DNA of 36,067 nucleotides from a virus (Duplodnaviria > Caudoviricetes): positions 1 to 36,067 of the IMG/VR virus record IMGVR_UViG_3300025358_000001; one strand, given 5' to 3'. Position 1 is the stretch's first letter; the number at the start of each line of letters is the position of its first letter. A program made the position numbers and the translations under genes. This document shows positions 1 to 36,067 of this stretch, one piece after another. The notes below the pieces were generated by a model. It was not told the origin of the DNA and did no database searches. It was given only the letters and a program-made list of their open reading frames with translations.

Positions 1-127
1 AATGGCCCTCAGATGGTGTTTGGCAGAGCGTTTGATGCCTATGTATGGCAAGGCTAGTCCAACGCAAATAGCCATGATTCAGCAGTATGCAGCACAGGGC
101 AAGAGTACGATTAAGCGTACTAACATG
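1..127. repeat. Terminal direct repeat, copy 1 (circular assembly overlap)
   Basis: 1-127 is identical to 35941-36067; it lies inside a coding sequence; 127 is a common assembler k-mer size. Confidence 0.95.
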
Positions 128-217
128 AGGCCTGTAATTCTTGCACGTTATGACAATGTATTAACTTCAACCAAGACTCGTGATGCTGGTTGGATTTTGC
201 ACGGAGGCTTCATTTAG
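2..217 (+). CDS. C-terminal part of the P22 gp4-like head-tail adaptor (gene starts at 35189 and crosses the join)
   Basis: In frame with the ATG at 35189 through the overlap; ..[22 protein letters not shown] resembles gp4-like adaptor C-termini. Confidence 0.75.
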   Translation: MALRWCLAERLMPMYGKASPTQIAMIQQYAAQGKSTIKRTNMRPVILARYDNVLTSTKTRDAGWILHGGFI

Positions 218-224
218 AGATTCG

Positions 225-253
225 TTGATTTTATGGGTGGATTTGTGTATTAT
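225..253 (+). promoter_or_regulatory. Putative sigma70 promoter for the HNH gene
   Basis: TTGATT (225-230), 17-nt spacer, TATTAT (248-253); AAAGGA RBS before ATG 278. Confidence 0.5.
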
Positions 254-277
254 TAAGTTTTTAACAAAGGACTTAAT

Positions 278-856
278 ATGCAAGACAAAGAAACCATAAA
301 CGCAAAAGCAAGAGAAAGTTACAGAAGAAGAAAGGAAGGACTTGTATCACCAAATGCTGGTAGGCCAGCAAATACACCAGATGTTCTTTGGAGTAAGGTG
401 GATATTAAAGGCCCAGATGATTGTTGGGAATGGAAAGGATGGAGAAACACTAATGGATATGGGAGAACGCAAATAAATGGAATGTCCTATTATGCGCATA
501 GAATAATTTTTGATTTGGCAAACCCAAACACAATTACTTTAGCAGGGCCAAAAAACAGAAAAGCATTTGGTTTCTTAATGCATACTTGCGATAATCCTCC
601 TTGTTGTAATCCAAATCATTTAAAAGTAGCCGATCAAAAGGCTAACATGAAAGACAGAAAAGAAAAGGGTAGAGCAAATCTTAGAACTGGGACAAACCAT
701 CAAAGAGCTGTATTTACTAAAGAGGAAGAAACAGAAATTTTAAGGTTGAGAAAAGAATTCGGTTACACAATCAAAGAACTATCAATCAGATTTGGAAAGA
801 ATTTATCAACCATGAAAACTATGATTAGAAGAAATAGAGAGGCTTTTAATGTCTAG
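278..856 (+). CDS. HNH homing endonuclease (HNH_3-like) with C-terminal HTH-like region
   Basis: CWEWKG..GYG..AHR..HTCDNPPCCNPNHL..N motif; C-terminal YTIKELSIRFGKNLSTM helix-turn-helix-like segment. Confidence 0.9.
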   Translation: MQDKETINAKARESYRRRKEGLVSPNAGRPANTPDVLWSKVDIKGPDDCWEWKGWRNTNGYGRTQINGMSYYAHRIIFDLANPNTITLAGPKNRKAFGFLMHTCDNPPCCNPNHLKVADQKANMKDRKEKGRANLRTGTNHQRAVFTKEEETEILRLRKEFGYTIKELSIRFGKNLSTMKTMIRRNREAFNV

Positions 857-2435
857 CACTACTTTTACAGATGGAGTAACAGTCATTAGGTCTTCATGGC
901 TTAATGATGTTAATGGCACGACTTACAATGGTACGTTTCCTAACAATGCTGTTACTTTTAACAACCTGACTTGGAATGGCATTACAGTAACTCCTCCTAG
1001 TGGTGGAACAACTACGTTTTTGAGAAATGATGGAACGTGGCAAACACCGGGGGGTTCTGGCATTGGCACAGTCACATCCATCACTTTTACATCTGGTCAA
1101 TTAACTGGTGGAACAATCACTTCCACAGGCACAGTAGGCCTTGCAACCACTTCAGTAACTGCTGGCTCGTATACCTCTGCAAACATCACAGTAGATGCTT
1201 ATGGACGTATTACAGCAGCAGCAAATGGCTCTGGTGGTGGTTCTACACCTACATTGCAACAAGTAGCTACTGCAGGTAATACATATACTGGTGGCATTGT
1301 TACATCAAACACATCTACTTTCCAAGGTGTGTTGATTGGTGCTTCTTCATCAGGCCCTACTGGTACTGCTTATGGCATTGAAACAACCACTTCAGTTATT
1401 GGAATTGGTAACTCAACATCACAAGTTTATTTGTATGGAAGTTCATTAGTACCACAAACTAGCACAACGTATGGTTTAGGCTCATCTGCTTACCAATGGG
1501 GTAGCTTGTATTTGTCAGGCACATTTAATTGGAATGGTTATGGTATTACTGCCCCATCAGGCTCTACATCAACATTCTTGAGAAACGATGGAACTTGGGC
1601 TTCTGTTTCATCAAGTACACCTAACTTACAGCAAGTTTGTAACGTTTACAACATTACAACCACAAACGCTAGTTTTGCAGGTACACAGATTGGTGCAACA
1701 TCTTCAGGGCCTACAGGTACTGTGTATGGAATTGCTAACCCATCTTCTTCAATCATTGGGTTTGGTAACTCAACATCAAACATTTACTTGTACACGACTG
1801 GTGGGACTACAAACCTGATACCCGGATCAGCAGCAGGAGGCTCATCTGCTGTTGGCTTGGGTTCTAATTCTTACCCATTCCAAAGTATCACAGTTTGTAA
1901 TTCTGGAACTGCTGCAGCTTTTAGTAGCTCACCTACAACTGTTTACATTGAATCAAGTACAAATGCTTTAGGTGCTTACTTAACTGCATCTTCTAGCCTG
2001 TCTTTGACTGCTTATGCTTCTTTGTTGGCTAACTACTCAGGAAACTACCATTTCAGTTTCTTCACAGGTTCACCAAGTTCTTATACAGTTGCTGGTACGA
2101 TTTCTTCACCCACTAGCACATCTGTTAACTATGGAACAACTTCTGACAGAAGGCTAAAAACCAACATTCAGAACTATGCCAATAGTGGTGCAATCATTGA
2201 TGCTTTGCAACCAAGGTCATTTAACTGGGTAGGTTCTGGTGTAGCTGATGTTGGCTTTATTGCTGATGAAGTTCAAGCAGTTGTTGCAGGAGCTGTTGTA
2301 GGCCAAGCCAATGCTGTGGATTCAAATGGCAAGCCTGTATACCAAATGGTTGACTTGTCAGCACCTGAAATGATGGCTAACATTGTTGCAGAGCTAAAGT
2401 CCATTCGTGCTCGTCTTCATGCTGCTAACCTTTAA
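849..2435 (+). CDS. Tail fibre/spike with C-terminal intramolecular chaperone (peptidase S74-like)
   Basis: Ser/Thr/Gly-rich; GSYTSANITVDAYGRITAA fibre motif; TSDRRLKTNI..LQPRSFNW..GFIADEV autocleavage chaperone signature. Confidence 0.85.
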   Translation: MSSTTFTDGVTVIRSSWLNDVNGTTYNGTFPNNAVTFNNLTWNGITVTPPSGGTTTFLRNDGTWQTPGGSGIGTVTSITFTSGQLTGGTITSTGTVGLATTSVTAGSYTSANITVDAYGRITAAANGSGGGSTPTLQQVATAGNTYTGGIVTSNTSTFQGVLIGASSSGPTGTAYGIETTTSVIGIGNSTSQVYLYGSSLVPQTSTTYGLGSSAYQWGSLYLSGTFNWNGYGITAPSGSTSTFLRNDGTWASVSSSTPNLQQVCNVYNITTTNASFAGTQIGATSSGPTGTVYGIANPSSSIIGFGNSTSNIYLYTTGGTTNLIPGSAAGGSSAVGLGSNSYPFQSITVCNSGTAAAFSSSPTTVYIESSTNALGAYLTASSSLSLTAYASLLANYSGNYHFSFFTGSPSSYTVAGTISSPTSTSVNYGTTSDRRLKTNIQNYANSGAIIDALQPRSFNWVGSGVADVGFIADEVQAVVAGAVVGQANAVDSNGKPVYQMVDLSAPEMMANIVAELKSIRARLHAANL

Positions 2436-2444
2436 GGAATAAAA

Positions 2445-4655
2445 ATGCCTGAAATGGGTTTTGTTGGGCCATCCTATGCAGCTCCTTCGATCTACCAAGA
2501 CGATCAGGAGTGCATTAACTTTAGGCCTGAAATTGACCCATTAAAGCAAGCAGGACAAAGGGGTGTGGTGGCCTTGTACCCAACACCCGGACTTTCTCTT
2601 TTTAGCACCTTGCCAGCCAACGCAGAAGTCAGGGGTATGCGTACCCTTTCTGGTGGCAAGTACATGGTTGTTGTCTGTGGCTCTTATGTATATTACCTTG
2701 ACTCAACAGGTGCTTATACCCAGATTGGGCAACTATTAACCACAACTGGCAGGGTAGGCATAGCTGACAATGGCCTTCAGGTAATGATTACTGATGGGGC
2801 TAATAGGTATTCTTGGTACATTTCCACTACCTTGACTGGTAGTTTTAATGGTGTAATTTCTGGCAACCAAGTTAACGTTGTTTCCATTATTTCAGGCTCA
2901 CTTTATGTAGGTCAAGCAATTACTGGTACAGGTGTTCCTGCTAACACAATCATTACTGGTTCTTCAAATACTGCTAATGGCACAGGTGTTTATGGCCTTA
3001 ACAATTCTGTTAGCAATGGCACATTAACTGGAATTACCCTTAATGCTGCAGGAACTGGCTACACAGCTCCTCCATCAGTTCAGGTATCTAGCCCCATCAT
3101 TGGTGAAGTAGCTACAGTTACTTGGAACTCGATTACAGTTGTTTCATCAACATTGGGTTCTGGGGGCACAGGATACACAGTAGGAGACGTTTTAACAGGT
3201 TTTGGTGGTGCATATACTACTGCTTGCCAAATCAAGGTTCTGACTGTTTCTAGTGGTGTTATTGCTACCTTTCAGGTTATTGTGAATGGTGTGTACCAGA
3301 CTGCACCCACAAGCCCTGTAACTTTCCTTGGTGGTACAGGCAAAGGTGCAACAGTTACCTTGACGTTTGGCCTTAACAACGATTACACCATCACAAATGC
3401 AGGTTCTTTTTACACATCAACACCTATTTTGTATGTGTCAGGAACAGGCACAGGTGCATTGTTAGTAGCCCAATACAGCCCATTAGGTAATCAACAGGTA
3501 TTTACCACTAACAACTTTACAGTAATGCCAGCCAATGATGGTGCTTTTACTGGTGCTGATGTGGTAGACGTGGTGGACAATTACTTTGTCTATAACAGGC
3601 CAAACACGCAACAATTTGCAGCATCTGTTTTGCTACAAACGCAGACTAGCCCTTTGTCGTTTTCAAGCAAAGATGGTGCTCCTGATAACTTGGTTTCCCT
3701 TATTGTTGACCATAGAGAAGTTTATTTGCTTGGTGAAGTAAGTTCTGAAGTATGGGTGGATGTGGGTAGTTTCCCATTTCCTCTGCAAAGGATACCGGGG
3801 ACTAACACCCAACATGGCATCATAGCCAAGTTCTCAATTGCTAGGGTAGGCAACAGTTTTGCTTACCTTTCTCGCAACCAACGAGGCCAAGGCCAAATAG
3901 TAATGATGAATGGCTACGTTCCTACTAGGATAAGTACCCATGCAGTTGAAAACACCCTTGTTAACCAAAAGATTGATGATGCAGTTGCTTGGACTTACCA
4001 ACTAGAAGGCCATGAGTGCTACGTTATTAGCTTTCCAAGCCTAGACATTACATGGGTTTATGACGTAACCACTACCATGTGGCATAAATGGCTTTGGGTG
4101 GATAACTACAATGTTTACCATAGACATCGTGGTAATTGCTCCGCGGTCTTTAATGGCTATGTTTACGTTGGTGATTGGCAAAATGGCAACATTTACAAGC
4201 TAGACCCCAACAATTACACAGACAATGGTCAAGAAGTCAGAAGGCTAAGACGAGCACCACACTTGGTAACTGACTTGCAGAGGCAGTATTTTGACGAATT
4301 GCAGATTCAGTTTCAGCCAGCAGTAGGCCTAAATCCAACTGCATCTACAACAACCACTTCAGCAGTAGCTGGTGTAGCCATAGCAGGTTTAGCAGTAGCA
4401 GGTAATACTGGTGTAACCACTTCCAATACTGCTGGTGTAAACCCTCAAGCCATGTTAAGGTGGTCATCTGATGGTGGCTCTACTTGGTCAAATGAACATT
4501 GGGTTTCCATTGGCAAGCAAGGCAAGTATAAGAATCGTGCCATTTGGAGACGTTTAGGGTGGTCTAGAGACAGAGTTTTTGAGGTAGTGGTGAGTGACCC
4601 AGTATTTGCCACAATCGTGTCTAGCAACCTTAAATCAACTGTAGGGGAAAATTGA
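2445..4655 (+). CDS. P22 gp10-like tail hub / packaged-DNA stabilisation protein with inserted beta-rich domains
   Basis: LYPTPGL, DGAPDNLV, LLGEVSSEVW, RISTHAVE, WSSDGGSTWSNE, WRRLG motifs; position in the tail module. Confidence 0.85.
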   Translation: MPEMGFVGPSYAAPSIYQDDQECINFRPEIDPLKQAGQRGVVALYPTPGLSLFSTLPANAEVRGMRTLSGGKYMVVVCGSYVYYLDSTGAYTQIGQLLTTTGRVGIADNGLQVMITDGANRYSWYISTTLTGSFNGVISGNQVNVVSIISGSLYVGQAITGTGVPANTIITGSSNTANGTGVYGLNNSVSNGTLTGITLNAAGTGYTAPPSVQVSSPIIGEVATVTWNSITVVSSTLGSGGTGYTVGDVLTGFGGAYTTACQIKVLTVSSGVIATFQVIVNGVYQTAPTSPVTFLGGTGKGATVTLTFGLNNDYTITNAGSFYTSTPILYVSGTGTGALLVAQYSPLGNQQVFTTNNFTVMPANDGAFTGADVVDVVDNYFVYNRPNTQQFAASVLLQTQTSPLSFSSKDGAPDNLVSLIVDHREVYLLGEVSSEVWVDVGSFPFPLQRIPGTNTQHGIIAKFSIARVGNSFAYLSRNQRGQGQIVMMNGYVPTRISTHAVENTLVNQKIDDAVAWTYQLEGHECYVISFPSLDITWVYDVTTTMWHKWLWVDNYNVYHRHRGNCSAVFNGYVYVGDWQNGNIYKLDPNNYTDNGQEVRRLRRAPHLVTDLQRQYFDELQIQFQPAVGLNPTASTTTTSAVAGVAIAGLAVAGNTGVTTSNTAGVNPQAMLRWSSDGGSTWSNEHWVSIGKQGKYKNRAIWRRLGWSRDRVFEVVVSDPVFATIVSSNLKSTVGEN

Positions 4656-4879
4656 TGCCAAGCATTTATGGTTCTCCTCAGAACAACCCATACCCACAAA
4701 GTGAGTTTTTGGATGCTTCTAGCAAAAGGCCTACAAGACCTTGGCAGCAGTTTTTTATTAACTTGCTTAACTTTAGTGCAACAAGTACAACTCCAGCCCT
4801 TCCTAGTCAGCCAAAAGGCTATATGCAAGTGACTGTGAATGGCAAACAATATAAAGTTCCATACTATGACCTTCCTTGA
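4655..4879 (+). CDS. Small tail protein at the P22 gp26 (needle) position
   Basis: Start overlaps the hub stop; PTRPWQQFF segment; synteny. Confidence 0.5.
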   Translation: MPSIYGSPQNNPYPQSEFLDASSKRPTRPWQQFFINLLNFSATSTTPALPSQPKGYMQVTVNGKQYKVPYYDLP

Positions 4880-5333
4880 AGAAATCAAAGTTCCTACTAG
4901 GGAGCAAATAGAGGCACTTGAATCAGAAATGAAGAAAATGCCACAAGCTGAAATGGTTACAGAAAACTATTTTAGTGATGGTATGTATTGCAGAAAATTG
5001 ATTAGGCCAGCAGGTACATTGATTGTTGGTAAGGTACACAAAAAAGATCATTTTTTTATGTGTGTCAAAGGTGAAATCATTGCTTGGTCAGAAAAAGGCA
5101 TGATTAAATTAAGTGCTGGAGATATAATTCAAAGCAAAAGTGGAACAAAAAGAGTTACTTTGGCATTGACAGATGCTATTGGGTTAACAGTTCATCGTAC
5201 TGAAAAAACTGATTTAAATGAAATAGAAGCTGAATTGATTGAAGAAGACGATACAGCTCTATTTGACGCATCTAATAAGCTCAAAGATTGGGCTTTAGAA
5301 ATGCAAAACAATTTAGTGAAGGGGATATTATGA
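4866..5333 (+). CDS. Cupin-fold protein
   Basis: FSDGMYCR..PAGTLIVGKVHKKDHFF..TVH cupin-like metal-binding pattern; likely start ATG 4866. Confidence 0.6.
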   Translation: MTFLEEIKVPTREQIEALESEMKKMPQAEMVTENYFSDGMYCRKLIRPAGTLIVGKVHKKDHFFMCVKGEIIAWSEKGMIKLSAGDIIQSKSGTKRVTLALTDAIGLTVHRTEKTDLNEIEAELIEEDDTALFDASNKLKDWALEMQNNLVKGIL

Positions 5334-6106
5334 GTTGGGTAGCTGCTGCAATCGTAGGTAGTTCGTTAATTAGTGCGAATGCTGCAAAGTCAGCAGCATC
5401 AACGCAAGCCAATGCTGCAACGCAAGGCCAACAACAACTACAACAAAACTTTCAAAACTTAGCACCTAATTACAACCCTTACATTCAAACAGGGCAAACA
5501 GGGCTAAACCAACTGAATGCTGAAACAGGATATTTAACTACTCCTACTCAGACATATCAGCCAATGGGTCAGGCCCAATTTAATGCTAACTTAGCCCCAA
5601 ATTACCAGTTCCAATTAAGTCAAGGACAAGGAGCACTCAATGCTGCTAACAATGCTACTGGTGGTTTGGTTGGTGGAAATGCTCTCAAAGGACTAGAAGA
5701 TTACACCCAAAATTATGCTTCTGGTGCTTACCAAAATGCTCTTAACAATTACATGGGTCAACAAAGCCAACAATTCAACCAAGGGCAAGCCCAACAAACA
5801 AACATCTACAATCGTTTAGCAGGTATTGCAGGAATTGGTCAAAATGCTGTTACAGGGCTTTCTAACCTTTCTACTGGCAATGCTACTAACATTACTAACT
5901 TGGGTGTTGGTGCAGCTAACGCAACAGCAGCAGGGCAAGTAGGTGCAGCTAATGCTGTTAGCGGTGGTGCAACTGGGCTTGCAAATTACAGTTATTTGCA
6001 AAACCTATTAAACCCTAATGGTGCTAATGCTAGTAATTCAGGTGGGTATAACTTAAATGCACCCAATGGAATTCAAAGTTACTTTCAAACAGGTGGTAAT
6101 ACATGA
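5330..6106 (+). CDS. DNA ejection (pilot) protein, P22 gp7-like
   Basis: MSWVAAAIVG hydrophobic N-terminus, Ala/Gln/Asn-rich, PNYQFQLSQG motif; ATGA overlap at 5330. Confidence 0.7.
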   Translation: MSWVAAAIVGSSLISANAAKSAASTQANAATQGQQQLQQNFQNLAPNYNPYIQTGQTGLNQLNAETGYLTTPTQTYQPMGQAQFNANLAPNYQFQLSQGQGALNAANNATGGLVGGNALKGLEDYTQNYASGAYQNALNNYMGQQSQQFNQGQAQQTNIYNRLAGIAGIGQNAVTGLSNLSTGNATNITNLGVGAANATAAGQVGAANAVSGGATGLANYSYLQNLLNPNGANASNSGGYNLNAPNGIQSYFQTGGNT

Positions 6107-7587
6107 CTTCAACAGTTAATGCCAACTTTTCTGACGTAGCATCTAAAGTTAACCCTGTTCAGGGGATGAGCATAGCTGATATGCTCACTATGGCTCGGAA
6201 TGCTCAAGCATACCAACAAGCACAGCAATTAAACCCTTTGCAAGTTGAGAAAGCACAAACTGAATTAGCTACTTCTAAAATAGAATCTGAAAAAGCTAAA
6301 CGCACATTAGAGCCAACAGTTTCTAAAGCTGAAACTGAATCGCTATTATCCAAGACATCATTAAATGATGCCCAATTGCTTAACTTGCAAAAACAACAGG
6401 CTAATGCAAGCAGAAATTTAATTAAATTGCTTGATTCACCTGACCCCATTACACCTGATGTAATTAAAAACCATGTTGTAGCAACCATGCAAAATGCTGG
6501 TGCAAGTGATGAAGCAATCATTCAAGCAGTACAAGGTTTGCCTACAAGTGGAACTGATAAGCAATTAAGGGCTTATTTAGCAAAACACACATTAAATTCT
6601 TTAACTGCTGAAGCAGAATTAGAGAAACGATTCCCCAATGCAACTATGGTTGGTGCTGGTGGCAATATTACACCTAGACAAATGGGTAATGAAGCATTTA
6701 CTGGCATGAAAGCTGGAACTGCTGTAGGGCCATCTATTGCTATTACACCAACACCGGGGACTACAACTGTTAATGGTGTTGTTGGTCAATACGATGCAAA
6801 TGGTAAATTTGTACCTTTTGATGTTCAACCATCAGGTGCTACTACTGCTGCACCTAGTGCTATGCCAAATGTTGCACCACAAGAGAAAACACAAAAACCT
6901 ACAATTAGCAAAACTTCATTGATTCAATTAGATGAGCCTACATCAAGAGGCCAATTAAATGACCAAGAAAAAACTAGGTATACATCAGGTGAAGAAGATT
7001 ACAAAGCATCAGGTGAAAGAGCACAAATTGCACAAGATGCCAAATTAGCTGCAAGACAAATTAAACGTTCTTTAGCTGCATCTTCTGGTAGCAAAGCTGG
7101 ACAAGTTGTTAGGGACGCAGGTCAAATGTTCTTTGGCAATACTGAACTTGATACTTTGGTTAAGAATTTGGCAGAACAACAAGTTAGACAATCAGCACTT
7201 ATGGGTTTGAAATCTGTTGCTGCTGAACAAGACTTAAAGACTGCAAATGGAACTGACAAAGTTACCAATGAAGCATTGGCTCACATTGTTGAAAGAGCAG
7301 AAGCAACTAACCTTGCTGCTGAAAAATACAATGCTGCATCAGCTAAATTGCAAGATAAGTTTGGTAAAACAAAAGCATTCCTTAATACTGACAACTTTAA
7401 AAAGGCATGGTCACAAAACTATGACCCTGTTGCTTTTATTATTCAAAATACAAACCAACAAAATATTCCACAAAAAGACAAAGACACTATCATTGATTAC
7501 TACACATCAGGTATGAGTCAAAGTCAATTAGATCAATTGGCTACCAAGATGAAAAACCTCAAACGACTAGAACGTGGAGATTTCTGA
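6103..7587 (+). CDS. Putative DNA ejection protein (gp20 position)
   Basis: Large Ala/Gln/Lys-rich helical protein following the gp7-like gene; synteny only. Confidence 0.55.
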   Translation: MTSTVNANFSDVASKVNPVQGMSIADMLTMARNAQAYQQAQQLNPLQVEKAQTELATSKIESEKAKRTLEPTVSKAETESLLSKTSLNDAQLLNLQKQQANASRNLIKLLDSPDPITPDVIKNHVVATMQNAGASDEAIIQAVQGLPTSGTDKQLRAYLAKHTLNSLTAEAELEKRFPNATMVGAGGNITPRQMGNEAFTGMKAGTAVGPSIAITPTPGTTTVNGVVGQYDANGKFVPFDVQPSGATTAAPSAMPNVAPQEKTQKPTISKTSLIQLDEPTSRGQLNDQEKTRYTSGEEDYKASGERAQIAQDAKLAARQIKRSLAASSGSKAGQVVRDAGQMFFGNTELDTLVKNLAEQQVRQSALMGLKSVAAEQDLKTANGTDKVTNEALAHIVERAEATNLAAEKYNAASAKLQDKFGKTKAFLNTDNFKKAWSQNYDPVAFIIQNTNQQNIPQKDKDTIIDYYTSGMSQSQLDQLATKMKNLKRLERGDF

Positions 7588-9608
7588 TGCCATTCGACAA
7601 TGAAGACCTAGACCCAGATGTAGCTGCAATTCGTAAAAGAAATGCAGTTTCACAAATACCTGTTGGCAAAAGCCCAATGTCAGGTAAAAATCCTCAGTTA
7701 CAACCTGAAGATGAATACGACTATGATAAAGATGTTGATGTATCAGCATTAAAGAAAAGAAAAGCTAAACCTGCAGAAGAAAAAGATGTAGGTGGGTTTC
7801 TGCCATCATGGTTAAAAGGTGGTGGTGAAGCTGCATTGCATACCATTGCGTCTGGCTTGTCTTACCCTGCTAGTGCTGTTGCTGGCATTTATGGTACGTT
7901 GGCAAGTGGCAAATTTGGAACTCAAGAAGGTATTCAAGCTGGTGAAGAACTAGCCCAAAAAGTTCAAAGGAATATGCAAAATGCTGGTACTCAGCCAACA
8001 ACTGAAGAAGGCAAAGCAATACTAGAAAGTTTAGGCCAAGGCTTTGAGGCACTTCATGCTCCCCCTGTTTTCCCAGAAGCTGAAGGTTTAAGAATCAGTC
8101 GTGAGCCAGCTATGGTTGGTGGGCAGACTGCTAAACAACAATTGCAAGCACAATTTGGTAATTTAGTGCCAAAAGTAAGAATTGAAAAAGCCCCAAGTGG
8201 GTTGCAAAGTGCAGGAGCTGCTGCAGCAACTAACCCTGCTATTGTTAAAGGCAATATTGATTCTGCACTTGCTAAGTTTGATCCTAATAGCCCTGTTGTT
8301 GAACATATATCTAAACAAGCACCTGAAAATGTTGACGTTAATGCTTTAGAAACAAGGGCATTAGAAGAAAAACATGGTGTTGATTTATTGAAAAGCCAAA
8401 GAACTAACAATCTAACTGATTATGTTCAATCATGGAATCACAGAGAAGCTAATGGTCTTGCATCTGATTTTGCTCAACAACCAAAACAATTAGCACAAGC
8501 CTTTGAGGAATCTAAACAACGTCATGCCCCAAGAATTCCATCTGATGCAGATGCTTCAGAACTTGGTCAACATGAAATAAATGGCTTAATTGAAAAAGAC
8601 AAGCAAAGACAACAAAATATTCAAAATAAATATTTGGATTTAAAGAATTCATACAACGAAATTAAAAAGAATTTAGGTTTAGCTGAATCTGATGATTTAC
8701 CTTTAGATGGTAAATCTTTTGTTGAAAATGCAAAGAAGACATTAAATTCTGAATTGTTTACCAAAGATGCAAGAGAAAGCATTGATGAATTGTTAAACAA
8801 AATAGAAGACAAAAATGGTGTAATGACTTTTCAAGAATTTACAACACTTGACAAAAGATTAAGTGAATTAAGTAAATTTGGGAAAGGTAGCGAAAAAGAA
8901 GCTGCTAGATTGACTAGAAATCATTTGAACAATATGGAATTGACAGATGATGCTGCACCTTTATACCCATTGCTTAAAGAAGCAAAAAAGGCAGCCAAAG
9001 AAAGGTTTGATGTTATTGACACAAACCCTGCTTATGCCAAAGCTATTGGTGAAGGTAAAGATTTAGAAGCTGGCACATCACAAGGTGAAAGTCTTGATGC
9101 AGGTAAGTTTCATAGAAAATATGTTTCTACTGCAACACCAGAAGCCATTAGACGTTTGAAAGCTGAATTACCAGAAGGCCATATTGCACATGAAGCCATC
9201 ACTTATGGTGAATTAGACAGAGCCAAAAAAGCAATAACTAATGCAAATGAATCAAGAGTAAAGTCAGATCAGTTTTCTAATTTTTTAAGAGACAATAAAT
9301 CAATTTTAAAAGAAGCATTGTCCCCAGAGGCCATGCAAGACATAACTGAAATAGGGTTTTTGAACAGCAAAATTGGAAAGCCTGATGCTGGAACATTTAG
9401 CCATTCAAATACTTATAGTGCCATGCTAGGGGATTTAGCTAAAAATGGTTTGCTAACACTTGGTGAATCAGCATTAGCTGCAAAAACTGGTGGCTTGTCT
9501 ACATATCCTGTTTCTATGGCTAAAAAGTTTAAAGAGAAATTTGATAAAAATTCATTTGCAACTGAACAGAGAAATCGACTTGGTGGGTTAACAAAGGAAC
9601 AACAATGA
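7587..9608 (+). CDS. Putative DNA ejection protein (gp16 position)
   Basis: 673-aa helical protein, third gene of the ejection cluster; synteny only. Confidence 0.55.
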   Translation: MPFDNEDLDPDVAAIRKRNAVSQIPVGKSPMSGKNPQLQPEDEYDYDKDVDVSALKKRKAKPAEEKDVGGFLPSWLKGGGEAALHTIASGLSYPASAVAGIYGTLASGKFGTQEGIQAGEELAQKVQRNMQNAGTQPTTEEGKAILESLGQGFEALHAPPVFPEAEGLRISREPAMVGGQTAKQQLQAQFGNLVPKVRIEKAPSGLQSAGAAAATNPAIVKGNIDSALAKFDPNSPVVEHISKQAPENVDVNALETRALEEKHGVDLLKSQRTNNLTDYVQSWNHREANGLASDFAQQPKQLAQAFEESKQRHAPRIPSDADASELGQHEINGLIEKDKQRQQNIQNKYLDLKNSYNEIKKNLGLAESDDLPLDGKSFVENAKKTLNSELFTKDARESIDELLNKIEDKNGVMTFQEFTTLDKRLSELSKFGKGSEKEAARLTRNHLNNMELTDDAAPLYPLLKEAKKAAKERFDVIDTNPAYAKAIGEGKDLEAGTSQGESLDAGKFHRKYVSTATPEAIRRLKAELPEGHIAHEAITYGELDRAKKAITNANESRVKSDQFSNFLRDNKSILKEALSPEAMQDITEIGFLNSKIGKPDAGTFSHSNTYSAMLGDLAKNGLLTLGESALAAKTGGLSTYPVSMAKKFKEKFDKNSFATEQRNRLGGLTKEQQ

Positions 9609-10465
9609 GCGTCAATCTTTCCCCAATATTTAACGCAGTTGCACAAACAACTACAACAGGCTTACCTCTCAATGGTGGCCTTATTTACACATACCAAGCA
9701 GGTTCAACAACACCTTTGGCAACCTATTCTGATAGTGCTGGAACGATTGCAAACACTAACCCATTGACTTTAGGCACAGATGGAAGACCACAAGTTGAAA
9801 TCTGGCTTCAAGCAGCATACAACTACAAGTTTGTGCTGACTGATTCATCAGGTAATCAAATTGGTACTTATGACAACATTTCAGGTTTGTCTAGTTACTA
9901 TGGGCCAAGCACAGCAGTTACTTCTGTAACAGGCACTACACCCATTTCTGTGACCACAGGAACAACTCCTAACGTCAGTTTGTCAGGTGTTATTGGCAGG
10001 ACAAGTGGTGGTACTGGTGTTGCAAGCCCTCCTGTGTTCTTTGCCCATCAATCTGTTGCCCAAACGTTTGCAACTGCTACATTAACTGTGGTGACGTATA
10101 ACGTGGTTGACTTTGATACAAACAGTTATTTTGTTAGCTCAAATAACTCATTCACACCTTTGATTGCAGGGTACTACCAAGTTAACGTTTCATGTACTTT
10201 TGCATCCACAACGACAGGTTACCAATGTGGAGTTGGTGTGTCTGTGAGTGGTACTGTTAAAGACTATAACGTTGCAGCTAGTTCTGTTGTTGGAACTGGT
10301 GGAACAGATGGAACTACACCTGTTTGCTCGACCATTGTTTATTGCAATGGCACGACTGATTACATCCAAGGTGTAGCAGCTCAGTCTTCTGGTGGAAGTA
10401 TTTCAAGTGTTACTGGTTTGAGTAATGCTACAACGTTCTCAGTAGCATTTTTAAGAGGTGCGTAA
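9605..10465 (+). CDS. Tailspike-like protein: P22-type head-binding domain plus C1q/TNF-like C-terminal domain
   Basis: GLPLNGGLIYTYQAGSTTPLATYSD..NPLTL..GR N-terminus; FFAHQS..FDTNSYF..FTPLIAGYYQVNVS C1q-like pattern. Confidence 0.7.
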   Translation: MSVNLSPIFNAVAQTTTTGLPLNGGLIYTYQAGSTTPLATYSDSAGTIANTNPLTLGTDGRPQVEIWLQAAYNYKFVLTDSSGNQIGTYDNISGLSSYYGPSTAVTSVTGTTPISVTTGTTPNVSLSGVIGRTSGGTGVASPPVFFAHQSVAQTFATATLTVVTYNVVDFDTNSYFVSSNNSFTPLIAGYYQVNVSCTFASTTTGYQCGVGVSVSGTVKDYNVAASSVVGTGGTDGTTPVCSTIVYCNGTTDYIQGVAAQSSGGSISSVTGLSNATTFSVAFLRGA

Positions 10466-10659
10466 TGCAAGATACTGAAACCAAGTTAGCAGTTCATGTA
10501 GCTGTTTGCGACCAAAGATATGAGCAAATTGCACAGTCTTTGAGGGAAGGCGAAAGAAGAATGACCAAGATTGAGTATTTGATCTATGGTGTGATGTTGC
10601 TTGTTTTGTTTGGGCCTAATGTAGCTGGCACTTTCTTTAAACATTTTTTTGGGGTGTAA
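10465..10659 (+). CDS. Small membrane protein (XhlA/holin-like)
   Basis: HVAVCDQRYEQI coiled coil followed by one hydrophobic helix; start of the lysis region. Confidence 0.6.
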   Translation: MQDTETKLAVHVAVCDQRYEQIAQSLREGERRMTKIEYLIYGVMLLVLFGPNVAGTFFKHFFGV

Positions 10660-10662
10660 GAA

Positions 10663-11379
10663 ATTGATCCATTTACCCTTGTTGCCCTTGCCTCTGGTGC
10701 TTTCAAACTCTGCAAAGATGCTTGTGAAATGTACAAAGAAGGTAGGCAAATTGTTACTGACATTGCCCATGAAATTGATGGAGTTGTCAAAGACGTTAAG
10801 ACAGTACAAAAGAAAGCAAAAGGCCTTTTTGGGTTCTTGAGTGCTGTATTTGGTAAAAAAGAGGAAGTGCAACTAGAAGTTGCACAACCTGCAAAAAAAG
10901 TAAAAAAGAAGAAAGAGCCTCCTCCAGAATTTGATGAGAACCTCATTTACCAACAAGTTAGTGATGCTCTCATCAAGTTTTTTCAAGCCTACAACGCTTT
11001 AAAGAATTATGTAAAAGAACAAGAAGAATTTGCTCTCCATGCAAACAATGATGAAGGCCAAGAAGCTGCAATCAAGATAACGATTGCTAACCTTCAGATG
11101 GAAAAGTTAAACACAGAGTTAAGTGATTACATGGTGTATCACGTTCCAAATGAATTGAAGGACTTGTACACTAGGGTTAATCAGCAAATTGGGCATATTG
11201 CGAACGTGCAAGCTCTAGCTAGACGAGAGGAGATGCTAAAGGAGCGTAGAGCAAAATGGAAACGTCAACAAAAGGCAGACCTAATCAAGGGAAGAATGGT
11301 GGCTTTAGCAATTACAGCTCTGATAATGATGTACGCTTGGATAATGATTCTCAGTCTGACTCACTCGCAATCCTACTGA
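10663..11379 (+). CDS. Coiled-coil protein with C-terminal TM helix; probable ATT start
   Basis: Frame is open from 10660 (EIDPFTLVALASGAFKLCKDACEMYKE..); GGGGTG SD-like sequence 6 nt before ATT 10663; first ATG is at 10729. Confidence 0.6.
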   Translation: MDPFTLVALASGAFKLCKDACEMYKEGRQIVTDIAHEIDGVVKDVKTVQKKAKGLFGFLSAVFGKKEEVQLEVAQPAKKVKKKKEPPPEFDENLIYQQVSDALIKFFQAYNALKNYVKEQEEFALHANNDEGQEAAIKITIANLQMEKLNTELSDYMVYHVPNELKDLYTRVNQQIGHIANVQALARREEMLKERRAKWKRQQKADLIKGRMVALAITALIMMYAWIMILSLTHSQSY

Positions 11380-11498
11380 TAATTGTTCTTTTGATAGTTG
11401 TTTTGTTGTTTTTACCACTTTTGGCATGGATGTACACAGACATTAGACGTTTAGAGATTAGAGTTGATAAAGCTCTGCAAAGGATTGATGGAAAATGA
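11256..11498 (+). CDS. Small single-TM membrane protein
   Basis: LAILLIIVLLIVVLLFLPLLAWMY helix; GGAG upstream; stop overlaps next start (ATGA). Confidence 0.6.
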   Translation: METSTKGRPNQGKNGGFSNYSSDNDVRLDNDSQSDSLAILLIIVLLIVVLLFLPLLAWMYTDIRRLEIRVDKALQRIDGK

Positions 11499-11755
11499 TT
11501 AAAAAATGCAGTTTTTTATACACATCATTGTTGGTATGTATACTTTTTCCATTTTTTTGTACAGGTTGCCATGACCAGTATCGCTATTTTTGCCAAGACC
11601 CTGACAACTTTAAGTCTGAACGTTGCCAAAAGCCTTTGTGTGAATTTAACCAAGATTGTCCTGAATATCTTGTAGCCCCTATTTTGGAGAAGAAAATTGA
11701 AGGAACTATTGCTGCTCCTGCTCAACAGCCCCAAGGAACGACTGTCTGCAGATGA
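11495..11755 (+). CDS. Cys-rich lipoprotein (possible outer-membrane spanin component)
   Basis: Basic + hydrophobic signal and FCTGC lipobox-like site; YRYFCQDP..C..PLC..CPE. Confidence 0.6.
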   Translation: MIKKCSFLYTSLLVCILFPFFCTGCHDQYRYFCQDPDNFKSERCQKPLCEFNQDCPEYLVAPILEKKIEGTIAAPAQQPQGTTVCR

Positions 11756-12149
11756 AATAGAAATCAGGGTTAGGTCGTTTGTCATCATTGTGGTGACCCT
11801 GATATTGGCTTTCATTGTGATGGCCTTGCTCTATTCTGTGACGTTTGTAAGCCAGCCTATCAAGGCTATGGCTCCCATCGACCAAGCCTACACCAAGATG
11901 CTGAACGACATTGTTCTGCTTATCGTAGGTGGCATAGGAGGCATTTTGACCAAGGGATTGACCAATGAGGCTACTAACATGATGAATGCTGCCAAGGCTA
12001 ACAAAGATGCCTATGTAGCACCTCCCCCTCCTCCTGTGGTCATGATGAGCACACCTAATTGGACACCTCCTCCAGCTCCTGTAAGCCCTCCAACGCTTGA
12101 GCCTGACCATGAGCGTGAAAGAATGGCACAAGCAAGGGCAGGACTATGA
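11697..12149 (+). CDS. Two-TM membrane protein with Pro-rich tail (holin candidate)
   Basis: Two hydrophobic helices; TTG start with GGAG upstream; position in the lysis cassette. Confidence 0.6.
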   Translation: MKELLLLLLNSPKERLSADEIEIRVRSFVIIVVTLILAFIVMALLYSVTFVSQPIKAMAPIDQAYTKMLNDIVLLIVGGIGGILTKGLTNEATNMMNAAKANKDAYVAPPPPPVVMMSTPNWTPPPAPVSPPTLEPDHERERMAQARAGL

Positions 12150-12715
12150 TTGCTTGGCTATTTGGTGATTTGTTTTACTGGATAGCTTTGATTGCACTTG
12201 CTGGTGGTGCAATACTGTATGTTTTAAGCTACTTTGTAGGGTTTATCCCTATGCTTAAAGCTCATGCCATGATCTGCAAGGTCGTGGGTTTATTGTTGGT
12301 TTTATCAGGAGGTTTCTATGTCGCAGACAATCATGGCTATCAAAGAAGGGTTGCTGAAGATAAAGCAGAAATTGACAGACTTAATGCAGAAGCTAGGGCA
12401 AAAGAAGCAGAACTCAGCATCAAGCTCGCAAGAGCCTCCAGCCAATTAAAAAAGGCTAAAGATGACATTAAGACCAAGCAAGCTAGTATTGATTCTAGGA
12501 TTGATTCAGGTGAGTTGCAGCTCCCCAATACCTGTGGTGTACAAGCCAGTTCAGATGCCCCCAATGGAAATACAACCAATGGAAGCGAATCTACAAGACA
12601 GGCTCTTAAAGATATTGTCCAAATCGCAACAGAAGGAGACACAGCCATCACAAGCCTCAACTCCTGCATTGGCCAGTACAACCAAGTAAGGGAAATGGTA
12701 AATGTTAAGCCCTGA
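12146..12715 (+). CDS. Rz-like inner-membrane spanin candidate
   Basis: N-terminal TM helices, long coiled coil, GELQL and GD.AI..LNSCI..Y motifs; adjacent to the endolysin. Confidence 0.65.
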   Translation: MIAWLFGDLFYWIALIALAGGAILYVLSYFVGFIPMLKAHAMICKVVGLLLVLSGGFYVADNHGYQRRVAEDKAEIDRLNAEARAKEAELSIKLARASSQLKKAKDDIKTKQASIDSRIDSGELQLPNTCGVQASSDAPNGNTTNGSESTRQALKDIVQIATEGDTAITSLNSCIGQYNQVREMVNVKP

Positions 12716-13298
12716 GAAGCTCCATGCCCTTGGTATAGGGTCAGAATGGTCAGAGCCTTTGACCACAACATTTACTACTTTTAGCATCAATGATGTTAAC
12801 AAGCAAGCTGCGTTTATTGGACAATGTTCACACGAGTGCAAACATTTCAAAACATTGGAAGAAGACCTTAACTATCGACCAGAAACCCTTCAAAGATTGT
12901 TTGGTCACAAGTTTAAACCAGAAGAATTTGCCCTTTACGCCCACAACCCTCAGAAAATCGCCAACAGAATTTACTCTAACAAAATGGGAAACAGAGATGA
13001 AGCAAGTGGAGATGGTTATCGTTTTAGAGGGAGAGGTTGTATCCAATTGACTGGACACGATAATTACTGGCATTTTGGGCAGTCTATTAAACAAGACATG
13101 GTTGCTCACCCAGAGTTAGTAGCCACACCCATGTACGCTGCACTTTCAGCAGGATGGTTTTGGCAGACACATGGTTGCAATGACCTTGCAGAAGCCCAAA
13201 ACTGGGTAGGATTGACCAAGCGTATCAATGGTGGAACAATTGGTCTAGATGAGAGAATTTCTTTAACCAAACGTGCGTTAGACGTACTAGGAGCATAA
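12702..13298 (+). CDS. Endolysin, glycoside hydrolase family 19
   Basis: AAFIGQCSHE, EEDLNY, GDGYRFRGRGCIQLTGHDNY, SAGWFW, TKRINGG..GLDER. Confidence 0.93.
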   Translation: MLSPEKLHALGIGSEWSEPLTTTFTTFSINDVNKQAAFIGQCSHECKHFKTLEEDLNYRPETLQRLFGHKFKPEEFALYAHNPQKIANRIYSNKMGNRDEASGDGYRFRGRGCIQLTGHDNYWHFGQSIKQDMVAHPELVATPMYAALSAGWFWQTHGCNDLAEAQNWVGLTKRINGGTIGLDERISLTKRALDVLGA

Positions 13299-13299
13299 A

Positions 13300-13524
13300 T
13301 TGGCAACAAACTTTAAATTCACTAAAGGCCACTCAAAACAAGAGATGGACAAGCATTTTGTCGTTAAAAAAGAATGGCAAAAGGAGCGTGAGCACGTTAT
13401 GGCTATTGAAAAAGAGCTAAAAAAGCATGAGAAAACAGACATGAGCCATGCTCACCCAAGCCATAGCCACAATGCTGGTATGAGTCAGCCTTCAGCAGGA
13501 ATCCCATCCCTTCGTAAAGGCTAA
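13300..13524 (+). CDS. Hypothetical His/Lys-rich protein
   Basis: AGGAG RBS and TTG start directly after the endolysin; last gene before the convergent operon. Confidence 0.55.
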   Translation: MATNFKFTKGHSKQEMDKHFVVKKEWQKEREHVMAIEKELKKHEKTDMSHAHPSHSHNAGMSQPSAGIPSLRKG

Positions 13525-13845
13525 GTAAATATCAGTCAATGGCACGTTAGAAGGCCATTGATCTGTATGGCAAAGGTGGTGCAAGGTCTTAATATGTGCT
13601 TGCTCCCACTCTTTTCTGCGTTCTTCTTTGCTTAACAACATACCTTGGTCTATTCTGTAATGGCACATTTGGCATAGTGCAGCGATATAGTTATCACTAG
13701 CTTTAATGCCCCTACCTTTGCCTCCATGCCAGTTACTGTGTGCTGCTTGGGCTAGATGGAAACCACACAGCTGACAGTTTAGGGTAGATACTAAGCGGAG
13801 TAGGTTCTTGTTCCGCACATATTGATTCTTCGGAAATGCCCTCAA
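13492..13845 (-). CDS. DUF968/DUF1364-like Zn-binding nuclease-fold phage protein
   Basis: CQLCG..QAAHSN..GKGRGIKASD..AALCQMCH..ID pattern; probable TTG start at 13845. Confidence 0.7.
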   Translation of the reverse strand: MRAFPKNQYVRNKNLLRLVSTLNCQLCGFHLAQAAHSNWHGGKGRGIKASDNYIAALCQMCHYRIDQGMLLSKEERRKEWEQAHIKTLHHLCHTDQWPSNVPLTDIYLAFTKGWDSC

Positions 13846-13957
13846 GGGTGGTGAATCTGTGTCGGTTTTGGCATTCATATCTTCTTCTTCTTGTATTGTT
13901 GTCATTAACTCTTGACTCAATTGTTCTTGTTTTGGCATCGCAAACTGGGCATTTCAT
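13733..13957 (-). CDS. Stand-alone NrdR-N-terminus-like zinc-ribbon protein
   Basis: MKCPVC..TRTIESR..RRRRYECQNRHRFTTLE; no ATP-cone domain. Confidence 0.7.
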   Translation of the reverse strand: MKCPVCDAKTRTIESRVNDNNTRRRRYECQNRHRFTTLEGISEESICAEQEPTPLSIYPKLSAVWFPSSPSSTQ

Positions 13958-14283
13958 TCATGACTCCTGATGGCTAGACGTTCTGAGGCTTCTCTTGTGC
14001 GCCAAATCTGAATGGATAGGTCAGCAGATTGGAGTTGTAGTTTAAGCGTTTCTTCGACTTCTACGGCCTTTGCTAACGCATAAATCAGCTTTCCATAGGC
14101 CTCACTACTCAATGCCTCACGTTCTTGCGCTACAGCCTGTTTAAAGCCGTTTTGGAGGGCTTCTGTCATCAAGAATGCTTTGGTGGCCTTTAATTCCAAC
14201 TCAACCTTAACCCTAGCAGCTTTGGCTTGGGCATAAAGAGAGGCATTATTGTAGATAAATTCAGCGTTTTGTTCAGGAGTCAT
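13954..14283 (-). CDS. Hypothetical helical phage protein
   Basis: YAQAKA..AQEREA..IQIWRT.EA helical ORF, coupled to neighbours. Confidence 0.65.
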   Translation of the reverse strand: MTPEQNAEFIYNNASLYAQAKAARVKVELELKATKAFLMTEALQNGFKQAVAQEREALSSEAYGKLIYALAKAVEVEETLKLQLQSADLSIQIWRTREASERLAIRSHE

Positions 14284-14389
14284 GGTTCACCATTAAGTAA
14301 GCTAACCAAATACAAATCATTACCAAGCCAGCACTCATGCAAGCACAAATCAAAGAAATAAGGGTAATCACAAAGGTTAACAGGGTCAT
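14273..14389 (-). CDS. 38-aa hydrophobic peptide (below ORF-track cutoff)
   Basis: MTLLTFVITLISLICACMSAGLVMICIWLAYLMVNHDS; ATGA overlap with upstream gene; fills the gap. Confidence 0.5.
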   Translation of the reverse strand: MTLLTFVITLISLICACMSAGLVMICIWLAYLMVNHDS

Positions 14390-14598
14390 TCTTGTCCCCT
14401 TGCTCGGATTAGTTCTGCTATTGCTTTAGGACTGCCTTGCCACGGTTCTTCTGCAATCTTTGCACATTCCTCACGTTCTTTTTCTGCTACCAGTTTGGCA
14501 AACTGTTCTAGTTTATCTAGCCACATTAACTCACCTCCAACATAGTCGTAAGGTAAATTTGCTTGATTAGCCATCTGTATGATTTCTTCTTTAGTCAT
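14386..14598 (-). CDS. Hypothetical phage protein
   Basis: MTKEEIIQMA..LEQFAKLVAEKEREECAK..IRARG, a pattern common in small phage ORFs. Confidence 0.7.
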   Translation of the reverse strand: MTKEEIIQMANQANLPYDYVGGELMWLDKLEQFAKLVAEKEREECAKIAEEPWQGSPKAIAELIRARGQE

Positions 14599-15014
14599 TC
14601 TGCCTCCCTAATCATTATTTCTACATAAGGTTCACCATAAACCTTGGTTGCGTGTAAATCTACAATTTGCGTGTCATCATCGTAAACAATTCCATTCATG
14701 GCATCTAAATAGGCTTTGATGATGTTGTCAATGTCTGGCTTCTTAGAAGGCCTTTCAGAGCCAATTAAACAGGCCTCCCTGCGTTTTTTTGAGTACGACT
14801 TAGGCACAGGCATGGAAATGTAAATAAACGCTTCTAAATCGGTTTTAAAAGGTTCTGATGCACCCATCGCACGTTTAGCCTTGTCAACAATGAAATCTTC
14901 ATATTCAAGCGTTGACTTAGGTGTGTAGGTAGAAACAAAATTTCCTCGTCTGGCAAACCTTGGCCTGCCTTTACCTTTGGGTAGCCCTTCAACTTTAAAC
15001 ATGACGATCAGCAT
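14595..15014 (-). CDS. rusA: RusA family Holliday junction resolvase
   Basis: PKGKGRPRF..YTP..KKPDIDNIIKAYLDAMNG..DDTQI catalytic motifs. Confidence 0.92.
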   Translation of the reverse strand: MLIVMFKVEGLPKGKGRPRFARRGNFVSTYTPKSTLEYEDFIVDKAKRAMGASEPFKTDLEAFIYISMPVPKSYSKKRREACLIGSERPSKKPDIDNIIKAYLDAMNGIVYDDDTQIVDLHATKVYGEPYVEIMIREAE

Positions 15015-15165
15015 TGAGTTCCTTAATTCTTTGGGCAATGAGTTTGCCTATTCCATGAAAAGCAGGTTCTTGTTCCAATAGCTTAACTTGTTGACGAACA
15101 TAGTCAAGCCATGCAGGTTTGATGGCTAATTTGGCATAGTGCTCAACAATGAGTTCAATTTTCAT
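14995..15165 (-). CDS. 56-aa hypothetical protein (below ORF-track cutoff)
   Basis: MKIELIVEHYAKLAIKPAWLDYVRQQVKLLEQEPAFHGIGKLIAQRIKELNADRHV; fills the gap between glycosyltransferase and rusA. Confidence 0.55.
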   Translation of the reverse strand: MKIELIVEHYAKLAIKPAWLDYVRQQVKLLEQEPAFHGIGKLIAQRIKELNADRHV

Positions 15166-16024
15166 TTTGGTCTACTAGCTTCATGCCATAATTGTTAATC
15201 CCTTGTGGAATAGGTATGTCTTTTTTTATCAAAGCGTTACGTTTAAATTTTCTGTAGTCAACATGGTGATGCCATCTGTTGAACTTCCAAGTTACTTTTG
15301 CACAGTCAGGATGCAAGTCAGCAAGCATTTTGGACTTAGGCAAAGTACCTTCTTTGGCATAAAACTCCTCTGTATTGCCTCCCTTTAGGGTTTGTGTCTG
15401 GGCTTTTTCTTGGATAAAAGCATTGAACTGGATGGTGCAATGACCATCTTTTAAGACCCTGAGAGACAAATCTGTGTCCTCGTTATACCTACCTCTCCAT
15501 CTGTATGGAATATTGTTCTGAATGAGCAAACAAGAGTAAATGCGAGTATTTCTGATAAAGGGTGGATGAACTTCTTTGGATTGGACAAAAAAGTCATAAT
15601 TAAAGCCAGAAATGTAAACATTCTCGTATCTGTCTACAAAATCTTCTGCAGCTTTAAAAATTGTGCCAGAGCTGACTTTGACCATGAGGTTTCTGTTAAG
15701 CCTTTGAAAAGAGGCAATGTTGTCATCCATGACCCAATGGCGAGCAGCTCCTAGACTGATGCTGTGTTCCCAAGCAAAGTTGCGTGCAGGACCGGGTCCT
15801 CTCGACTTATTGCTTGCTAGCTCATCACAAGTCTCATAAACATCTTGATAGCTTGTAGGCAAAATCAATATCTTGTGTGCAGCAATTACGCTTGCATAGT
15901 CCTGATATTCCTGATTTTCCACAATGATGTAGTAAGGCACTTGCATGGCTTCTAAAGCCTTTGCTGTTAACCTTGTATCAGCTCTACCTTTGGAAACAAT
16001 GTAGATAGGGTATTTAGGATTCAT
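15155..16024 (-). CDS. GT-A fold glycosyltransferase, GREB1/TET-associated (TAGT)-like
   Basis: YPIYIVSKGRA, GPGPARN, HWVMDDNI metal-binding motif, RIYSCLLI, WRGRYNEDTDLSLR, GGNT. Confidence 0.8.
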   Translation of the reverse strand: MNPKYPIYIVSKGRADTRLTAKALEAMQVPYYIIVENQEYQDYASVIAAHKILILPTSYQDVYETCDELASNKSRGPGPARNFAWEHSISLGAARHWVMDDNIASFQRLNRNLMVKVSSGTIFKAAEDFVDRYENVYISGFNYDFFVQSKEVHPPFIRNTRIYSCLLIQNNIPYRWRGRYNEDTDLSLRVLKDGHCTIQFNAFIQEKAQTQTLKGGNTEEFYAKEGTLPKSKMLADLHPDCAKVTWKFNRWHHHVDYRKFKRNALIKKDIPIPQGINNYGMKLVDQNEN

Positions 16025-16289
16025 CTACATACCTCAGATGTGCCCTTAACCTTGGTTCAGCATAAGGAAACCAGATAGTCTTTTGTTTTTCAGTAATCCT
16101 TTGACCCATCAGTTCTTCAAACTTAGCAACATCTTTTGCATTTCTGAATCTGACATTGATAACTCTAAAAGGACTTAAATCATCTTGAACAAACTCAGGC
16201 ATACCAACCCACTCTTTAGTTGCTGAGTCCATCTCGTCAAAAAGAACACCTTGCTCTGCATTCTCTAACATTTCATTCCTTTCAGCCAT
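16014..16289 (-). CDS. Small acidic partner of the glycosyltransferase
   Basis: EWVGMPEFVQ..INVRF..F..LMGQ.IT....IWFP; overlaps the GT start by 11 nt. Confidence 0.65.
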   Translation of the reverse strand: MAERNEMLENAEQGVLFDEMDSATKEWVGMPEFVQDDLSPFRVINVRFRNAKDVAKFEELMGQRITEKQKTIWFPYAEPRLRAHLRYVDES

Positions 16290-16526
16290 AGTTACCCCAA
16301 GGGTGAGTAGCACTCACACCAAGCCCATGCTTTAGCACTAGCTTCCCCATAGGGGTGCGATTTAATCGAATAGTGTCTTGTCTCACCTTGTCCACTATTC
16401 TTCTGTGATACCTCGCACACAGTTCACTAGGGTTATCTTTGGGGTGATTGCAAAGCCCTATGTTTTCTTCCAAGCCATCCATTTAAATGCTCTGCTATCG
16501 TGTGGAGTACGATCTGCAAAAGCAAA

Positions 16527-16677
16527 AACCCCATAATTCACTCTGTGGTCTTGGCTCTTGGCGAGAGCAACAGCAAGGCGATTGAAGTTGTCAAAAGACT
16601 CGCTTGCTATCGAACAAGACCACACAGAAAACTATGGGGTTCTACAACAACTTCATTCACCTAGATGCCACTCTAGA
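16527..16677 (-). ncRNA. C4 antisense RNA-like cloverleaf with upstream complementary (a1/b1-like) sites
   Basis: Nested stems 16527-35/16633-41, 16542-53/16615-28, 16554-58/16564-68 (minus-strand loop CGCCA), 16572-81/16600-08; 9-nt complement 16583-91/16647-55; hairpin 16661-76 (minus-strand loop GUGGCA). Confidence 0.65.
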
Positions 16678-16684
16678 TAAAACA

Positions 16685-16690
16685 ATTATA
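16685..16690 (-). promoter_or_regulatory. -10 box for the structured RNA
   Basis: Perfect TATAAT on the minus strand ~7 nt before the first hairpin; no clear -35. Confidence 0.45.
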
Positions 16691-16696
16691 CACAGA

Positions 16697-16861
16697 TTAT
16701 CTAAAAAGAAACCATTCAGGATGTAAAGATTGCATTTGCCATATTCTTGCTTGTGGTGGAATTTCACCCCATTGAGAAATAGCAGCTTTAGAAATACCCA
16801 ATATCTTGGCTAGTTCTGTAACTGATCCTGCAAACTGTATAGCTTCTTTTTTGGTAATCAT
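16697..16861 (-). CDS. cro: Cro-like HTH regulator (54 aa, below ORF-track cutoff)
   Basis: MITKKEAIQFAGSVTELAKILGISKAAISQWGEIPPQARIWQM..; TATAAT at 16874-16869 suggests a leaderless transcript. Confidence 0.85.
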   Translation of the reverse strand: MITKKEAIQFAGSVTELAKILGISKAAISQWGEIPPQARIWQMQSLHPEWFLFR

Positions 16862-17013
16862 GCTTAACATTATACAAACAATACAAAATTACAACAGTTA
16901 AGTTAACTAAATACAACACTAGGGAAACTACCTAAACATAGACAGTTAAACTAGGTTAACATTCAGTCATGCCGAAGCATAAAGCAAGCGGATATTTTTT
17001 AAAGGACTGTTAA
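16862..17013. promoter_or_regulatory. Divergent early control region with repeated GTTAA boxes
   Basis: Strand switch; ACAGTTAA at 16894 and 16942, GTTAAC at 16902 and 16955, TAGG-N7-CCTA at 16920-16934. Confidence 0.55.
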
Positions 17014-17148
17014 ATGAAAAAACAATACATCATAGATACACAAGACACATTGCAACATTATGAGTTTGCAACTGTTCAACAAGCATTAGATTTTGCTCGT
17101 GAATTACTAAGGGTAAACAGACCTTTTATTATGTTCACAACCAAATGA
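17014..17148 (+). CDS. 44-aa hypothetical early protein
   Basis: AAAGGA RBS; MKKQYIIDTQDTLQHYEFATVQQALDFARELLRVNRPFIMFTTK; ATGA overlap with next. Confidence 0.6.
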   Translation: MKKQYIIDTQDTLQHYEFATVQQALDFARELLRVNRPFIMFTTK

Positions 17149-17255
17149 CAAAACAACAAGCCAACCTTATTCTTGACCAAGTTAAGGTTGGCATTCCACA
17201 CCCAACATATTTAATTAACTTAGCTTTAACAGTAACAGGAGATTTAAAGCCATGA
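17145..17255 (+). CDS. 36-aa hypothetical early protein
   Basis: MTKQQANLILDQVKVGIPHPTYLINLALTVTGDLKP; ATGA overlaps at both ends. Confidence 0.6.
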   Translation: MTKQQANLILDQVKVGIPHPTYLINLALTVTGDLKP

Positions 17256-17413
17256 AATTCCACAGAACAATTAACGAAGCCTTTCCACACACTATGGAAT
17301 ATGGATGTTCCATTGAAAAACCAAGGTTAACTCGTTCAGAAAGGGTGTTAACAGTTGTTTACGCTTTAGCTGCTTTGGTTGTAATGTTTGACCTTTTCTT
17401 TTGGAGGCCATGA
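17252..17413 (+). CDS. 53-aa protein with C-terminal TM helix
   Basis: MKFHRTINEAFPHTMEYGCSIE..VLTVVYALAALVVMFDLFFWRP; AGGAG RBS; ATGA overlaps. Confidence 0.6.
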   Translation: MKFHRTINEAFPHTMEYGCSIEKPRLTRSERVLTVVYALAALVVMFDLFFWRP

Positions 17414-17607
17414 TGACTAGATTTGAACACATACAGAAATCATGTAATGACGCATTGGAAAAGTACAGAATTGCTGATGAACTTAACTTTCAAGTTGGGT
17501 ATTACAAAGCACAGGTAGCATCACTTTGCATTGACATTGAATACTTGCATGACGAAATGGAATTTTTAGAAAAAGAAATTAAAGAATTAAGAAGGGAATT
17601 AGCATGA
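17410..17607 (+). CDS. Hypothetical coiled-coil protein
   Basis: ORF coupled by ATGA overlaps to neighbours. Confidence 0.6.
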   Translation: MMTRFEHIQKSCNDALEKYRIADELNFQVGYYKAQVASLCIDIEYLHDEMEFLEKEIKELRRELA

Positions 17608-18164
17608 AAGAAATAGCATCAGCATTGGTTAAAGCACAAAAGGCCTTTGGCCCTGCATTAAAGCAGTCTTTAAACCCTCATTTCAAGTCTAAGTACGTTG
17701 ACCTAGCCAGTTGCGTTGAAGCAGTTATAGACGCTTTAAACGATAACGGCATATTTCTTAGTCAACACACTTACGAACACAATGAAGGAATCGTAATTGA
17801 GACTGTGTTTACGCATGAATCAGGTGAACAAATGAATTGCGGACGTTTGTTTTTTCCAGCTAACAAGCACGATCCTCAGGGCTTTATGTCATGTTTGACT
17901 TACATTCGCCGGGCTTCTTTGATGGCAGCGACTGGTCAAGCTCCAGAAGACGATGATGGCAATAAAGCAAGTGCCCCAAAGCCTTTTAAGTCACAGGTAG
18001 ACCCCAAGCAAATTGACCATTTGATTGAAAAAATGAGAGCTACTGAAACCAAAGAAGCCTTGGTTGCGAGTTACAAGATAGCCCATGCTGCCTGTTTCCA
18101 TGAGAAAGACTGGGAAGCCAAGGTTGTAGCAGTTAAGGACGAACTTAAAAAGGCCTACGAATGA
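17604..18164 (+). CDS. erf: ERF family single-strand annealing protein
   Basis: ALVKAQ..NPHFKSKYVDL..HESGE..PQGFMSCLTYIRR..EDDDGN. Confidence 0.92.
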   Translation: MKEIASALVKAQKAFGPALKQSLNPHFKSKYVDLASCVEAVIDALNDNGIFLSQHTYEHNEGIVIETVFTHESGEQMNCGRLFFPANKHDPQGFMSCLTYIRRASLMAATGQAPEDDDGNKASAPKPFKSQVDPKQIDHLIEKMRATETKEALVASYKIAHAACFHEKDWEAKVVAVKDELKKAYE

Positions 18165-18313
18165 CTGACTTAAAAGAAGAATATTATTTTGAGTACATGG
18201 AGGAGCTGTCTTACAAGCGTTATACGCAAGTGTTAAGCAGATACCCAAATTGTCGTGACCCAGAACATCCTGAATGTGAATTATGCAGAGAGGAAGAAAA
18301 TGAAGAAAATTAA
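18161..18313 (+). CDS. 50-aa acidic Cys/His protein
   Basis: MTDLKEEYYFEYMEE..PNCRDPEHPECELCREEENEEN; ATGA overlap with erf. Confidence 0.55.
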   Translation: MTDLKEEYYFEYMEELSYKRYTQVLSRYPNCRDPEHPECELCREEENEEN

Positions 18314-18506
18314 AGACAAAACAAAAGAGCAGCTCCATGATGAAATTATGGGATTGTTTCTAGGCCAAGAAATGTGGACAACTTTGGAAGCCTTAATAGA
18401 AACCACAGTTGGTGTTGCTGAACACATGGAACTTGATAGATTTGACCTTATGCGTTTAATCATGTCTGAGCTAGAACTTTACGAAGAAATGGAGAGTGTT
18501 CAATGA
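18300..18506 (+). CDS. Hypothetical acidic protein
   Basis: GAGGA RBS before ATG 18300; coupled to the exonuclease gene. Confidence 0.55.
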   Translation: MKKIKDKTKEQLHDEIMGLFLGQEMWTTLEALIETTVGVAEHMELDRFDLMRLIMSELELYEEMESVQ

Positions 18507-19114
18507 TTGAGCAACGCACAGAAGCATGGCATTTGCAGCGTCTTGGTAAGGTAACTGCTAGTCGAGTTGCTGATGTCATAGCCAAAACTAAATCAGGCCC
18601 AAGTGCTAGTAGAGAGAACTATGCAACCCAATTGGTTCTAGAAAGGCTCACAAACAGCGTAGGAGAGGCTTTTTCAAGCCCTGCTATGCAATGGGGTACA
18701 GACCAAGAGCCAAACGCTAGAAACGCTTATGAGCTGAAAATGAGCACATTTGTTAAGGAAGTTGGTTTCATTGACCATCCAACGATTGACATGAGTGGTG
18801 CTAGTCCTGATGGATTTGTAGGTGAAGATGGCTTGGTAGAAATTAAGTGTCCTAATTCATCAACACACATTGACACATTGGTAAGCCAAAAAGTACCAGC
18901 TAAATACTTGCCCCAAATGCAATGGCAAATGGCTTGTACTGGTCGCAAATGGTGTGATTTTGTGAGTTTTGACCCAAGAATGCCTGAAAACTTGCAGTTA
19001 TTTGTTAAGCGTATTGAGTTTGAGGCCCAGTACGTCAAGATGTTGGAACTAGAAATCACAGAGTTTTTAGAAGAAGTTAATCAAAAAGTAATCACATTAA
19101 GGAATTTAAAATGA
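18503..19114 (+). CDS. YqaJ/lambda-exonuclease family protein
   Basis: QRTEAW..RLGKVTAS..AMQWG..EP.AR..GASPDG..EIKCP..QMQWQM..CDFVSFDPR. Confidence 0.93.
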   Translation: MIEQRTEAWHLQRLGKVTASRVADVIAKTKSGPSASRENYATQLVLERLTNSVGEAFSSPAMQWGTDQEPNARNAYELKMSTFVKEVGFIDHPTIDMSGASPDGFVGEDGLVEIKCPNSSTHIDTLVSQKVPAKYLPQMQWQMACTGRKWCDFVSFDPRMPENLQLFVKRIEFEAQYVKMLELEITEFLEEVNQKVITLRNLK

Positions 19115-19383
19115 AAAAAGATATCAAAGTAAAAATGCGTACCTATGTTGACAAAAATGGTGAAACAAAAAATTACTGGATGAAAATTGGCACATTGGTG
19201 CAAACAGACAAAGGTGAATCAATAAATATTGAATGTTTCCCAGTAATTGAAGGCGGTTGGAATGGTTGGGCATCTGTTTTTGAAGCCAAAGAAGATTTCG
19301 CACCTAAACCCCAATATCAGGCTAGGCCAAATTTAAGGCAAGAGCCAAGACTTAGCTTAACAGACGAAGACATTCCCTTTTGA
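19111..19383 (+). CDS. Small SSB-like protein
   Basis: Beta-rich N-terminus and acidic DEDIPF C-terminal tail; follows exo/erf. Confidence 0.65.
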   Translation: MKKDIKVKMRTYVDKNGETKNYWMKIGTLVQTDKGESINIECFPVIEGGWNGWASVFEAKEDFAPKPQYQARPNLRQEPRLSLTDEDIPF

Positions 19384-19712
19384 GGTGCAACATGGATTTA
19401 TTTAAAGCAATGAACTTACCTGAGTTTGGAACTTTGCCAAAGTTTTTGGCTAGAAAAGAAGCTCCAGAAACGTCAAAAGAGGCAGCAGAGAAGGTAGATA
19501 CCCAAACCCTTGAAAGAATCGTTTATGAGGTCATTAGAAGCCATCCAGAGGGATGTATATCAGACCAAGTGCTTGCCCAACTCCATAATTTGCCTTATGG
19601 GTCAGTTACAGCTCGTTATGCTGCCTTAAAGCGTAAAAAGTTAATCTATACAACTGACGAAAAAAGGGAAGGCAAAGCTGGTAAGCCTCAGTATGTGATG
19701 AGGGCTGCTTAA
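19380..19712 (+). CDS. Winged-helix DNA-binding protein
   Basis: AR..PETSKEAA..VYEVI..GCISDQV..SVTARYAAL..LIY pattern; start uncertain (ATG 19392 possible). Confidence 0.6.
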   Translation: MRCNMDLFKAMNLPEFGTLPKFLARKEAPETSKEAAEKVDTQTLERIVYEVIRSHPEGCISDQVLAQLHNLPYGSVTARYAALKRKKLIYTTDEKREGKAGKPQYVMRAA

Positions 19713-19767
19713 AAAAGTAGTTGACAAACTTAAATTGTGATATAGTGGAATGGCTACAAAAAGTAGT
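19712..19767 (+). promoter_or_regulatory. Putative late-operon promoter flanked by AAAAAGTAGT direct repeats
   Basis: TTGACA 19721-26, extended -10 TGaTATAGT 19738-46 (spacer only 14 nt); repeats at 19712-21 and 19758-67. Confidence 0.5.
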
Positions 19768-19796
19768 GTTTTTTGCAAAGAAACAAAGGATTTATC

Positions 19797-20135
19797 ATGG
19801 GTTATCCAAAAATGGAGAAAGAGCCAAAGGGAGTTACATCTTCTGATCGCACAGGCATGAAGAAGGTAAGCGTTCCTATGGAAGACAAAGAAGTATTTAA
19901 AACAGGTGCAACTGGTGAGAGAGTGCCAAAGGGTGCTTTGTCTTCAGACACATCTGGTGAAAGAAAAAGACCCATCATGGGTGGTGTTGGCATGGGTAAG
20001 GCTGATGGTATTGGCGAGCGTGACGCTGGTCACATGGGCCATCACGATGGACGTTTGGGAGAAATGAACACAGGTTCAAGAGAGCACGTTGTTTACGAGC
20101 ACAAGCGTTACGACCACGACCAAGATGGTATGTAA
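19797..20135 (+). CDS. Hypothetical Gly/charged low-complexity protein
   Basis: AAAGGA RBS before ATG 19797. Confidence 0.65.
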   Translation: MGYPKMEKEPKGVTSSDRTGMKKVSVPMEDKEVFKTGATGERVPKGALSSDTSGERKRPIMGGVGMGKADGIGERDAGHMGHHDGRLGEMNTGSREHVVYEHKRYDHDQDGM

Positions 20136-20142
20136 AGCGAAA

Positions 20143-20170
20143 CCCATCTAAGTGAGCATACCTAGATGGG
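20143..20170 (+). other. Intergenic stem-loop
   Basis: CCCATCTA (20143-50) / TAGATGGG (20163-70); weak T tail so terminator role is uncertain. Confidence 0.45.
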
Positions 20171-20201
20171 CTTCTAACCAAGAAAGTCAAAGGGTACTTT
20201 A

Positions 20202-20447
20202 ATGGCTGGAAATGATTGTAAGTCATGCAGACATTTTCATGGCAAGGATTTGGGAGTTTGCAGGAGGTATCCTGTTTACCAAATGAGGCATGAGAATGAG
20301 CTGTGTGGAGAATTTGCAGAGAAAGCAGTTGCCAAGCCTTTACCTGATTCTGATGAGTCAGGTGTTTTTTCGCACATGGAAAGGCAGCTCTTAGAATTAC
20401 CAGTTCTTGAAGACCCCCCAAAACGCAGAGGGAGGCCAAAGAAATGA
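20202..20447 (+). CDS. Small Cys-rich protein with C-terminal AT-hook-like KRRGRPKK
   Basis: CKSCRHF..GVCRRYP..CGEF; RGRP motif. Confidence 0.65.
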   Translation: MAGNDCKSCRHFHGKDLGVCRRYPVYQMRHENELCGEFAEKAVAKPLPDSDESGVFSHMERQLLELPVLEDPPKRRGRPKK

Positions 20448-20722
20448 AACCATTAAGAGACAAGATATTTGTCAGACCTGAATCAAGATTTCAAAGCACG
20501 TTATACATTCAAACTGCAGAAGTAGACACTTGTGGATACATTGTTGCAGTAGGTGATGAGGCCAAAGAAGAAGGCCTTAATATTGGTGACAAGGTTTACT
20601 TTGGGACATTAGCCAAAGACTACAAAGACGAGTATTTAAAATACCAAGAATTCAAGGACAATGACCAAAGATTATTGGTTATGTCATGGCAAGACGTTTG
20701 TTTTGTGGAGGAAATAGAATGA
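20444..20722 (+). CDS. groES: GroES-like co-chaperonin
   Basis: MKPLRDKIFVRP..G.IVAVG..IGDKVYFG..LLVMSWQDVCFV. Confidence 0.75.
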   Translation: MKPLRDKIFVRPESRFQSTLYIQTAEVDTCGYIVAVGDEAKEEGLNIGDKVYFGTLAKDYKDEYLKYQEFKDNDQRLLVMSWQDVCFVEEIE

Positions 20723-20877
20723 AAGCTGGACTTTACGCAAATATTCATGCCAAGCAAGAACGCATCAAAAAGGAAAAGGCAGAGGGAAAGCCTGTAGAAA
20801 AGATGCGTAAGGTAGGCTCAAAGGGTGCTCCAACTGCAGAAGCATTCAAACAATCAGCTAAGACCGCCAAAAAATGA
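20719..20877 (+). CDS. Small basic protein
   Basis: MKAGLYANIHAKQERIK..KGAPTAEAFKQSAKTAKK; GGAGG RBS; ATGA overlap. Confidence 0.7.
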   Translation: MKAGLYANIHAKQERIKKEKAEGKPVEKMRKVGSKGAPTAEAFKQSAKTAKK

Positions 20878-21146
20878 AAAAGCACGATAAACCCATAGAA
20901 CACAAGACAACTGGTAAGGGCAAGACTTACAACCCTACAGAAAAGGGTGCAGGAATGACTGCAAAGGGTCGTGCTGAATACAATGCAAAGAATGGTAGCC
21001 ACTTAAAAACACCAGCTCCTAACCCAAAGACTAAGAAGGATGAGGGTAGGAAGGCAAGTTTCTGTGCCCGAATGGAAGGGGTTGTCAAAAACGCTAAAGG
21101 CCCTGCAGAAAGGGCTAAAGCATCACTCAAAAACTGGAACTGTTAA
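20874..21146 (+). CDS. Small basic protein
   Basis: GMTAKGRAEYN..LKTPAP..RKASFCARM..SLKNWNC. Confidence 0.7.
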   Translation: MKKHDKPIEHKTTGKGKTYNPTEKGAGMTAKGRAEYNAKNGSHLKTPAPNPKTKKDEGRKASFCARMEGVVKNAKGPAERAKASLKNWNC

Positions 21147-21148
21147 TC

Positions 21149-21304
21149 ATGCCACTTATTAAATCAACTAAACCTGAAGCATTTAAAAAGAACATTAAAA
21201 CAGAAGTTGCAGCAGGTAAGCCTGTCAAGCAAGCTGTTGCGATTGCGTACTTAGAAAAGCGTGAAGCTGCAAAGAAACCTAAACCAATGAAAAAAGGAAA
21301 GTAA
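21149..21304 (+). CDS. 51-aa basic protein
   Basis: MPLIKSTKPEAFKKNIKTEVAAGKPVKQAVAIAYLEKREAAKKPKPMKKGK. Confidence 0.7.
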   Translation: MPLIKSTKPEAFKKNIKTEVAAGKPVKQAVAIAYLEKREAAKKPKPMKKGK

Positions 21305-21466
21305 ATGTTTAACTTTAGCCACTCAACACAAGAAGTTAATTTGGTTATTCAGTCTTTAGAGCACAAGATTAGAGACTTAACAGAACTACTTAACAAAATG
21401 GTAGCCCAAGCACAAGCCCAAGCACCAAAGCCAGCAGTAACTGAACAATCAGAAACACCACAATGA
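21305..21466 (+). CDS. 53-aa hypothetical protein
   Basis: AAAGGA RBS; MFNFSHSTQEVNLVIQSLEHKIRDLTELL..; ATGA overlap with terS. Confidence 0.6.
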   Translation: MFNFSHSTQEVNLVIQSLEHKIRDLTELLNKMVAQAQAQAPKPAVTEQSETPQ

Positions 21467-21882
21467 CTGAAACTTTAAAGCCCTTTGGTAGACCAACTCT
21501 CTATGACCCTGCATATTGCGATCAAGTCAGGGAATTGGGCGCATTGGGCAAAAGTATTGAGCAAATTAGTTCTAAATTAGGTGTTTCAATTAGAACAATT
21601 TATGTATGGAAGGATGCTTATCCTGACTTTTTGCAAGCCATGGAGGATGCTAAGATAGCTGAACAGAATTGGTGGGAAGAACAAGGCCAGTTGTATATGC
21701 TTGAGCACAAGGATGGAGCAAAGCTGAATGCTAGTATTTGGTCAAGAAGCATGGCAGCAAGGTTTCCCAAGAAGTACAGGGACAATAGCAAGGTAGAGTT
21801 AACAGGAGAGGGTGGAACACCACTCATCCCAAGTATTCAGGTGACGTTTGTCAAGCCTAACGAAGTTGGTGAAAAGGATTAG
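21463..21882 (+). CDS. terS: Terminase small subunit
   Basis: GRPTLY..HTH (KSIEQISSKLGVSIRTIYVW)..YPDF..KVELTG; directly before terL. Confidence 0.8.
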   Translation: MTETLKPFGRPTLYDPAYCDQVRELGALGKSIEQISSKLGVSIRTIYVWKDAYPDFLQAMEDAKIAEQNWWEEQGQLYMLEHKDGAKLNASIWSRSMAARFPKKYRDNSKVELTGEGGTPLIPSIQVTFVKPNEVGEKD

Positions 21883-21945
21883 CCCCTTGGATGGGTTTCA
21901 TAGAAGTGTTGTCCTGTCCAACCCTGCTTTATGGGAGCACCAACT
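21864..21945. other. 82-nt structured insert bounded by 8-nt inverted repeats
   Basis: AGTTGGTG (21864-71) / CACCAACT (21938-45), with inner complementary arms GCCCC/GGAGC and TTGGATGGG/CCTGTCCAA. Confidence 0.55.
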
Positions 21946-23217
21946 GTGAATTTGCAAGAAGCCATTAACAAGGTAGAGTTTCCTGAGAAGCTAGAATGCC
22001 TGTTTAAGCCATCAAGGTATAAAGTCTTGTGGGGTGGTCGAGGGGGTGCAAAGTCTTGGGGGATTGCAAGAGCCTTGTTGATTCAAGGTGCAATTAAGCC
22101 TTTACGCATTCTTTGTGCTCGTGAATTCCAAACTTCAATTAAAGATTCAGTTCACAAGCTCCTGAGTGACCAGATTGCGTCTATGGAGCTAACTGAGTTC
22201 TATGAGATTACTGACAGAACAATCAGGGGCAAAAATGGTTCAGAATTTAACTTTGTTGGCCTAAAGAACAACGTAGCTAACGTCAAGTCTTATGAGGGTG
22301 TGGACATTTGTTGGGTTGAGGAAGGCCAAAGCGTGTCTGCTAGGTCATGGGATGTATTGATTCCTACGGTCAGGAAAGAACAATCAGAGATTTGGGTAAG
22401 TTTTAACCCAGAGCTGGAATCTGACAATACTTACCAACGTTTCATCATCCATAGCCCAAGTGATGCTCAAGTCGTTAAGATTAACTGGTCAGACAATCCT
22501 TGGTTTCCTGAAACGTTAAGGTTAGAGAAAGATGCCCTCAAAGCTCGTGACCCAGAGGCTTATGCAACAGTCTGGGAAGGTGTTTGTAGGCAGACTGTAG
22601 ATGGTGCTATCTTTGCCAAAGAGCTGCAGATGGCTGAGTTGCAAGGCAGGATTGCCAAGGTTAACTATGACCCTGTAAAGCCAGTTCATGCAGTCTTTGA
22701 CCTTGGTTGGTCAGATGCAACTGCTATTTGGTTTGTCCAGTTCATAGGCATGGAAACAAGGCTAATCAGATACCATGAGACAAGCCAAGAAACGATTTCA
22801 GCGATCATGGCTAAGTTGCAGACCTTTGGCTACATGATAGATACATTGTGGTTGCCACACGATGCCCAAAACAGGACGTTAGCATCAAATGGCAAGAGCA
22901 TTGAAGAAATAGTGCGTTCTTTAGGATTTAAGACTAGAATATTGGAAAGAGTGCCAATTGTTGATTCTATTAACGCTGCAAGAACAATCTTTCCTAATTG
23001 CTATTTTGATCGCACTAACTGTGAAGAAGGGCTACAAGCCTTGAGGCATTACAGGTATGAGGTCGATCCTGATACCAAAGCATTTAGCAAGACTCCATTG
23101 CACGACCAATACAGTCATGGTGCTGATGCCTTTAGGTACATTGGCTTAATGGTCAATGAGCCTAAAAAGGTAGTTAAGAAGGCAGTATATCAACCCTCAG
23201 TCAATTGGATGGGCTAA
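21946..23217 (+). CDS. terL: Terminase large subunit (PBSX/Terminase_3-like)
   Basis: Walker A GGRGGAKS, CAREFQ, Walker B CWVEE, SFNP, nuclease DLG..D and SHGADAFRY; GTG 21946 has a GGAG RBS (ATG 21931 is the alternative). Confidence 0.95.
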   Translation: MNLQEAINKVEFPEKLECLFKPSRYKVLWGGRGGAKSWGIARALLIQGAIKPLRILCAREFQTSIKDSVHKLLSDQIASMELTEFYEITDRTIRGKNGSEFNFVGLKNNVANVKSYEGVDICWVEEGQSVSARSWDVLIPTVRKEQSEIWVSFNPELESDNTYQRFIIHSPSDAQVVKINWSDNPWFPETLRLEKDALKARDPEAYATVWEGVCRQTVDGAIFAKELQMAELQGRIAKVNYDPVKPVHAVFDLGWSDATAIWFVQFIGMETRLIRYHETSQETISAIMAKLQTFGYMIDTLWLPHDAQNRTLASNGKSIEEIVRSLGFKTRILERVPIVDSINAARTIFPNCYFDRTNCEEGLQALRHYRYEVDPDTKAFSKTPLHDQYSHGADAFRYIGLMVNEPKKVVKKAVYQPSVNWMG

Positions 23218-23219
23218 AA

Positions 23220-25295
23220 ATGGACGATCTTGAATCAAATGGTCTAATCGAAGAAGCACAGGAGTTCTTGCATCTGTGTACTACAGCAGACATGATGAAT
23301 CGTCAGGAAGCCCTAGAAGACCTTAGATTTAGTGCTGGTGACCAATGGCCTGTTGAAATTCAAAACAGTCGTACGCTTGAATCTAGGCCTTGCCTGACCA
23401 TCAATAAGATAGATGCCTATGTTCGCCAAGTCGTAAACAACATCAGGCAACAAAGACCTAGAATCAAAGTCCATGCTGTAAACAATAACCAAGACATTAA
23501 GATGGCTGACATTGTGCAAGGAATGATTAGGCACATTGAGGTTAACTCAGATGCTGACCAAGCCTATGACACAGCAGTAGACTTTCAGGTCAGGATGGGA
23601 TGGGGATTTATTAGGGTCACACACGATTATGTAAGCCCTGATAGCTTTGACCAAGAAATCTTCATCAAGCCTATTATTAACCCATTTACAGTTTATTTTG
23701 ACCCTAATTCAGTAGCCCCTGATGGTTCTGATGCTGAAAGGGTGCTGATTTCTGAGGTGTTAAGCAAGGAAACATTTAGAAAGATGTACCCTGATGCTGA
23801 CGATGGTGCTCAGTTTAACCTTAGAGGAACTGGTGATACCAACGCAGAATGGGTTACCAAGGAAGATATTCGCATTGCTGAATACTTCTACACAGTACAG
23901 AAGAAAACCAAGTTATTGATGCTTGCTGATGGCACTAAAGTCTATAAAGAAGACTTTAAAGGCAATGCAGAAGACATCATTGACCAACGTGACACCATCA
24001 AAAAAGAAATTAGATGGGCTAAAGTCACAGGTATGCAAGTGCTTGAAGAAGGTGTTTGGGCAGGTAAGCACATTCCCATTGTGCCTGTTTATGGTCAACA
24101 ACTGATTGTTGAGAACAAGCGTAAGAAGTTTGGCATGGTCAGGCAAGCCAAAGACCCACAAAGGATGTACAACTTCTGGCAGACTAGCTTAACTGAGTCT
24201 ATTGCCCTAGCACCAAAACCTAAGTGGTTGATTGCTGAAGGCCAAGACGAGGGCCATGAGACTGAATGGGCACAAGCTAACATCAAGAGTGCTGCAGTTC
24301 TGCGTTACAAGCAAAAAGACATTGAGGGTATGCCAGCTCCTGTGCCTACTCGCATTCAACCAGAAGCTCCTCCTGCTGGAATTATGACTGCTTCTGCCCA
24401 AGTATCCCAAGATATGCAAGCAGTTATTGGCATTGTTGACCCTAACCAGCTACCACAAGGCAATATTTCTGGTAAAGCCTTGAATGGTCAGCAACAACAG
24501 GTTGACATTAGCAATTTCCACTTTTACGACAATTTGACTCGTTCACAACGTCAGATTGGTAAGATTTGCTTGGATTTGATTCCCAAAATATATGATGCTC
24601 AACGCACAATGAGGATTATTGGGGAAGATGGCAAGCCTGATTTGGTTGAAATTAACACCTATGGGGTAGATGAAGAAGGTGTTTATAGGGTTTTAAATGA
24701 CACAACCATTGGTGAGTACGACATTGTGATGGACACAGGTCCGGGGTACAACAGCAAGCGTCAAGAAGCCATTGAAAGCATGATGCCCTTGCTTGCAGCA
24801 GACCCAAGCCTGATGCAGATTGCTGGTGACTTGTTCTTCAGAAACATGGATTTTCATGGTGCTCAGACCATTGCAGACAGATTGGCAGCAGCTAATCCCA
24901 TGTCCAAGATTGATGAGAAATCTAAGATTCCTCCACAAGTTCAGATGCAGTTAGCCATGTCTCAGCAGCAGTTACAGGCAATGCAACAACAAGTTCAGCA
25001 GTTGCAAATGACCATTAAGCAGCGTTCAGACATTGAAAGTGTTAAGCAACAAGCAGAAACTCAGCGTGAATTGATGAGACAGACTGCCAAAGCACACAAT
25101 ACTGAATCCATGCTTGAGGCCAAAGTGCATGACGTTAACATGAGGGCTGTAAGTAGCCAGAACAAGACAGAAATTGAGTCAATTATGGAGTTGTTGTTGC
25201 ATCACATGGATACTGCAAGATTGGAAAAGGAAATTGCAGCTAGAAATGCTGAACAGTACCAGTATGCTAACCAAAGTGTGCAGTCTATACAGTAA
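23220..25295 (+). CDS. Portal protein, P22 gp1-like
   Basis: GDQWP..RPCLTIN..KDPQRMYN..SGKAL..YD..R.MRI.GEDG..G.YDIV..GP.Y.SKRQE; Gln-rich C-terminal barrel-like coiled coil. Confidence 0.92.
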   Translation: MDDLESNGLIEEAQEFLHLCTTADMMNRQEALEDLRFSAGDQWPVEIQNSRTLESRPCLTINKIDAYVRQVVNNIRQQRPRIKVHAVNNNQDIKMADIVQGMIRHIEVNSDADQAYDTAVDFQVRMGWGFIRVTHDYVSPDSFDQEIFIKPIINPFTVYFDPNSVAPDGSDAERVLISEVLSKETFRKMYPDADDGAQFNLRGTGDTNAEWVTKEDIRIAEYFYTVQKKTKLLMLADGTKVYKEDFKGNAEDIIDQRDTIKKEIRWAKVTGMQVLEEGVWAGKHIPIVPVYGQQLIVENKRKKFGMVRQAKDPQRMYNFWQTSLTESIALAPKPKWLIAEGQDEGHETEWAQANIKSAAVLRYKQKDIEGMPAPVPTRIQPEAPPAGIMTASAQVSQDMQAVIGIVDPNQLPQGNISGKALNGQQQQVDISNFHFYDNLTRSQRQIGKICLDLIPKIYDAQRTMRIIGEDGKPDLVEINTYGVDEEGVYRVLNDTTIGEYDIVMDTGPGYNSKRQEAIESMMPLLAADPSLMQIAGDLFFRNMDFHGAQTIADRLAAANPMSKIDEKSKIPPQVQMQLAMSQQQLQAMQQQVQQLQMTIKQRSDIESVKQQAETQRELMRQTAKAHNTESMLEAKVHDVNMRAVSSQNKTEIESIMELLLHHMDTARLEKEIAARNAEQYQYANQSVQSIQ

Positions 25296-25324
25296 TTGAC
25301 ACAGTAATGATTTCGGTCTATATT
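25296..25324 (+). promoter_or_regulatory. Putative sigma70 promoter for scaffold/coat genes
   Basis: TTGACA (25296-301), 17-nt spacer, TATATT (25319-24). Confidence 0.6.
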
Positions 25325-25375
25325 GACCAAAAACCTTACCAGTTAGGTTAACTGGGCAAATCCTTGGATAAAACC

Positions 25376-26248
25376 ATGTCAGACAAAGAAGCAGGACAAG
25401 TCCTGACGAGTGAAAACTCAGCAGATTTTTACGCTAATAAATTAGGTTTAGCTACTGAAACTGAGCCTGTGCAAACAGAGGTGGTTGAGGTTAAGAGTGA
25501 GCCAGAGGCGCAAGATGATGCAAAGCCAGCAGAAGACCCAAAGCCAAATCGACTAGAGAAGCGTTTTACAGAGATTACTAGACAACGTGAAATGGCTCGT
25601 CAGGAAGCTGAACGAGAGCGTACGAGGGCTAGTGAGCTAGAGGCAAGGCTAAAGGAGCTAGAAGCAAAGGTCAACCCTAAACCAGTTGAGCAAACTTCAG
25701 AGCCTAAGCCAGATCAGTTTGCAGATGCGTTTGAGTACGCAAAAGCATTAGCTGAATACTCGACTGAAAAAGCGTTACGAGAGAGAGACAGACAGGAAGA
25801 ATTGCGTAGAACTGAAGCAGAACGTGCTAAGACATTCGAGGCATGGAATCAAAGGCAAGCGCAAATTAAGGCAGAGTTACCTGACTACGATGACATGATT
25901 GCATCTTCAGATGTGGTTGTGTCAGACCAAGTCAGGGATGCGATTTTCGATAGTGAAGTAGGACCAAAAATCCTATATCACTTAGCAGAAAATCCAGACG
26001 TTGCTGAAAAACTTTCTAAGATGACTGCTCTTGGTGCTCTAAGAGAAATTGGTAAGTTGGAAGCTCGATTTGAGCAACCAGCACCAAAGACTGAGGTGAA
26101 ATCTGTTGTTAGATCAAACGCACCCAAGCCTATCAGTCCACTTAGATCATCTAGTGCTGCTGTGGATACTCCAATAGACTCTAATGGTGAGTTTACTGGT
26201 ACTCCAGCACAATGGCGAGAGATGAGAAAAGCAGGAAAGATTAGGTAA
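25376..26248 (+). CDS. Capsid scaffolding protein
   Basis: Charged coiled coil, KRFTEIT, GPKILYHLAENP, EIGKLEARF, APKPISP; between portal and coat. Confidence 0.85.
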   Translation: MSDKEAGQVLTSENSADFYANKLGLATETEPVQTEVVEVKSEPEAQDDAKPAEDPKPNRLEKRFTEITRQREMARQEAERERTRASELEARLKELEAKVNPKPVEQTSEPKPDQFADAFEYAKALAEYSTEKALRERDRQEELRRTEAERAKTFEAWNQRQAQIKAELPDYDDMIASSDVVVSDQVRDAIFDSEVGPKILYHLAENPDVAEKLSKMTALGALREIGKLEARFEQPAPKTEVKSVVRSNAPKPISPLRSSSAAVDTPIDSNGEFTGTPAQWREMRKAGKIR

Positions 26249-26277
26249 AAACTTTTTAACTTTTTAAAGGAAATCAA

Positions 26278-27531
26278 ATGAGTAATAATCTCTTAACGAT
26301 ATCCAAAATCACTAACGAAGCGCTAATGGTTTTGGAAAATGAGTTGACCTTCACTTCTGAAGTTGACAGAAACTATGATGACCAGTTCGCTGTTGTCGGT
26401 GCAAAGATTGGTAACACAGTCAATGTCCGCAGACCCGGACGCTTTATTGGTACGACCGGTCCGGCCCTTAATGTCGAAGACTTTAATGAAACTTCAGTTC
26501 CTGTAACCTTAAGTACTCAATTTCACGTTGATACGCAGTTTACCACGGCTGATTTAGCACTTTCGTTGGACATGTTCTCTGATCGTGTGTTGAAGCCTGC
26601 GGTTGCCGCCATTGCTAACAAGATTGATCGTGATGGCTTAGTTATGGCTAAGAACAACACAGCAAATATTGTTGGTACTGCTGGAACACCTCCAACTGGT
26701 CTGATTACATTCTTGACTGCTGGTGCTTACCTTGACTCTGAAGGTGCTCCTCGTGATGGTCGTAGGTCAGTAACCATTGAGCCATTTACTTCTGCAACTA
26801 TTGTTGATAGCTTGAAAGGCCTCTTTGTGCCCCAAGAAGCTATTGGCGAACAGTATCGCAAAGGCCTCATGGGTCGCGACAGCGCTGGGGTTAATTGGAA
26901 AATGGACCAAAACGTTGTCTCCCAACAGTTTGGTGCTTGGACAGGTGGAACTGCTGGTTCTATTACTGTTAATGGCTCAAACCAAGGTCTTGCATCAGGA
27001 TGGGCACAAACATCTACGATCAACATCACAGCTACTGCTGCTGGTGCATTGAATCAAGGTGATGTGATTACTTTTGCAGGTGTGTACGCTGTTAACCCAC
27101 AAAATCGTCAAGCCTATGGCAATAACAAGTTGAGAAACTTTGTTGTTACATCTGCTGTCACTTTGTCTAATGGCAATACATCAGTAACAGTTAGCCCTGC
27201 ATTGATTTATGGTGGTCAGTTCCAAAACGTTACAGCATCTCCCACAAGTGGTGTTGCAGTTACTCCTTTCTCAATTGGAGTTTCTGGTTCTGGTACATAC
27301 TCACCACAGAACATTATGATGCACAGAAATGCGTTCACCTTGGCGGTGGCGGACCTCGAATTGCCTGAAGGTGTCCATTTTGCTGGTCGTGCAAGCGACA
27401 AAGAAATTGGCCTCTCAATGCGTGTGGTCAGGCAATACACGATTAACAACGATAGCATTCCAACTCGTTTGGATGTGCTCTACGGATGGGCGCCACTCTA
27501 CCCTGAGTTGGCTTGCCGTATTGCAGCTTAA
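26278..27531 (+). CDS. Major capsid protein, P22 coat (gp5)-like
   Basis: AKIGNTVNVRRP, P..AAIANKID, GDVITFAGV, RLDVLYG..LYPELACR; strong AAGGA RBS. Confidence 0.93.
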   Translation: MSNNLLTISKITNEALMVLENELTFTSEVDRNYDDQFAVVGAKIGNTVNVRRPGRFIGTTGPALNVEDFNETSVPVTLSTQFHVDTQFTTADLALSLDMFSDRVLKPAVAAIANKIDRDGLVMAKNNTANIVGTAGTPPTGLITFLTAGAYLDSEGAPRDGRRSVTIEPFTSATIVDSLKGLFVPQEAIGEQYRKGLMGRDSAGVNWKMDQNVVSQQFGAWTGGTAGSITVNGSNQGLASGWAQTSTINITATAAGALNQGDVITFAGVYAVNPQNRQAYGNNKLRNFVVTSAVTLSNGNTSVTVSPALIYGGQFQNVTASPTSGVAVTPFSIGVSGSGTYSPQNIMMHRNAFTLAVADLELPEGVHFAGRASDKEIGLSMRVVRQYTINNDSIPTRLDVLYGWAPLYPELACRIAA

Positions 27532-27556
27532 TTAACAATTTAAGGAGTATTTAATT

Positions 27557-27997
27557 ATGAGTAATCCCGGACCAGCAACCACAGTCAGCAATCACCCACA
27601 GAACTTGGCTACAAACCAAGCCTTGCGTTTGATTGCTTCAGCTCAATCAGTTAACTTGGCCTACGCTGGTGACACAGCAATGGCTCTTGTCGATGTGAGC
27701 AAATTCGTACCTGTTAGCGTAATCATTACCAATGGCCTTAACTCTAGTGGTTCTACAACCACTATTGCTACTGCTACTGTTGGTGTTTACACAAACACAG
27801 GAGCAACTGGAACAACAGTATTGACTACTGCTGCTTTGACAAGCAACACAGGTGGCCCTTATGTGACCATTTCTGCTGCAACAAATCCGAACACAGCTAT
27901 ATCTAGCTTCAGCAATTTATATGTAAATGTTGGAACTACGATTGCAGCTACTTGTGACGTATTTGTTTATGGCTACGACCTCACATTTTTACCTTAA
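27557..27997 (+). CDS. Putative capsid decoration/structural protein
   Basis: Thr-rich beta protein right after the coat gene; AAGGAG RBS; DVFVYG C-terminus. Confidence 0.6.
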   Translation: MSNPGPATTVSNHPQNLATNQALRLIASAQSVNLAYAGDTAMALVDVSKFVPVSVIITNGLNSSGSTTTIATATVGVYTNTGATGTTVLTTAALTSNTGGPYVTISAATNPNTAISSFSNLYVNVGTTIAATCDVFVYGYDLTFLP

Positions 27998-28018
27998 TTT
28001 GTGAGTAAATAAGAAGAA

Positions 28019-28057
28019 GGCCATCCTCAAAAGGGATGGCTTTTTTCGCTTTTCAGA
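28019..28057 (+). terminator. Rho-independent terminator
   Basis: GGCCATCCT-caaa-AGGGATGGC stem followed by TTTTTT. Confidence 0.8.
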
Positions 28058-28081
28058 TACAATAATCCAAAAGGAGTTTTT

Positions 28082-28408
28082 ATGTCATTACAAACTACGA
28101 TCCTAAGAGGAAATATCCTCAATTCCTTCCTTGTTTACCCAACATTGACACCTGCAGCAGTCTCTGGTTCACAAGCAACGCAAACATTTACAATCCAAGG
28201 CCTTTTGCCTAATGACTTTGTAAATATTTCCTTGCAAGGTGCTCAGACTACTGGTGTTGGTATTGCTAATGCTTGGGTATCTGCTGCTAATACTTTGTCA
28301 ATTCAATTTACAAATAGCACAGGTTCTTCTGCAACTCCTGCATCTGGTGTTTATACATTGGGTGTGGATCGTTTGGAAGGCACAATCCTTCCTACTAATG
28401 CAGTTTAA
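28082..28408 (+). CDS. Putative virion structural protein
   Basis: AAGGAG RBS; Thr/Ser-rich beta-sandwich-like ORF. Confidence 0.6.
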   Translation: MSLQTTILRGNILNSFLVYPTLTPAAVSGSQATQTFTIQGLLPNDFVNISLQGAQTTGVGIANAWVSAANTLSIQFTNSTGSSATPASGVYTLGVDRLEGTILPTNAV

Positions 28409-28410
28409 TC

Positions 28411-28761
28411 ATGGCAGGTTCAACAGTTCAACGTAATGCTGGTCAAACAACTGCGTTATCAGTTACAAGCACGAGCCATGCCTCGACTTTGATTGATGAC
28501 ACAACGAATGACCAGATCAACTACGCATCTTTCTTGAACACAGGAGCAAGCCCCATTGCTGTGAAGTTTTCTAGCTTCTCACCATGCCCTGCTGCTGTGT
28601 TTCCTGTAGATGGTTCAACACTTGGCGATTTCGTTCTTCCTGCAGGAATGTCATCTCCATTGATTCTAGCAACTCCTACAACTCCCTTTTACATGACTGC
28701 TATCAGTAACTCAGGTACTGCTGGCATCTTGTATGTGACACCTGTAGGTGACCAAAGTTGA
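28411..28761 (+). CDS. Putative virion structural protein
   Basis: Beta-rich ORF ending LYVTPVG; in the structural operon. Confidence 0.6.
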   Translation: MAGSTVQRNAGQTTALSVTSTSHASTLIDDTTNDQINYASFLNTGASPIAVKFSSFSPCPAAVFPVDGSTLGDFVLPAGMSSPLILATPTTPFYMTAISNSGTAGILYVTPVGDQS

Positions 28762-28765
28762 TTAT

Positions 28766-28792
28766 GGGGGGTGAAATTCCCCCCTTTTTTTT
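28766..28792 (+). terminator. Rho-independent terminator
   Basis: GGGGGG-tgaaatt-CCCCCC followed by TTTTTTTT. Confidence 0.8.
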
Positions 28793-28802
28793 AGGGTAGA
28801 TT

Positions 28803-30512
28803 ATGAGCAACAGTATTGCCAATACAGTAACAACGAACATATTGCCTGTACAGGCTTTATATGACCCAACAACTTTGGCCTTTATTACTTTTATTGGCCC
28901 TGCTGGTTTGCCTTTTACAAGTGCTGCAGGTGGTGTATCTAGCGTAAACGTTTCAGGTGGAACAACAGGATTGACCACAACTGGTGGCCCTATTGTGTCT
29001 AGTGGAACAATTACCATTGGTGGTACGCTTTCAGTCTCAAATGGTGGAACTGGGGCTACTACTAACTCAAGTGCTCTTAACAACTTATTGCCTACACAAA
29101 CAGGCAACTCAGGAAAATATCTAACCACAGATGGCACTAACGCATCTTGGGCCACAACTGGTGGTGGTTTAACCATTGCATTAGACACAACCACTAATGC
29201 AACAAGGTATTTGGCCTTTACAAGTGCAACAAGTGGAACAATCACAACAGAAAACGTCAGTTCAGGCTTGACGTTTAACCCATCTAGCTCTACATTGACT
29301 GCCACGACTTTTGTGGGTGCATTAACAGGAAATGCTTCAACTGCTACTTTGGCAACATCATCAACTAACCTTGCTGGTGGAGCTGGTGGCTCATTGCCTT
29401 ACCAAACAGGTTCAGGTGCAACAACCTTTTTGGCAGCAGGTAGCAATGGTCAATACCTAACTTTGAGTGGTGGTGTACCAACTTGGGCTAATTTGACCTA
29501 TGTTAGTTCATTTAGTGGTGGAACTACTGGACTAACCCCAAATACTGCCACTACAGGGGCTGTAACGCTTGCAGGGACGCTTGCAGTAGCAAATGGTGGC
29601 ACAGGCGTTACAACAAGCTCTGGTGCGTCTAGCGTTGTTTTAAGGGATTCTAACGTCAATGTAACTGCTAACGACTTTTATGAAGGTTTTACAAACGTAG
29701 CTGCTGCAGGAACTACCGTTACATTAACTGCTGCATCAACACCTAACTTTGTGATAACTGGCTCTGGTGGTCAGACATATAAGTTACCTGATGCAACAAC
29801 GCTACCTACAGGTGCTATATACACTTTTAACAACAATCAAACTTCAGGTGCAATTACTGTGCAAAACAGTTCAGGCACATCGGTTGTTTCTGTGCCATCA
29901 GGTGGTTTTGTTGAAATCATTCTTTTGACCAATTCTGTGGCTGCAGGAACATGGGATTACCACTTTCAAGCCCCATCAAATGTATCTTGGTCAACCAATA
30001 CATTTAGCTATTCAGGTTCAATCACCAATGCAACATGGAATGGTGTGTCAATTGGTGCAATTTATGGTGGAACTGGGCAAACTAGCTACACGACTGGTGA
30101 CATTTTGTACGCAAGTGCTACAAATACCTTGTCTAAGTTAGCTGCAGGAACAAATGGCTATGTGTTAACTTTGTCAGGTGGTGTTCCTACATGGTCAGCG
30201 ACAACTGCTGCAACATCAATTTCTGATGACACAAGCACCAATTCAACTCGATATATCAACTTTACAAGTGCAACTTCAGGCACTTTGAGTACGATTTACA
30301 CAAGTTCTACTAAGTTACAGTACAACCCAAGCACAGGTTTGTTTAGCACACCTAGTTTAGCCATTACAGGTACTTTGAGTGCTAATGGAAGCACAGGAAC
30401 TGCTGGTTATGTGCTAACTTCTAATGGTTCATCTGCTGCTTATTGGGCAGCACCATCAACAGGTCTAACCCAAGCCAAAGCAATGGCTTTAACCTTTACA
30501 TTTGGATTTTAA
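28803..30512 (+). CDS. Modular fibre protein (head or tail fibre shaft)
   Basis: Repeated SGGTTGLT, L.V.NGGTG, G..GYVLT..G..W and D.TN.TRY..FTSATSGT modules. Confidence 0.75.
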   Translation: MSNSIANTVTTNILPVQALYDPTTLAFITFIGPAGLPFTSAAGGVSSVNVSGGTTGLTTTGGPIVSSGTITIGGTLSVSNGGTGATTNSSALNNLLPTQTGNSGKYLTTDGTNASWATTGGGLTIALDTTTNATRYLAFTSATSGTITTENVSSGLTFNPSSSTLTATTFVGALTGNASTATLATSSTNLAGGAGGSLPYQTGSGATTFLAAGSNGQYLTLSGGVPTWANLTYVSSFSGGTTGLTPNTATTGAVTLAGTLAVANGGTGVTTSSGASSVVLRDSNVNVTANDFYEGFTNVAAAGTTVTLTAASTPNFVITGSGGQTYKLPDATTLPTGAIYTFNNNQTSGAITVQNSSGTSVVSVPSGGFVEIILLTNSVAAGTWDYHFQAPSNVSWSTNTFSYSGSITNATWNGVSIGAIYGGTGQTSYTTGDILYASATNTLSKLAAGTNGYVLTLSGGVPTWSATTAATSISDDTSTNSTRYINFTSATSGTLSTIYTSSTKLQYNPSTGLFSTPSLAITGTLSANGSTGTAGYVLTSNGSSAAYWAAPSTGLTQAKAMALTFTFGF

Positions 30513-30521
30513 GGAGCATTT

Positions 30522-30932
30522 ATGGCAGTCCCAAATATAGCAGCGTTAACCTCAATCGTAGGCTCAACTGCCTATATCAGTCCCGGCACTTCTGCCACAA
30601 CTTCTTGGACATATTCCACAGGAACTTCTGGCACAACTGCTCTGACAGGATTAACACCTGCAACCAACTATGTGAACAAAGTTGAAACAATTATTGCATC
30701 TAACTACACAAGTAGTGCTGCAACTGTTACTTTGGCTATTTCTGACAATGCAACATACGCATCAGGAACTGCTCACTACATTGCTTATCAAATCAGCGTT
30801 CCTCCAAATGCTTCTTTGGTGATTAACGACAAGACAACACCTATTTATGTGACTGAAAATCAGTCATTGGGTGTGATTGCTGGAACTGCAAGTGCTATTT
30901 CTGTTGTTGCTTGTTTAGAAACCATAGGTTAA
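30522..30932 (+). CDS. Small virion protein, probable fibre-tip adaptor
   Basis: MAVPNI..KVETIIASN..IAYQISVPPNASL..IYVTE; AAGGAG RBS; between fibre and Gly-rich genes. Confidence 0.6.
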   Translation: MAVPNIAALTSIVGSTAYISPGTSATTSWTYSTGTSGTTALTGLTPATNYVNKVETIIASNYTSSAATVTLAISDNATYASGTAHYIAYQISVPPNASLVINDKTTPIYVTENQSLGVIAGTASAISVVACLETIG

Positions 30933-30935
30933 ACC

Positions 30936-31832
30936 ATGACCTTGAGATACACAGGTGGGATTGTTTCTGACCAATTTACTGGATTGAACTATCCTGTTCA
31001 AACGGTAGAGTATCTTGTTGTCGCTGGAGGTGGTGGGGGTGGTAACGGTAATGTAAATGGAGGCGGTGCTGGTGGTGGTGGAGCTGGCGGACTTCTTACT
31101 GCAACAGGTTATTCAATAACTCTTGGCTCATCAATCACAGTTACTATTGGTGCAGGTGGATCTGGCGGTATATATGGTGGTGCATCTCCAAGCACAGGAT
31201 CTAATTCTGTATTTGGATCAATAACTGCTACAGGCGGTGGAACAGGTGCTTCTTATAATTCATCAACTTATACTGCTGGATCGTCTGGTGGATCAGGTGG
31301 TGGTGGCGGTGGTAATTCACCTTATACTGGAGCAGGATCAGGCACATCTGGTCAAGGCAATAGTGGTGGTACTGGTTCAAATAGTACAGGAGCTGGAGGG
31401 GGTGGTGGTGGATCTGGCTCAGTTGGGGTTGCATCTTCTGTAGGAACAAACGCTGGTGTTGCAGGAACAGGAACTGTATCTTCTATTACAGGATCACCCA
31501 TTCAATATGCAGGTGGTGGTGGTGGTGGAAGTTGGAATGGAAATACCTACATAGCATTGGGTTCTGGAGGTGGTGGTAATGGTGGAGCAGGAACTACACC
31601 TTACAATGGAACTACTGGATTAGCCAATACAGGTGGTGGTGGTGGTGGAAGTGGTGCAGGAACAACTACAGGTGCTTCAGGAAATGGTGGGGCAGGTGGT
31701 TCAGGAATCGTAGTTATCAGATACCCTGCTTATCTATCCCAAGCCACATCAACAACAGGTTCACCCACAACGTATATTGCAGGGCCATATCGCATATATA
31801 TCTTCAACGCATCAGGAACGATTACGTTTTAA
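30936..31832 (+). CDS. Glycine-rich domain protein 1 (putative adhesin)
   Basis: VEYLVVAGGGGGG..GGGGAGG..YAGGGGG..ANTGGGGGG..GGSGIVVIRY..F..SGTITF. Confidence 0.8.
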   Translation: MTLRYTGGIVSDQFTGLNYPVQTVEYLVVAGGGGGGNGNVNGGGAGGGGAGGLLTATGYSITLGSSITVTIGAGGSGGIYGGASPSTGSNSVFGSITATGGGTGASYNSSTYTAGSSGGSGGGGGGNSPYTGAGSGTSGQGNSGGTGSNSTGAGGGGGGSGSVGVASSVGTNAGVAGTGTVSSITGSPIQYAGGGGGGSWNGNTYIALGSGGGGNGGAGTTPYNGTTGLANTGGGGGGSGAGTTTGASGNGGAGGSGIVVIRYPAYLSQATSTTGSPTTYIAGPYRIYIFNASGTITF

Positions 31833-31835
31833 ATT

Positions 31836-32672
31836 ATGCCTAATGGAATCTTTTCTCTTAAACAACAGTTACAAGGCTTAATTCAAAAGGCTTGGACAGG
31901 CTCTATTGCGACTAACTATGTTGAGTATTTAGTTGTTGCTGGTGGTGGGGGTGGGGGTTCAACAAGTCCGGGTGGTGGTGGAGGCGCAGGTGGATTGCTT
32001 CAAGGCATTGTAAATGTTCCTAATGGATCATCAATTACTGTTACTGTAGGTTCTGGTGGTACTGGTTCAGGCTCATCAGGAACTAATAGTATTTTTGGAA
32101 ATATAAGTGCAACAGGTGGTGGATATTCTGCCACTTCAGGTAATGTTGCATCTGGTGGTTCAGGAGGCGGTGCGGCAGGTAGTGGAAGCGTTAATTATTT
32201 TGGTGGACAAGGAACTTTTGGCCAAGGAAACGCTGGTGGAGCAAATTTTCCACAAGGCGGTGTTGGCCCTACAGGAGGTGGCGGAGGTGCAGGAACAGTT
32301 GGTTTAACTGGAGTTTCTAATGTTTCTGGTAATGGTGGTGCAGGTATTGCTAGTTCAATATCAGGCACTGTTACTGCTTATGCTGGTGGTGGTGGCGGTG
32401 GAATTATTAGTGGAACTGCTGGCTCTGGTGGTGCAGGTGGTGGAGGTGCAGGAGCAGTAGGTTCATCTAATGGAACAAACGGTACTGCTAATACTGGTGG
32501 TGGAGGAGGAGGTTGTCAAAGTGGAACGCCTGGTCAAGGAGGCTCAGGCATCGTCATTATTCGCTACCCAAACACATTTAAAGACGCAGTATCAGTAACC
32601 AATGGTACTAAGACAAGTATCACAGGATTTACTGTGTATACGTTTACATCTTCTGGCTCAATAACATTCTAG
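31836..32672 (+). CDS. Glycine-rich domain protein 2 (putative adhesin)
   Basis: Same conserved framework; N-terminus GIFSLKQQ..AWT; probable start ATG 31836. Confidence 0.8.
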   Translation: MPNGIFSLKQQLQGLIQKAWTGSIATNYVEYLVVAGGGGGGSTSPGGGGGAGGLLQGIVNVPNGSSITVTVGSGGTGSGSSGTNSIFGNISATGGGYSATSGNVASGGSGGGAAGSGSVNYFGGQGTFGQGNAGGANFPQGGVGPTGGGGGAGTVGLTGVSNVSGNGGAGIASSISGTVTAYAGGGGGGIISGTAGSGGAGGGGAGAVGSSNGTNGTANTGGGGGGCQSGTPGQGGSGIVIIRYPNTFKDAVSVTNGTKTSITGFTVYTFTSSGSITF

Positions 32673-32679
32673 GACTAAC

Positions 32680-33615
32680 ATGAGTGATCGTATTGGTGGC
32701 CTAATCACAGGAACATTAAACCCTTTGACATCTTTGCCTACTGCAACTGTAGAGTATTTGGTTGTGGCTGGTGGTGGTGGGGGAGCTGGTGGAGCAAGTG
32801 GCGGAGGAGGCGCTGGTGGTCTTCTTACTGCTACGGGATATGCAGTTACTTCTGGCTCAAGTATTACCGTTACTGTTGGAGCTGGTGGGTCTTCAGGTTC
32901 AACATACAACGTATCTGGATCAAATGGAAATAATTCTATTTTTGGTTCTATTACTGCAACTGCTGGCGGTGGCGGCGGTGCGTATGGATCAAATGGATCA
33001 AATGGTGGTTCTGGTGGGGGTGCTTATCAAAGCACTACAGCAGGAACAGGAACATCGGGTCAAGGATATGCTGGTGCTGTTGGAGTAACTAGTTCAGATG
33101 CAACCACTGGAGGAGGCGGGGGCGGTTCTGGTTCTGCGGGTACTTCTGGTGTTACCAATGTACAAGCTGGTCAAGGCGGAACTGGAACTGTTTCAAGTAT
33201 TACAGGATCAAAACAATTTTATGCTGGTGGAGGTGGAGGTGGTGGCTATGCTGGATCATCAAACACATCGGCTGGCGGTAATGGTGGTGTAGGTGGCGGG
33301 GGTGCAGGCGCACCAGGAAACGGCAATGCTGGAACCCCTCCAACTGCTTTAGGAGGGGCACCAAATGGTGGAAACGCTTCACCAAATGGTACGGGTGGCT
33401 CAGGTGGCGCAAATACTGGTGGAGGTGGTGGAGCTGGGGCTTATTCTGCTTATGCGGGATTTACGGCAGGTGGTAATGGTGGCTCAGGAATAGTAATTAT
33501 TCGTTACCCAGCCAACACAGCACCCCCAGCATCAGTTACAGGTGGCCCACAGGTTTACTATAATTCGGGGTATCAGATTTACGTTTTCACAAGCAGTGGA
33601 ACAATCACATTTTAA
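32680..33615 (+). CDS. Glycine-rich domain protein 3 (putative adhesin)
   Basis: Same framework; most similar to protein 1. Confidence 0.8.
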   Translation: MSDRIGGLITGTLNPLTSLPTATVEYLVVAGGGGGAGGASGGGGAGGLLTATGYAVTSGSSITVTVGAGGSSGSTYNVSGSNGNNSIFGSITATAGGGGGAYGSNGSNGGSGGGAYQSTTAGTGTSGQGYAGAVGVTSSDATTGGGGGGSGSAGTSGVTNVQAGQGGTGTVSSITGSKQFYAGGGGGGGYAGSSNTSAGGNGGVGGGGAGAPGNGNAGTPPTALGGAPNGGNASPNGTGGSGGANTGGGGGAGAYSAYAGFTAGGNGGSGIVIIRYPANTAPPASVTGGPQVYYNSGYQIYVFTSSGTITF

Positions 33616-33624
33616 GGAGTTAAC

Positions 33625-33975
33625 ATGGCACACTTTGCTCACATCACAAATGGAATTGTTGATAACGTGATCGTTATTGATGCTGAAACACTAGCACTTG
33701 GACATTGGGGTGACCCATCAGAATGGGTTCAAACCAGTTACAACACGCATGGAAATGTTCATGCTTTGGGTGGCACACCATTACACAAAAATTACGCAGG
33801 AATTGGTTATTCTTGGGATGGTACTGGCTTTGCTGCTCCTCAACCTTATCCATCATGGACTAAAAACCAAACAACATATTTGTGGGAAGCACCTACACCT
33901 ATGCCTACTGATGGCAAGCATTACAATTGGGATGAGGCAACCAAGGCTTGGGTTGAAGTAACCCTAGGAGCTTAA
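33625..33975 (+). CDS. Small aromatic-rich companion of Gly-rich proteins
   Basis: MAHFA..V.NVIV..WVQTSYN..KNYAGIGY..PQPYPSW..WEAPTPMP..Y.WDE; AAGGAG RBS. Confidence 0.75.
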   Translation: MAHFAHITNGIVDNVIVIDAETLALGHWGDPSEWVQTSYNTHGNVHALGGTPLHKNYAGIGYSWDGTGFAAPQPYPSWTKNQTTYLWEAPTPMPTDGKHYNWDEATKAWVEVTLGA

Positions 33976-33976
33976 C

Positions 33977-34885
33977 ATGGCTCAATTTAGTGGCATTTGG
34001 TCACTATCCCAAGTTAGCCAAGCTGTTAAAGCACAGAATTGGACTGGTATATCTCCACCTATTATTGAATACCTTTTGGTCGCTGGAGGAGGCGGTGGAG
34101 GTGGTGTTGCAAATTCTTCAGGTTCTGCTGGAGGTGGAGGTGCAGGTGGCGTTATAGCTGGTCTTACATCAATAACTCAAGGAACACAATGTTGGATAAC
34201 AGTTGGTTCATCTGGATCTGGTGGTCCAACAAGTAATACAGCAGGAGGAAATGGTGGAAATTCTGTTTTATTAGCTAGTTCATCTGGGTCATCAACTGGT
34301 AATTTTGTTGCTTTTGGCGGAGGAGGTGGCGGAACATTAAATGGTGGTGGTTTGTCAGGTGGTTCTGGCGGTGGAGGAGGTTTTGCAACAGGTACTGCAC
34401 AAAACGGTGGATCAGGCACATCGGGGCAAGGAAATTCTGGTAGTGCTGGAATAGGATCAGGAACTAATCCATATCAGGGTGGCGGAGGTGGAGGAGCTGG
34501 AACAGCTGGTTTAAGTTATCAAACTAGCAATGGTGGCTCTGGAATAGCATCTTCTATTAATGGATCAGTTGTAGTTTACGCTGGTGGTGGAGGTGGCGGC
34601 AGCAACGCAATTGCAGGAACTGGAGGAGCAGGAGGTGGTGGCAATGGAGGCACATTTAATTCAAATGGTTCTTCTGGATCATCAAATACTGGTAGTGGAG
34701 GCGGTGGCGGAGGAAATAGTAGTAGTGGTGGAAATTCAGGCGGTAATGGTGGCTCAGGTATTGTCATAATCCGTTATCCATCAAGCTATAAACTAGCCAC
34801 AAGTACCACAGGCTCACCTACACAAACAACTGCCAATGGGTACATTATTTATACGTTTACAAGTTCAGGGAGTATCACATTTTGA
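33977..34885 (+). CDS. Glycine-rich domain protein 4 (putative adhesin)
   Basis: Same framework; N-terminus SGIWSLSQ..NWT resembles protein 2. Confidence 0.8.
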   Translation: MAQFSGIWSLSQVSQAVKAQNWTGISPPIIEYLLVAGGGGGGGVANSSGSAGGGGAGGVIAGLTSITQGTQCWITVGSSGSGGPTSNTAGGNGGNSVLLASSSGSSTGNFVAFGGGGGGTLNGGGLSGGSGGGGGFATGTAQNGGSGTSGQGNSGSAGIGSGTNPYQGGGGGGAGTAGLSYQTSNGGSGIASSINGSVVVYAGGGGGGSNAIAGTGGAGGGGNGGTFNSNGSSGSSNTGSGGGGGGNSSSGGNSGGNGGSGIVIIRYPSSYKLATSTTGSPTQTTANGYIIYTFTSSGSITF

Positions 34886-35184
34886 ACTGGAAAATCACTA
34901 ACATTGAGCAAACAGATGGGTTAATTACCCATGCTGATTACTTTGTTTCCTTAACTGATGTCACAAACACAGTAGAGACACAAGGAACACACACTTTTGC
35001 TAATCCAAGCCTAAAAACACCTTTTGATGAGGTAAAAGAGCAAAATGTGATTGATTGGATTATTCAAGAAACTAGCCAAGATGGTATAAATCTTATACAA
35101 TCAAACCTAGAAAAACAGCTAGTGCAAAAGGAAGCATCTTCCTTGCCTTGGGTTTTCAAGACTTTTAAACCTACTTTGGGATGA
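34882..35184 (+). CDS. Small tail-associated protein
   Basis: TTG start overlapping the previous stop, GGAG RBS; [21 protein letters not shown]. Confidence 0.6.
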
Positions 35185-35188
35185 AGTT

Positions 35189-36067
35189 ATGGCACAACCC
35201 ATTGACATTGTTAGCAGAGCACTAAAAGACATTGGAGCACTAGAGGCAGGGGAAATTCCAACTCCTGAAGCAGCTCAAGACGCATACGAAATGCTCCAAG
35301 ATATGTTAGATCAATGGTCTAACGAGTCTATGATGGTCTTTTACAAGACTGAGATCATTTTCCCTGTTGTACAAAACGTTACCCAGTACACCATTGGCCC
35401 TACAGGTTCAGTTCAATCTAACTTTGTAGGCTCAATTTCAGGCAATATTCTTACCATTACTTCAATCAATTCTGGTGGAATCAACACCAATATGATGCTT
35501 TCAGGTACTGGAATTGCTGCAGGAACAATGATTACAGGCTTTGGCACAGGTGCTGGAGGACAAGTCAATGAGGCAGGTACTTATTCTGTCAACATCAGCC
35601 AAACAGTAGCATCCACTACGATTACAGGATATTACAAACGACCATTAGCCATCAATTCAGCGTTTGTTAGGGTAAACACTACTTCTAATGGGGTAGCCAT
35701 AACTGGTGGTGGCTTAGATTACCCTGTTTCTGTGTTGAATGTTGAAGAATATGAAATGATTGGCCTGAAAACCTTGAATGGCCCTTGGCCCAAGGCTTTG
35801 TACTACCAGCCAACTGAGGTTTTGGGTAATTTGTATGTATGGCCTAATCCAGCCCAAGGTGAGATGCACGTCTTCTGTGACAACATTTTCACCAGAAGCA
35901 CAACCATGTATGACCCAATAGCCCTGCCAGAAGGCTATTCAATGGCCCTCAGATGGTGTTTGGCAGAGCGTTTGATGCCTATGTATGGCAAGGCTAGTCC
36001 AACGCAAATAGCCATGATTCAGCAGTATGCAGCACAGGGCAAGAGTACGATTAAGCGTACTAACATG
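35189..36067 (+). CDS. P22 gp4-like head-tail adaptor, N-terminal part (continues to 217; ~322 aa in total)
   Basis: [75 protein letters not shown]; missing from the ORF track because the stop is across the join. Confidence 0.8.
35941..36067. repeat. Terminal direct repeat, copy 2
   Basis: Identical to 1-127. Confidence 0.95.

What the first reader, a model, noticed from the sequence alone, without database searches (positions are those of the whole stretch)
16290..16520. No recognisable replication genes; a hairpin-dense segment sits where the initiator should be
Seen: the circular genome has no ORF I recognise as initiator, helicase, loader, primase or polymerase, and every ORF over ~200 aa is otherwise assigned. 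Downstream of cro and the C4-like RNA, where lambdoid phages place O/P, lie ~220 nt packed with stems: 16303-17, 16345-55, 16358-68, 16368-75/16393-400, 16404-17, ~16428-60, palindrome CATTTAAATG 16480-89, and 16497-513. Only a doubtful 66-aa ORF covers it. Inference: a protein-free origin, for example a transcript-primed R-loop origin analogous to ColE1 and controlled by the adjacent antisense-type RNA, perhaps with Erf/Exo/RusA recombination-dependent replication. This is speculative but would be a new phage replication strategy.
Basis: partly seen in the sequence, partly recalled or inferred. Interest (0 to 1): 0.8.

Follow-up and report, generated by a model that had tools for sequence, protein, structure and literature searches.

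The report
Knotted RNA replaces phage replication initiator
This complete freshwater phage genome has no detectable replication-initiator gene, and in the slot where near-identical relatives carry one it has a conserved 230-base element that is predicted to fold as a heavily knotted RNA and likely starts DNA copying by priming it with RNA.

Summary
The gap is real. The circular genome has no initiator hit, and a relative with 94-96% identical flanks carries a DUF1376/O-like initiator at exactly 16268-16696. The window holds instead a c4-like RNA plus a ~230-nt element (16514-16287, minus strand). The element's folding energy alone is not above chance (z about -1.4). However, it belongs to a large uncatalogued family (several hundred contigs) with 48 modelled pairs, 41 showing two-sided changes, including several pseudoknots. 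Five of the eight first-reader stems are supported; three are not. Among 73 cro loci, 46 have an initiator, 11 this RNA, 11 a second unrelated RNA, and none has both intact. Best reading (about 0.6): a transcript-primed, R-loop origin run by host enzymes and throttled by the c4-like attenuator. It works like ColE1 but shows no homology to it. Against: four genomes carry the RNA elsewhere beside a protein initiator, and no expression or origin activity is shown. RNA-based prophage origins are already published for mycobacteriophages. The scan noted a look-alike phage leader RNA on other DNA before (e1-6316322).

The parts
16268..16696 (-). Swappable replication-slot cassette; relative L007 has a 236-aa DUF1376/O-like initiator here
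   Evidence: blastn window vs L007: 95.6% over 14593-16267 and 94.1% over 16697-16934, nothing between; L007 protein hits primosomal/O-like PHROGs
16697..16870 (-). cro-like HTH gene upstream of the cassette
   Evidence: PF14549 P22_Cro, E 1.5e-12
16685..16690 (-). Probable -10 promoter hexamer (TATAAT) for the cassette transcript; no good -35 (inferred)
   Evidence: Invariant in 11 of 11 rows of alignment A2; not listed by the sigma-70 scan
16517..16680 (-). c4-like rod-shaped RNA ending in a U-tract; likely self-targeting attenuator / immunity module
   Evidence: z -7.96. TTTT within 45 nt upstream of the element in 62 of 66 members vs 19% background. In the short allele type a 7-nt or longer loop complement is found in 28 of 35 cognate vs 17 of 1150 non-cognate pairs.
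16287..16514 (-). Class I knotted RNA (candidate primer RNA / origin)
   Evidence: Model R1 scores the window 189 bits (in the training set). 48 pairs, 93% of cells paired, 41 pairs with two-sided change, 0/500 shuffles on covariation score.
16460..16513 (-). 5' domain: P1, pseudoknot PK1 (16505-03:16470-72), P2 (16490-86:16474-79), tertiary pairs T1 (16484,16481,16480:16460-62)
   Evidence: T1 100% paired, 2 of 3 pairs covary
16405..16459 (-). P3/P4 with invariant CACC loop (16446-43) and P5 (16427-22:16405-11) with bulged A
   Evidence: P5 100% paired, 6 of 6 pairs covary
16339..16418 (-). Pseudoknot PK2 (16418-13:16355-60), P6 (16400-393:16368-75) with invariant GGUG loop (16387-84), P7 and tertiary pair 16351:16339
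   Evidence: PK2 96.6% paired, 6 of 6 covary. P6 is 67% paired in the alignment, probably because of register shifts.
16287..16306 (-). 3' motif YCACCCTWG-N4-AMCTATG followed by A-rich bases; complementary to the P6 loop; candidate RNA-DNA transition site (inferred)
   Evidence: Loop R vs 3' Y Watson-Crick in 61 of 61 parsed clusters, loop W vs 3' W in 58 of 61. The ATG opens fewer than 25 codons in 46 of 64. Single copy in the window.
16282..16482 (-). 66-aa ORF, judged spurious
   Evidence: No family hit; frame open in 8 of 73 members

Best explanation
The segment is a conserved element predicted to fold as a multi-pseudoknot RNA, it occupies the place of the O-type initiator gene, and it likely serves as the phage's replication origin by RNA priming. 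Proposed steps: (1, inferred) host RNA polymerase starts at the -10 element after cro; (2, inferred) the c4-like RNA attenuates read-through at its U-tract, setting dose and superinfection immunity; (3, shown by covariation) the read-through sequence has a defined knotted fold whose GGUGR/CWA loop is complementary to its own 3' YCACC/TWG motif, while a second loop repeats CACC; (4, inferred) these loops clamp the displaced and template DNA strands at the 3' motif, giving a persistent R-loop; (5, inferred) host RNase H and Pol I make and extend a primer near AMCTATG-A-rich, and host restart proteins load the helicase; in most relatives a stand-alone initiator C-terminal-domain protein would help, but the window lacks it.
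For: Exact swap with an initiator in a 94-96% identical relative. Of 73 cro-anchored loci: 46 initiator only, 11 class I, 11 class II, 5 neither, 0 with both intact; two initiator loci keep a 3' remnant. phrog_21472 initiator in 2 of 51 class I records vs 7 of 7 controls; one of the two is two genomes joined. No initiator hit in the flanks of 118 metagenome members, many of them short. One copy per genome in 23 genomes examined, apart from a terminal repeat. All 15 small window ORFs tested have orthologues in initiator-bearing kin. A headless initiator C-terminal domain occurs in 37 of 52 class I records (5 were selected on it) and strongly in 0 of 9 controls. G-U cells 220 vs A-C 27 point to the transcribed strand. 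In the capsid-context members the next gene has its own TTGACA/TATAAT promoter just after the 3' motif. Two other unrelated elements fill the same slot and repeat their 3'-end sequence internally; in class II the repeat covaries by identity, 6.0 of 7 vs 3.8 of 7. ColE1 hybrid formation needs an RNA stretch matching the template strand (PMC4412123, passages).
Against: No origin activity, transcript or R-loop is shown. Four non-chimeric class I records out of 51 carry a likely protein initiator: G025 (DUF1376 plus DnaB) and G012, G046, G047 (HTH_36, O-like at E 2e-7 to 2e-10); in all four the RNA lies outside the cro slot. G005 and G014 encode their own helicase and primase next to it. No homology to ColE1 or to the RedRock parABS region. 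The loop-3' pairing is equally compatible with a purely intramolecular switch, and the 3' CACC can also pair locally (5-6 of 6 bases in 60 of 72). The fourfold-site skew comparison gave no support. Many loci are near-identical contigs, so counts overstate independent events.
Confidence: 0.62

Rival explanations
1. Split initiator: the RNA replaces only the origin-recognition domain of O. It binds its own DNA on both strands and recruits a protein (the stand-alone C-terminal domain, or a host factor) that loads helicase and primase; it is not itself the primer.
For: Headless C-terminal domain in 37 of 52 class I records, absent from all four records with a full initiator; 71 of 80 such genes lie near class I or II and the other 9 follow a third element.
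Against: The window and 14 other class I records lack that domain. The domain has no Pfam or PDB match, so its role rests on PHROG annotation.
Confidence: 0.13
2. Cis-regulatory leader (antiterminator or switch) for downstream genes; the DNA is copied by recombination-dependent restart using Erf, YqaJ exonuclease and RusA.
For: It lies at the head of an operon behind an attenuator. It has alternative pairings at its 3' end. It coexists with initiators in four records. Erf, YqaJ and RusA are present.
Against: Initiator-bearing kin have the same downstream and recombination genes without the RNA. Downstream genes vary freely. The capsid gene has its own promoter after the element. It leaves the missing initiator unexplained.
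Confidence: 0.13
3. The structure acts as single-stranded DNA (a primase or PriA assembly signal) exposed by transcription, not as RNA.
For: Covariation cannot tell RNA from ssDNA; PMC5737381 raises the same caveat for plasmid motifs (passages). The element sits in the origin slot.
Against: Frequent G-U pairs, including a C-G/U-G pair in 73 of 73, and several 1-3 bp tertiary contacts are typical of RNA folds (general knowledge). A promoter-like element and attenuator precede it.
Confidence: 0.08
4. Artefact or defective genome: a deletion, a misassembly, or an unrecognised small initiator.
For: Profile searches can miss remote folds; no structure search of the window's small ORFs was run.
Against: Identical arrangement in contigs L001 and L003. 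Contigs of run X5 tile the region with no other letters in the listed pieces. Dozens of near-complete relatives share the pattern. The small ORFs, including 19380-19712, occur in initiator-bearing kin.
Confidence: 0.04

Closest known systems
ColE1 RNA II primer origin (NC_001371; PMC4412123 passages)
   Same: No initiator protein; upstream promoter; proposed persistent hybrid helped by an internal RNA stretch matching the 3' region; both end in CTATG followed by A-rich bases
   Different: No profile or covariance-model match; about 230 nt, multi-pseudoknot; control appears to be c4-like attenuation, and no RNA I or Rop was identified; found in phages
RNA-based prophage origins of parABS cluster A mycobacteriophages (PMC7157519; abstract, passages, Discussion read)
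   Same: Phage; a non-coding transcribed region stands in for a RepA gene; both types occur among close relatives
   Different: Those serve lysogeny only (ori deletions grow lytically, and RedRock has Pol1 annotated). Here there is no parABS or polymerase hit in the window, and the RNA replaces the only initiator. No match to RedRock 24000-32000.
MRB plasmid family (PMC3035462, abstract) and the ARRPOF / PAGEV / GEBRO motifs (PMC5737381, passages)
   Same: Rep-less replicons or origin-associated structured motifs of 223-349 nt
   Different: Plasmids of Vibrionaceae, Fusobacterium or Streptococcus; no Rfam family matched the window or 14 related loci
P1 c4 / P4 CI antisense RNAs (Rfam RF01695 listed in PMC2864571; mechanism recalled)
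   Same: Upstream module with allele-specific loop complementarity and a U-tract
   Different: No Rfam match; applies to the upstream module only, not to the element
Lambdoid O / DUF1376 (YdaU) initiator module
   Same: Same genomic slot after cro in kin; no phage helicase in either type
   Different: The gene is absent; many relatives keep only a headless C-terminal domain

Membership tests
ColE1-type replicon | Sequence or structure homology to RNA II | tested here: not met
   nhmmer no hit; CM best 5.9 bits with filters off; plasmid blastn only short chance hits
ColE1-type replicon | No initiator protein required or encoded | tested here: met
   No initiator detected in the window; requirement itself not testable
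ColE1-type replicon | Antisense RNA I overlapping the primer 5' end | tested here: inconclusive
   No plus-strand promoter found over 16520-16290 by the consensus scan; free reassortment of upstream alleles argues for self-targeting
ColE1-type replicon | Persistent hybrid, RNase H cleavage, Pol I dependence | not testable with these tools
   Needs bench work
RNA-based parABS prophage origin (mycobacteriophage) | parABS next to the non-coding RNA | tested here: not met
   No ParA/ParB hit among 63 window ORFs
RNA-based parABS prophage origin (mycobacteriophage) | Homology to the ori RNA region | tested here: not met
   RedRock 24000-32000, best 3.5 bits; only one phage tested
Any Rfam 15 family (ARRPOF, PAGEV, C4, Polynucleobacter-1, group I/II introns, known ribozymes) | Covariance-model match | tested here: not met
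   0 at gathering in the window; only weak unrelated hits at E<=10 and E<=1 in 14 related loci
c4/CI antisense immunity RNA (upstream module) | Allele-specific complementarity between loop and target | tested here: met
   28 of 35 vs 17 of 1150 for the short allele type; 25 members not parsed, 13 of rod type (the window's type) not scored
c4/CI antisense immunity RNA (upstream module) | Processing to a stable small RNA that confers immunity (recalled) | not testable with these tools
   Needs expression data
Lambdoid O/P replication module | O-type initiator gene after cro | tested here: not met

The most novel reading that the evidence does not exclude
The RNA is a protein-free initiator: two loops grip both DNA strands of its own 3' site, in the manner of a guide, and the knotted core either cuts itself to leave the primer end or docks a headless initiator domain. 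At least three unrelated RNA folds have independently replaced the O protein as the sole origin of a large group of integrase-less freshwater phages.
Probability: 0.2. Interest if true: 0.93.

Novelty: new variant of a known kind. Interest (0 to 1): 0.8.

Why it matters
If right, it explains how many uncultured 32-41 kb phages with no replication genes copy their DNA. It shows an RNA and a protein initiator as interchangeable cassettes in near-identical genomes. It adds a compact, richly pseudoknotted RNA (and two more classes) for structure and catalysis work. A 430-bp protein-free replicon with allele-specific control could also be a cloning tool for betaproteobacteria; the host is suggested only by one MAG contig.

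Tried and rejected
Folding energy of the segment alone: not above chance. Homology to ColE1, suggested by short recalled word resemblances: rejected. Rfam: nothing. GenBank phage collection: no hit for the window segment or class II, and only partial hits to two uncultured spring phages for other alleles. GTDB genomes: one 1.6-kb Betaproteobacteria MAG contig (the pattern covers only part of the spacing range). 66-aa ORF and ORF 19380-19712 as initiators: rejected. Expression: no RNA holder listed; two runs labelled RNA-Seq are flagged probably DNA and held only relatives' pieces, so no evidence either way. Fourfold-site GC skew by orientation: inconclusive (element co-oriented -0.19 n=16, opposed -0.09 n=6). 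Extended -10 motif upstream: not enriched (27 of 66 vs 36% background). C-terminal domain fold: model pLDDT 77, no Foldseek, PDB-sequence or Pfam match; the wider structural search did not run. Rows dropped: 17 of 209 pattern loci scored as non-members; G018, G055 and G064 removed as non-members or fragments, so their DnaB hits do not count; G022 is two genomes joined. tRNA 3'-end binding by GGUG considered and set aside because the base after it covaries with the element's own 3' motif. Literature searches that found no description of this family. The large supplementary files 1, 2 and 4 of PMC10690425 were not searched and could hold pieces of it.

Full report
Setting. The window is a complete circular phage record (127-nt terminal repeat; 100% complete) with P22-like portal and coat, Erf, YqaJ exonuclease, RusA and a cro-like gene. 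Runs that hold it are labelled freshwater metagenome. None of 63 ORFs scanned matches an initiator, helicase, primase or polymerase, and genome-wide searches with five initiator or helicase profiles were blank. A tyrosine integrase passed the cut-off in 1 of 55 records searched, an unrelated provirus.

The slot. A search with Cro gave 73 loci. Many with 96-100% identical Cro carry a 236-260 aa gene right behind it that matches primosomal and O-like PHROGs. Relative L007 is 95.6% and 94.1% identical on either side of window 16268-16696 and has the initiator in between. The same RNA arrangement as the window is seen in L001 and L003, and contigs of run X5 tile the region without other letters in the listed pieces, so this is not a misassembly. 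All 15 small window ORFs tested, including 19380-19712, have orthologues in initiator-bearing kin, so no private protein obviously fills the role.

The element. The cassette has two modules that reassort. Upstream is a c4-like RNA ending in a U-tract (z -7.96). Downstream is the segment flagged, which on its own folds no better than shuffles. A 22-base 3' motif found about 410 plus 89 stretches in IMG/VR; 192 of 209 fetched loci are family members, in 81 clusters at 88% identity including non-members. A stricter pattern found about 270 metagenome stretches, 118 of 120 fetched being members, and one GTDB contig from a Betaproteobacteria MAG. A mutual-information scan gave a structure that I then counted on 73 sequences: 48 pairs, 93% of cells paired, 41 pairs with two-sided changes, covariation score 0.695 against 0.207 shuffled and at most 0.154 when slid. 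That alignment was fitted to the nested helices but not to the pseudoknots; on the unfitted MAFFT alignment the figures were 96% and 37 of 44. The shuffle control ignores relatedness, and the pairs were chosen on the same data. The fold has PK1, PK2, tertiary contacts T1 and T2 and a long-range loop-to-3' contact (coordinates). G-U cells outnumber A-C cells 220 to 27, pointing to the minus strand. The base after the invariant GGUG is Watson-Crick complementary to the base before the 3' CACC in 61 of 61 parsed clusters (3 of 64 not parsed), and the CWA/TWG pair in 58 of 61. The conserved terminal ATG is not a common start codon, and the 66-aa frame is open in 8 of 73.

Exclusion with initiators. 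Of the 73 cro loci, 46 have an initiator N-terminal domain, 11 this RNA (class I), 11 an unrelated RNA (class II) and 5 neither; two initiator loci retain only the 3' remnant of class I. These loci are redundant. In whole records, the phrog_21472 initiator occurs in 2 of 51 class I records and 7 of 7 controls; one of the two, G022, is two genomes joined. Cluster representatives of proteins of about 147 aa or more from 22 class I genomes (221 of 351 candidates, plus the C-terminal-domain representative) showed one DnaB-like helicase and one DUF1376 cluster (G025, G022), headless initiator domains and no intact polymerase or primase elsewhere. A stand-alone protein matching only the C-terminal part of initiators is in 37 of 52 class I records, five of them selected on it, and strongly in none of 9 controls; the window lacks it. 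Of 80 loci with that gene, 44 carry class I, 27 class II and 9 a third element. In class II an internal stretch repeats the 3' end and covaries by identity (6.0 vs 3.8 of 7).

Evidence against. G025 has the full cassette downstream of a DUF1376 initiator and DnaB, and G012, G046 and G047 have it between scaffold and capsid genes while encoding an HTH_36 O-like protein. G005 and G014 have it near a helicase and primase. One class II record has a phrog_21472 hit and another an HTH_36 hit. These may be dual-origin phages, but they show that the RNA is not strictly exclusive. No expression evidence was obtained, and the skew comparison was inconclusive.

Mechanism. Shown: absence of a detectable initiator, the swap, the conserved fold and its self-complementarity. 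Inferred: transcription, attenuation by the c4-like module (cognate loop complement in 28 of 35 short-type alleles), R-loop formation at the 3' motif, and priming by host RNase H and Pol I. The model borrows from ColE1, where an RNA stretch pairing with the template strand is needed for the persistent hybrid (PMC4412123, passages). I put it at 0.62, a split RNA-protein initiator at 0.13, a regulatory leader with recombination-driven replication at 0.13, an ssDNA signal at 0.08 and an artefact at 0.04.

Comparison and novelty. It works like ColE1, MRB plasmids (PMC3035462, abstract) and the RNA-based prophage origins of mycobacteriophages (PMC7157519, abstract, passages and Discussion), but is a member of none by the tests run. 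ARRPOF and PAGEV are similar-sized origin-associated motifs (PMC5737381, passages). Eight searches found no description of the family; passages of PMC10690425, PMC2864571 and 10.64898/2026.09.22.753630 did not mention it, but three supplementary files of the first were not searched, and subscription papers are outside the library. The c4/CI mechanism is recalled. Verdict: a real, new RNA family and a new variant of RNA-based origins; interest 0.8.

Noticed in passing
L006, L008, L060, L443-L562 (about 180 viral stretches): Class II: an unrelated ~230-nt structured element in the same slot, with a covarying direct repeat of its 3' end
   Followed up: partly
L422, L425, L426, L428, L430, L436, L437, L439, L442, upstream of the C-terminal-domain gene: Class III: a third ~330-nt element behind the c4-like RNA, with AACTAGCATA repeated near its 3' end; few variants, structure not tested
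   Followed up: no
L074:2760-3113 and relatives: Stand-alone ~120-aa protein matching only the C-terminal part of phage initiators; tied to the RNA elements; no Pfam or PDB match
   Followed up: partly
L020:3971-4078, L024: 3' remnant of class I left downstream of a DUF1376 initiator, a trace of cassette exchange
   Followed up: partly
window 16686-16694: TTATACACA fits the DnaA-box consensus (recalled) but overlaps the -10 hexamer and is not kept in all relatives
   Followed up: no
window 16870-17250: Divergent control region has cro but no cI-like repressor hit, and the genome has no integrase; immunity may rest on the c4-like RNA
   Followed up: partly
window 15155-16313: TET-associated glycosyltransferase (PF20691) and partner gene form a swappable slot replaced by methyltransferases in kin
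   Followed up: no
L141, L111, L145, L127, L135, L150, downstream of the element: A separate strong sigma-70 promoter and an apparently structured ~130-nt leader precede the major capsid gene
   Followed up: no
L007, L010, L052, L062, L067, 100 nt after cro: Initiator-bearing kin have their own conserved ~100-nt leader; PMC10690425 lists a candidate RNA upstream of DUF1376 genes (DNAVirus_187) that may be it
   Followed up: no
G022 (L266): 67-kb IMG/VR record is two related phage genomes joined, one with an initiator and one with the RNA
   Followed up: yes
window 30936-34885: Four tandem paralogous glycine-rich genes (phrog_2295, PF21722)
   Followed up: no
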